Source: Sphaerodactylus townsendi
Taxonomy: Eukaryota
Reading direction: 5' to 3'
NCBI RefSeq assembly: GCF_021028975.2
Contig: NC_059426.1
Span: forward strand, 66,712,001-66,776,000
Length of the DNA stretch: 64,000 nt
The notes beneath the pieces are model-generated. The model had not been told where the DNA came from. It did not search any database and saw nothing but the letters and a program-made list of their open reading frames with translations. Below are positions 1-64,000 of the stretch, in pieces (positions within the stretch are counted from its first letter, which is position 1; the number at the start of each line of letters is the position of its first letter). The translations under genes were made by a program, and so were the position numbers.

Positions 1-436
1 TCTTCAGTATTTCAGTCTGAATTATGTCGATATCCACACAAGGAAAAGATATTTAAGTGATGCATGTCAGGGACAGCAAAACATGATCTGTGTTGCTGTA
101 GCATGGAACAGTCTGGCAGATCCAATTAACTTATGCAGCAGGACACTTTGCGTGGAGAGGCAGCAACTGGAACGGCTATAGTCACCCCCCTCTCCACGCA
201 GGTGTATGGCTGGCAGATTAGCTGTGAACCCCTAGAGACAGTCCCAGTTGGCCAGCATAGGACAGCTGGGAGCAAGACAGGAGAGGCAACTGTCCCTGCC
301 AGGGACTTAAGAAGCTGAAGCACCTCAGAGGGACGAAGATCATGGTTCTGTCTTTTCTTTTTGTTGCCTCCCCACGTTGCTTTCCCTATTGATGCACAAC
401 CAATGAGACTCAGCTCTGCATTCCTGATGGAGACGA

Positions 437-632
437 GGGTTGCCAGTTCCTGTGGCTTGGGGATGGTGAAGCCTAGGGAGGGTGGAGTTTGAGATGGGAG
501 AGACTTCAGCAGAGATGTAATGCCATACAATCCGCCCACCAAAACGGCCATTTTCTTCAGGGGAGCTGATCTGTGTCATATGGAGATGCAGTTCTGGGAG
601 ATCCCCATGCCCCACCTGGATGTTGGCAAACC
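437..632. mobile_element. Non-autonomous DNA element with AGGGTTGCCA...TGGCAA(A/C)CCT termini (hAT/Blackjack-MER53-like); relatives near 15011-15192, 32480-32660, 47150-47355 and 53330-53530
   Basis: Terminal inverted repeats and a shared internal sequence among copies; boundaries approximate. Confidence 0.55.
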
Positions 633-1215
633 TACTGGAAGCCGTTGTGGCCTTCTTGCTGGCTAGAAGGAACATCAGCTTCAGCATCCTAATAGAGTAG
701 GGCAGACTCCAGCTAGCAATGCTGTTCCTAACTATGTGAGGAGCCATTAACAGCCTCCTGTTGAAGAGAATCACAGGCCTTTTATGCATAGAAAGCTCAG
801 CAAAAGTAACCTGAAATCGTGCCTCAAAACTAGCAACCCGGAGTCCAACATCATATCTGCTGAATTCAAAGTGCTGAGGTGGCTCTTGTTCCACCATAGT
901 GAAAACCTTCCAATTTTTTTTGTTGGGTGGGGGGGACAGCCAGTGGATGCTGATAAAGGGAATTAGAGGTGGGCAGTTGGATGGCTGCTCTTTGTTGGAA
1001 TACCTTGTGGATGGCTTATGAAAATACTGCTCCTGCCTCAGAAGTGTGCTGCCTGCCCACACCAACCAGCTGCAGGGAGCCAGCTGACCACATCACCCAA
1101 CACCCAAGCGGAATACACCTTCACCTCCCCATGCCTTGTATGTCCAAGCCCCAAGGTCTGCACCTCCCTCCCCATGGGATTTCATGTAATCAAATTCCAG
1201 TCAGCTCTCTATCAC

Positions 1216-1409
1216 CAGAGGTGTACCGGGGCCAAATGGCACCAGGAGGGAAAAAAACCTCCAGGAGCCCCCCCCCCCCCCCCGCATGCAGAGCCCCATT
1301 TACTCGCAAGTTGGGCTCCAGCCCCTCTTTTCTGCCTAGAAGCCAGGCGCAAGGGAAACTGTGCCTGGGGAGATGGGGTACCCCATGTCCCTAGAGCTGT
1401 ACGCCACTG
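1216..1409. mobile_element. hAT-type MITE (CAGWGGYGTAC termini)
   Basis: CAGAGGTGTAC...GTACGCCACTG inverted termini with a perfect 8-bp TSD TCTATCAC (1208-1215 and 1410-1417). Confidence 0.85.
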
Positions 1410-1955
1410 TCTATCACTCATCTGACACCTCAAAAGCAAAATGGGAGAAAGTGGAGAAAAAACAGCATAGAATGAAGCTCCTAAATAAGACACTGAAAAT
1501 GGAGGGGAAAACACCATTGGCCCATGGGAATGGAAACCCTCACAGATGCTTTCCTGTACAAAGCATATCAGTCTAGCCTCTGCCTGGCTTGGGGGGAGGG
1601 TTTCCTAGACTGCCCCTCCCGAGGTGTCCTTTCTGGGGAAAGGGAAAGTTCTTCCAAGGTGCCCATGTGGCAAGGAAAGCCCCACCACCCTCCATTTATG
1701 CAGGAACATATTGCATGAACACACAACAGCGCATGAAAGGCTGAATCTGATGATGATCAAGAAAGAAATGTAAAGAATGTGTGAGGCTTGCATGTACTTT
1801 CCCTAGTAATCAAGCCTTGTCAATTTCACTCAGGTTCATGGTTCTATAATAGAACTTTCACCACAAAAATATTAATTAAAAGAACACTGGGGAACCTACA
1901 AAAACTTCCAAGAGTCCCTAAATGGAGGTGTCATGGAACAAACAAGAGGAGGGTG

Positions 1956-2480
1956 CGGTGGCGTATTTGCCTAGGGAACATGGGGTATCCCATGTCCCCG
2001 GGTGCCCTCTAGTGGAGGGCGCAAAAATTTCAGATTCGTTTGTGTGTGTTTTGTATTTTTAGTATTTTTTCAGTTTTTGGCCTGCAGGGGGTGCAGTGTT
2101 TAGGCTAGCAGCACCAAACTTTCAGAGATTTTTCAGGAGATGATACCACCCAAGTTAGGTGAGGTTTGGTTCAGGGGGTCCAAAGTTATGGACTCCCAAA
2201 AGGGTTGCCCCCATCCCCCACTGTTTCCAATGGGAGCTAATAGGAGATGGGGGCTACACCTTTGAGGGTCCATAACTTTGGACCCCCTGAACCAAACTTC
2301 ACCAAACCTGGGTGGCATCAACAGGAGATTCTCCTAAAGATACCCTGAAATTTTGGTGCTGCTAGCTTAACAATTGCACCCCTGATATCAGGCAAACTCC
2401 AAATTTCCCCAGATTCTCCCTTTAAATCCACTCCCTTTGGCATGGACCTAAAGGGAAAATGTGAGGTCCACAGTTTAAAC
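1956..2480. mobile_element. Truncated DNA-transposon-derived repeat with a long internal inverted repeat (about 2100-2365); related pieces near 60890-61050
   Basis: Starts with the same CGGTGGCGTA/GGGGTATCCCATGTCCCC motif as the 1216 MITE; arms GGTTCAGGGGGTCCAAAGTTATGGAC / GTCCATAACTTTGGACCCCCTGAACC. Confidence 0.6.
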
Positions 2481-2899
2481 ATTGAAAAAACCACTGAACA
2501 GTTGTGCTGGGGGATAGCTAGTGGATGCAATGGAGGCTGTATAATATTTCTTTTAGTGACCCTTCACTGCCATCTCATAGGATCTCATAAACATCCTGTA
2601 AGATGTTCTTGCAGCTTGGTCATGAGTGCACCACCAAACCTGCTCTAGTCAACTAAGCTTCCATTTTGAACTTGTAACTCCATGGGGCCAGTTTGGAATG
2701 GGGACAAAGAGGATGTCAGGGATGATCTCATTGATGGCTTCAGAGAGACAGCTATGCCAATCCTCTACCAGCACATCTAACCAAGTTACCAAGAGCCACT
2801 GGATCCCACACAACATTCTGAAAATCAACTGTAACCATAAGTTTCCTCAGGTAAGCATAAATCAGCTCACCACCAACACAAGAAAGGCTTGGGACACCC

Positions 2900-3200
2900 A
2901 GACGGGCCTTCAGGGCAAGACCATGGCACTCTGTCTATAGAACTCAGACCCACACCCATTCCCATGCCATAGATCAAATTCAGTGTGTGGCCCCCCGCTT
3001 GATGGGTGGGATCTGATACAAATTGAGAGAGTTCTAATGCTGCCATGGAAGACACCAGGTCCATGGCATGGGTGGAGGCAGCCATATCAACATGACCATT
3101 GAAGAGTCCCAGAACTATCAGACTGGGGAACTCCACGGCCCAGTCCAATACTGTCTCCAACAGGCTTGGCAGGATATGAACGGGTGTGTTAAGCAGACCA
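2900..3200 (-). mobile_element. Decayed LINE (L2/CR1 clade) ORF2 endonuclease fragment
   Basis: Translation LIVLGLFNGHVD...LSQFVSDPTHQAGGHTLNLI matches the APE motifs LGDFN and PTH..G.TLDL. Confidence 0.7.
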
Positions 3201-5373
3201 GATAGCCAAACCAGATAACCAAACTCTCTTCAGTATCTCACACCAGACCAACAAAAGCAATACATGGGATCTCTGGGATGGAAAGTACCCTGAAAGAGAG
3301 ATTCCCTAATGAGTATCACTACTTGCCCCTGCTCCCTCACAACCTTTTTTCTGGTACTGATGAAGGACTGAGATGCCTGAGAGGACCACTTCCTTCACCC
3401 AGGTCTTGGTCATGCATGCCATGTGCTGCAAAATACATTTGCAGGCTAGTAGTCCTGTAAATAATGGACTTAGCATTGTACAACCTCAATGTCAAAGAAG
3501 GGCTTATACTCCTAACCTCACCTCCACCTCATGTGACGTCACAGATGGGACAAAGCTTGGAAGGAGTCAGAGCATGCCTTTATCTCCAACTCCTTCCATT
3601 ACATTTATTCATTTAATTTGTATCACACTTATCTTCCATCATGGAAGTCAAGGGTGCATCCACAGGATTCCCTGCTCTCCCAGCCAGACACTGACCAGAC
3701 GCAGTTCTGTTTTGCTTTAAGCAAGTTTACCACTTTATGTGCCTTCCAACCCTATTGTGGGGTATTGCTGTGTTTCTGGACTTTTGAAATATGATTTCTG
3801 TTTTTATGGTCAGGATAATTCATGATAATCCACTTGTTCCCCTTTGGGGTTGTTTCAAACGTTCTGTCCCCAAGGAAAAGCAAGAGCCACAAATCTACTA
3901 ATTACAATTGAATGAACAGATAATTGCAACATTCTGTTAGTATCAGAGCTCAAACAAAAATGAATGGCTTTATAGAGAACATTGGAGCACAGTTAAAATG
4001 ATTAGTACAGGAAATTTAAAACCTTGGCTAAGCTCCAAGTTGGGTGCTAACAATTTATCTGATGCTGGAACTTAAAAGATTAGCACTGATGTTTCTGGTG
4101 TTCATTCAATGTTATGATGTTTCCTTTGAGCTCTTGTAAATGGAGATTTTTGTTTGTTCCCTGTTGTTGAACATTTATTTTTACAACATTTGTTATGTAT
4201 TTGCACCTATATTTACTTCGTTTAGTTATTTTATAAAATTTCTGCTCCACTTTTCTGCCCTCACAAGGGTGACCAAAGAGGCTAACAAACAAAAACAGCT
4301 ATATTAAAATATCATTTTAAAATCATTACAACAAACAACCTCCCCTAACACATCATTAAAGCGATTAAAACCAGAGCTAAAATACATACAAAAGGATAAA
4401 AACAACAATTAAAACATGGAGCAAGAAGGAGGGATCACTGAAAGAAAACCAAATGAAACAAACAAAAAAGGCCTTCATACACTGGCAGGTGACAGCAACT
4501 GATGGGGACTGATGAATCTCCCTTGGGATGCGATGCTACTACCAAAAAGGCCCTCTCCTGGGATGCCATCAAACTGATCTCTGAAGATGGGGGCACTAAA
4601 GGCAGTGGTCAGAGAAGTTCTCTGCTTTGCATTTCATTAAACATTTTAAAAGAATTGAAAAGAAAATATTTAAAATGGTTAAAAATTGGTTGAAGGATCG
4701 ATTCACCCTTCAGCTGATATGTCATTGTTTGGTGACTGATCATAAGAACATCAGACCAGTGGTCCATCTAATCCAGTATCCTTTTTCACACAGCTGACAC
4801 CTAGTTGCTCTGGAGGTCCAAAAAACCAGGGCATAGAGGTCAAGGCCTTTCCCTGCCTTCCAGCACTGATATCAGAGGATTTTTGTCTCTAAACATGGAG
4901 TTCCCCATAACTCGACATGTCTAGTAGATCATCAGATAATTGGCTCACAAACTACCTTCTTGGAATGAGAGGTACCGTGAGCATATTTGGAAGATGAACA
5001 TACAAACCTCGAATCTTCCTGTTGCTATTTGACTTGAACTGCTGGTATTCGACAGCTGTGCAGCTGCTGACGCTGTTGTGAAGGAGTTTCTGTACTCCCG
5101 CCTTTCAGCTTCTGTACTGTGCGCCTTGTATCTGCACATTCAGCAGTCAACTCTTCCGCACGAGTCATTGGTGGTCAAATCAGTTACATAAATTGGATGG
5201 CTCTGTGTGTGTATGTGTGTACGTGTGCAAGTGCATATGCATGTCAGGTGGGGGAGTTATGACTCTCATAAGGCTGTGGATGGAATAATGTTGATAATAT
5301 TGATTTAAATGAACAAAGAAAGATTTTTTTAAAAAAAACCTCACTGTTTTTACTTAAAATCACTGTCTGACTG

Positions 5374-5666
5374 ACGTGTTGTGGTTAAGAGTTGTGGACT
5401 CTAATCTGGAGAACCAGGTTTTTAATTCCCCACTCTTCCACATGAGCAGTGGACTCTTATCTGGTGAACTGGATTTGTTTCCCTGCTCCTACACATGAAG
5501 CCTGCTGGGTGACCTTGGATTGGTCACAGTTCTCTCTGAACTCTCTCAGCCCCACCTACCTCACAAGGTGTCTGTTGTGGGGAGGGAAAGGGAAGGAGTT
5601 TGTAAGCCGCTTTGAGACTCCTTACAGGAGAGAAAAGTGGCATACAAATCCAAATTCTTCTTCTTC
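5374..5666 (+). mobile_element. Squam3-type tRNA-derived SINE
   Basis: A/B-box head (GTGGTTAAGAG...GGTTT.AATTCCC), shared body and (CTT)n tail; near-identical copies across the window. Confidence 0.8.
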
Positions 5667-6387
5667 CAAATGGCTGCTGATCTGTATGTACAGGTTACAG
5701 ATTTGGCAGGGGAGACTAGTATTCCCATTGGGCTGTGTAAGAATGTATATGTGTGAAATGCTAAATATTGCACTGTAATGTGTACTGTTTATATACATAC
5801 AAAGTAAACCAACAAACACATTCAGACTGCTCACAAACAGCCAAGCTGCTCAGCAAAGGAACAATTCCTTGCTCATGACCAGCACACAGAACATGAATTG
5901 AACCAACAGGTGTTCAAGCAACCGTACTGTCAGTAGGGTTCCATTATTTGGACACAGCCTGTATCTCAACTATGTGGGCTCTCCTCACAGAGAGGTGACT
6001 TCTCCATGGCCTGCAATTACACATAAAACACCTCTGAACACATTCCAAAAGTGGGTTGAGGGACAGCTTGGGGAGTCTTTGCTCGTAATGCAAACTACTC
6101 ATGCCATGATCAGTTTGTTGCCAGATTATCTGGAGTCTGAATAAAAAAGCTGTCTTGAAGAAGACTCAACGTGAGCATAAAGGATCAGGTGAAATAGCCC
6201 TATGGCTGCATCTTTATTGGCAACTCTTCATGTCATCAGCTGTAGAGGTTATGTGAGGAGAGAGTCCCAGCCTCATTGTCTGATCTGTCACTCTCTGTCA
6301 CTCTCTGTGCTCTAGTTAAAAAGGCAACACATTTTAGAATGAGTCATGTACGTATTTGTTGGATCCATATCCCACCTTCTTCTAGAG

Positions 6388-6773
6388 CAGTGGTTCTCAA
6401 CCTGTGGGTCGGGACCAGAAGTGGGATCCAACCAGTTCTCACCACTTCTGTAGAAGTGGTTACTAATTTTTTCTGAGTGCCGAGAAGGGGTTACTAAAGC
6501 AACCTCCCTGCCCAATAGGGACTGGAGGTGCATGTATGCGACGGTGCCACTGTTTGAATCCCACCACCATCGGAACCTGTTATTAAAATTTTTGGATCCC
6601 ACCACTGGTCGGGACCCCTTTGGGGGTCGAACGACCCTTTCACAGGGGTCGCCTAAGACTCTCTGCATCAGTGATCTCCATCTGTAAAATGGATAAATGT
6701 TAGGGTTGGGGGTCACCACAACATGAGGAACTGTATTAAAGGGTCGCGGCATTAGGAAGGTTGAGAACCACTG
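6388..6773. mobile_element. SPIN/URR1-like non-autonomous hAT transposon, interrupted by a nested MITE
   Basis: TIR CAGTGGTTCTCAACCT...AGGTTGAGAACCACTG; TSD TTCTAGAG/CTCTAGAG; body matches the URR1/SPIN_NA consensus as recalled. Confidence 0.85.
6416..6607. mobile_element. hAT MITE (CAGTGGTGGGAT-type) nested in the SPIN MITE
   Basis: Perfect 8-bp TSD GTCGGGAC (6408-6415 and 6608-6615); second copy at 33390-33558. Confidence 0.9.
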
Positions 6774-7419
6774 CTCTAGAGAGATCTAGGAAGGCCCATA
6801 GAGTTTTCTTCTAAGAATTTGTTTCCCCAGAACCTATATCATTTTCTGTCCATGAACTGTGCAATCTCAGAAATGCTGAATGCAAACCTTGCTCTTAAAA
6901 GAAACCATCCTTTTGCAATTATCAAAAAAGTATTTTCTTTGAGATTTTGCAGTACATTTTAAAACGTATGCATCTTATCTTTTGATGCGGCTAAATTTGA
7001 TATGTACCATTACTTAAACAGACTCAATCAATTTATTGATTAAAAGCCAAATAACCAACCCTATTAACTAATCCACTCAGGATCACAACTTCCACAACTA
7101 CATCTCTGACCACTACCAAATTCTGGCTATATTGCCTACTGATCTTTCCTCTTTTGCAGCCTCCTATGCAATCCCTGCCCTCCTGCACCCTCTAGTGGTA
7201 AATTCTGGTAGTCTCAATAACCACAACAAAGTCTTCATACATAACCAGGAGGTTGGGGGAGGGGGTGGGTGGGTGGGTGGGTGTGTGTGTGAAATTGAGA
7301 GGAGTAGCTCATAGTTGCAAAGCAGATAGGATGGTTGTGACATGAACCCTTGAGCTAAGAGGGGAAAGCACTTTGAGCCAAGAACTGTGAGCCAAGAACT
7401 GCATTGGACTTTAGAAGTA

Positions 7420-7654
7420 GAGGAATTGGTTTTTAAACCCTCTTTTCTCTAAGGGATCTGAAAGCAGTTAAAAATTCCTTCCCCCCCCCCCCACAATAGA
7501 TACTTTGAGACATAGGTGGGGTTGAAAGAGTTCTGAGAGAACTGTGACTGGCCCAAGGTCCCCCAGCAGGCTTCATGTGGAGGAGCAAGGAAAATAAACC
7601 CCGTCCACCCGATTAGAGTCCTCTGCTTTTAACCACTACACCACACAGACTCTC
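7420..7654 (-). mobile_element. Squam3-type SINE (reverse)
   Basis: Reverse complement of the SINE body and tRNA head. Confidence 0.7.
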
Positions 7655-8039
7655 AACTGCCTTAAGCGAAAAGGAAAGGCACAGTAAAAAAGTTAAAAAC
7701 AATCAGTCAATCTAGGCCTGTAAAAATGGACACACATTAGGCTTTAGCTGGCATTTATCTCTCCCCAGCTTCCTCCAAATTATATTACAGGTAGAATCTG
7801 GCAAGTGTGTAGCTCTCTGGAGGTGAGAGAAACAGTTCTGCAAGATATGAAGATGCTCTGAGAAGCACTGGATTGCTCATGATGTATGAATTAGATTTCA
7901 AGGCAATTATCAGAGCAGAGAGCGCCAGCGTGGCATAGAGGTTAGAGTGGTGGACTAGGACCTGGGAAACTCACGTTCAAATCCCCACTTATGCCATTGA
8001 TGTTTGCTGTGTGACCCTGGGTCAGTCACACGGTCTCAA

Positions 8040-8175
8040 CCCTGATCTTGGCTGGTATTTAGATGGGAGACCTCTAATGCCAAGGTCGTGAGGTGGAGGC
8101 AGGCAATGGCAAACCCCCTCCAAACGTCTCTTGCCTTGGAACCCCACGGGGTCAGCACAAGTCAGACATGACCGG
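8040..8175 (+). mobile_element. 5S/Sauria-type SINE fragment (others near 41385-41480 (-), 44100-44300 (-), 54200-54425 and 55395-55565)
   Basis: 5S-like GATGGGAGACC followed by the Sauria core GGCAATGGCAAACC. Confidence 0.6.
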
Positions 8176-8648
8176 ACAGGGAAAAAAAAATCAGAGCAGA
8201 AGTGTATGCTCGGTTGACTTACCCAACTGTGGCAGGAAGCAGGGCAGCCATGGGGTGATTCAAGAGTCCCCGAGTAACCCCAGGCCCGGTGCTGGGGAAA
8301 GGCAATGACAAGGCATTGAGGAAGAATGGAATTTCTCTAGATGCCCATCTTTGCTGGCGCCAATGGTAGCTTCTCCCGTGTCCGTGGAATGGCTGCCAAC
8401 CTTTGCCGTGCTGTGCCCTGGGAAAGGGCTATGTTCTTAATCCTCTGACTGAACAGATACATTATTCTGTGCGTGAAAGGAAAACGGCCTGTCAGGGCCT
8501 TTGTCCATTGTGCCCCTCAGCTGATAAGCAAACAGGCTCAGTGTTTTCCATTGTTGGCCTCCAGGGCAGGGAGGCATCTCGCCATGATGGCTAAGAGGAA
8601 TGGACAGCACAGACTGATCTGGGCGGCTTCTCCTCCCCCAGCTGTGGC

Positions 8649-8712
8649 TGCTGACTCAGCACAATCTGTTTGTGCACATTCATTTGACGCTTGGTCAAGC
8701 CTGGCTATATAA
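8649..8712 (+). promoter_or_regulatory. CRYBA2: CRYBA2 promoter: perfect T-MARE (Maf site) and TATA box
   Basis: TGCTGACTCAGCA at 8649-8661 and TATATAA at 8706-8712; large Maf proteins are established crystallin activators. Confidence 0.8.
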
Positions 8713-8734
8713 CGCTGCTGAGACCCTCCCCCCG

Positions 8735-8775
8735 CAGCCCAGCACGGCCACTCACCTCTGTGTCTCATCAGCCAA
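8735..8775 (+). other. CRYBA2: Predicted non-coding exon 1 of CRYBA2 (start approximate)
   Basis: Begins about 25-30 nt after the TATA box and ends at donor AA|GTAAGT (8776); acceptor TAACAG at 11025-11030 lies 11 nt before the ATG. Confidence 0.7.
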
Positions 8776-9479
8776 GTAAGTATCAGGACCCTGCCCCCAA
8801 ACAGCCCCCCAGTCAGTGTGCTCACTCTGGTTGTCTTCTCACAGCGTACCCTGGTCTTGTTTGACGGACTCAGTAGGGGTCTCTAGCTGAACACTTGCAG
8901 GGCCAGCCAGCAGGTGGTTGTGTAGGGCCAGCGAAGGAGCAGCACATTCCCTAGTAGCGTGGTTGACTTCCATGGGCCGTTTGGAGATGTTGGCTCTGTG
9001 AGCATTTTTTTTTTTTGCACGGCTTTCTGCTTGTGACTGACTATGGTCTGGATTGCGTGGATTGATTGGTAAGTGAGTAGTCCTACCTTTGGCAGAAGAT
9101 GGAATCAAAGGGCTCTTTGATCCCATCCACTTCTACCACATAGCCTGCATTTGCAATAGAGAAATACATGAATCAGCTGCAATGCGTTGGCAGAAACAGC
9201 ATAGAAAGCGTATCGCAGGTAGGACTGAGGGGCATCCGAGCATTTCACTGACGAGGTTATGACATTTTGGTATTTACATACAACATGGCAAAGGACGGTG
9301 CTCTAAATTATTGGGGCAGGAGAAGACTGGGTCATTTGATGTTCTGAACTCCTGTTTGCTACAAATCCATGGAACTGCTGATTGTCCATATACCTGACCC
9401 TCCTATAGTGAAAAGACTGGGATCTTAGCAAGCTTGGGATCTGTGATTCTAAGATGATCTTGCAATACTAAGTAAAGTA

Positions 9480-9800
9480 GGAGCAGCAGTGGCGTAGAAG
9501 GTTAAGAGATCGTGTATCTAATCTGGAGGAACCGGGTTTGATTCCCAGCTCTGCCGCCTGAGCTGTGGAGGCTTATCTGGGGAATTCAGATTAGCCTGTG
9601 CACTCCCACACATGCCAGCTGGGTGACCTTGAGACCTACCAGTCCACAGCTTCTTGGAGACCTCTCTCACACCCCACCCACCTCACACAGGGTGTCTGAG
9701 CTGTGAGGGGGAAGGAGACAAGAGGAGATTGGAAGCTCCCTTGAGTCTCCTGCAAGAGAGAAAAGGGGGATATAAATCCAAACTCTTCTTCTTCTTCTTC
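9480..9800 (+). mobile_element. Squam3-type SINE, full length
   Basis: GGAGCAGCAGTGGCGTAG head, B-box GGTTTGATTCCC, (CTT)n tail. Confidence 0.85.
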
Positions 9801-10396
9801 TAAAGTGCAGCTGAAAGGAAGGGCTGGAATGGGATTTGTGGATGGGGAGATGGGCAGCACAAGGCATTTTGGTTCCTGTGTCCAAATGGTAGTAAAAGCA
9901 TCTTAGTGCTCAAGAATGGGCAGCTGACTGTAAATGTGCTGTTTTTAATGGTGTCCTGATGGCTGTTGCTTGAAATGAACTATCTTATCCCGTCTAGTAG
10001 TGCTGCTGCTCTGGTTCATTATCATCATCACCTTTATTGGCATACAAAAATTAAATACAAAACTTTCAAATCAGCTTAACTAACACTGTTGTTCTCTTAA
10101 CCTTATAGCTAAGGCAAGCAGTTTAGCTGCGAGGGTGATCTGGCTGTGACATCCGTCACTCCACCGATCACCAGCATTAATTCAACTCTTGCTGGGGTGG
10201 GGGTGGTGAGAATAGGACAGAAATGTGAGGAAGCTTCATATGCTTTCCAGTTAAGTAATCTATCAAGGACATTCCTTGGCCACCTCGGAACTCCGTTTAC
10301 ATCTAGCCGGTCTCTAGTCAGGTACCACGTTGCATGGGCTGGTTGTGGGGAAAGTGGCATTAGAAGGAGGTGACCAGAAGGAAGATTGGAAAGGAA

Positions 10397-10668
10397 TTGT
10401 CGAAGGCTTTCACGGCCGGACTCAACTGGTTGTGGTGGGTTTTCCAGGCCATGTGGCCGTGGTCTGGTGGATCTTGTTCCTAACGTTTTGCCTGTATCTG
10501 TGGCTGGCATCGTCAGAGGTGTATCACAGAGGGAAGTCTGGACATAGTGTGTAACAGACTTCCCTCTGTGATACACCTCTGAAGATGCCAGCCACAGATG
10601 CATGTAAAACATTAGGAACAAGATCCACCAGACCACGGCCACACAGCCTGGAAAGCCCACCACAACCA
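10397..10668. mobile_element. Palindromic Penelope-like element remnant (inverted pLTR pair) in CRYBA2 intron 1
   Basis: About 120-bp inverted arms around a short spacer; flanking direct repeat ATTGGAAAGGAA/ACTGGAAAGGAA (10385-10396 and 10669-10680); decayed hammerhead motifs. Confidence 0.8.
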
Positions 10669-11041
10669 ACTGGAAAGGAAGGTTATAATCTCTTCCACCT
10701 CTAGGAGCTCAATCCTTTCCCTGACGTTCTGCTTTACACCTCGTCATGTTGACAGCTCTCACAGAGCAGACCGGGAGAGAGCGATCCTCCCACGGTGTTG
10801 CCAGTTGCTCAAGGCTGAGAGCTAAGTATTAGATGACATTTTCACAGCAGATTAAAGAGGGAATCCAGAGACACTTTAAAGACTAGGAGGATGAATTCCA
10901 GCATAAACTTCCACAGGAGTTTTGGCATTCCAGCATTTAGGTTGGAATAAATTCTGCTGATCTTTAAACCACCGCTCCTGCTTTCTTCTTCTCCAGCAGC
11001 CTAACATGTCTGGAATTATTTTCATAACAGGAGAGCTGCCC

Positions 11042-11199
11042 ATGACCACCCAGCACATGGAGACTCTGGGTCAACACAAGATCACTGTCTGGGAGGAAGA
11101 AAACTTCCAGGGGAAGCGCTGCGAGTTCCTGATGGAATGCCCAAGCATCATGGAACGAGGCTTCCGCAAGATCCGCTCCATCAAGGTGGAAAGTGGCCC
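11042..11199 (+). CDS. CRYBA2: Beta-crystallin A2, coding exon 1 (Greek key 1)
   Basis: MTTQHMETLGQHKITVWEEENFQGKRCEFLMECPSIMERGFRKIRSIKVESGP; donor CC|GTAAGT, phase 2. Confidence 0.97.
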
Positions 11200-11658
11200 G
11201 TAAGTGCCTCCAGCCAGCTATAGGTACCCTGGGCCCCTGAGTGACAAAACTGGTCCCACATTGCCACTCCGTCCCAATCTGCAACAGCTAGGAATACCAC
11301 CTCCCCACCGCCCCCTCAAATGCTCTATATTCAACTCCAACCAAGTCTTTGTCATCTAGCTCTGTCCACTGTGGGAGTTTCCGGGCTGTTGCTGCATTCT
11401 TTCTTCCAGGGCTGCTGCTGTCATCTCAAAAAGAGATAAGGAAAAAATTAGCACAGCCAAAACTGAATCGCCATAAATACAAATAGGGCAGTTGTCTGGC
11501 AAGGGCTTTCTAATTTGTTCTGGTGGTGCCAGTCAGGATAACCCTGGGGTAGCAAGACTGACTGCACTCCTGGGAACCTTGTTCACCTGCAGTATTTCCT
11601 GATTCTGCTGTGATCCTTCACCTGTTTCCTGAATTTTCCATGTCTTTCCATGTCTCCA

Positions 11659-11961
11659 TGGAGCAGCAGTGGTGTAGTGGTTAAGAGCAGGTGCATTCTA
11701 ATCTGGAGGAACCAGGTTTGATTCCCTGCTCTGCCACTTGAACTGTGGAGGTTTATCTGGGGAATTCAGCTTAGCCTGTGCACTCCCACACACGCCAGCT
11801 GGGTGACCTTGGGCTAGTGATAGCTTTTCCGAGCTCCCTCAGCCCCACCCACCTCACAGGGTGTTTGTTGTGAGGGGGGAAAGGGCAAGGAGATTGTCAG
11901 CCCCTTTGAGTCTCCTACAGGAGAGAAAGGGGGGATATAAATCCAAACTCTTCTTCTTCTT
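11659..11961 (+). mobile_element. Squam3-type SINE, full length
   Basis: Same head, body and (CTT)n tail as the 9480 copy. Confidence 0.85.
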
Positions 11962-12013
11962 CCCACTCTTCAAGCTCCCTTGAGCATTGTAGGACATAGT
12001 AACATGTTTAAGA

Positions 12014-12149
12014 CAGTGGTGGGATTCAGCAAGTTCGCATCACTTTGGCAGAAACAGTTGTTAAAATGGTGCTTGTAAACAACCAGTTGTTAAATTATTT
12101 AAATCCCACCATCGGAACCAGTTGTTAAATTATTTGAATCCCACCACTG
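12014..12149. mobile_element. hAT MITE (CAGTGGTGGGATTC termini)
   Basis: Perfect TIRs and TSD GTTTAAGA (12006-12013 and 12150-12157). Confidence 0.9.
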
Positions 12150-12587
12150 GTTTAAGACTATGTTTTTCATGTCTGATAAAATAGATCATGATAATTCCAA
12201 TCAGTCTGATTTAGTTGGGATTATACTAGCTAGAGATTGTTTAGTTACGGCTGAAGGTTGAAAGGCAACAGATGCATTTGATAGAAAAGTTCAGCAGTGC
12301 ACCTTCATAGGAGATAAACAATGTATATTAATTACAAGCAGTAATGCTAACTCATTAAAGCTTTAGTGGTTTGATCAGGGAGAAGCAATTTTTAATAATC
12401 TAATGTTAGCTGGGGACTGAAACTTTTTTTTGTAATGAAAAAGAAATAAAAAGTAATAAAAAAGAAAGCATTCAAGGTGACACTTTCTTCACGGTCACCC
12501 ATCTCTTTAGTCTCAAAAGGCACCTGTATTGAGGCCATGGGGAAATGCAAATGCATTAGAGAGAGTCACTGTTAGAGGCTGTGGTTG

Positions 12588-12718
12588 CCATGGTGGCGAA
12601 CCTATGGCACTCCAGATGTTCATGGACTACAATTCCCATCAGAATTGGCCATGCTGGCAGGGGCTGATGGGAATTGTAGTTCATGAACATCTGGAGTGCC
12701 ATAGGTTCGCCACCAATG
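12588..12718. mobile_element. Palindromic hAT-type MITE with ACTACAATTCCCA arms
   Basis: Hairpin TGGTGGCGAACCTATGGCACTCCAGATGTTC / GAACATCTGGAGTGCCATAGGTTCGCCACCA. Confidence 0.8.
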
Positions 12719-13633
12719 GGTTAGAGTGTTAGACTCCAGAGTTCAAATCCCTGCCTAGTCAGAAACATTACTGTGGATGACTTTGAGCAAATCATTATTT
12801 CTCAGTCTAACCTACCTTATAGGGTTGTTTTGGATGGGGTAAATTATCAATAATATTTTGAATAGAACAAATTAGTCACTCGCATTTTAACCAATTAATT
12901 GACTTAGTAACTCAAGTGATTCAATCGATGGAGTTTTACATGTTTCCAGGAGCATGTGGTCTGCTTACCTTTTGTGTGAGTATGAGACTTTTCACTTAAA
13001 TATTTGAATAATATCTTTATAAACTTGGAGGTCTCTGTATCTTTTTAATAAGCAGTCAGTTTAAAAAGGAGTTCCGGAGAAGAGAGAATTTTACTACACA
13101 TGGCTTTTCTGATCAGAGAACTGAAGTAAAGGGAAATGGCACCTAGTGCGACTGCCCTTTCTATTTCGCTCTTAAAGATACACATACATCTGGAATGCAC
13201 AGTAAGTTCTCTCTTCTTTGAGCAATATATGCAAAGCTTTCTTGAGAAGAAACTTACTGGTGGATTTAGCTAATCCTCCGTCTGCCATAAAACTGTCTGT
13301 TTGACTGGAGGCCAATCCTTTTCTCTGGGCCTAAAGCAGGTGGAGGGGGAGATGCGCACCATCATGAGCTCCTTTGAGGGAGATGAAGTATTTAAATATC
13401 AGTTAAAAGAGGGGAAAGATGATGATCTGGAGAATCCATACAAAAACATTTCTGTGTTAGGGATGAGATAGTTCGTGGGAAGCCCTGCGCGGGACCTTGT
13501 CTGTCTTCCTGCAGCCATGCACAGGATTGTTGCGAGAGGTGCAGAATTTGATTTTCATTTCAGAATTTGCAGCTTCAAGAATTCATTGTCTTCTCCCTCT
13601 TATTCCCCTGCCCACTGCTCAATTCTCCTGCAG

Positions 13634-13775
13634 CTGGATAGGATTTGAGTATCCTGAACACCAAGGACAGCAGTTCATCTTGGAGAAAGGGGACTACCCC
13701 CGCTGGGAGGCCTGGAGTGGGAACAGTGGCTACAAGACTGAGCACCTTCTCTCCTTTCGGCCTATCAAATGTGCT
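13634..13775 (+). CDS. CRYBA2: Beta-crystallin A2, coding exon 2
   Basis: Acceptor CTGCAG|; [47 protein letters not shown]; donor |GTGAGT. Confidence 0.97.
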
Positions 13776-14654
13776 GTGAGTTCAGTGTGCTTTCCTTGCC
13801 TCTTAGCCACACCTGAATGACACTCTCTGGACCCTCCTTTCAATTAGCAAGGATGACCTCCTGATCTCCTTCCTATCGTTTTCCAGAGAGGATGAAGTAA
13901 AGGGGAACCAATAGGGGTTTGGCAAGGTTTCCCTCCAAAAATGGAGCCTCAGATGGTGAAGGCCAGTGGGCAAACACCATCCTGCAATGATCAAACACCC
14001 TGCCATTGGAAACCACTGTCCTAACAAAATTCACAGGTGGAATATATTAATCTCATTTATTTTTCACAAATTATATAGAAGCACGGCAGGAAAGATGTCA
14101 AGGATAAAGGAAGTTAAAATGAAATTGCGGGAGGGAGTTAGCTGTGCTAAAATAAAATTTTCAGGGTCGCTGACAAGTTGACATCCTACAGGTGCAAAAC
14201 AGGTGATGTCTTTTACTGGCAGTTAGAACAGGAGTAAGCAAGCCTTTGAATTACATAATCAGAACTCTATAGACTGTTCAAAAGTCTGTAAACAGAATAT
14301 CCTGCACACTCCTACTGGTCTAGTTGAAATGGGCTGCTTTTTTTTCATTTTCTGTCTTTTATTCTTTGGGAGTTATGGCCAATAGTCTGTGAAACATGTA
14401 CCTGGGGAGTCCTACTCAGTGTGGAATGCAGTGGGGAAATGTAGTCAGAAGGACCAGGGGAGGAAGACATTAGAGAAGTTACATCTACCCAATTTCTTCC
14501 ATCATTAAGGAGTATACAGGTGTTATATCCTTCAATCTGAGGAGGGACATAAGCAAGCAATTAACTATATACTGGAAAGGACAAAGCCAAATGCAATTAC
14601 AACCCCATTCCATTTAGGGACCTACCTTGAAGGAGATTGTCTTTAGAAAGCAGA

Positions 14655-14975
14655 AAATGCTTCACATACTTGTAGATACTTGTAGAAGGCCCCAGGTTCA
14701 GTTCTTAGCATCTCCTGTTAAACAGAATCAAGTAGTAAAATTATTTTTACCTGAGATCCTAGAGGACCCCCACATGACAAAGCTATGTATCAGTGGTAGA
14801 GCATCGGTTTCCCATAAGGAACCAGGTTACATCTCCAGTTAAAAAGGACAAGGAGTGAGTGATATGAAAGATCTCCACTGGAGACCAGGAGAGCTGCTCC
14901 CAGTCAGAGAAGACAGTACTGAAATAGATAGATCCCTGCTCTGACTCAGTATAAGGAAGTTTCCTGCATTTACGT
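14655..14975 (+). mobile_element. Squam2-type tRNA-derived SINE pieces (tandem); another copy at about 25650-25825
   Basis: TCAGTGGTAGAGCATC head, CATCTCCAGTT...GAAAGA..TC..CTGAGACC body. Confidence 0.65.
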
Positions 14976-16599
14976 GAGCTAGAACTGCCAGTTTTAGATT
15001 GTGTAAGAGCTAGGGTTGCCAATTGCCTGGAGAAAAAAAGTCTTGTTCCTTTAATGAAGGAGTGATAGAATGCTATTTTTCAGGTCGTGCTACTTACTTT
15101 CCTGTCATGAAATGCTTCAGCAGCCCATTTCTACATGGTAAGCCTCTATTAAAGGGATAGGACATTTTTCTCCAGTTCTGTTGGTAACCCTAGCAAAGGA
15201 CTTCTGTCATTGTAAAGATTAAAATAGAAATAACAGATGTAGCCCACCCCCCACCCCCGGGCCTTTTTCTCTGTAGTGAAAGGAGAATTTTCCCTTCTAT
15301 GCAATTCTGAAAAATACAGGAGCATTCTTGGGTTCTGATCAGGCCCACCTAACCTGAACAATGGAGAGATTAGAATTGCCCATTTAAGACCTGATGATGG
15401 CCTGTCACCCTGTCCCACCAGCCTGTGACTGAAGTGGGAAAAGAGTATGATGGAAAGGAATGGAGAGCTCGGCTCCTTCTGCACATTAGGACACACATCA
15501 CCCATCTGTGCCTACGGAGACCATCAGAGAGCATCTCTCGGTGAGGAAGTCAAAAGTCTAGGCTAGACTGATTTGATACACAAACCCGCAGAAATGGGCA
15601 TGCCTATTATATGGGGTGCTTTGAGCACCTGCTGCAAACTGAGGTTATATAGAACTCTAAATTGTACTGCTTATGTGGGCTTTTGGGGGGGGGGGGATAT
15701 GAATGCAGCATGTGTATTTATTTTGAGGAATTGTGCATTTATGGCCGTCCAGCTTTGGAGAGAAAAGAGAGAAAGCTTCCACCTGGCCTTTGGATGATGG
15801 GAGAGCCTCAATAGAAGAGGCAAAGAAAGCCATTTATAAATCTGCATATATTAAAAAGCTGTCAGATGGAAATCAATAAGCAATGCAAGGGAGTGTTTGT
15901 GGGGGTGGGGTGGAGTGTTCAGTACATTGACAGAAGAGTCAGGGGGCTGGTTGAGGTGTGGGGAAGGGGGCAAGGAGAAGGAAGGGAGAGGCATGTGACA
16001 GTCAATCTGGACATCATCTATCACCCCCTTTGCAAAGAGGCTATAACTGGTGGGACATATCGCTCCATCTCAGGAGAGGCTGCTTCTGTTTCCCACCAGG
16101 GTTGAAAATCTCTGCACGTCCCAAGCTCTATGCTTTAATAACAAGCAGTCAGATTACGCCCGCACTTTAATAAAGGGGTGTGAGATACCATCTCTTTCCT
16201 GGCTGGCAGGATCGCTTGGTGGAGTGCAGGCTGCAGGAATGGGTGACGGGAGGGAGGGAGGGAGATGCAGCTGTGCCCAGTTTCAGATGTAAGTTAAATA
16301 ATTTAACCCCTTCAGTCCAGGGATAACAGGAGCCTACAAATCCTGATCACTTGGAAAGGTGGAAGGACTTTTCTTTTATAGTCGCAGGATTTTTTGCTTT
16401 CTGACACCTGAAGGCACACATGAAGGCACACATGGAGTTATTTGACCTTCATCCACCATATTTGCAGCAGCATGAGAGAACAGATGTCCTTAAGTGCAAA
16501 GGATCCAGTGATAGTGTCCTTAAACCAGACACAACAATGGCTGGGTGGCCTCATGCATCAACAGTAAACTAGGAACAAATGCAGGACTCTAGTACTTTA

Positions 16600-17085
16600 T
16601 TGCACCATCAGTGTACACAATGGTTAATGCAGTAGTGACAAAAAGGCAGATCCCTGCCTTAAGGAGTATACAGTCTAAAATTCACCACAGTGGAGGCCAC
16701 AGATAAAGAACTGGGGATGAGACTTAACAGGAGAACAACATCCATTCTATTTAATTCTGTGTCTGTAGGTGTAGTTTCAGTGGGGAGTGAATAGTGATGC
16801 CAAAGGCTTCTCAGCAATCTGGGCGTTTTGAAGAGGGGTTTTAGGGAGGTGAAATCCCCTGGGCATTCCAGTATAAGGGCAGAAAGAGGGAAAGAGTACT
16901 GGAGCCTGTGGGAGCAGGAGGCCTTCGGCTGGCTAACAGGATGGAGGGAATGCAAAACAATGGTGGCCGGAAAGGGTACAACAAGATCCGTGAGCAGAAA
17001 AATAATGGTGAGTAAGGACAGAATAGGTGAATAATAACTGGGGAAATATGGACTGGTGCAGATTGTAATGCAGGCAATCATCCTT
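16600..17085 (-). mobile_element. Old L2-like LINE 3' fragment (others near 4200-4600 and 41100-41370)
   Basis: Resembles the reverse-strand L2 3' end (TCCCTGCC..AAGGAG..TACAGTCTA); degenerate. Confidence 0.45.
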
Positions 17086-18520
17086 GCTGAAACCTGCTCT
17101 TACTCCATTTGTGGTCTGCCTTTCTCACTAGCACTTGAGGTGGATCGCAAAATACAGAAAAGAATCCAATCAAGACAACATAAGATATCCAATTAACAAT
17201 GCAGTAGGATTAGGATTACAGAATTGGAAAGAAATACAAGCAACCTAAGAAATGAAAAAGGAACCTGCCTAAGACATGATGGACCATACTGAGGAAAGGG
17301 GGTTACAAAGGCAGAAGATAATGCAGTAAAAGCAAACCCTGTCTTTTGTACATAGTAATAACAAGTACTCCTGCTAACTTGGCAAAGAAACAGCCAAGGG
17401 AACAAAACAGGAGTCAGTCACAAAGAGGAGCTAGAATAGAAGGAGAGTTGAAGCAGAGAGGTAACCAGTGCAACTCTTCACTGTTAAGGGACTGGTGCTC
17501 ATTCTCTTGTTTCCTTGGGGCTTTAAATGTCTGTCATCCATCTTTTCTCTTTAAATGTGGACTCTGTCCTCCCCAATGGAAACTTGCAGACTCATTCACT
17601 CACCTTTTTGTCCACTCTTGATGGATACGATTGTCAGATCAAAATTAAGGGATATTCTGGCAAAGACATTCCGTATGTCATGGGGAATTATATTTTAGCT
17701 ATCGTAGCTAAATAGAACTTCCAAGCATATAGGAAATATGCCACTCTAAGTATTAGAGGATAAGCTGTGGCATCCATTCTGAAACCTGCTAAGGAACCTC
17801 TAGGTCAGGGGTATTCAACCTTATTGACCCAGTGGGCCCTTTCAGTTGTTTGATAATGGATTGTGGGTTGTATAACAAATTGACTGCTATTCCAAGCCAA
17901 ATGTCCTCCTGTAGCAGAGGCAGCAGCTGTCTCTAAATATGCGCTCCACGAAGACACAAATGTGATGTGTCCTTCTGAAGTACTTCAGGAACCCCAGGAC
18001 TGGCTGTTTATTTTAGAGAACAAATTATTTATAAAAGAAGCAACTGGGTACCATGTTTGGAGATCACTGTTCCAGAGGCATATGGCTGGCTGCTGTTAGA
18101 ATGTCTGATAAAAGACATTGTCCTGACCTGGTGAAGCAGATCTCATGTTGGAATATTCTAAATTAAAGAACAGCTCTTTGGAATATGGGTATTAATTAAG
18201 AAGGGAGAAGACCCTAAAGGAACACAAATCAAACTGGCCCCTGCTGGTTCATGCATAATGCTAGAGGAAAAAATGGACAGGGTAGGTAGTCAGTAATCTA
18301 TACTATGCAAGCTGGGATGTGGTCCTTCCTCTCTTGCTCTTAAAATGCATGTGTGAATGTCTTAGAATATAAGGGGAGATTAGACATACAATGAAATGGG
18401 ATCATGAGTCGGGGCTGACAGGCAGAAATGGGAGGTCTGATTGTAGGTGAGGCATGAATGAATTCTGCTTATGTTGATGTTCCCACACTGATTCACCCTC
18501 CACATCATTCCACACTGCAG

Positions 18521-18663
18521 AACCACAGTGACAGCAAAGTGATCCTGTATGAGGCCGAGAACTTCCAAGGACACAAATTTGAGCTCAGCGATGACTACCC
18601 ATCCCTGCAGGCCATGGGCTGGGGCAACAAGGAAGTGGGCTCCGTCAAAGTCAGCGCTGGAGC
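18521..18663 (+). CDS. CRYBA2: Beta-crystallin A2, coding exon 3
   Basis: Acceptor CTGCAG|; [48 protein letters not shown]; donor GC|GTAAGT. Confidence 0.97.
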
Positions 18664-20209
18664 GTAAGTGAAGGCTTCTGGGCTGCAGCATGGTTGGGAA
18701 GGCTTTGGTCCTTGTGGTGGGACCTTTCCATGCCTCACTCTTGCCTGTCTAAGAGTACCCTTCAGCACAACTAGCTGAACTCAGATAAAACAGGAATGGC
18801 CCAAGTTGCTGTTATTATTTTAAATAGCGTCACTAACATATACAGTAAAAGCAAAAAAACTTGCCCAAAGGAGCGGAGGGAGTTGAACAGCAGATGCACA
18901 GGTGGGGTGAGCTTTGAAGGAAGAGGAAATTGCTCAACAAATAAGTGTCCAGAAAGGGAGTCTCCAGCCAAAAGGAAGCAAGTGAAAAAAGGGCAACAGA
19001 CCTTCAAGGGGCTGAGGTATTTTGGGCTGGAAGAGTGAAAATAAAATCATGGCTGACTGGGGGAAGTGGCAGAAAGATAGAGATGGGCAAACTGGTGGAG
19101 TCCCTTAGAAGCAAGGACAAGACTTGCTTCATTATGCATTTATCACTCTCTGCTGCTCAATAATGTCTTGGAAACTGATGCAGCTCCTCCTGCTCAGGTT
19201 TCTTGGAACTGAAGTGGGAGGGGGAGCAGCTAGTGAACAAGCACCCTTCCCTTCCCCAAGGCAGCTACAGGTTATAGCAGCAGTTAGACTCCTCCATAAT
19301 ACTGAGCCTGCTGGGTGATCCCCCTCCCCGCATCCCCAACAGAGCACCAAATGCACTCTTCTTCAAACACTTTGGGACAGAGTCAGACAATCCTTTTAAA
19401 AGAATTACAGTGCAGTCCTAAGGACACTTTCCTGGGGGCAAGCCTCACTGAATATACCTAAGTAGGTTTCTGAGTAAACCTGTTCAGGATTGCTCTGCTG
19501 GAGTGGTATGAGAGAGAGACATTGTTTCCTGTGGTTTGTACACACATTTCTTTCGTACTAGCACTGCTTCTGGTCAAACAGGCTTTGTAGATTTTTTTAA
19601 ACAATGCAAAGAAAAAAACCCTGTGCCAAACTATTTTAATAGATGCCAAAATAGGTTAAGTGTATTCACCAGAGTGATCTTTCCTCCAAATTATAGGCTC
19701 AGTCTGTTTCTTTCTGGGGTGCTCCTGCCCTTCACTCTTGGTGTCAAGGACTCTAGATTGTGCAGGTTGCTCTGCCACGGTCTAATGGGCAGACAGTCTG
19801 AGTTTGTGGGCTTTGGAGCCAATCCAGCACTGTTATTCTGTGACTCTGGCATGCATCCTGCACACCACACCCACAAGCTAATTGCCCTGACATTAAGGGA
19901 AGTGCTGCTGTTTTTAAATTTGTGGGACACTGTTGTGAAAACTTTACTGTATTCAAAGAGTTATATCCAGTTGCACAGAGACATCATGCAAAGACTGCAG
20001 TTGTGGTCTCTGTGTTTACGCATCTGCACCACAGTCATTTATTTAACAATGCATGTGTGCAATGATATTGGATTGAATTAAGCAGTTAGTATTCCTGATT
20101 GCACAATGATCATAGCATGTGCAGTGTGATTTCCTGTGCAGTGATCCTTCCATGAAATAAACAATGCAAAGTTGGATACATGCCTTATTTCCCCCCCTCT
20201 CTTTTCATA

Positions 20210-20360
20210 GACCCCTTACGCACATGCAAAATAATGCACATTCAATCCACTTTCACAACTGTTTGAAAGTGGATTTTGGTATTCCGCACAGTAAAATCCA
20301 GCATCAAAGTGCATTGAAAATGGATTGAAAGTGCATTATTCTACTTGTGTGGAAAGGGCC
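20210..20360. mobile_element. Palindromic PIF/Harbinger-like MITE (CCCTTCCGCACATG family); copies at 37041-37140, 38888-39025 and 41490-41582
   Basis: Inverted arms CGCACATGCA.AATAATGCAC / GTGCATTATT.TGCATGTGCG; superfamily inferred from the termini. Confidence 0.7.
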
Positions 20361-20668
20361 ACAGACACAGACCCATGTGGAGAGCTGGTGCTCTTGTGTG
20401 TGATCTCCACCTGTCTGCAGGTGTAAATACTGCAGTGACTTGGACAGGGCTGATTCTGAGGGGTTTCCCCATCAGCCCTTCCCCCTTTTTAGACAGAAGC
20501 TGCCCCACAAGCAGCTCGTTTCTTTCCCCCCCCCCCTTTGCCCCATCCCATCTGAGTCAGTAGTAGTGATGCATCATTCTATCCTTTTCACAGTGAAGGA
20601 CAGAATTGGGGATTGGGGGGCAGGACTGGGACTACTTGCCTTGCCAATTATTTGCTTTGTTTCCTTAG

Positions 20669-20816
20669 GTGGGTGGCCTATCAGTATCCAGGCTACCGGG
20701 GCTACCAGTATGTTCTGGAGCGGGACAAGCAGAATGGTGAATACAAGAAATACAGCGACTACAGCACCCAAGCCCACACCAACCAGATCCAGTCCATTCG
20801 CCGTATTCAGCACTGA
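20669..20816 (+). CDS. CRYBA2: Beta-crystallin A2, last coding exon
   Basis: Acceptor CCTTAG|; [48 protein letters not shown]; the four exons sum to 591 nt = 196 aa + stop with compatible phases. Confidence 0.97.
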
Positions 20817-20925
20817 GCCAGACCTCAGCAGCAATATGACTGACCCTCCTGGACATCTCCATCCCCTGACATGCCTGCCTCTGTGCCCAAGGACCCACCA
20901 AGCAGTAGACCCACACCCTGTAGCC

Positions 20926-20931
20926 AATAAA
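20926..20931 (+). terminator. CRYBA2: CRYBA2 polyadenylation signal
   Basis: AATAAA 110 nt after the stop, followed by a T/GT-rich tract. Confidence 0.75.
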
Positions 20932-22574
20932 GGCATTTACCAAACGCTGCTTTCTTTTTGGTCGTCTGTCAGTGAAAGCCTCTGAGCTTGGAGTTGCTGG
21001 CTGTGGAGTGATTGGCTTGCCCATCAGCAGAGAATCGGAGGAAGCCCAGCTGAGTTCATTACCAAATATGGCCTTGGATGAGAGTCAAAGGCAAACTCTG
21101 ACACTCGCATCACACCTTGCTTGGTGAGAGTGGCCCACTATCCAAAAAAATAAAGCCTGCCTTGGTTCCAACATGTAGGTGAAACAGGTGATCACCTTGG
21201 ACCCCAGGCTTTACATGACAGTCAATTAAAGGGAAGCTAATTTCCTTTCTACATTTTGTACAGTTATCGGTAGAGTTTTTGTGTTTCTCTGAATTGAATA
21301 TGGGGGAAGCTACCAAAGTCATAGTTCGTGTATGACCACAAAACTCCCTGGGCCAGTCCTGGTTTTAACAGCATTTTGAAGTGTGGGAATCACCAGGGCT
21401 ATCTTTCCACAGCACTATTGCCTGCTCTGGTCCGCATATTTCACTGCAGTTCAACATGGAGTTACTGTGGCCAGTTGAAAGGTTGGCCACCCTTGTTTGT
21501 AATGCCTGTGCGTAGGCTTCCTTTCATGGGTGGCATTCTTCCTTATACCAAATGTCCCATAACCAACAAAGTAAAAAGGATGCTCAGAAAGGAGGCTAGA
21601 AGATCTATATAGCTTGTACAAAGAGGTCAATATGAGCGACAAGTTTAATTATCATAGCTGCTTGCACAGAAATGTGCTTGCTTAGCCATCTAAGGCAGCC
21701 TCTCTCAAAACTGAATCCCCCCCTCCCCCAAACAGCCTGGCTTGTTCTTGTGCCTTTAAGAGCAGCTTGATCTGGGGGTGAAGCTTTTCAACCAGCAGCT
21801 GTTTAAAGGCTTATAAAAGCTGGTTGAGAAGTTGGTAATGGTAACTATTAATGAAAACCCAAACTGGGAAACATAGGAAAGTTCCAAACTGAAATAGGGT
21901 TATAAAGCATCCATCTGGGAAGGACAAACAAAATCACTATCAAGCTGAGCTGTCTCATATTTTTTGCAGGAAATTAAAACACCAAAGATCATACTGTGCT
22001 GCACTGAGATTGCCAAAGCTAAAGCAGACTCTCAGAAATTACAGCCAATAGATACTGCAATCCCAAACAAATTTATTGCGGAGTAGACTTATTGAGTTCA
22101 ATAGGACTTATGTCTTAATAAGTATGCTTAGGATTGCTCTGAACACTCTATCCTGGGAAACACCAGGACACAATTTCCTGGGGGGCCTTATCCCTAATTC
22201 CAGATTTGTGGAAACATTGGAGTTACTTGGTCCTGTGGATAATGCCCTTGGCATATATTCAGATGTACTTTATCTTCTTCTTTCATTTGTGCCAGATCTA
22301 AGCCAATCAGTTTGTAAAAGAATTTAGATCTTGAACTGGTAGCCCTAGAATTAGTAGTAATTTCTTTTGCTTCTGAGCATCTTGACCAGGCAGCCACCAG
22401 TCCCCAGGAACAGACTGAGCTACCATAGATTCTAGCCACTAGCTTGCTCACTTGGATTCTTTAAAAATGTACTAGCCTTTGAAATGCCACAGCAGTCTTT
22501 TTCAATTTTGCAACAAGGTAAAAACAATGGAGACTCTGCCCTGACCTCTGGCGAAAAGATCTTGGAAGAATCTT

Positions 22575-22605
<31 letters not shown>

Positions 22606-24543
22606 CTCCCCGAATATCCTTGATTGGTATGTGTAGCTACACCTGTGACTTGGCTGGATCCCCTCCCTGTAGCAAAATTTACCAAACTCCACCTCCAAAG
22701 CTCAGCCACGCAGACACATCCGCCTAGAAATCCTGCAGGAAGCACCTTTCCTTTTCAGTGGTCAGTCTCACTCGGGAGAGGACAGGAAAGTGCAAATAGC
22801 TATTAGGCCCAGGAAACAGGCGGATCCCACCTCCAGTTAGAGCGGGTGGAGGACAGAGGGGGAAATTAGGATGACCCCTCACAACTCCATGTCGGTCCCC
22901 TGCTTGTGTATATTTAATGTATGCTCATATGGGTTAATGTCAAAGCAAAGCCCCAATTTAACCACTTTTTTTCAAACTGTTGAGCAGTCAATCATGACTG
23001 GACATATAAAAGACACAGTTATTTTGCAATCTAATTGGAAATGTCAGAATACGTAAAGGACACTATTCTGCTGCTTTCTCTCCAAGACAGCCCTGAATGT
23101 ACACATTTCCCAAGCGCTTATCTACAAATATGACTGTCTGTATATTATTAATAATGCTTGTTTCAAATTCTTCAGTTGAATCATTTGCTCAGTGCTTTGG
23201 AGCATTTAAAGACATAGGCACCATCTCTGGGCAAGGCCTTGGTAACTCTGGTTTCTATATCTGAGCAAACCTTACCAATCTTTCTTAAAGAGCCAGGCAC
23301 AGAAAGGTGTGTGGCTGAATTCTGAAAACATATATTATGTCCCTTGCACCAAAATTTTTAGGTCTTACTGCAGACTGTTTCTGAGCCCAAAGGAGAGAGC
23401 AAAATGTAGTACTAAAAATCCAATAAGCACTCAGGATGAAATTAATGAAAATTAAACTCTTTTATATCCAAATGATTTAAATGTAATATTTCTTCCATTG
23501 ATATCTATGGGACATTATAATATTGGGTACAATGTACCCTGTATAATGAAATTAGCAAAACAAATAAGGACTTCATGTTTTTCAGATAGGGTTTCTACAC
23601 CTTGCTATCAATTTTGCTTTCTCCTTTTCCCTGTTGGTTAATAGTAAAGGGCTGGGAGCCTTGACTCTTCATAGCATATCTCTAAAGTCAGGTTTTATTT
23701 CTTTATCTACTTATTGCCCAACCTTTTTACCTAGTAGTCAAGGAGGACTACAAAATGTAAAAATCATGCTATCAGGCAGCATAAGATATTCAATAAATAA
23801 TGTAATAGGACAAAGATTACAAAAATAGAAAACAATGCAAACAAAAAAAGAGAACAGATTACAAAAGTAGAAGACAATATCGTACGTGCTAGAAAAATGC
23901 ATATGCAATAACCAATGCAGTAAACTGCAAACCTTGCAGTAAACTGCAAACCCTTTATGAAACCAGCTCCCTGGACCATTCCATTACAGTGCAAACCTTT
24001 TCCATGTATATTTATTTATTTCCAACATTTATACCCCACTTTCTCCTCAATGAAGACCTAAAGCAGCTTATGTTGTTCTCCTCTCCTCCATTTTATCACT
24101 TATAGAAATGCCGTCCTAAAGATTTCTATTTTACAGATTTGGTGGAATGATAGAAACATGGCAGCCTTCCTGACTTCCTCCCACAGAGCATCCCACAGGT
24201 GGGAACCTCAGCAGAAAAAACTCAAGTATTGACCATACCTGATCTCAGCCATTTGCAAGATGGCCCCTTCAAGGGAGTTTGTGTGGACTAGTGACATTTT
24301 TGTGGCAGGACATAGCAGGAAAGGCAGTCCTATGTGCATGAGGATCCAAAGCCATTTAGGGCATTGTAGGTGATAAACATTGAGACAAGTGACTGTAAGA
24401 TATCCTGAATAACACACACTTGAATAACACTGAATAACACTTTGTTTTACAACCCCAGCAGCTTCAGAGAAAAGTCCATTAGTATGGGAAGTGGACAATA
24501 AAATATTCTTGTTAAAGCAGGAGAGCAAATACCTCCCACTTAT

Positions 24544-25297
24544 TGTGACATTTGAGAGGGGCCATTTGCCATACTGCCAGGGAGAGGCAAGATGGATGAC
24601 TTTTAATATCTTGACCTGGGTGGCAGAGCTAAAAACTTGGGGAGCAAAATATGATCACATTGGGTAGATATGTACTTAGCAAGCACTGTGGGGACTCAGC
24701 CTGCATTTCAGGATAGGCCCAACAGAATCCCTCCCAGCTGGGAGGCAAGGGGTGAAAAGGCTTAGCTGTCAAGCCAACATAAATGCTACAAGGACCATCT
24801 TTTGTTGCATAAATTCCTCTGTCTTGTGCTCATTTCTTAGCAAGAAATGCCAAGATAAAATCAGTTACTGGAGAAACCTAGTTAGTGCTTTGTTGTTAGT
24901 TTTTCTTCTTCTTCTCTTCTGTATCAGGTGTACTGCTATTCTGATATGTGCCTGTGCCTCTGTGTTCTTAGTTGATAGGAGTGTTTTCTAGTTAAATAAA
25001 GATTTTTTCCTTTTAAAGATCTCAGACTGTGCATAAGTAGTTCACTCAGAAATCTAACCATTTGTTCATGCTTAGATACCAAACCCCTAGGTCAGCTAAA
25101 GGATGTAGTTGAGACTAGAAGGAGGGAGTTAGTTTCTTCATATTCATGTATATGCTACATCCCTGTCAGTGAACTGGACCCTAGGGAGGAGATCTAGCCT
25201 GGCTGGTAATAGACTACTGAAATACTGGGTTACCAGATCAACCTATTTGGGGGGTGATCTGATTCTCTGCATTGGCTAGTGTACCCACAAGGTCACA
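24544..25297 (+). mobile_element. Probable solo LTR
   Basis: TGTGAC...GTCACA termini and internal AATAAA at 24995; TSD poorly preserved. Confidence 0.5.
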
Positions 25298-25846
25298 GTA
25301 AAAACTTGTCTAGACTTTCCCTCACCCATATTTGCCTCAATACCTTCCTTACACTCTTCCAAAAGGGATTGTGAGAGTACAATACCCCTGCATTGGAAAG
25401 TGCTCCCATCTCCAGTCCTGGACTATCCACCCTTGTCTGTGAGTAAAAGAAGAAAGCTGTCCTCAGCCAATCGTTGATATGCGATGGACATCAAAGACAT
25501 GTTAATGGAATGCTTGTGTGATCTCAGCAGTCAAAATGGACAAGGACCCAGACCACAATTGTTGGCATTCACAGTACGCAAGATCCTGCCAACATTTATC
25601 ACATTAACTGGGACAAAAATGATCCATGTGACCAAATGATTGTTGGGAGGGGCCGTGGCTCAGTGGTAGAGCATCTACCTGGCCTAGGTCCAAACTCCAG
25701 CATCGCCAGTTGAAGGATCCAGCCATAGGTGATGTGAAAGACTTCTGCCTGAGACCCTGGAGAACAGCTGCCAATCTGAGTGTAGACAGTACTGACTTTA
25801 ATGGACCAACAGTCTTGTTCATAAGTAGACCAGATGGTGCACTAGG

Positions 25847-25991
25847 CATGCGTGTCAAACTCGTGGCCCTCCAGATGTTCATAAACTACAATTCCCATCA
25901 GTCCCTCCCAACATGAGCATTGGCTATACTGGCAAGGGCTGATGGGAACTGTAGTTCATGAACACCTGGAGGGCCAAGAGTTTGACACCTG
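25847..25991. mobile_element. Palindromic hAT-type MITE with ACTACAATTCCCA arm
   Basis: GTGTCAAACTC.TGGCCCTCCAG / CTGGAGGGCCA.GAGTTTGACAC inverted ends. Confidence 0.8.
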
Positions 25992-28916
25992 TGGAGAAGT
26001 TAGCAAATGATCTGATCCATTATCAATGCATCTATAAAGGGAAACTCCTTATTTCCTGAAAGGCTTCTGTGCCTTCATGAGCTTCTTTGCAGGCAGAGCT
26101 TTGTAGCCAAAGACAAGGTTGCCCTGTTCCATTTAAATGCTGACATTTAGCAATTAAAACTACAGCCCAGGAGCCCTGCTTGGAAAACAACTGGCAGCCC
26201 CACTAGCCTGTGGTGCCTGGGCAAGTGCCTTGTGCTGCAAAATGCTGCTCCCTTGCCCTTTCCCTCTGCCCTGCCCCCAAAAGGAAGTGCCAGCTTCAGG
26301 CCTCTCCCCTTGCACAAACATTCCTGCACTCACAAGACGTCCCAGCTGTTCACCCTCTCTCCTTTCCGAAGTAGGCAGCGTATCCATGGTTTTCCCTGCC
26401 AGGGCCACGTCAGCTTCTGCCTGGAGCAAGCCTGCAGGTAAGTGGAAACAAAGCTGGGGATAAAAGCCTATGAAATGCGCACCTGCTCCAGAATCTAATG
26501 CAGGAGAAAAGGAAATAGTGGGGGAGAGTTTTGAGCAGCTGGTATTTCTTGTTTTCTGCATATGTGTGGGGAGGAAGAGTCCAAATGGTGCTATGTGGAT
26601 CATGAGATTGCTGTTTAATTCTGGTAAGAATGGGATCAGCCTAGGGCAAAACCATGTTTGAGATCACAGAATATAAAGGTCTTTGTTTTTTCCCTTGTCT
26701 AAACCAGGGCACCACAGAGCAGCTGATCCACCTTCACCTGCCCCATCCGTGCAGTCTGCTCATTCTGTCCCTTTCTCACCCCCCCTCCCCCAGCCTGTCT
26801 CTGCCATTCCTGATTTACAAGCCCTTGCATCTCCAGGCCTGATAGTGTTGGTGAATGAGGAAAGTATTATTTACCTGGAATGAGTAGATGATTAGGGCCA
26901 AAGGGAGGTTGATGCACATATTTCAGATGGTGTAGCAAAACACAATAACAACAACAACAACAACACTGCACGAGTCCACTGGCACCTGAAAGACTAACAA
27001 AATGTATTCCAAAATACACATGTAATCTGACAAAACAATCTCCGACACATGAAGGTTTGTGCTGGAATAAATTTTGCTAATTTTAAAGGTGCCACACTGG
27101 CCTTCTGGGTTCATTTTCTTGTATCGAAGTCACTTTCCTCTGGCACTTCCACCGGCGCAAGGAAAGAGGTGAGACGGAACAAGGGCTGGAGGGCTGAGTT
27201 TGAGAGACTCTGGTTTGAGATCCTGATTACTAAATTTCACTTCCAGGGCACTATGTTTGCTCATTGGACACTTAATACCCCAATTTTCTCCCCAATAGGG
27301 ACCCAAAGCTAATGAAAACATTGTCCTTCCTTCCCTCCCCCTCCCTATCTTGATACTTGCCTCTCAAGGCTGTAGTGAAGATAAAAGGGGAAGGTATAAA
27401 TGATGTAACCCACCCATGTTGACTTTCATTACTAAAAGAAGTTGAAGTACTGGAGGGCAGATGTCTGCCTAGAAACAGCATAATCTCACCAGTCCGCTGA
27501 AGAACTCAGGCTGACTATTCCTTTATATATTCATGCTCTGCTTTTCTCCCCAATGCACAATTCTCAAGGAAGCTTACAACATCATTCTCGCCTCTTCTGT
27601 TTTATCCTCACAACAACAACCCTGTAAGGTACATTAAACTAAGAGAGAGTGACCTTGCTCTCCCAGAGTCTGCCCAACACTGAAATGTATCCCATACATG
27701 TTGAGCCACTAACTTTACTTGTTCCAGTTTGTTTTTCTGTTCTTCCAGTCCAAAATTATAACATTTAAGAGTGGGGCTTACTTTTGGGTTTGGCATCCTG
27801 AGAACGTCAGGGTTTGCATTTTTCAAGGTCCACATTTGAGTTCTCGTAGCTGCGATATGTGGGTGGGTCATGTCTCCCAAAGGTGTCAAAACCAGCTGGA
27901 GTGTTCCCTGCTCTTCTCCAAAAAAACCACAATGCAAAATGAATATATGCAAATATAATTGGTTGGAATAATTTACTCATGGCGCGGAATTCAACTTTCA
28001 TTGGTACAGAGCCTGAAACCAAATTGAGCCATCTGTTCTTGCTGGGAGGTGCTAAATGAGTGCTCCTGGCTCTCCTTCCTCCTCCTAGTCCCTACCCAAC
28101 TTGTGCTACAGCTGATAAATGGCTGTCCCAAGCCATAGCATGCCTCTTTCATGACAGTCACAAAAGCATTATGGCCAAGTGATCCTTTATCCCTTCTGAT
28201 ATTACCCAGCAGTATTTCTGCCTGAATCGGGCACCTGTGACCCAGGCTGGCTTTACATGCTGATGAAACACAGACTGCATGTCCATCAAGCCAAACTATG
28301 ATCTGCACGCAGGGGTTGCAAGGACTAACTCAAATCTCCTTTGCCTAATCAGATGCTGCTTTATTTCCTGACTCTCCAGAGAGCCTTGGGGATCAAAGGA
28401 CCCTTTCCAACACCAGCACCACATGGCCTGCCTGTGCTGGGCTTGTTTTCAGTTGCCTGAGGCTTATTAGGAGGACTCAGGCAGCTAAAGCAAGTCTGGG
28501 GCAGGAAAGGAGAACCAGCAGAATCCTCTATTCATGAAGGAGCAAGCAGGGCAGGCAGAAGAAGATGGACTGGATCTAGGAGATGGGGAGACACATACAG
28601 AAGGTATCAGACCAGGTCGTGGCATGTCCAGAGGATGGAATATCCAAATGGGAACATGACTTCATGCTGCTGGGCAGAGCTTCCTTTCTTCTCAACAGAA
28701 ATTGATGGGGAGATTCCACTTCCCTCAAATTGCTGAGGATCTAGTGTTTGAACCAGAAATTGCTGCAAGGCACTGCTGAGTAGCTACCTCCAGGAAGACC
28801 CTGGGTGTGCCATCCTGCCAGAGGTGCATTGGCAGGAAGTGGCCTCGCTAAAGTATCTCAAATAGATAGGCGGATATAAATCTTAAACAGCAATACAAGC
28901 TTCCACATTCTACAAG

Positions 28917-28920
<4 letters not shown>

Positions 28921-28960
<40 letters not shown>
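28921..28960. repeat. (GA)20 microsatellite
   Basis: Direct reading. Confidence 0.95.
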
Positions 28961-28962
<2 letters not shown>

Positions 28963-29365
28963 CTTTCAAAACTATCCATCCCTTCAGTTCTGCACATTCC
29001 CTGTGTTTATAATGGAGTGTGTGGCTGCCTGGGGACTGGGGAAAAAAACAGAAAAAGCAATAATCTCCTATGGTGATTATGTGGCTGGTTATGAATACTT
29101 AACCCTAAACACTCCTACCTTCCAAATATTTGTTTTTCATAGCTTACTATATTTTTAATTTATAAGAGAGGCAGTAGAACCTGTTTGCCTGGAAGGTGCC
29201 TTTTTTTCTCTGCCTGGGAATTCATCCCAGTGACTCCATGTGTATGAAGGCCATCTGTCTTGAGGGAAGGTGCATAAATCTAGAGACATTCCACTCTCTC
29301 GCCCACTAAGGTGTGCATGGTTGGGGGGAAGATCTAGGTTCTAGGATCTGACAGAATTTTATAAA

Positions 29366-29525
29366 NNNNNNNNNNNNNNNNNNNNNNNNNNNNNNNNNNN
29401 NNNNNNNNNNNNNNNNNNNNNNNNNNNNNNNNNNNNNNNNNNNNNNNNNNNNNNNNNNNNNNNNNNNNNNNNNNNNNNNNNNNNNNNNNNNNNNNNNNNN
29501 NNNNNNNNNNNNNNNNNNNNNNNNN
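29366..29525. other. Assembly gap (160 N)
   Basis: Run of N. Confidence 1.
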
Positions 29526-30028
29526 CTAACTTATGGCGACCCTGTAGGATTTTTAAGGCAAGAGACATTCAGAGATGGTTTGCCATTGCCTGCCTTTGTG
29601 TAGGCTGAGAGAGTTCTAAGAGAACTGTGAGTGGCCCAAGTCACCCAGCAGGCTTCATGTGAAGGAGGAGGGAATCAAACATGATTCTTCCAGTCAGAGT
29701 CCACTGTTCTTAACCATCACAATATTAGCAGAATTGGGGGATGTCTTTGATCAGAGCCTGTCACATAAAAACATTACTTCTGCATGTTCTGAGGCTGAGC
29801 CCTGACTTATATTAAAGTTTAGTAAAACTATTTGTATTCAAGACTGCTTCTACTACCACCACACAGTCTACAAGTGAAGGAGGAAAGAAACAATTTAACA
29901 GTGACATATTGGTAGTTCACAAGGAGGCCATACCAAGTTTCATCTGTCTGTCTGCAGCTATCAAAACATAAATCGTTTGACAGACTTACATCAACAAGGT
30001 ATCACTCATAGAGCGTAAGCAACACTTA

Positions 30029-30509
30029 TCCTATTATATAAAAGGCGAGCCATGGTGGTGAAGACTCAGTTCCAGCCAGTCACCACATACAACTAACTTT
30101 CAGCCAATCACCAGGCACACAAGGGTTAGGGGTGGGGCTTACACTAAATGGGTTGAAAACAGCACAAACAAAACATCAAAATGTGATGGTTACTTACTCT
30201 CTCGTGTGTGCACCTTTCTCCCCCACTGCTAAACAATTGCAGTCTTGGTACCATCTCCAGCTGCCTGAGGAAGAGCAGTGCAGGCATTGGCCGCTCCCCA
30301 TGGGAGGCTCATAATTTCTGGCAGCCAAACTGCACCACTAATTGTTGCAATACAGGCATCCAGGAAGAGAAGAAGGAGGGAGCAGGTGACACGGAGCCAA
30401 GGGGGGAAGGAAAAGCAGGAGGGGTTTCCCACCTCAGTGGGGGCTGCTAACCCACCAGCAGTTTTGTAGAGCCTGTTGTATTTGTTCACACAGTGGGCTT
30501 TACTGCTAG
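30029..30509 (+). mobile_element. Non-autonomous Helitron
   Basis: Inserted between A and T with no TSD; 5' TCCTATTATATAAAAG; subterminal hairpin AGCCTGTTGT/ACAGTGGGCT (30470-30499); 3' CTAG. Confidence 0.8.
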
Positions 30510-31895
30510 TGTTATATCATTTAATAAAAGTTGCCGCTGGGTCTTTTTCATCTACCATTCCTGTTGCCTGGCCCAAAGCTGCCCAATCCTTCTGTGACAT
30601 CAAAGCAAGTCAAGCCAATATCAAGCAATAGAACATGTGTGTTATATAGGCACAGTAAGGCATCAGAGAAGTTCAACTACTCAGTGGATAGTAGATCAAT
30701 AGATTAAGGTTGTTGACATAGTATCATCTGTGGCACATTGCATCAGGCACTATTTATATATAACAATTTAGGAGGAGTGGCCCTATTATATTTAGTCTGT
30801 TGCCACAAAAATAAACAAGAGTTTTGAGACACTTTAAAAACTAACACATTTACATTTTATTATAAGCTTCTGTGGTTTTATCTTAAGCCTCCCGTTACAT
30901 TTTCCTCCAAGATGCGTGGAAATCTTTGCGGGTGCCAGCAAGAGAACTCTGAGCTTGGTTAGAGTTAATGAGCTCCTGGCTATGGGAGACAGTGTCCCAG
31001 AATGGAGAATTCTATTTATTGCCAGTCATCTTCTCAGAGAAAAACAACCCAAGTGAGTAGAGCCAGAAAGAGAAAGCCTTTTTCCGCCATTGCTTGCCTC
31101 CCCGCTACTCCCTCCCATTTGCTTTCTGTTTTTTTTCTTAAAAGGCTCCAGTGGAGTTTCTTTGCTCACTGGACAGAAAACTGAAATGGTATTCTCCCTT
31201 GTACCACCACTAGATGTCTCTGCGGTGCACAGGTCTTGGTCAACAAGAGAGATTCATTAGAGAGATGCACACCCACTGAAGCCTCTTTTTGCATGCAATG
31301 ATCATTCCTAAGTATTTTGTCTATAACGGTTTCCATTTAAAAACTCAGCTTGTGCCTGAGTCTGTTAAGGGGCCAAGAGAGAGACTGTGTGGGTTAGCTG
31401 GCTCAGAAGGTGATTGATTGGACAACGCTGCCTGGGACTTGACTCAAAGGGAAACCCTTCAAAAAGATAGAAACTTCTAAGACAGTCACAAGTTCTGTGA
31501 GGGGGAGACGCAGCTCCCGTGCGAGTTGCAGCTGTTATTCTTTTACGCTCCTTTTACTCTCTAGTTTTCACTTGTCTTCTTGCGTTGCATTTGACATATC
31601 TTTGTGTGTTGGTTTTGATGGCTTTTAATAGTTTACTTCATTAGCTGCCTCGATGGCTCTAGGAGCGTAGAAAGGCGGAATATGCCATTTTAAAGAGCTG
31701 CTTTCCAAGAACCAAGTCGTTAGAAAAGAAAGGATTTTCACAGCAGACAGCACCGATGAGGAAACGTGTTGTTTTATGACGCCTGCTCCGAGCAGAACGT
31801 CTGGAGGTTGGCTATGGGCCTCGCCCCTCAGCACCAATCAATGTCGTGTGTGTGTGTGTGTGTGTGTGTTTGGGGGGGGGGATAACAGTATGCGG

Positions 31896-33093
31896 CAGGG
31901 GTCCCCAAACTACGGCCCGGGGGCCAAATGCGGCCCCCTGAAGGCATTTATCTGGCCCGCCAGGCATGGCGGTGATGGCTCCATTCATGTGCAGTGGGGG
32001 CTCGAGGGAGAGAAGGAACCGGCCCCAACAGCCATTGATGTGGGGCGCAGGTCTGGCGGCGCGGGAGGGTTTCCCACTGGGTTGTTGTGCTTGCAGCTGC
32101 TTGTCTGCCTTTAGGCCCCCCACAACCCGAGAATGGGGCTACCCACCTCTGCCCCTGCCAACAAAGCCAGCTGAAAGCAAACAGGGCGATCCCCATCCCC
32201 CACCCTGTGGGACCGGCTGGTAGGCAGCAAACGGGTCTCTGTGGCTTTGACTGTTGGGTCTGCTGGACGGAAAACAGAGCTCTGGATATACCCGCGGCAG
32301 CCTTCGTGGTCTGCCAGATCGGCTCCCTTGGGCTCCTGGGCTCCTTTCTCCCCAACCAGCCTATGCAACAAGGCAATGCCCACAGGTCTGCTCTTTTTCT
32401 GTGACTGGAGTTGCTGCTTTCTAAACATTGCTGATCACAGGCAGGAGACATATTTGTGGATACGACCTCTATGTAAGAGTAGCCAACCTTTGGGGGAGGC
32501 CTGGAGATGTCCCAGAATTACAGCTGACCTCCAGGTGACAGAGATCAATTCCTAGAGAAAATGACTACTTTGGACGGTGGGCTCCCCACCCCAAACCCTG
32601 CCTTTCTCAGATTGCACCCCCAAATCTCCATGAATTTTCTGACCCAGAGTTGGAAACCTTACATGTGGCAATGCCTGCTCCACCCTTCCCTCTCGGCTAC
32701 TCCATGTGTTGCTCTCAGGCTTTCTGTTCCGCCTCACTCCCATTGGCATCAGCCAGGCTGGCGAATTGCTCACTGGCTGCTAGGGAGGAAAGAACCCAGG
32801 AAGATACCTGATCCTGGGTTAGATGGAATGCTTCATTGGGAAAGTTCTGCTTTTTTTTTTACAGGGGAAGGTATTCCACAGCCTCCCCAACAATATTTGG
32901 AGCCCACCCTGTACTTGACATACTTTGGTCATTGTTCTAAAAATAGACCATGACAGAAAGGCTGAAAGGTGAAATCAAACATTTTACAATCATTTGTGCA
33001 TAGGAATTTGTTCATAGTTTTTTTTAGTCCGGCCCTCCAACAGTCTGAGGGACAGTGAACTGGCCCCCTGTTTAAAAAGTTTGGGGACCCCTG
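31896..33093. mobile_element. 1.2-kb non-autonomous hAT element, OC1 (OposCharlie1)/nhAT-like ends
   Basis: TIR CAGGGGTCCCCAAACT...AGTTTGGGGACCCCTG; degenerate TSD GTATGCGG/GTATACAG; family name from recalled subterminal sequence. Confidence 0.75.
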
Positions 33094-33389
33094 GTATACA
33101 GGAAGATGACGAAACCTTGAAAGGACGGTTTTTAGAACCTTTCATACCTGAAAAGAAAGGTGAGGTAACAGACAGTGGCTACAAACTAATCTGATCCTCC
33201 TAGATTCCCAGCTTGCTTTCCTATGGGGAAGGGGGGAATCCTACAGAAACAGAGGAATGGATCTAGGTGGTTGTTGTTAGGGGAACAACCCTGGAAAGGA
33301 TGGAGAATGCCTATGTGACACTGGAAGCAGGCACTGGGCTTGTTTGCGCGCATGGGGGAGCCGGTGGCAGCAGGTTGAAGGGGATCAAC

Positions 33390-33558
33390 TAGAGGTGGGA
33401 TCCAACCAGTTCTAGAGAAGTGGTTACTATTTTTTTCTGAGTGCCCAGAAGGGCTTACTAAAACAACCTCCCTGCCCAATAGGGATTGGAGGTGTGTGTG
33501 TGCTGCGGCGCCCACCACCATCGGAACCTGTTATTAACATTTTTGGATCCCACCACTG
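33390..33558. mobile_element. hAT MITE, same family as 6416-6607
   Basis: Perfect TSD GGATCAAC (33382-33389 and 33559-33566). Confidence 0.9.
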
Positions 33559-34368
33559 GGATCAACCACTGGGTGATGTGGGTTTTCCGCACTGTGTGGC
33601 CAGGTCTCTGCTCCTGACCCGCAACACCCAGTTGATTCCAACCGTGAAAGGCTTCGACAATACAACGACCAACCATATTTGCTTGGAGGACGTCCTGTCT
33701 CTGGCACCTCCAGAGCAAAGCACCTGAGGCGTCCAGAGGCCCTCTTTCTGCAGTCCTGTTTGTCACCATCCTGGTGGCCAGGCACTTCCAGTCCGCTGCG
33801 GAATTAGCGGCACCTCCGTAGGGGCGCTTAGTCTTCCCGGGTTTTCGGGGGCCACCTGCAATTTTTGGCTGTTCGTATCCCGTTCTGCCCCAGCCCCGAA
33901 TCACCCGAGAAGCCACGAACGACGAACCATATGTGTATGTGTATATGCACACTTTTTTTCAGTGACGGCGAAGGGAAGGAATACAGGACATGGGAGGTTT
34001 ATGAAATTGGATAAATTCAGACAGAAAAACTCCAAAAATGGCTGTTGGCCCTGGTGGTTAAAATGGAACCTCCATGATCAGAAGACCTATATCCCCGTAG
34101 GTCAGATGACAGGGGACAAACGCTGGGGGAGGGGTGAGATAAACAAGCGTGTTGTGTCACCTTAAATTATTACAATGTGAGCTTTCGGGGACTTCTAGGT
34201 TCACCCTCCTTCAGCAGTTGGGTCTGTGTGTGTGTGTGGGGGGGGGGGGGGGATAAGCGAACAGCAAAGTCATGGATGAGTGTATTGTGGAAGGCTTTCA
34301 CGGCCGGCCTCAACTGGTTGTTGTGGGTTTTCCAGGCTGTGTGTGGCCGTGGTCTGGTGGATCTTGTT

Positions 34369-34409
34369 CCTAACGTTTCGCCGGCATCTGTGGCTGGCAT
34401 CTTCAGAGG
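34369..34409 (-). ncRNA. Minimal type-I hammerhead ribozyme motif (intact core)
   Basis: Minus strand CCU-CUGAAGA-U-GCCAGC(cacagau)GCCGGC-GAAA-CGUU-AGG: stem I CCU/AGG, stem II, palindromic ACGU stem III, GUU cleavage triplet; transcription and activity not shown. Confidence 0.7.
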
Positions 34410-34439
34410 TATATCACAGACACTTCTCTCTGTGATAGA

Positions 34440-34480
34440 CCTCTGAAGATGCCAGCCACAGATGCAGGGGAAACGTTAGG
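34440..34480 (+). ncRNA. Minimal hammerhead ribozyme motif (core intact, stem II closing pair G-G mismatch)
   Basis: CCT-CTGAAGA-T-GCCAGCCACAGATGCAGGG-GAAA-CGTT-AGG. Confidence 0.55.
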
Positions 34481-35280
34481 AACAAGATCCACCAGACCAC
34501 GGCCACACACAGTCCGGAAAACCCACCATGTGTCAAGAACTTGTGCAAAGTGCTAACCTGATACAGAAAAGGCCCATGGCTCGATCACTAGTCGTGCTAA
34601 GGTAGTTCTATCCCTCTCTAGCTGGGGCGTTCCTGCTTTGCCCCGCTTGCCGCTTCTCCGAAAGCCTGGAGCTGGACCACCTGGGAACGGGCTGCTGCTG
34701 CTGGCGTCGACGGCGCCCTCGGGGCCTGATCCTGCGCTCGGCTTCCCCTTGCCCAAACCTGGGCCAGCTTTCCGGCGGTGGTGGCGGCGGCCTCTGGAGC
34801 TGGGCGGGCTGACCGTCGAGCTGGGCCAGGGCAGGGCAGGGCGCATCTCTTTCAGGTTAAAGGCCCATTAGGGGCTTCGGCCCCGGCGGGTGGGTCGTTT
34901 CCTTGTTGGCTCAGAGGCGCTGGAGCAGAAGCGAGGCGGGCGGGCGGGCGCTGCCTGTTTGCAAAGAGTTAAGGAGGCGGAAAATGCGGCGGGCGGTCGC
35001 GGCTGGCGCTCTCCATAGAAACGATGATCTTTAACGGGGGAAACTTTATTAAAGTCCGATGGGGCGATAAGCGCGAGCGCCGCGCCTTTAATTAAAGCGC
35101 AGAGGAAATTGCCGGCGCCCGGGCCCTGCGCCCCTCGCCCGTTGCCTGGAGACTGCCGCGCCCCCCTTCCCCGTCCTGCCTCCGCTGGTGGGAATCGGAA
35201 TACAGAGTCACCACCAGCATCTTCCCCAGGCGAAGAGGCGATAATAGCCGCCGCGGGCGCCGGGTGCGCGCAGAGCTGCC

Positions 35281-35329
35281 ATGAGACGCGGCTTGGCCCG
35301 GACCCTGCTGCTCAACATGTACCTGCCAG
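35281..35329 (+). CDS. FEV: FEV/Pet-1 coding exon 1
   Basis: GCC-ATG Kozak; MRRGLARTLLLNMYLP resembles the human N-terminus (..LLINMYLP); donor CAG|GTAGGA, phase 1. Confidence 0.9.
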
Positions 35330-35869
35330 GTAGGACGGGGACCGACGCCCCGGGGGCCCCGTCGCGCTTCTCAGGATTGGGACCTGGCCAAGCGCCGGAG
35401 CCTCGCCGCCGCCTTCGGGGGAAGGGGGCTGCGGTCCATTTCCGCCCAGACCAGATCCCTCGCCCTCTCGCTTTCCCCTCCCACCTCCGAAAAAAGACTT
35501 CTCTCCCGTTTCCTCATCCCGGATCGCTCTCTTAGTCGCTCTTCGTTGCGCTCTTCCTGGGCAGACGCGCAAAGCTTCTGCTCGCCTTCTTATTTAAAGC
35601 GGCCCCGACGGCTCCCGTCGGAAGTCGGATTTCCTTTTCCTGGACGCGTTTCCTGACTGTATAGTGGCTTGCCGCTGGTGGGGAGAGGGAGAGGCGCGGA
35701 GCGGCAGAGGATGGCGAGAGGGGGGACCTCGAGGCACCAGGAGGCTGGCTTGGCAGAGGGAGCTGCTGGTCCCTCTCCCTTCAAACTGCCCAGGGGGCCG
35801 CTGGCTGGGCGGGCACTGATCATCACAGTTTCTCTCCTTCTCCCCTTTTCTTCCCGTTCTTCCTTGCAG

Positions 35870-35944
35870 ACCCGGTCGGGGAGACTTTGTTCAAAGAAGG
35901 CAAAAACCAAGCGTGGGGCTCCCTGGGGCCAGGGGTGCAAAAAG
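35870..35944 (+). CDS. FEV: FEV/Pet-1 coding exon 2
   Basis: Long pyrimidine tract + TTGCAG|; DPVGETLFKEGKNQAWGSLGPGVQK(G); donor AAG|GTAAGC. Confidence 0.93.
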
Positions 35945-38900
35945 GTAAGCGAGGGGCGCTCTCCAGCCGTCGCCGAGAAGCTTTTTTTGTGGAGGGGGGG
36001 TGGGTGACGAGACTTCCAGGTGGGCTGCTTAAAAGGGGCCATCAATTTCCAGGCTTTTTCCTGGGGGGGGGGGGATCTACCAGGCAACTTGGGGCAGTGT
36101 GAGGCATCAGTGCCCGGTCAGCCGAAGTCTGACATTTGAATCCGCCTCGCCCAGCGGATTCTCTTCTGCCATCTGGGATCTGGGACTGGCGCAGCCAGAA
36201 GGAATCCGCCATCCGCCCCATGCAGGCTGCAGTTTTAAAATTGAAGGGGGGGGGGGGGTTGCTTCGTTTTGTTGTTGGGGACCACATTGTTTTTGCAGGG
36301 AAAAACCTGTGCCTAGGCCGGTCTCGTTTGCCAAGAACGAAACGCCCCAATAAAGCGGTGGTGAAAAATGCCCTCCCCCCGCGATCCCGATCCCCTACTG
36401 GCTTCTCCAGGGTAGGACTCGATCCTTAGCGCTATTACTTTGCGCAAAAAAAAAGTGGTCTCGCAGTATTCGACTTTTTTTTTTTTTTAGTGCTGGGAAA
36501 ATGTGGATTGAAGAGTTTAATTATTTATATCCTGCATTTCCTGTAAGGCTATCACGAGTCCGGCTTATTAATAAAAATCAAAAATAACGCTTTTATTGGG
36601 GAAGGGGGTAGGGTACCGTTGGAACTTCCCGCTTAGCAGTTAGGTCGCTTGGAAGGGCGCGGGCTTCCCAGACGCCCTCAAGATTAGACGTCCTCTTCAA
36701 AACACTTTCCTGCATTGAATGGACTGGACTCGGATGCGGAGTCGGCCGGTTTCAGATCGCGCCGCTCATGTGGCTGCACAGACTGGGAAACTTGCTGGTC
36801 CAGGACCGGCTTCTCCTGCGCTCCTCTGAGCCTCCCGCCGTCCCACCGCGCTGGCTAGAAAAAAAGGGCGGTCGCTTTCCTTGCTGCGCTTTGGTTTGGC
36901 CCCGATCCGCTCCCGCTCACCGCAGTCGCCCTTCCTCCCCTGCCCCGGTGAGGCTGGCAAGCGAGGTCTGCGCCAAGCAAATGAGGCGGGACTGTCTTTG
37001 AGGATATAATCTTTGCCGTTCAGGTTACTGAGGTCAGCCTGACCCCTTCCGCACATGCGGAATAATGCACTTTCAATCCACTTTCGCACTTGTTTGCAAG
37101 TGGATTGAAAGTGCATTATTCTGCTTGTGCGGAAGGGACCTGGTCCAAGCGGGGTGCAACCCACAAGGCAAGTGGTTCCCTCCACGGTGGCCCGGAGCTG
37201 AACACGTTCGGTCCTGTTAATCTAAAGGCCAGACGAGGCAAGGGGGATGCGTTTCTTTCGTTTATTTCAGTGTTTGTACCTGGCTGGCCCAGGCTGGCCG
37301 ACTCTCTTCCGAGGTCAGAAGCTCTGCGGAGTCTGCCCTGCCTGGCTCCTCTGGGGATGGGAGACCAGCAAGAAAGACGGAGGTCGCGATGCAGAGGACG
37401 GGCGACCGACCTCTGCCCGTCCTTCCCCAGGAAAACCGCGAAGGGCCGCTTCAAGTCGGCTGCGACTGGATGGCACTTAGCGGGCACGCGCGCACGCCCC
37501 CCACGCCGTCGTTCCTCGTAATGCTGGGTCTCCGGGAGGCGAACCAGTTTCACAGACCTGTAAAATAAATGTTTTAAAAGTATCTGTGAAACCAGCAATT
37601 CAACTGGAGCCCTGTTGCGGTCCCAGTCCCCTTTGCCCGGCCCCTCTTTCCTGTGCCCAGAGGGTGCGCCCACGGCCAGCCTCGCGTGGGTCGGTCCCTC
37701 CTGCGCTCGCAGAAAAAGCTAGAAGACGAAAGAGCTTCTTCGGTGGGGGAGCCAACTTACTGCGTGCGCTGAAATGTCATTCCTCTGTTTTCCCAATTTC
37801 AACACGAATAAATAAACCTGGGAATCCTTCATTAAAAACTATCCAGGAGGACTTCACGAGAAAGACTGCACCCCCCCGTGATTTTTTTAAAAAGATCCTG
37901 CGATCGCTGCTTCATGAGCCCTTCGGGGATGGCGGGGTATAAATATAAGAAATAAATAAACTGTTATTTTCAGATTTAGCTGCAAATAAAAACCCGCATT
38001 TCTAAAGGTCGTTTCTGCCGTTTTTATATAGTTCTCTCCCTCACCCCCCCACCCCCCCTTAACCTCAGGAAAAGGTAACCAACAACAGCGCCTTCACCAG
38101 TTGCGACAAGATCTCTGGGTCTGAGAGTCGCCAGCCATCAAATTAATGCTCCTGGTTTACTTGCTACAGTTGAGCTACTTTGCGAAGGGTCCTGCTTGCT
38201 GGAAACCTCCAACAAGTGAATCTACCCATACACACCTCCCTGCCCCTCCTGAGTGACTGTCTGGCAGCACTCCCGGTTCACCCAGGAGCCCTGATGCGAT
38301 CCCTGTCCTCAGCCTTAAAACCCTCGGTGGAGCCGCTGATCTTAAACGGCGCGCGGGCGGCGGCGGGGGGGGGGTGTCTCTGCAGGGAAGCCTCGGTCGT
38401 TTCAGGGGTGCGGACAGATTTAGTGCCATCAGTGGATTGAGGAGCTGACCAATCGGGATGAGCAGGTCAGGTAATGCGGGGGGGGGAGCATCTGCCCCCC
38501 CCCCCCCAACTAGAGCACTTGTCTCCCTCACCGACAACAGTCTTGATGGAGCTCCCCTCGACTGTAGTTCGAGTCCGCCGCGCACCCGGTACAGGATCCA
38601 GTTTGAAATTTCCTTTTTGGATAGGAGCGGAACTCCAATTCAAATCAAACAAACAGGAGCCGATGCGGTGAAGAACTCGCCCAGGGGAGGTTCTGCCGCA
38701 GCCCACTCCTGGTTGTGCTGGTTTTCTGTTTGGGCGAGGGGAAGATTCGCACACACGCGACCCCCAGCCCCACCCCCACTACCAGCAGCCCTAAGGGGGA
38801 TAGCCAGTTCTCTATTCCTCTTCCCCATCTCAGTCCTCTGTCATAGGCAGTTATCTGCTGGAAGTTACTACACCCGTTTATCAGATGGCTCATTCCGCAC

Positions 38901-39643
38901 ATGCAGAATAATGCACTTTCAAACTGCTTTCAGTGCTCTTTGAAGCTGTGGGGAATGGCAAAATCCACTTGCAAACAGTTGTGAAAGTGGTTTGAAAACG
39001 CATTATTTTGCATTTGCGGAAGGCCAGAAACAGAAGAAGGGGCTTTCGGCTAGAGAGGGGTTAGGGCTTCTCCTGACTTTGGGGTTGCGGTTCTTTCCAA
39101 TAGCCAAGTTTACACTCGCAGGTTTATCAAGGTGCGCAGCCTCCCGGGGAATGGCATGCCTGCCAGAAACAACCATCATTTCAGTCAAACACACAGAGAG
39201 ATCTTCCCAATGTTACACATTTCAAAACATTTAACAGTGCACACTTTCAAGCTGCAAGAAAGCCAGTGACACGTTATCAGCAACGCGTGTGAACTGACTC
39301 GCGGGACGAATACGAAATCTGGCGGGGTCTGCATGCCACTGGCTCAGTGATGCTTCCTGTTTATAATAATGTAGCCTCCTCAATACCCGGAAAGAGCTCG
39401 TTTACTCGATTTCTGTTCTAATTTACTTTCTGTCAGGGGCCTCGAGCATTCTCGGAATAGAAAGGGAGTCACAACTTTCCTTCATTAAAAAACAAACAGG
39501 CACGCACTCTCACACACCCAAAACACATTTTTCTCCGGCTGTCCTCGGTTGCTCCCCATCAGGACTCATCTAGCTGGGTTACTCAGACTTATAATTTCAG
39601 CACGGCAATGACTGGCATGGTCTCTATGAACAATGGAAACCAG

Positions 39644-39911
39644 TGGTTGTGGTGGGTTTTCCGGCCTGTGTGGCCGTGGTCTGGTGGATCTTGTTCCTAA
39701 CGTTTCGCCCCTGCATCTGTGGCTGGCATCTTCAGAGGTGTATCACAGAGGGAAGTGTGTTACATACTGTGTCCAGACTTCTCTCTGTGATACACCTCTG
39801 AAGATGCCAGCCACAGATGCAGGCGAGAACAAGATCCACCAGACCACGGCCACACAGCCCAGGAAACCCACCACAACCAGTTGAATCCGGCCATGAAAGC
39901 CTTCGACAATA
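39644..39911. mobile_element. Palindromic Penelope-like element in FEV intron 2
   Basis: Inverted arms; minus-strand hammerhead core intact (39696-39738), plus-strand copy lacks about 8 nt spanning GAAA/stem III/cleavage site. Confidence 0.85.
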
Positions 39912-40844
39912 AAATACAAAAAAGCCCGAAATCTGACTTTGTCAGGCAACCCTCCCCTTCTGCTTAGCAGGACAGCAGCAGAATTGGGACCGCCCAGTGG
40001 CCCGGGGTCCTGCGCCCTCCTTGAGATTCATGGGAGGTGAATGACCCGATCCAGCGCCCCTCCGAAGCACTTTGGACGGCTCCGATGGAAGGGAAAGGCA
40101 CTTCCGGCAACTGATCTGCAGGCTGTTGCATTTTGTGGCTTCCCCCTCCTCCCGCCCCCGGAAAGTTTTTTTTTAATTTCCCCCTAAAGGCAAAAAACGA
40201 CCAATTTGGGACGACTTAAAATAACACAAAACAGCCCGCCAGCTCTCGAGATCTCCACAACTATTAACGGGAGCGGGGCGGGGGGAGGGGCGCGAAGAGG
40301 GAATTGGAGGCGTTTGAGGTTTTGATCTTCAGGCTTCTTCAGTACAAGACGCGAGAGTGTCGGCCTTAGAAGGAGCTGTAACATCTTGGGCCGAACTATC
40401 CCCCCCCCCCCCCCCCCACCGCCGACACTTAAAAAAAAATCTAACAAGACCAAGAATGCCGGAGTGGCCGCAAATGGGCGCGTGGTTTTGCCTGCACTCG
40501 CTGCACGAAGACAGCCGGTTTTACGCTCCCGGACGCGATAAAATGGCTCAGGTGGACACCTAGCTTTTCTTCCGCAGGTCAAGGTGTCCCCGTGAGCATT
40601 CTTATGAGATGGGGATAAAACACTGACCGCACTAATGCTGGAGTTGGAGAAGCCCCCCCCCCCATCACAATAATCTCCAGTTTGTGTGTGTATGTGTGTG
40701 TTTGTGTGTGTGTGTGAGTGAGTGTTGCTGTCAGGCTACCACAATAAAATACATTTAACCCAATAAACGTAACTACAATAACAATAAAACATGTTAAATT
40801 TTTAAAAAACTGTAAAACCCAGATGTTAGCTTCTCTTTCTAGAC

Positions 40845-41087
40845 CAGGGGTAAGGAACCTGCGGCTCTCCAGATGTTCAGGGGACACACAATTCCATAAA
40901 GCCCTACCAGCATGGCCAGTGTAGTTCCTGAACGTCTGGAGAAGCCACGGAGTTCTGTTCTAAACCAGGGGTAAGGGAACCCATGGCTCTCCAGATGTTC
41001 AGGGAACTACAATTCTATCAAATTCTTACTCAGCATGGCCAATTGTAGTTCCTGAACATCTGGAGAGCCGCAGGTTCCCTACCCCTG
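40845..41087. mobile_element. Two tandem hAT MITEs (40845-40957 and 40966-41087)
   Basis: Three copies of the 8-bp target: TTCTAGAC / TTCTAAAC / TTCTAGAC. Confidence 0.85.
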
Positions 41088-42558
41088 TTCTAGACCCACA
41101 AGAGGCCATGATCAAACTTTATGGTTCCTGGCACAATGGAAAGGCCAGTCAGAACAGCTCCATCTACCAGGCCTTGCGGAACTGATTTAGATCCCGCAGG
41201 GCCCTGATCTCTAGGGGGAGCTTGTTCCACCAGGTTGGGGCCAGGACTGAAAAAGCCCTGGCCCTCTGGAGGCCAGCCCGGGGACTTTTGGGCCAGGGAT
41301 TCCCAAAAGGTTCACCTCCGAGACAAGACTGCTCAAGGCCTTAAAGGTTAAAACCAGAACCTTGAAAATGGCCCAGCTGTTTTAAGAAGGTTGCCCATCC
41401 AAACATTCACCAGGGCTGACTCTACTTAGCTTCATAGATCTGGCCAGACCAGGTCAGCCTGGGGCTATCCAGGTCAGGGCTAGCCTGTGAGTGGATTTTG
41501 CTATTCTGCACAGTAAAATCCAGCTGCAAAGTGGATTGAAAGTGGATTGAAAGTGCATTGTTCTGCATGTGCAGAAGGGGCCTAGGAGAGGAAAGAAAGG
41601 CCACTTCGGGCCTTGATTGGATTTGAGCAGGAGGCACAATCTACCCTGTGTTTTGAGCTCCAGATGCAGATATTATATGACTTTTGACTAGATTTGGTTT
41701 GACCCCTGCAGGTCAGTGGCAGCCATCTATGTCCCATCTAGAGAGCTGGTGGAGATGGAAGAGAGCTGGTGGAGATGGAGGAAGGGGGCTCAGCCGGATA
41801 GGAAGCCCCGTGTGATCAAGAGGGAGCCCCCTCACCGCCACTGAGGGAACGTTGACCGATGGGGGTTCTTTCGTGGCTCCTAAATGCAAGCCTTCCTCGT
41901 TAACAGTCTCGGCCCAGATAATAGCTCAATCAGGCAGCAGCGGGAGGGGAAATTTTAAAGCCGCTCTTTATTATCAGTCACTCCCATCGATTTCCTGGCC
42001 GTCTGGGGGGCATTTTAAATTCTCCCATCTTGTTTGCCTTATGACGCCTGGAAGATTATAGCTTCTCTGTACGTCTTTGTGAGTGTTTGCCCTTGGAGTT
42101 TCTCCTGCCTCCCTTCTGTTGAAGATAACAGGAAATGCACGCAGAGAGCAAGCCAGAGAGAGCACTTAATATTCATCCCCACAGTAGGAGGTTCCGCCTT
42201 CAGAAAACACTGGAACCAAAGACCTGAGCCTTTTGAGGAGCCCCCCCCCAAGCCAAGCAAGCTTCTCTGTGCAAATAACACCCATCCATCCCTACCATAC
42301 CTCTGTGTACAACACTTGGGCTCCTCATTACTTCTTGAAGCATTCAGCCCTGGGACTGATGGGGGAGGGTTGTGGGGTCACTGCCAAAGAGAGGGTTGAC
42401 TTGTCAACTGTGTCAGTGCTGATCCTGCCAATGCGCAGGTGCTTCCTTGAAGCTGAAGGTTTCAGCCTCCTGGCAAGTATGAGGATCTGAAAGAGTAGTC
42501 TTGACCACAACAAGGCACAGAGCTCCACTTCAATTCACTGGTTCCAGAGGGTCTAAAC

Positions 42559-42726
42559 CAGCGGTTCTCAAACTGTGGATCGAACAACCCTTTCACAGGG
42601 GTCGCCTAAGACCCTCTGCATCAGTGTTCTCCATCTGTAAAATGGATACATGTTAGGGTTGGGGGTCACCACAACATGAGAAACTGTATTAAAGGGTCAT
42701 GGCATTAGGAAGGTTGAGAACCACTG
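42559..42726. mobile_element. SPIN/URR1-like hAT MITE
   Basis: TIRs CAGCGGTTCTCAA...TTGAGAACCACTG; perfect TSD GTCTAAAC; near-identical to 6388-6773 without the nested insert. Confidence 0.9.
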
Positions 42727-43517
42727 GTCTAAACACTATCATATGGTGATCTTATTGTTTTCGTGCTTAAGAAGGCTTCGAATTGCAGAGGTCTCAGACA
42801 TCTTCTAGTCACAGTCCAGTGTCCTTTATATAGGGCATATTTTTAATGCTTAAAGGAAAGCATATACTATTGTCTACAAACTGAGCTCAAGAGTAGTTAA
42901 TCAACCTAAAATAGTGACAACTCTCTTCAAAGAATAAAAAGTGTTTTCTCTCAAAACACTTTGAAGGGGGGAAAATGTAGATACATCTTTTTTTCTGTAT
43001 AGAGCTTCCTCCCTGTCCTTTTTTTAAACAGTCGGTTGCTGGTTAAATATGTCATTCCCACTCCCATGTTTGCAGAAGGTATCCTCCAACCTGCTAAAAT
43101 ATTATTGCCTGCTTAATCAAATTGTCAGGGGCATGATTTCCTCACAAATAGAACAGCTATGCAGGGGCAGCCCAACTGTGTATAATGGTGATGTTATAGT
43201 ATTAGATTACATTGTATTATATTCGATTTCTTGTGTTGGTTTTCAGTATATACACAGTCATTTCTGGTGCTTATCAGTGGAGAATTCAACTAAGATGTGA
43301 CAGAGCTGATGGATGGAATATTGTTCATTTTGGTGTTTTAAAGATGAGACTGAGATATAAATTAAAGATTTTTAACTGATCAAGCATCTGACTCAGCCGA
43401 TATATTTTAACTGGTTGTTATAGTTGATGGCTGAGCCAAGAGTGAATTGTATTGGCTGGTTTAAATATTTATATACCATAACCTTAAATATAGATTTTTA
43501 TAAATGCCTCTCACTAT

Positions 43518-43647
43518 GGCTGATTCTGCATGGGCCAAAAACAACAGTGTGAAAATGGTGTGAAAACGGTGTAAAAGGGTTTAAAACGGTGTTGAAGGGT
43601 TTATGCCGTTTTCACACCGCTGTTTGTGGCTCATGCGGAATCAGCCG
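43518..43647. mobile_element. Palindromic Harbinger-like MITE
   Basis: GGCTGATTCTGCATG...CATGCGGAATCAGCC termini with internal AAAACGGTGT repeats. Confidence 0.65.
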
Positions 43648-44019
43648 TAGCCCCAGTAGTTGACTTCAACAGTGGCTCAAGTGACTTCAGTTTTCCCCAA
43701 GAGGGAAAATTCTGGTTTTGGTGGCCATTTACATACTCAGAAAACCACCTCTTGGTTCCCTCCTTCATGGGATTCCAGATGCATGGTTGGACATTTGAAA
43801 TCATGCAGAGAACTATTTTGCATCTAGGCTATTTTGAGTAGGGAAAACACTGAAGAATGGGTTAAACTTTCCCTCCCGAAGTGTTACAGCACTTTGAAAT
43901 TGTGAAATTGGACTGTATCATTTATGAAGGAAGGGATGCTGGGACACAAGACTAGCTGTTCAGCCAGATGTTATTAGGAATTATTTCCTTTGTGATTTCC
44001 AGCTCTAGTGATGTGGGGT

Positions 44020-44025
<6 letters not shown>

Positions 44026-44062
<37 letters not shown>
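44026..44062. repeat. (GT)n microsatellite (others near 22575, 31847 and 40684)
   Basis: Direct reading. Confidence 0.95.
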
Positions 44063-44063
<1 letters not shown>

Positions 44064-44769
44064 TGGTGGTGGGGGGGATAGATTAATAATGTGGTGGTGG
44101 AAAGTGCTGTCAAGTTTAAGTCAACTTACAGCAAGCCTAGAGGGTTTTCAAGGTAAGAGATGTTCAGAGGCGGTTTGCCATTGCCCACCTTTTTGCAGTG
44201 ACTGTGGACGTCCTTGATGGCCTCCCACCCAAGTTGAACTTGCTTCTTAATTTCCAAGATGTGATGAAGTCAGTCTAGCTTGGACCATTTGGGTCATGGG
44301 CTCAGTAAGTGACATCTCCTATTACAAGGTCTCAGGCAGATTGTTTTAAGGCTGCCCCAGTGAGGGTCAAACTATACATTGCAGCAAAAGGGTGTCTGAA
44401 TGGGAAAATAATGGCAAATCATATTCCTGTCCCCAGCCCTACATCATCAACGTGATCTCATACAGCTTACCTGATGTTATGAGGTCACAATTTACAGTAT
44501 CTCCCTGCTTCCAGCGGTGTCAGCCGAAAAGATGAGACATTAAAACAGGGAATTGCTGAACGTGTTACAAAGTGCAAACAGGAAGAGGAACTAGGAATCA
44601 GGTTGCCAGAACACCTACTGGGTTTAGCATAACATCTACTTTGGCCTTCAGAGCAAATAGTGCTAGGTGGATAAACAGATTGATCTGATATACAGAAGCT
44701 TCACAGGAGAGCAGGGCTAGCCACTGACTTTGGTGCCCCAGATTAATTGCTTGTTTCATGACTTTTCAG

Positions 44770-45272
44770 GCAGTGGACAGATTCAGTTGTGGCAGTTTCT
44801 GCTGGAGCTGCTTTCAGACCGTGCAAACCTCAACTGCATTGCATGGGAGGGCACCAACGGTGAGTTCAAACTGCTGGATCCCGATGAGGTGGCACGGCGC
44901 TGGGGCGAGCGCAAGAGCAAGCCCAACATGAACTATGATAAGTTGAGTCGGGCGCTACGCTACTACTATGACAAGAACATCATGACCAAGGTGCACGGCA
45001 AGCGCTACGCCTACAAGTTCGACTTCCAGGGCCTAGCACAGGTCTGCCAACCAGCCACGCCTGACCACACCCTCTACAAATTCCAGGCACCCTTGCCTTT
45101 CTCTGGCATCTCCAAACTCAACATCATGGCCTCCGGTGTGACCCCTACCAGTTTCTCCTACTGGCCAGGTTCTACTCCGGCCCTGTACCCCAGCCATGGC
45201 CTACAGCCGTCAACACCCTTCAGTGCCATGGCAACCTCCCATATCAACAACATGAACAGTCACTACCACTAG
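44770..45272 (+). CDS. FEV: FEV/Pet-1 coding exon 3: ETS domain and C-terminus
   Basis: Acceptor TTTTCAG|; [14 protein letters not shown]...[42 protein letters not shown]...HYH*; three exons total 627 nt = 208 aa + stop. Confidence 0.97.
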
Positions 45273-45461
45273 GCCTCTTGCGGCTGGAGGGAAACAGGAG
45301 GGATGGGAGGGATGGCCTTTAGACTTCGCCCTGGGACACATCCAGTTTGATTGTGGAGATATTGTGTGGAAGGGGGCAGGGGCTGAAGAGATGGACTGGA
45401 TCTCAGTGGTAGCAAAGGAGCTGGGAGACATAAGGCCTCTTTTGGGCAGAAAACACCTTCC

Positions 45462-45467
45462 AATAAA
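45462..45467 (+). terminator. FEV: Candidate FEV polyadenylation signal
   Basis: First AATAAA after the stop; the real 3' end may lie further downstream. Confidence 0.35.
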
Positions 45468-48400
45468 CCCAAGTCCTTCATTTCATATGACACATTTCAG
45501 CAACTGCCCTAATTTCTCCCTTGTCTTAAAAAATCCCTTGCAATATATTGTAATGGTGTCAGAGTTTCCTTGTCCTTGCTACCCTTCATTCCCTTCGTGC
45601 ATGTATTTAGAAAGGCAGGGAGGAATTGATAAGTCTCCAGCAAAGCCACACATTCCGTCATCCAAACAGACTCATGGCAGAGAGGAGATATAAGGCTAGG
45701 GGGGGTAACCATTACACCAATCTAAATGAAGCTTAGTGAGCATGGGGCACTTGAAGGCCCACCTGGTATAACTTATATGCTGCTTACATATATATCCTTT
45801 TTTGTCAAGCACACATCAGAGCTAAACAATGAAGTGTTTAAAATAGGGCTGTTCTCAATATTTGCTTCTTTGCACTGTTTTGGCTTTGTACTAACAATTC
45901 TGGTGTACTAGAAGTGCCTCACAAATAGTATTTTGATATTGCAAATTGTCACCTGTGGTCACCCACACCCCTTGTTTTCCCAGGGAGGGGCATCTTTGGT
46001 CCTGTATATTCTCCTGGTTTAGTCTTATTGGTTTAGTCTGGTGAGTGATCCCACCCAATCAGGAATAACAGAATGGATGAATGCTATAACATTGCCACAC
46101 AGTCAGCTGGATCACTGATGATGTTACTAGATCTGTACATCTTTGCAGGCAGTGCTGGGAAGGAAAAGTTCAGGAAAGGAGGCATATTTCACAATTGCTG
46201 ACAATGTTCAGTATCTTTGGCTTGTGACTCAGACATATCTACAAATCCATGTTTAGCTTGGGAAAATGCAAATTAAGCAGGATTCCTGCTTGGAAACAGT
46301 GTGACACCTGGCGTAGATGGTTTCCCTTCTACCAATATAGACACACGTATCCCCCAAACTTTCATACACTTGTAGTTGTCCATGTTTTCAGTCAAGAACC
46401 AAGCAACTTTCCACAAGCAGCTAAAAGTAGCTGAGAGCTGCAGTCTAACCCTTACAAGCTCTTGGGGTGGCTTCCCTGTGCTGCCTAAAACCAGAGGTCT
46501 GCATATTCACACAAGAGAAGCCACCAATGTGCAGAGAAGCCACCAATATCCATAAATAGGAAAAATGTGTCATCAATATGCAAAGTTTCATTTAAAAACA
46601 AGAGTGAAATTCAGCCTTGGCCTACTGTAACTGCTACATAGTTTGTCATAAAGCAGCATTCTGTTGGCCTGAACAAACTGCAGCCTCCAGGAATGGTATG
46701 CCATCATGTGTGAATGCAGCTGTGTGATCTCCTACTGCCTCTCCTGCCCCCATACTGGATATTTCCCATGTTATAAACCAGGATGTTTTCACATACGAAG
46801 GCCAATTTTTTAAAATTCAATTGACTCCATAATGTGAAGGTAAACTCTTACATTATCCAGAATATTCATTTTCAGTACAAATGCTTCTCCTCTGTGACAG
46901 ACAGATGAAGAGGGAGGGAGAACAGAAGAGGAAAAGTGATTTAAGTTTTGCCTGTGAAAATGCCTTTCTTTCCATTCATTTTAGCAGCTGACACTAGAAA
47001 TCAAACCCCTGTCTGCTTCACACTGAAATTTATTTTAAATTATGTATAGAGATGGAGCTTAGAGCGAAAGCGCGTGACGGTGCCTCACAGTGAATCTTTC
47101 AAAGGTAGTATTTTCCTCATTGACCAGCTGAGGCTATCCAGGGTCCCAGGCAGACCTAGAGTGGTCGACTTCCAGAAGATCTCCTTGAATTACAACTGAT
47201 CTCTAGAGGTCAGTTTCCATGGAGAAAATGGCCACCGTGGAGGGTGGACTGAATGGCACTATAATCTGCTGAGGTCCCTCCCCTCCCCAAACCCCACCTT
47301 CCCCAGGCTTCACCCACAAATCCCCAGGAATTTCCCAACCTGCCCCTGGCAACCATGTTCAGATATCATCTTCGACCATGTGCTTTGCATTGGAGATGCC
47401 AGGACTTTGTGCGTGAGAAGAGGTTGCTCTACCGCTGGCTGTGCCACAGTCAACCCTCTCTGCCGCACCCCACAACTCTTCTGGAACGTGCTGTTCAAAG
47501 CAGCTGCTCAGCGGGCTTCATGGTAAAGTCAAGGCCACTAATTTGGCAGTTTTATCCAGTTGATGGGAATGTTGCCCTCCTCTTGCTTTCATGACACCAG
47601 CCCATTGTCTGCCACCATCAGGCAATGGAAATCCAGAAATTCAGGGCCTGTCACTTGATATAAGAAATGGGCACTGTTTAAGGTACCAGTGGCAGAGGTG
47701 GTCGGGCAGCATCCAAAGGCAAACTCACAGATTGTTTCAAGATTAAACTGCGAAAAGTTGAAGCTGCTGTGTTATTTGTTATAGCTCAGAAGAATCAGAG
47801 AAATAATCCCATGTAGTATAATCCCTCCCATACAGGCTGCTGCCTGTACACAGTGTTACCTGATCTGATCAGGGCCCCTATCCTCTTGGAAAGTTAGTGT
47901 CATCTGTGATAGGCAAGCACAAAATCCTCTTGGAAAGTTTGTTGGAAAGAAGGACAGGCATTGAAATAATGATCAGCCAGGGCAGAGGGGTATTCATGGG
48001 GTAAACATGAACAAGGGAGCCTTCTCCCTACCAAAACTCATGATAGACACATATGCTCTTTTGATAATCACAGTCCACCGTGCCCCAGCTGAGCTCACTT
48101 ATTTTCCTGTGTTGCAAGCCCTGCATTTCCAGATCTCTCTGCTCACTCTCCCTACAACACAGTGATGTGAAATTCTGGCACCAACTGCCTGCCAAAACCA
48201 GCTCCCACTTTCTCCTCACCTTTCTGGCCTTCCAGATCCTCTACCGAGATATTCACTGAGCTAATCCATGTTATCTTGCAATTTCCTGTGAAGCTTTCCT
48301 CCCTCCTGTGTATGCAATAGCTCACTCAGTGTTGGTTCCAGCCTTCTGCTGGGGTGAGGGAACCAGCTTATGGTCAGTTGCCTGCAGTTCATCCTCTTGC

Positions 48401-48512
48401 TACAGTCTCCAGATGGCAGAGGTCCACCTGCTTCTAGAAGAAAACTGGCTTACAACCTCCTTCTCCACCTCTGGCAATTTCCTCACAGGGACAGGAGTTT
48501 AAAGCAACCTGG

Positions 48513-48716
48513 GAAGAAGAAGAAGAGTTTGAATTTATACCCCACCTTTCTTTCCTGTAAGGAGACTCAAGGTGGCTTACAAACTCCTTTCCCTTCGTCT
48601 CCCCACAACAGACACCGTGTGAGGTAGCTGGGGCTGAGAGAGTTCCGAAGAACTGGGACTAGCCCAAGGTCACCTAGCAGGAATGGTAGGAGTGTGGAAA
48701 CACATCTGGTTCATCT
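48513..48716 (-). mobile_element. Squam3-type SINE (reverse)
   Basis: (GAA)n tail followed by the reverse-complement body. Confidence 0.8.
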
Positions 48717-48954
48717 GGGGAGACTATTTGAAGAACATGAGGAGCAATTCTGCTTCTTATCATAGTTTCCCAAAGCTTTCTGCTCCCCTGCCTCCCCAAA
48801 AGTCTGTTGAGGGATTCCTATATTTGTTTTTGCATAAAAGTCTACATTGGTTCAGTGGCAAAGAGTCTTGTGGAACTATAATGACTCAGGCATTTTTTGA
48901 GGTATAAATGTCTATTTTGGGGATGTACGAATAAATAAACTGTTCCAGTTATCT

Positions 48955-48968
48955 CCAGCAGGGGGCAG
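48955..48968 (+). promoter_or_regulatory. Candidate CTCF site
   Basis: CCAGCAGGGGGCAG, an exact match to the core CCASYAGRKGGCRS, outside recognisable repeats. Confidence 0.6.
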
Positions 48969-51139
48969 TGGGGTTGCAAATATATACTCTTTCCTTGCAT
49001 TGGTGAAAAAATGCAAGGGAATGAATTTTATTGCAAAGAGGCACATGAAGCCTTACCAAGGACCTCATGGCCACACATGCTGAAGGTGTGATGTGTAACG
49101 TGCCTTGCCCCATCTGCTTTCACACTGCTCTCTTCAGCAAATGCTGAAGAAAAACTCTGTTGGCTGCTTTTAACGTTCTTTAGCCAATTTCTGGAGTTTC
49201 ACACACCTGAGGTCTCCCCATCTCAAGATTTTCTTCAGGTGTGATTGCCAGAGACTGTTTATGACATGTATCATGCCCAGAATTTAGTCTAAAGCCAGCT
49301 GCCTTTTCTTTCACAGAACTGTGGCACATGAGCGCTCTAGCCTTGGCAGTGTTCCAAAGTTTTCATTGAAGTGAGAGCTTTTTATACTCTCCAAAACTCT
49401 GTTATCCATTGTGTATACCAGCTGGGGGATCAGTATGCTACACAAAACCACATCTATATGACTGGTGCCTCCCCCCCAATCTAACATCACCCACTAGCTT
49501 GTTCAATAAATCTCCCACGGCTGCCATAAATTCCAAACAACAAGGAGAACTTGCCAAGCACCTAACATACTGTGTAGCTGAAGTAGACTACAGGACTTGG
49601 CATCATATGCATGGGGGGGGGGGGAGGGTCCTAAAAGCCACTCCAGTGGGTCATGTGAGGAGGGCAGAGCACTGTTTGGGCCGGCCTGAACAAAGCAAAT
49701 CTAGATTGCTCAAGTAAGTATGCCATGTCATTTACTTTAGAAGGAACTAAATATGGTGCAGGGTGTCTTCTGCTCTGGGAAGATGTGTCTGCTCTCTTAC
49801 TCCTTCTCACCAGGGCAGGAGCAGCAGTGGATAAGAGATGCCGTGACTATGTCCTTTCCTCCATCCTGTGGAGCTGTTAAAGAGATAGAAATATTAGTTG
49901 GGCTGTGACCCACAAGTCTTCCTTCCCTCAGTCTGGGTGAAAACAAGTATCTACTTCTCTTGCTTCTGGCTGCTCTTCAAGAGCTCAGAGGAGAGCTTGA
50001 ACCACAGTGTGTGTGGAAGGAAGGGTTAAATTCATGGTGCAGTCCACTTCTTATGATATCTGCTCCCTGTTTGCCTGGCATTGAAATGTCTGCTCTCAGA
50101 ATTCTGATCAGAGTGATGCTCCTCCACCCCCCGTCCTGTTTACCCCCCTGAGGAATTTGTGCAAGACAACTGGTCTCACCTCAGCCTTCTATCTCTTATG
50201 CAAGACAGTATCAGCTTTGGACCTTTATTTCTGTTGTCTTCCCACCTTCTCTTCTTTGACCCCATCTATTAGCTGAGTTGACTTCAGGTGAGAGCTTTTG
50301 ATTCTAGGCCTCAAGACTCTGAGATTCTCCTTGCACTGCTAAAGGCGAGTTGTTTCGTTGGTACTCCTGAGTTCAGGCATTTCTCCAGCTACGACCTTTT
50401 TGATCAAGGACAATGTACTTTGCATATGCAGAGGACAGTGAGTGGGGTTGTTCAAGAAGGTAAGGAAGTACTCCCAGATATAAACGAGAGCTAGACAGAA
50501 GGTATTTTGATGGGGGCATTTGGAAGGAAGGAACGGCAGTTTCAAAAGCATCAATTGGGAAGGTTGCACAGAAAAGGTCAAGACATTTATGAAGATCATT
50601 CTGGTAGGTTAGTTGCTCTGGGCGACTTCTCACTATGTGAGTTTGAGCTCAGAGCATTGCTAGCATTAAACGATTCAACCACAAACTGAGCAACCAAAAA
50701 CAACAACCATGCCACCAACATTGGATATAGGGTTCCCTGCCCATTGGGGGACTCCACAGGTATGCAGAAGAATAGGACTTTGTAAATGAACTGAAAAGGG
50801 GAAAAAACCCAAACCTTTTAAAAAAGAGGTTCTCATGAAGACTGAAAATAATCCATAGGAAACAGGTTGGCTGAGAACAGCTGAAAGTCAGTTTAAAGGA
50901 AAATGGACTAGGAGGAGACCTCAGTATGCTCCAAGGCTATAGAAGAACTTAAGAGAATCTCACAAAGAAGAGATTCTGTACAGTGGGGTAGCACTTCAAA
51001 ATTGTCCCTTTTCTATAGATGCTCAACTTGTTCCAATCTGAACACTAAGGGACTGCATCCTACAGTGCAACCCAAAGCATGTACACTCAGAAGTAAATTC
51101 TGTTGATGTGCCTTATTCCTTTGTAAAGGAGGAGTAAGG

Positions 51140-51428
51140 GCAGTGGTGTAGGCGGTTAAGAGCTCGTGTATCTAATCTGGAGGAACCGGGTTTGATTCCC
51201 AGCTCTGCCACCTGAGCTGTGGAGGCTTATCTGGGGAATTCAGATTAGCCTGTACACTCCCACTTCTCAGAGCTCTCTCAGCCCCACTTACCTCACAGGG
51301 TGTTTGTTGTGAGGGGGGGAAGGGCAAGGAGATTGTAAGCCCCTTTGAGTCTCCTGCAGGAGAGAAAGGGGGGATATAAATCCAAACTCCTCCTCCTCCT
51401 CCTCCGCTGCTGCTGCTGCTGCTGCTGT
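51140..51428 (+). mobile_element. Squam3-type SINE with (CCT)n(GCT)n tail
   Basis: Same head and body with an internal deletion. Confidence 0.8.
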
Positions 51429-54400
51429 CAGGCCTCCCTGCAAGAGTACAGGGGACAAGGAAATGTGATAAATTCACTGATCTATATATGCCCATGCAGT
51501 TGCAAAGATTTAAGAGCACCTTTCTTATGTGAGTGCAGCAATTCCCCTGCCTTGCAGTAGCTCACTTGTCCCCCTCAGTGTTCCCCCTGGGAATCAGCAG
51601 AATCTCAGGAAAAGCATATTGGGGAGGGGGGGTCTGCAGTGGAAAGGGGCGAATCAGCGGAAATTGCTATCCTTCTTTTAAAAACACAAGTGCTCTTAAA
51701 TTTTCAGAATGTGGAAGGAGACTAGCAAGGAAAGAGCCCATTCTTTATATGGTTTCATATTTGGTTTCCTTGTGGGAATTTGATAGTATTTTTTTCAGGC
51801 CTCGCAAATTTCCTGGGTCACACTATATGTTCTGGAATATGTACAGCCAAAAGGCAATGGAACATTCCAAAATTTCAATGTTTGTAGCATTTCAAGGAAA
51901 TGGAAACTGTAGGGCTCTCTCAATGTCATCCAATGTTGTGCTTTACATTCCTCTCATTTTCAGAAATGTGTTGTTGCTTCTACCAGAATAAATCAGGGGG
52001 GGGGGGGAGGGATTCAGACAAATCTAGTTTGATGAAACTAAAGGATGCTTTAAAAATCAGGAGAGAAACTATTCATTTTCAGATGAGATTATAAGGGTTG
52101 TGTTTCCTTTTGGTTTTGGTCTGGAAAATACCAAGGTCTACTCAGGGTGTGATTTGAGGTCTTAACACAAGAGGTCTCCCTATCCCAGGATCACAGAATC
52201 TAAATGTGCTTAAGGCTGAGCTTGCCATCAAACAAGGACCGGAGGTGCAGTCCAAAGCTGGTGCTCTGCTGCATTCCTTAGCTCCTATACAGATACGGTA
52301 GTGATTTAAACAGTCTAAGTAAAGGGTAGAGGGGAATCATGGTGTGAATTCCCCCTTCCCAACCCCAAATTTCCTTTTGCTCTACTGATCTTAAATTATA
52401 CTGTTCAAAAATGCAATCTTCTGTTCTTGACAGGATTCCACGGGATCTGCCTTAAATTCCCCTTCCAACTCCACATCAGGACATGACTTCCCTTCCCTTC
52501 TCTTCTCTGTTTTCCAATTGTAGCAAAAAAAGAAAAAGCTGAATGGAGGTTTATCCATCAATCCCTTAAGGAACCTATAAACATGTTTCTGGCAGAGATC
52601 AGGGCACTGATACCAAAAAGGTTTTAGTTCAAATAGCAGGAGGCATTTGATGACTGGATAATAATAATAATTTCAGACAGCAATTACAATAAGAGACAAG
52701 CTTATTTACTGCCTGAAAGGGGGAGAATCCATTTTTAGCAAACCGGCAAATAGTAATCTGCAGGAGTGTGCCATCCTGGCTCTTTAAATCCTATGCTCTT
52801 TGAAGCCCCGCCCCAGCAGCTGTTACTGTAACCCCTTAGGCTGGTACATTGTCTGGTTCCTGGCAGAAAGCTCCTCCCTGGCTTTTCCAGTGCCGTCAGT
52901 CATTCATTTCCTCTTGTCCGCCTTGGGTGACTGGCTAGCAGCAGATGCTCTGGCTCTGTGTGGCTGTGAGCCAAGAAGTGCAGGGAGCTAGGGATTACAT
53001 GGTGGGGGTGGGGGGAGGAGGTGAAGAGGGATGGGAAGGGCAGAGATAACTCCCTTTAATTACAGCAACATACACAATAGCAGGTGTGTTATCCTAGCTG
53101 TATGTGCTTGGAGACCATTTGCTTTATAGCCAGGACCCTGAATCCACTCACATTATCAGTCCAGGGAAACTTGACAGCCGCACAATCCATCAGTTACCTG
53201 GGGACAGGTGTGCCTGTTGCTGGTCTTGGCAACTATTTTTAATGGCCACTTCAGAATCAATACAACTCTTGGCTGCCCTGGCAAATTGTGTGCTCATGAT
53301 AGGGTGCTGGTTATTGTCAGTGTCCCTCTCCCCTGGGAGCAACGGTCTCTTGGTGGGGTTCAGAAATCTCCCAGTATTACAATTTCCAGACTACATGTGT
53401 CAGTCTGCCTGGACAAAAGGCTGCTTTGAAGGGTAGAGGGCTAAGGTCCCCCACCTCCCCAGGCCTCATTCTTTCCAGGATCTGCCTCCTAAATCTTCAG
53501 GAATTTCTGAACCTGGAGTTGGCAAGTCATCAGGGAACATGGTCTGAAAAAGTTCACTGTGGAGTAAATGTTATGGAAGGCAGGTTATGAAGGGGTCTGT
53601 TGAATTAGGCTCCAGTTCCCACAAGGATTGTCCCCAGAACTTTAGAACAGACCTATACAACTTGTGACTTGCCAGACCACATTCAGCTCCCAGCCATTAT
53701 GTTTGTTACAAAAAAATGTTTTGCATTCCATGGACAAGCAATGGTCAGCACTAAAAGTCCAAAACACAACAATGAAAATATCAAAACTAGTTATCAAGTT
53801 ACTGTCTAATATCAAACCACAAGAAAAATAATCCCTTTTCAATACTTACATAGGCCTCCTGGACCAAACACACGGTTTCTGGATGACCTGAACATACTTC
53901 TGAGAGGATTGAAACTGCTCCGCTGTTTGCGAAACCTTATCCAGAAAAAAGAAATAGTAATAATTCCACAAAAAACACTTAAATGGAATACTTCCACAGA
54001 AACTGCTGAGTTGGGATTCATATGACTATATCAAGCAGGTGCCATTGATAATGGAAGAGGCTTGAAACCTCAAATAGTAATCTTCCTCCTTGTACGCAAA
54101 TAAAACTGATATTTATTACCAGTTGGATTAGGATAACACCCATTCTAACTGGATCATTTAACTACTTTAAAGGATCTTTTTAAAATTTTGTATTCCATTA
54201 AGTGGCACAGAGTGGTAAACTGCACTACTGAAGACAGAAGCTTTGCTCGCAACCTGAGTTTGATCCCGATGGAAGTCAGCTTCATCTAGCCTACTCAAAG
54301 TTAACTCAGCCTTCCATCCTTCTGGGGTTGGTAAAATGAGTACCCAGCTTGCTGGAGGTAATGCAGATGACTGGGGGAGGCAATGGCAAACCACTCAATG

Positions 54401-54530
54401 AACTTAGTCTGTGTAGTAAATGTCATGATATATTCAGCCAGGGAGAAATGGAACAGAACATACAGTAGGGGAAATTCAGCACAGAATAAATTAAGAGGTA
54501 GTATCTGGCTACCTGCCTACTTTAAATTAA

Positions 54531-54722
54531 TTCAAATCTCCAGGGCCTGATGAACTACATCCCAGAACTGGCAGAAGTAATCGCAGAACCATTTGCTATA
54601 ACGTTTGAGAACTCCTGGAGAACAGGAGAAGTCCCAGCTGACTGGAGAAAAGCTAATGTTGCCCTCATCTTCAAAAAGGAAAAAAAGAGGACCCAAACAA
54701 TTACTGCCAGTCAGCCTGTCAT
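54531..54722 (+). mobile_element. CR1 LINE ORF2 (reverse transcriptase region) fragment
   Basis: KSPGPDELHP...ELAEVIAEPFAITFENSWRTGEVPADWRKANVALIFKK is the characteristic CR1 motif; frameshifted. Confidence 0.9.
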
Positions 54723-55916
54723 CAGTACCAACTGCTTGGGGTTGGCATAAGAAAGGATTAGAGAGTTAAGGGAAACCTTACAAAAAGTAGTTTGTCTTTT
54801 TACAATCATTAACAAGTTGGAAATGGCTATGCCTATTGACTTCAATGGAGTTCCAAATATTTGGAAAATTTCTGCATTCTGAATTCCAAATCCAAAGGAT
54901 CCCAATTTCAAATTTTGAGACTGAATTCTGAAACCAGATATTTGTACTGTGCAAATCCCTGGTAGAAAAGTGACCTGGGAGGATACTTGTAGGCTTTGAG
55001 GATATCATATTACATGCTCATGGTGGTGATTACGATATGCTTTTTATTGTGTGTGGAAAGTAACACCATCACAAAGAATACAGATGGCAGCAAGTGAGGC
55101 TGCTGCAAAAGCTTCTCATTCAGTTCACACTCACTTATAGAATGCTGAACTTGGATTTGGGAGACTCCAACTCTGAATCCCTGCTCTGCCATGGAAACTT
55201 GCAGGATGATTTTGGGCCACTCCTACACTGACAGCTTAGCCTATTTCAAAGGGTTGCTTTCTCAAAGGATAAAATGGAGGAGAGCAGAATGATAGCTTTG
55301 AGTTCCCATTGGGAAAAAGGGCAGGAAACTAGAGTTTTGACCAGCTAGTTCTGCCTGCCTGCCTATATATCTGATCATGGAAGAAAAGGAGGCATGGTGT
55401 AGCATGAACTCATTAGATCTTGGAGGTTATGCAGGATGACTACTTGAAAGGGAGGAAGGCTACTGAAGAAGGCAGTGGCAAACTACTGCTTGTCACTTGC
55501 CCTGAAAACCCCTTGCTATGGTTGCCAAAAGTGGCCTGTGATATGCTGGCACTTTACACACACATATAGGATAATTGCTCTCCAGTAAAAGCCACAAGTT
55601 GTCATTTGTACATCATCTCCTAAGCATTGCAAGCCGTGACCTGATAGTTTAGTCATTTTAGCTCCTTGGGAGAGTCCTGGCTAATTCATAGAGTCACCAT
55701 AAGCAGGAAGTGCCTTGAAAGCCCTTAACACCCACACTTGCCATATGTCACTTGCACGTTTCATCACCAGGGGTTGCAAAGTTTATGAACTGAGTTATTT
55801 CTCCACCCTTCACCAAAACATTCCTTGGCTTATGATTGGTCTGTTAAAGGAATACTTATATGATTTTGCACTTTATGTATCCTATATGACCTTACTCTTC
55901 CTTTGGGATAGCCCAA

Positions 55917-56433
55917 AGCAGTAGTGGCATAGTAGTTAAGAGCCGGCAGTGGCATAGCACCAATGGGGCGGGTGTGTGCGTGAGATGCTCTGGGCAGAGC
56001 CACATTGGAGGCATAACCGAGACATTCTGGGGTGCTCCAGGGGTGTTCCAGGGCAAGGCGGGGCTGGGCGATGCTGCAACAAAGGTGTAGAGTGCGTGTG
56101 TGCCCTGGGCACAATTTCCCCTTGCTCCACCTCTAAGAGCAGGTGCACTCTAATCTGGAGAACCGGGTTGATTCCCTGCTCTGCCATTTGAGGTGTGGAG
56201 GCTTATCTGGGAAACTAGATTAGCCTGTGCACTCCAACACATGCCAGCTGGGTGATCTTGGGCTAGTCACAGCTCTTCAGAGCTCTCTCAGCCCCATCCA
56301 CCTCACAGGGTGTTTGTTGTGGGGGTGGGGGAAGGGAAAGGAGATTGTAAATTCCTTTGAGTCTCCTTACAGGAGAGAAGGGGCAGGTTATAAATCCAAA
56401 CTCCTCCTCCTCCTCCTCTTCCTCTTCCTCTTC
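55917..56433 (+). mobile_element. Squam3-type SINE interrupted by a hAT-type MITE (55947-56135)
   Basis: SINE head resumes after the insert; 8-bp TSD AGAGCCGG/AGAGCAGG. Confidence 0.8.
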
Positions 56434-57835
56434 TTTATATCTTTACAATAATCCCATGGCCAATATGTAGACAGAGAGTCGGTGACTTCATAGTACTTCC
56501 ACAGACTTCATGTGTGGTTCCTGAGATAATATACTGGGTAATATACAAGAAGAGATGTAGAGACTCTATCCTTCTGAAGAGCTAAATGCATTGAGTTTGG
56601 TCAGGCCAATAACAAAATTTGTAACCCCATCATTTTTCATTTTCTTTCAAGATGTTGTCAATATTTTTATTCTGTCGAGGGATAGACAAGAGGGAGAGCA
56701 ACGCATGATGAGCAACTTATTATTGTCTTCATTATGTCTGAGCATGTCTAGGCTTTGCCTGCTCTGCTGTTGACATTAACGTCTCAGTGAGATACATTCA
56801 AGAGCCTTCCAGTCAAAGAGGAACCATGTGCTCATTCAGTTTTCTCTCAGTACATTTCTACCAGGTAAGACACGAGATCCGTTGCTTAGCAACTGGGTTA
56901 TCTGTAACATACTGTACCTTCCTTTTCCAAAAGGGTAAAGAAAGAAAAACATCACTCGTTTCAAAGAGAGGGAAGGGTGCTAAAGATACCTGATGCCTTA
57001 TCATACTGATCTTTATCCAATACACAGGAAGTCACTTGCCCCTGGAGAATCCCATATGGTTTTCTCCTTAGGAGCTCAAGACGTTTCCAAATGCACTCTG
57101 ACTCTCTTCTTCATTCCAAATTCTTAATTCTGAATAGGAGCACAATCATGGTGTGATAGCTAATGTGAATAGGTGGTATATTTCTTAGTACTAGAATGTC
57201 GAGACAAACAACCTTACTTGTGAATTTCCAGGCTGCTGTTGGAAACTAAATACTGTGTTACAGAGACCCTAGATCTGATTCAGCACAGTTGGTCTTAGGT
57301 TCATATCAGCAAAGGAGAAGGCAGCTTTGGCATGGTGTAGCTGAAACAGAGCCCCCTCCCCCCCTCCCTTGCCCCGCAAGCGCGCACGCACGCACGCACG
57401 CACGCATGCACACACACACTTGAGAATATGTTTGAGCTTTAAAGTAGATATGCTGCAGCAACCACCAGTTGGCCTTATCTTCAAAAAGGGCATCACAGGA
57501 GCTGAATGTGCAACAGCTTCAAATAATTCAGATACGTCTGCCATAGAACTGCTTCTTCTGCTCATGCACAGAAAGGCATTAAGCTCATGAAACATTCCCC
57601 TGATGCAGGCCATTGCCCATTGTTTAAAGAAAGAATGGCTAAAATAATATTTAAAAAAAGGATTATTTTTCTTATTGTTTGGCATCTATCTAAACATGTC
57701 CCATAATCTGAATACTAACGGCTGCTGAACTGTCAAGTTCGACAACAGTTCACACATTTGTGTCCTTGCTCGGCCCCTGGGGAGATGTAATTTGTCCCTC
57801 TCCCCACATCATTGGAGTAAATAGCTGTTAGCATT

Positions 57836-59091
57836 TGTGAGGACCGTGCCCACCCCTCCTTTAGTCAAGACCCCCTTAGATGGTAGGGTTTCCCTTTTAT
57901 TTTGGACTTAGCTGTTTTCATAGGCACCTTCTTTTACAGCCTAAGTGCCAAGACCCAAGGGAGCTAAAACTTAGGGAATCTCATAAAGGCACTTGGGTCC
58001 AACTGTGTCTTTGGAAATTACCAGGAATGAAGAGGCAGAGTGTTGCAGCAAGAAAAACAGAGCGTGTGCAGTATCCCCCCAGCTCAGTGGCGTATCACTG
58101 TCAAGAACCAAAAAGGCTTTTCAGCACTGGAGACATCCCCCAATATCCTGATGTCCCCCAGAGGCATCTGCCCAGCAGCCCTTCATTTCCCAACTGCCAG
58201 TTACTCTTCTTCCCTTTTTTCCCCACTCCATCAAGAAGGGCACTTATGCCATTAATTCCGTCTCCCCCCGATCTTGTTTCCTGAGATATGCCTCCTCACC
58301 CAGACTCTTTGTGCCAATGCAGATTTGGCTCCAAAAACCTAATCTAGGCATTTCCCACCCCCATCCCACCAAAGTTTGGCATGAGTTAACTTTAAACCAG
58401 CCAGTAAGATTTCAGCTTTTTACCTTGACCCAATCCAAAGCCAGAATGGTCAAACTCCCATCTACTCCTGGATCCTTCTGTCCTTAAAAGAAGAAGCCCC
58501 AGATGCAGCAATTGGTTTCTCAGGTCTCCAGTCCAAATCTCTGCTGGTCAGAACTCTGGTTTCCTTCTGAGAACCCCTGATGGCTTTTGCAGGTTTCTCC
58601 TCCTTGGTTTGCTGGCTCCTCACTCCATTTCTCTTGCATGGATCGCTGCTGCAGTTTCCCTGGACAGTGGTGGGATTCAGCAGGTTCACACCACTTCAGC
58701 AAACCGGTTGTTAAATTATTTGAATCCCACCACTGCCCCTGGACCTCTCCAGCTTTGAACCTCAAGATGTAAGCTGTATGTCCATTCCCTAAAACTTCCC
58801 AATGTCCCCCCTTCTCCCCTTTTCAAGTACACCCTTTTGTTGGGAGGGTGTGAGTGTGCTTAGGGAACTAGCTCCCAGGTGCTTAGTGTGGGTTCTTTAT
58901 ATTTTATTTCTTATACAATAAAATTATTCGTTTGTTTTTGCAATCACTTTCTCTCCCTGCATGATTTTATTTTAAGATGCCCCTACTGAGATCTGATCTG
59001 GTTTACCCAGACTGCAAGGTTTGTTATTATTCCTTTCTGGAGCCCTTTCAGAGCCATTTCCCCCCCTTCTCTGGACCCAGTTTGGGCAACA
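57836..59091 (+). mobile_element. Solo LTR (ERV/Gypsy type) with a nested MITE at 58665-58735
   Basis: TG...CA termini, 4-bp TSD CATT (57832-57835 and 59092-59095), AATAAA at 58917; nested MITE TSD TCCCTGGA/CCCCTGGA. Confidence 0.65.
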
Positions 59092-60556
59092 CATTTTCAG
59101 GTTAAAGGATAATAAAGGGATTTTTGTGTGTGTGCAGAACTCACAGTGGCAACTAGGCTTGTGCCAGCAGCCACACAGCCTGCCCTAGTCAGGAGTACAT
59201 TTTCCTGCCCTCCGGAGGGAGAGTTCTCTGGGGAAGCCCGGGCTCTCCCTAGGCAACCATCTGCATCAAAAGCAGGAGCAGCTGCCTCATCGGTGGTTGC
59301 CATGGAGAGAAGGCAGCAGAGGTTCAAAAATATTGCTCTGTTTTCTTCTGAATGGATCAATTGGTTGTTCAGGTGGCTTCCTTATACAAAAAGTTGGGAT
59401 CCCGTCCCTGGCCACGGATGATGAATCTTGTGATTTCAAGGCTGGTGCCAGCAACTGTGCACCCAGCAGCAGCAAGCAACACAGCCAGTGCAGACTTTTT
59501 TTAAAAAAATGCTTCTTCCACTGCAGGTGAAAACAGGTCAAGCAAGTTTCAGTTCCCCAGAACAGCTCATCCCATGGGGGGGTGGGGGGCAGGGGGCAGG
59601 GGAGAGAGATGAATATTTCCCCCTTCTCCAAAAATGATCGTTATGGGTTAGCCATTTCTCCCAGAAGTGGGAGATGTCGACTGCACATTGAAGAAACACC
59701 GTCGGAGGAGAGAGGCGAGGAGTTTACTTATTCTGTTAAGAACTCCGGAGCATGGAGACTCCTCCACACAATTCCTGTTGGAGCCTGCAGAGGGGCACCA
59801 AGTGTTGTTTCCAAAGGGACTGCCCAGCCAGGATCATGAACCTCTGATCAAATGGGCTCTCAAGATCCAAAAGAGCTTTTCAGCACAGACTCCAAGAGCC
59901 ATTTCAAAAACCCCAACTTACTACATTCATACTGGATTCAACTGCAAGAGAGCATCCGGGAGTTAATGTCCTCTGGGATGGGCCCTGTCGTTAGCTAGAG
60001 TAAGGAGGCTGGAGGAGGCATGATCCAGTACTTGGGCTAGCCAGACTTCCTCTGGACTGCATATTTACCACTCCAAAGAAAACCATTTTGGAGAGACTCG
60101 TCTTCTCAGGGCATGGTAAGTGTCTTGCCTTGGCACCGCATCCACAATGGCCACACCACAAGATTGCCGCTGCCACTGTCCTTGTCACACATTGCACATG
60201 GTCTCCATGGTGGCCTGCCTGCTTCCCTGCTGTGCCAACACCAGTTTTTATGCCTGCATTTCATTCCAATTATGCCATGACAGAGGGCAATTGGCATAAT
60301 GGAGCTAGAGCCGTTATGATAAATGCGTCCTGTCACCTGGGGGACAGGGACACCGGGCCTTTTGCTCATCATCCACGAGGAATCTGCGATGCACCATGTG
60401 AGAACCGATATGAAATATGTCCTGGCTGTTGCTCTTCCACTGCATGGAGGAGAGATTCGTCGTGGCTGTTGCTATTCTGTGATCATAATGAATTGCCAGC
60501 ACCTGGGTTATACAGTGTTCCAAAAGCTTGGGGTGCAGGTGGCTTTCCCTCTAGCG

Positions 60557-60713
60557 CAGGGGTCTCTAACCTGCGGCTCTCCAGATGTTCAGGGACTACA
60601 ATTCCCATCAGCCTCTGCCACCATGAGCCATTTCAAAATGCCACCATGGTGGCAGGGGCTGATGGGAATTGTAGTCCATGAACATCTGGAGAGCCGCAGG
60701 TTGCAGACCCCTG
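60557..60713. mobile_element. Palindromic hAT MITE with ACTACAATTCCCA arms
   Basis: CAGGGGTCT...AGACCCCTG TIRs; TSD CTCTAGCG/CTCTAACA. Confidence 0.85.
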
Positions 60714-61375
60714 CTCTAACAGGTTGAAGTATTGATACACAAAGGATTGCCTGGCCAAGCTTATTAAAGTCTCCATTGTGCAGAATCCAGCCAGGAGGGG
60801 GACCCAGAGCTGCACTTCTCCTTCCCTAAAATGCTGACCATCTTCCCGCAAGTGGCTTATGCCTGCAGCCAAAGATAATCCACCCACAAACAGCATCACT
60901 TTCAATGTTGTTTTAACTGGGGACCCCAGATTCTCCCTTTAAGGTGGACTTAAAAGGAGAATCTAGTTTAAACACCATTGAAAGTGATGCTGTTTGGGGG
61001 TGGATTCCAGCATCACAGTGGCCGCCCATGGGGCGCCCCCCCCTGTAAAACTCATTTTGCACTGGGCTCCACTTTCCCTAGCTATGCCTGTGCCCGGAGG
61101 GGAGGGCAGAAGGGACTGCTCGCTGCTGGCTGGGAGCCCAGCCGGTGGGGGGGGGGGGAACAGGCAGGGCAGGGCAGGGGAGTCTGCTGTCCCTGGCCTC
61201 GGAGAGCTGCTTTTATAAGCACTGAGGCCGGGGGTGGGGCTTGGGGAGGTGTGGCCTGATGCCAGGGGTGGGTGGGGGTGTGGTCCCGTCCCCCAAACCT
61301 CCTCATAAAAATCTATACCTATATCACTGATCTTCAGTCTCCTATTTTGTGGAGAAAATTTATTCTGAATCTAAT

Positions 61376-61376
<1 letters not shown>

Positions 61377-61418
<42 letters not shown>
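61377..61418. repeat. (CT)n microsatellite
   Basis: Direct reading. Confidence 0.95.
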
Positions 61419-61420
<2 letters not shown>

Positions 61421-62934
61421 TGACATCACCACAAGCTGCCTCTCTCTTGGAATCCCTCACTTCCACCCAACACAGCAAAGCATCTACATTAGATCCCATC
61501 AAATAAGCTGATTACAATACACGCACACAGAGACAGATGTCGCTCAAGCAGGACACAGCAATTAAAGGGACAGAGTCAACATGTACAGGGTGGGTAGCAT
61601 TGGCTAAGGTTGGAAGTATGGACTCATTTCATGGGAGAGCTAGCCGGCCACTGAGTGCATGCTAATGCCCTCCCAGTGACTCTTCCTAGTATGCTAGTCA
61701 TGTTTTTTGTTGTGCAGGGTGGAAAGGAACAATAGAGTTGGACAGCCAAACCCTAAGATTCTAAAAGCAAATTCTTGTGAAAACTATGGCCCAGTTGTGC
61801 AGTGTTGGACGTGGGTCCAGGGGAGTGTGGGGCGGGGATTTGGGGGGGGGCTGTTCATGTTCCGGGCACAGTTTCCCCTCCCTTCATCATCCTTAGAGGT
61901 AGATAGCAATGCAGTGCCAAGATGGATGCCATCCCTGCATTGGTTCAGTGATACCAGTAAGAACAAGAACCTACCTGGGCAAGGTCTCCTGCCAGCATTA
62001 ACTTCCAAATAGCCAGCCTCACCTTTTCTAAAGCAATTTAAAAAATGCAGAGCCTTCAGTCTGGGAAAAGTTGTTCCTACCTTAACCACAGAGCACCTGC
62101 TCCATGAAACAAACAGTATGCTAACTAATTTCATCAATGTTTCCTTTCAGTCTTTCTTCAACCCACTAATCCCATCTTCTCATTTCCTGACAAACCTCTA
62201 CAAAAGACCATTTCCATTTGTATTGGCCTTATCCCGGGACTGTAATTGTATCAGTTCCACCCTAAAATCTAATAATTTCTGGACTCTCCTCAGGCTAGGG
62301 TCATTAAGCCTAAGTGTCCACCTCTTGTTCCTCTCCAGAGAAGAACAGCCAACTTTGTCCAGGAAGATTTGGCTCTCTTAACATTTCAAGATGGCCAGAT
62401 TTTCCTATATAAACCTTTGGACCAGTTACACTGTGTCCAGTGTATTCTGAATTGCCATGGTTCAGTTTCACTGCCTGCCGGCTGCCTTCACTCCATCTCT
62501 TTGGAGCTCAGTGCAGGGAGTGAACTCTGCTCCCTGTTCTCCTTCTTCAGGTAATTAGTGCCTTATTCCCACAAACCCCAATCTATTCCTGAACTTTGCT
62601 CTCAACACTTTCTAAATCCTAGGACTGTGTGAATTCTCTCTGTGTTTGCATTTATCATTTGTATGCTTGTATGTTTGTTATTTTTACTTTTTCCAGGTGA
62701 AACTGTTAAACTTTACCTCTCTGACTCCTACCTCTCTGATTCCTGGCAAATTGATGAATGTCCAAGAAAAAAGTTAAGTATCATAAAGGAAGCCAACATC
62801 CAGGATCACATATTTTAAAACTAGCATATAATATAAAGGATGGTGTTTCCTCCAAAAACGGGAGGAAGGAAGAAGTAAGTACAATGCCACAGGCTTGCTT
62901 TGTAGACAACCATGTGCTAAAGACTAATTTGAGA

Positions 62935-63111
62935 TTGGTTGTTGTATATCTTCTGGGCTATGTGGCTGCATCTGTGGCTGACATGGAAATACATCTTACC
63001 ATGACATGCCTCTGAAGATATCATCCATTGATGCAACCATAGATGCAGGCAAAACATTAGGAGCAACCCTGAAAACCCACCACAACCAGTTGATGAAAGC
63101 TTTTGTGAATA
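62935..63111. mobile_element. Degenerate Penelope-like palindromic remnant
   Basis: CCTCTGAAGA...GATGCAGGCAAAACATTAGG...GAAAACCCACCACAACCAGTTG shared with the other copies. Confidence 0.65.
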
Positions 63112-64000
63112 TTTAGGGATTCTTTCAGAGTTACATGATGAACCACAGAATCTTACCAATCAGTGAGCAAGTCCATAAAAGAATTGTCTTCTAAAGAGAT
63201 TGCTGATGCTGAGCTGGAGATGTGAAGAAAGAGGCTGCTGATGGAGACAAGTAGCCCTCACTGAAATCTCTTCACTACTAACATTAAACTTCACAAGGAC
63301 TGGAAAATTTGCCTGCAATGAGATTTGATTTTTTCCTTTCTTTGATATGAGAGCAAGCACTATTAAAGAACCACCTACTAAAACCACTGCCAAAACATTG
63401 CGGGATTCACTTCTGTCTTTTAAAGGGGGTGGGGGAATATTTGACTCATTAAAGCATAATGAATCAAACTTTTGTTTTTTTTTTGTTTAGCCAATAGTGC
63501 ACTCACTGACATCTAAAAAATTATAGAAAAAATTGTTTCACGCAATATAAGATTTCATATTTAGTGGGATGCACCTGAACGATATGCCTCCTCTTCCTCT
63601 ATCTGTGGATACTTTTAGGAAAGTAGTCTAAAGACGGAAGTCCTTGGTCCTGCCCTGGATGCTACCATTTCTCAAAGAAAGTAAGATGAAGTGCTAGATC
63701 AACCTAGGCTGGTACAATATCTGAGTCTAGATCGATCACCAGATCTGTATGCTTGCAGAAAGAGATGCTGGCTGAATAAAACCATTAGTGACCTAAGAGT
63801 GTCTGGGGATTAAGTAATGTGGGTCACTCAGGACGTCAGCACCATGGACAGTGGCTGATTTGTTTTGAAGCTCTTGGAAATCCTATCTGCATAGGTGGCA
63901 CGAGGCTAGCATGTGCTGCTGGCAAAGGGAGGTGGAAAATGTGTGAGATTTTTAGTTGGTACTGTTGACTTCTAGTCTCTTTGGCACTGAAAACAGAGTA

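Follow-up and report, generated by a model that had tools for sequence, protein, structure and literature searches.

Palindromic Penelope-like element copies in Sphaerodactylus townsendi as 5'-truncated insertions likely made by twin priming

Introduction

The closest described relative of the element analysed here is PAc, the Poseidon element of Anolis carolinensis (Frangieh et al. 2024, PMC11167929), in which, as in the present copies, the ORF begins within a hammerhead ribozyme and the tail ends at +118 (positions are numbered from the A of the ORF ATG as +1, at 34400 in the focal copy). The PAc protein, which has been modelled as a dimer, cuts and extends both DNA strands in vitro; its two start sites are internal and delimit the tail, one of them being at +111-118. 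In that paper neither a strand difference in the start site nor RNA reads ending at the hammerhead cut were seen. In vitro the reaction requires the segment up to +172, and the hammerhead, which cuts only with the protein, is dispensable for insertion. Inverted insertions are described in the available sections without being tied to two-strand priming, and without TSD size, co-stopping of the arms or an edge at the transcription start site. Compared by eye with the printed template (PMC11167929), the first 118 bases of the two families studied here, family A (that of the focal copy) and its sister family B, are collinear with PAc and gapless, with ~99/118 positions shared in family B and ~89/118 in family A. 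PAc differs in its host genome and in its cleavage site, which in family A is GUU and not GUC.

The inverted shape with a tail is itself already published: Pen2a_Av (PMC3846280) and the general scheme for EN+ Penelope-like elements (PLEs) (PMC8557442) show, as here, a head-to-head inverted 5'-truncated copy with a one-sided tail of 30-40 bp and a TSD of ~9-13 bp. Both papers favour self-priming or resolution by the endonuclease (EN). In the present genome the ORF-less short form dominates. The origin of PLE inverted repeats and tails is stated to be open (PMC8557442, PMC11167929).

The minimal hammerheads known from PLEs (Cervera and de la Pena 2014, PMC4209133) share with the present ones a loopless palindromic stem III, an extra base between A9 and G10.1 and the G10.1-C11.1 pair. 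By way of difference, stem I has only 3 bp here and most genomic arms are mutated or devoid of the motif. Opposite-strand hammerhead pairs of Schistosoma, 100-700 bp apart, have been ascribed to truncated PLEs (PMC4209133). Non-LTR retrozymes (bioRxiv 10.64898/2026.07.22.740005) are likewise short, ORF-less, PLE-derived and hammerhead-bearing, but are described as head-to-tail tandem units, in contrast to the head-to-head arms with variable centres found here. Retrozyme membership was rejected, the arms being head-to-head; rare short tandems do occur elsewhere in the genome.

In LINE-1 twin priming both nicks prime cDNA, which gives an inversion joined by microhomology within one TSD. LINE-1 differs from the present case in that its second primer acts at variable internal sites and copies another segment, whereas the PLE sites are fixed, 34 bases apart, and the same segment is copied. 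A literature search, thin in subscription journals, turned up no earlier proposal of twin priming in PLEs. We describe here a palindromic copy of S. townsendi that is a 5'-truncated Poseidon-type PLE insertion, probably made by twin priming.

Results

Anatomy of the focal palindrome

The window is the whole stretch of 64,000 nucleotides that was analysed (contig NC_059426.1, 66,712,001 to 66,776,000). The focal element (34281-34528) is made of two head-to-head arms over ~250 bp. The inverted parts (34323-34420 and 34429-34526) are 95% complementary and, as RNA, are predicted to fold into a single hairpin of -201.7 kcal/mol (z -26), which bears out an earlier, sequence-only reading of this DNA as a palindrome of two inverted arms. 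The equality of the arms assumed in that reading did not hold, a 34-bp tail being present on one arm only, here and in all four other copies of the window (5/5).

The tailed arm (34281..34420, minus strand) comprises PLE bases -20 to +118, oriented outward, and matches the family A mapping reference at 92.9%. Its tail (34281..34314, minus strand, +85 to +118) is the segment between the two outer-end positions, a definition taken from PMC11167929. The tail-less arm (34422..34528, plus strand) comprises bases -27 to +78 and meets the tailed arm at a head-to-head junction at 34421, where the truncation at -20 on one side and -27 on the other is unique to this copy. A private 2-bp insertion is common to both arms. 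No recognisable TSD was seen around the focal copy, and its right arm is ~6 bp short of the usual end.

The minus-strand arm carries a hammerhead motif at 34369..34409 that has the minimal type I core, with stems I and II and a palindromic 15.2-16.2. It is composed of stem I (CCU/AGG), CUGAAGA, an extra U, stem II, GAAA, the palindromic ACGU and GUU, with a predicted cut between 34372 and 34371. In the second hammerhead (34440..34480, plus strand) the G10.1-C11.1 pair is broken by a G at 34469, and the ribozyme is predicted to be impaired. Rfam hammerhead models gave no match at E<=1 across the window, nor at E<=10 on the arm, and only spurious matches to microRNA families were returned for the palindromes; the assignment, as a minimal hammerhead of the dimer type already proposed in the earlier reading, therefore relies on the motif together with the relationship of the arms to the homologous anole element. 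The motif has each of the features named for minimal PLE hammerheads. The tolerant positions N7 and H17 differ among PAc, family B and family A (by eye). No compensatory stem changes were seen within families, and the motif is also protein-coding. It had further been claimed that every arm reads the hammerhead core; CUGANGA..GAAA was present in only 3/8 arms of the four main copies, and one of these three, the plus arm of the focal copy, has lost G10.1-C11.1. The proposal that a read-through hairpin would mask its own ribozyme is in line with the predicted folds, in which the probability of stem II is ~0 on both strands.

Other copies in the window and the neighbouring ETS gene

All the further copies noticed earlier (near 10397, 39644 and 62935, and a relic at ~33570-33665) were recovered. 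Copy 1 (10396..10668) has its tailed arm on the left and its tail-less arm on the right, with neither hammerhead core intact; the direct repeat said to flank it is real, as an exact repeat of 10 bp and not the 12 bp given before. Copy 3 (39644..39911) lies in intron 2 of an ETS gene, with the tail-less arm on the left and, on the right, a tailed arm whose hammerhead is partly deleted; it carries a recurrent -47/-30 junction (see below). The relic (33568..33664) is a very short palindromic copy, +53..+86 inverted followed by +71..+118, and lacks a hammerhead. A decayed old copy is placed at ~62936..63093, followed by part of the tail.

The first coding exon of this gene (35281..35329, plus strand) starts with the ATG at 35281, 753 bp beyond the end of the focal element, and its Ets domain is found at 44772-45110 (E 3e-36). 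The distance of about 750 bp given earlier is thus confirmed, and the name FEV is kept here as a presumption from the N-terminus. The focal element adjoins the edge of a CpG island, has no element promoter, and its intact hammerhead faces away from the gene. The idea that the FEV island shields the CpGs of the element was considered and rejected, with 6/9 CpGs kept versus 149/233 in other arms, no difference. Since there are five copies per 64 kb, the closeness to FEV is unremarkable; no evidence ties the focal element to this gene, and no effect on it is shown.

Other features were also seen in the window. A mir-1788 precursor (28430-28506) scored 79.9 bits, above the Rfam gathering score. 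Other short inverted-repeat families, likely DNA-transposon MITEs, lie in three groups, at 60552-60718, 12581-12723, 25846-25998 and 40838-41092, at 37036-37143, 20197-20360 and 41490-41595, and at 2141-2320. A SINE-like family (9486-9800, 11666-11965, 51140-51404 and 56165-56418) is inserted inside PLE arms at several genomic loci (L082, L089 and L105) and therefore was active after family A.

Parent element, sister families and abundance

Walking upstream of the arms led to decayed reverse transcriptase (RT) and GIY-YIG sequence that ends in the arm. One locus (L278:2299-4755) retains an intact family B ORF of 819 aa (RVT_1, E 1e-12) that starts at an ATG within the hammerhead, and L274/L283 has the same layout for family A. 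The GIY-YIG domain of the parent ORF was recognised by eye from its motifs, Pfam giving a weak T5orf172 match only, and a PDB search with the PLE protein returned distant RTs only. Compared with the Anolis protein P0001, its best database match, the family B ORF shows 85% identity, and family A copies show about 71-80%; the N-terminus of P0001 equals the translated PAc template as printed in PMC11167929 except for one residue (by eye). The arms are therefore assigned to a Poseidon-type PLE, both because copies with RT and GIY-YIG end in them and because the ORF matches P0001. By this identity the parent can be placed as an EN+ PLE of the Penelope/Poseidon clade, as the Penelope origin suggested earlier had implied. 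Each arm corresponds to the end of the pLTR plus the first 28 or 39 ORF codons, the pLTR overlapping the start of the ORF. Named protein matches to the L278 ORF next after Anolis come from beetles (56-57%), which hints at a possible horizontal transfer.

In the 1.81-Gb genome, exact matches numbered 8278 for a tail 23-mer, 4447 for a family A 27-mer and 14,153 for a family B 30-mer. Scaled by the unselected arms that match the probe exactly (4/55 in A and 12/43 in B), the total is very roughly 60,000 arms in family A and 50,000 in family B, and the mini-palindromes likely number tens of thousands. A read-through pattern from pLTR into ORF had 115 genome matches versus the 8278 of the tail; the ORF-less short form dominates, the ratio being rough as the patterns differ.

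A similarity search for the 5' end of family A returned only copies of one passenger insertion, and the end was found with the read-through pattern instead. This passenger (for example L209:2940-6700) belongs to family A, is tail-less, measures 2.45 kb and has a TSD of 11 bp; it lies inside another repeat, which has Helitron-like ends (by eye only) and with which it was multiplied; its copies (L208-L217 and L218-L247) have an upstream flank common to 30/30 loci of one set, and some are 97-98% identical. Short head-to-tail arrays of pLTR-ORF junctions with periods of ~160-205 bp (C4:158576344-158576741, C8:108903507-108903950 and C7:17910205-17910400) are candidates for retrozyme-like tandems or source loci.

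Inverted pairs across the genome sample

A position-ordered sample was drawn along the initial 23 Mb of a single contig (C1), where regions were selected by an exact 27-30-mer; it comprised the first 90 family A regions, which cover most of 100 listed places, and 70 family B regions (~first 93 listed places). It yielded 101 inverted pairs and 57 anchors for which no partner was found; two pairs that proved spurious on inspection (L122 and L126) were dropped, leaving 99. The outer ends of the arms are bimodal, at ~+84 and ~+118, positions that agree with the tail and RT start site already published, and one of each is present in 98/99 pairs, with two tails in 1/99 and two tail-less arms in 0/99, in agreement with the inverted pLTR arrangement expected from the earlier reading. 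In a tail-anchored sample (n=28) the partner was tail-less in 18 cases, tailed in 2 and missing in 8. A TSD with a mode of 12-13 bp encloses 78/99 pairs (a set that includes the spurious L126), versus 2.1% of 1500 shuffled flank pairs. Long and full-length copies (L183 and L279) follow the same inverted-plus-tail plan. Among single arms that lie within a TSD of their own, some end at +84 and others at +118; six of those ending at +84 have an abutting repeat of 10-14 bp in an uncontrolled count (L061, L294, L297, L305, L323 and L349).

The centres, where the arms are joined, are variable. Among pairs with adjoining arms the junction coordinates are distinct in 47/48 of family A and 34/37 of family B, and total palindrome length ranges from 96 to 1048 bp. 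Clean junctions (n=64) show a microhomology overlap in 29 cases, a blunt join in 4 and filler in 31, the filler being often copied from nearby sequence. Polymerase-theta-type joining is known to leave filler. The tail-less arm reaches more than 15 bp further in than its partner in 21/48 family A and 9/37 family B pairs and the tailed arm in 5 and 7, counts inflated in favour of the tail-less arm since short tail-less arms are harder to detect; a longer tail-less arm is thus usual in family A (21:5, and 18:5 at the recurrent junction) and not in family B (9:7).

These data bear on the idea that the palindromes are a non-autonomous family copied whole, with functional back-to-back ribozymes. The typical size near 250 bp, the enclosure of the whole palindrome within TSDs and the existence of one junction with 96 exact genome matches would fit such a unit. 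However, variable size had been named beforehand as its refutation, and the spread found, together with the 81/85 distinct junctions, does not support it. Both hammerheads are intact in only 8/99 pairs (4/56 in A and 4/43 in B), and no shared flanks were seen among the pairs of the position-ordered sample. The recurrent junction itself, present in copies 1 and 3 of the window, occurs in both polarities: among 30 of the 96 loci, 22 have the -47 arm without a tail and 5 have it with one, while 3 could not be assigned clearly. Six of these copies have common flanks and represent one insertion multiplied inside another repeat, which collapses the ratio to 18:5, and haplotypes vary among the copies. 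Because it is found in both polarities and on several haplotypes, and its clonal copies rode inside another repeat, this junction recurs via microhomology and not by descent. The unit model is thus largely refuted and we hold it to be very improbable. In L354, L355, L360, L363, L371 and L378 a short palindromic copy was multiplied as the passenger of a repeat that contains internal tandem units and differs from the one carrying the 2.45-kb insertion.

Proposed priming at both ends of a staggered cut

The preferred scheme starts from what is observed: the family identity, two fixed outer ends that pair strictly, the TSD, centres that vary and show microhomology or filler, and the frequent co-stopping of the two arms (see below). 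In twin priming, the element protein would cut both DNA strands ~12-13 bases apart, and each freed DNA end would prime reverse transcription on the element RNA, one at +84 and the other at +118. The two short cDNAs would then be joined head to head by cellular end-joining repair. Synthesis of cDNA on both 3' ends of a staggered cut would leave a head-to-head palindrome with the priming sites outward and enclosed in one TSD, as is observed. The products would be dead ends, since they are without the promoter and without +119..+172, which the anole protein needs in vitro.

Alternatively, a U-turn could be envisaged, in which a cDNA begun at +118 turns back at its end and serves as its own template, or, as has been suggested for the PLEs of rotifers, an antisense RNA acts as its own primer. 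Endonuclease cutting or annealing would then set the second end at +84, and the centres would be trimmed asymmetrically later. Self-priming has been proposed in PMC3846280, and the tail has been ascribed to EN resolution in PMC8557442. Such a process would explain the strict asymmetry of the tail, both arms stopping at the same base, the blunt perfect palindromes (3/32 at +30) and the shared rare alleles. It predicts nested arms, whereas the tail-less arm is the longer by more than 50 bp in 14 family A and 6 family B pairs versus 2 and 4 for the opposite, a difference that detection bias inflates. A simple fold-back is thus disfavoured because the tail-less arm often reaches further in than the tailed one, an argument that later asymmetric deletion of the palindrome centre, plus the detection bias, could weaken. 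Further points against the U-turn are the disagreement of the arms at lineage markers and the priming of PAc on RNA at both sites in vitro described in PMC11167929. Moreover, tail-less single arms, and the 2.45-kb tail-less copy, carry TSDs of their own, so that +84 would be primed directly, with no tailed arm to copy. Taken together, we regard the U-turn as unlikely.

One RNA template or two

If twin priming made the palindromes, both primings would usually take place on one RNA molecule. Co-stopping was examined in 50 loci from each of two lists of truncated family B arms (142 at +30 and 74 at +35): the partner arm ends no more than 1 base away from the stop of the anchor arm in 11/32 pairs at +30 and 7/33 at +35, versus 0/65 in the cross-control (P 2e-6). 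This points to one template end or, equally, to a U-turn on the first cDNA. Rare alleles are common to both arms above chance (permutation P<0.001), and in the sample A/B chimeric palindromes, sought as proof of two RNAs, were not seen, the arms being always of the same family. In one locus (L399, ~1390-1590) both arms stop at +30 and are separated by a 53-bp filler of antisense ORF (~+105..+160), which resembles a template jump at an RNA end.

On the other hand, family A arms disagree at lineage markers, at +42 in 12/42 and at +79 in 12/50 pairs, where the random expectation is 19 and 23. Mutation alone has a generous ceiling of ~7%, and because the disagreement exceeds it the scheme of one template copy is not universal. 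Such differences could arise from a transcript with two pLTRs, from two RNAs or from gene conversion at a later stage. In the second of these, twin priming would take place on two RNAs: a protein dimer would hold two transcripts, which might pair through the palindromic stem of the hammerhead, and the layout of the complex would assign +84 to one and +118 to the other. The marker differences in about 1/4 of family A pairs, linked at 2-3 sites in several of them (L062, L094, L106, L113 and L149), would be expected in this case, and a dimeric hammerhead would cut both transcripts at +30. However, co-stopping is also seen at +35, a position at which two RNAs should have no end in common, and the modelled hammerhead dimer (-12.5 kcal/mol) is less stable than the best dimer fold (-18.6). 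Priming on two RNAs seems to us quite unlikely.

Inner ends and the putative start site

The inner ends of the arms are not evenly distributed. In family B 40/118 fall at -17..-12 and 0 at -40..-18, downstream of a TATA-like box at -41 and around an Inr-like A at -13; in family A 39/161 fall at -49..-39 and 5 at -84..-51, with the TATA-like box at -76 and the Inr-like A at -48. The peak thus shifts with the TATA-like box, staying 28 bases downstream of it in both families, and for this reason we infer that most cDNAs extended to the 5' end of an RNA whose transcription had begun within the pLTR; this would account for the typical size. A TATA/Inr promoter lying a short way upstream of the hammerhead would accordingly give rise to most template RNAs, and hence to palindromes of 200-300 bp. 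An alternative is that end joining prefers the small palindromes that overlap both peaks, GATC in family B and -47..-33 in family A. This objection is eased, not removed, by the single arms of family B, 9/26 of which start at -15..-12. The promoter of Drosophila Penelope is described as TATA-less, and TATA plus Inr has been noted in a rotifer pLTR. The outward transcripts that the sequence-only reading had suggested as dimer partners find no basis in the focal copy, whose arms begin at -20 and -27, short of the TATA-like box at -76, and lack an element promoter.

Some template RNAs may have been cut by the hammerhead. Truncation falls at the predicted cut (+30) in 142 family B arms and at +35 in 74, a 1.9-fold excess over a single control, with false positives of 4/50 and 5/50 and some loci counted twice. 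Stem I microhomology could explain 7/43 unique +30 loci, and co-stopping at +30 is not significantly higher than at +35 (P 0.28). As a trace of hammerhead cutting this excess is suggestive only.

Discussion

The inverted pairs may also be read as a fossil record, in which one RNA was primed twice from both cut ends, at two fixed sites 34 bases apart, both cDNAs ran to the same 5' end of that RNA, and the stops map the start site and show hammerhead cutting in the germ line; we offer this reading tentatively, as something possible but short of probable. If true, the inverted repeats and the one-sided tail of PLEs would come from one mechanism, and there would be in vivo evidence for cleavage by minimal hammerheads. 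In genome annotation these palindromes are best labelled as truncated insertions of a PLE. Families A and B are close relatives of the only full-length PLE that works in vitro, and the rules seen in the genome can therefore be translated to a test at the bench.
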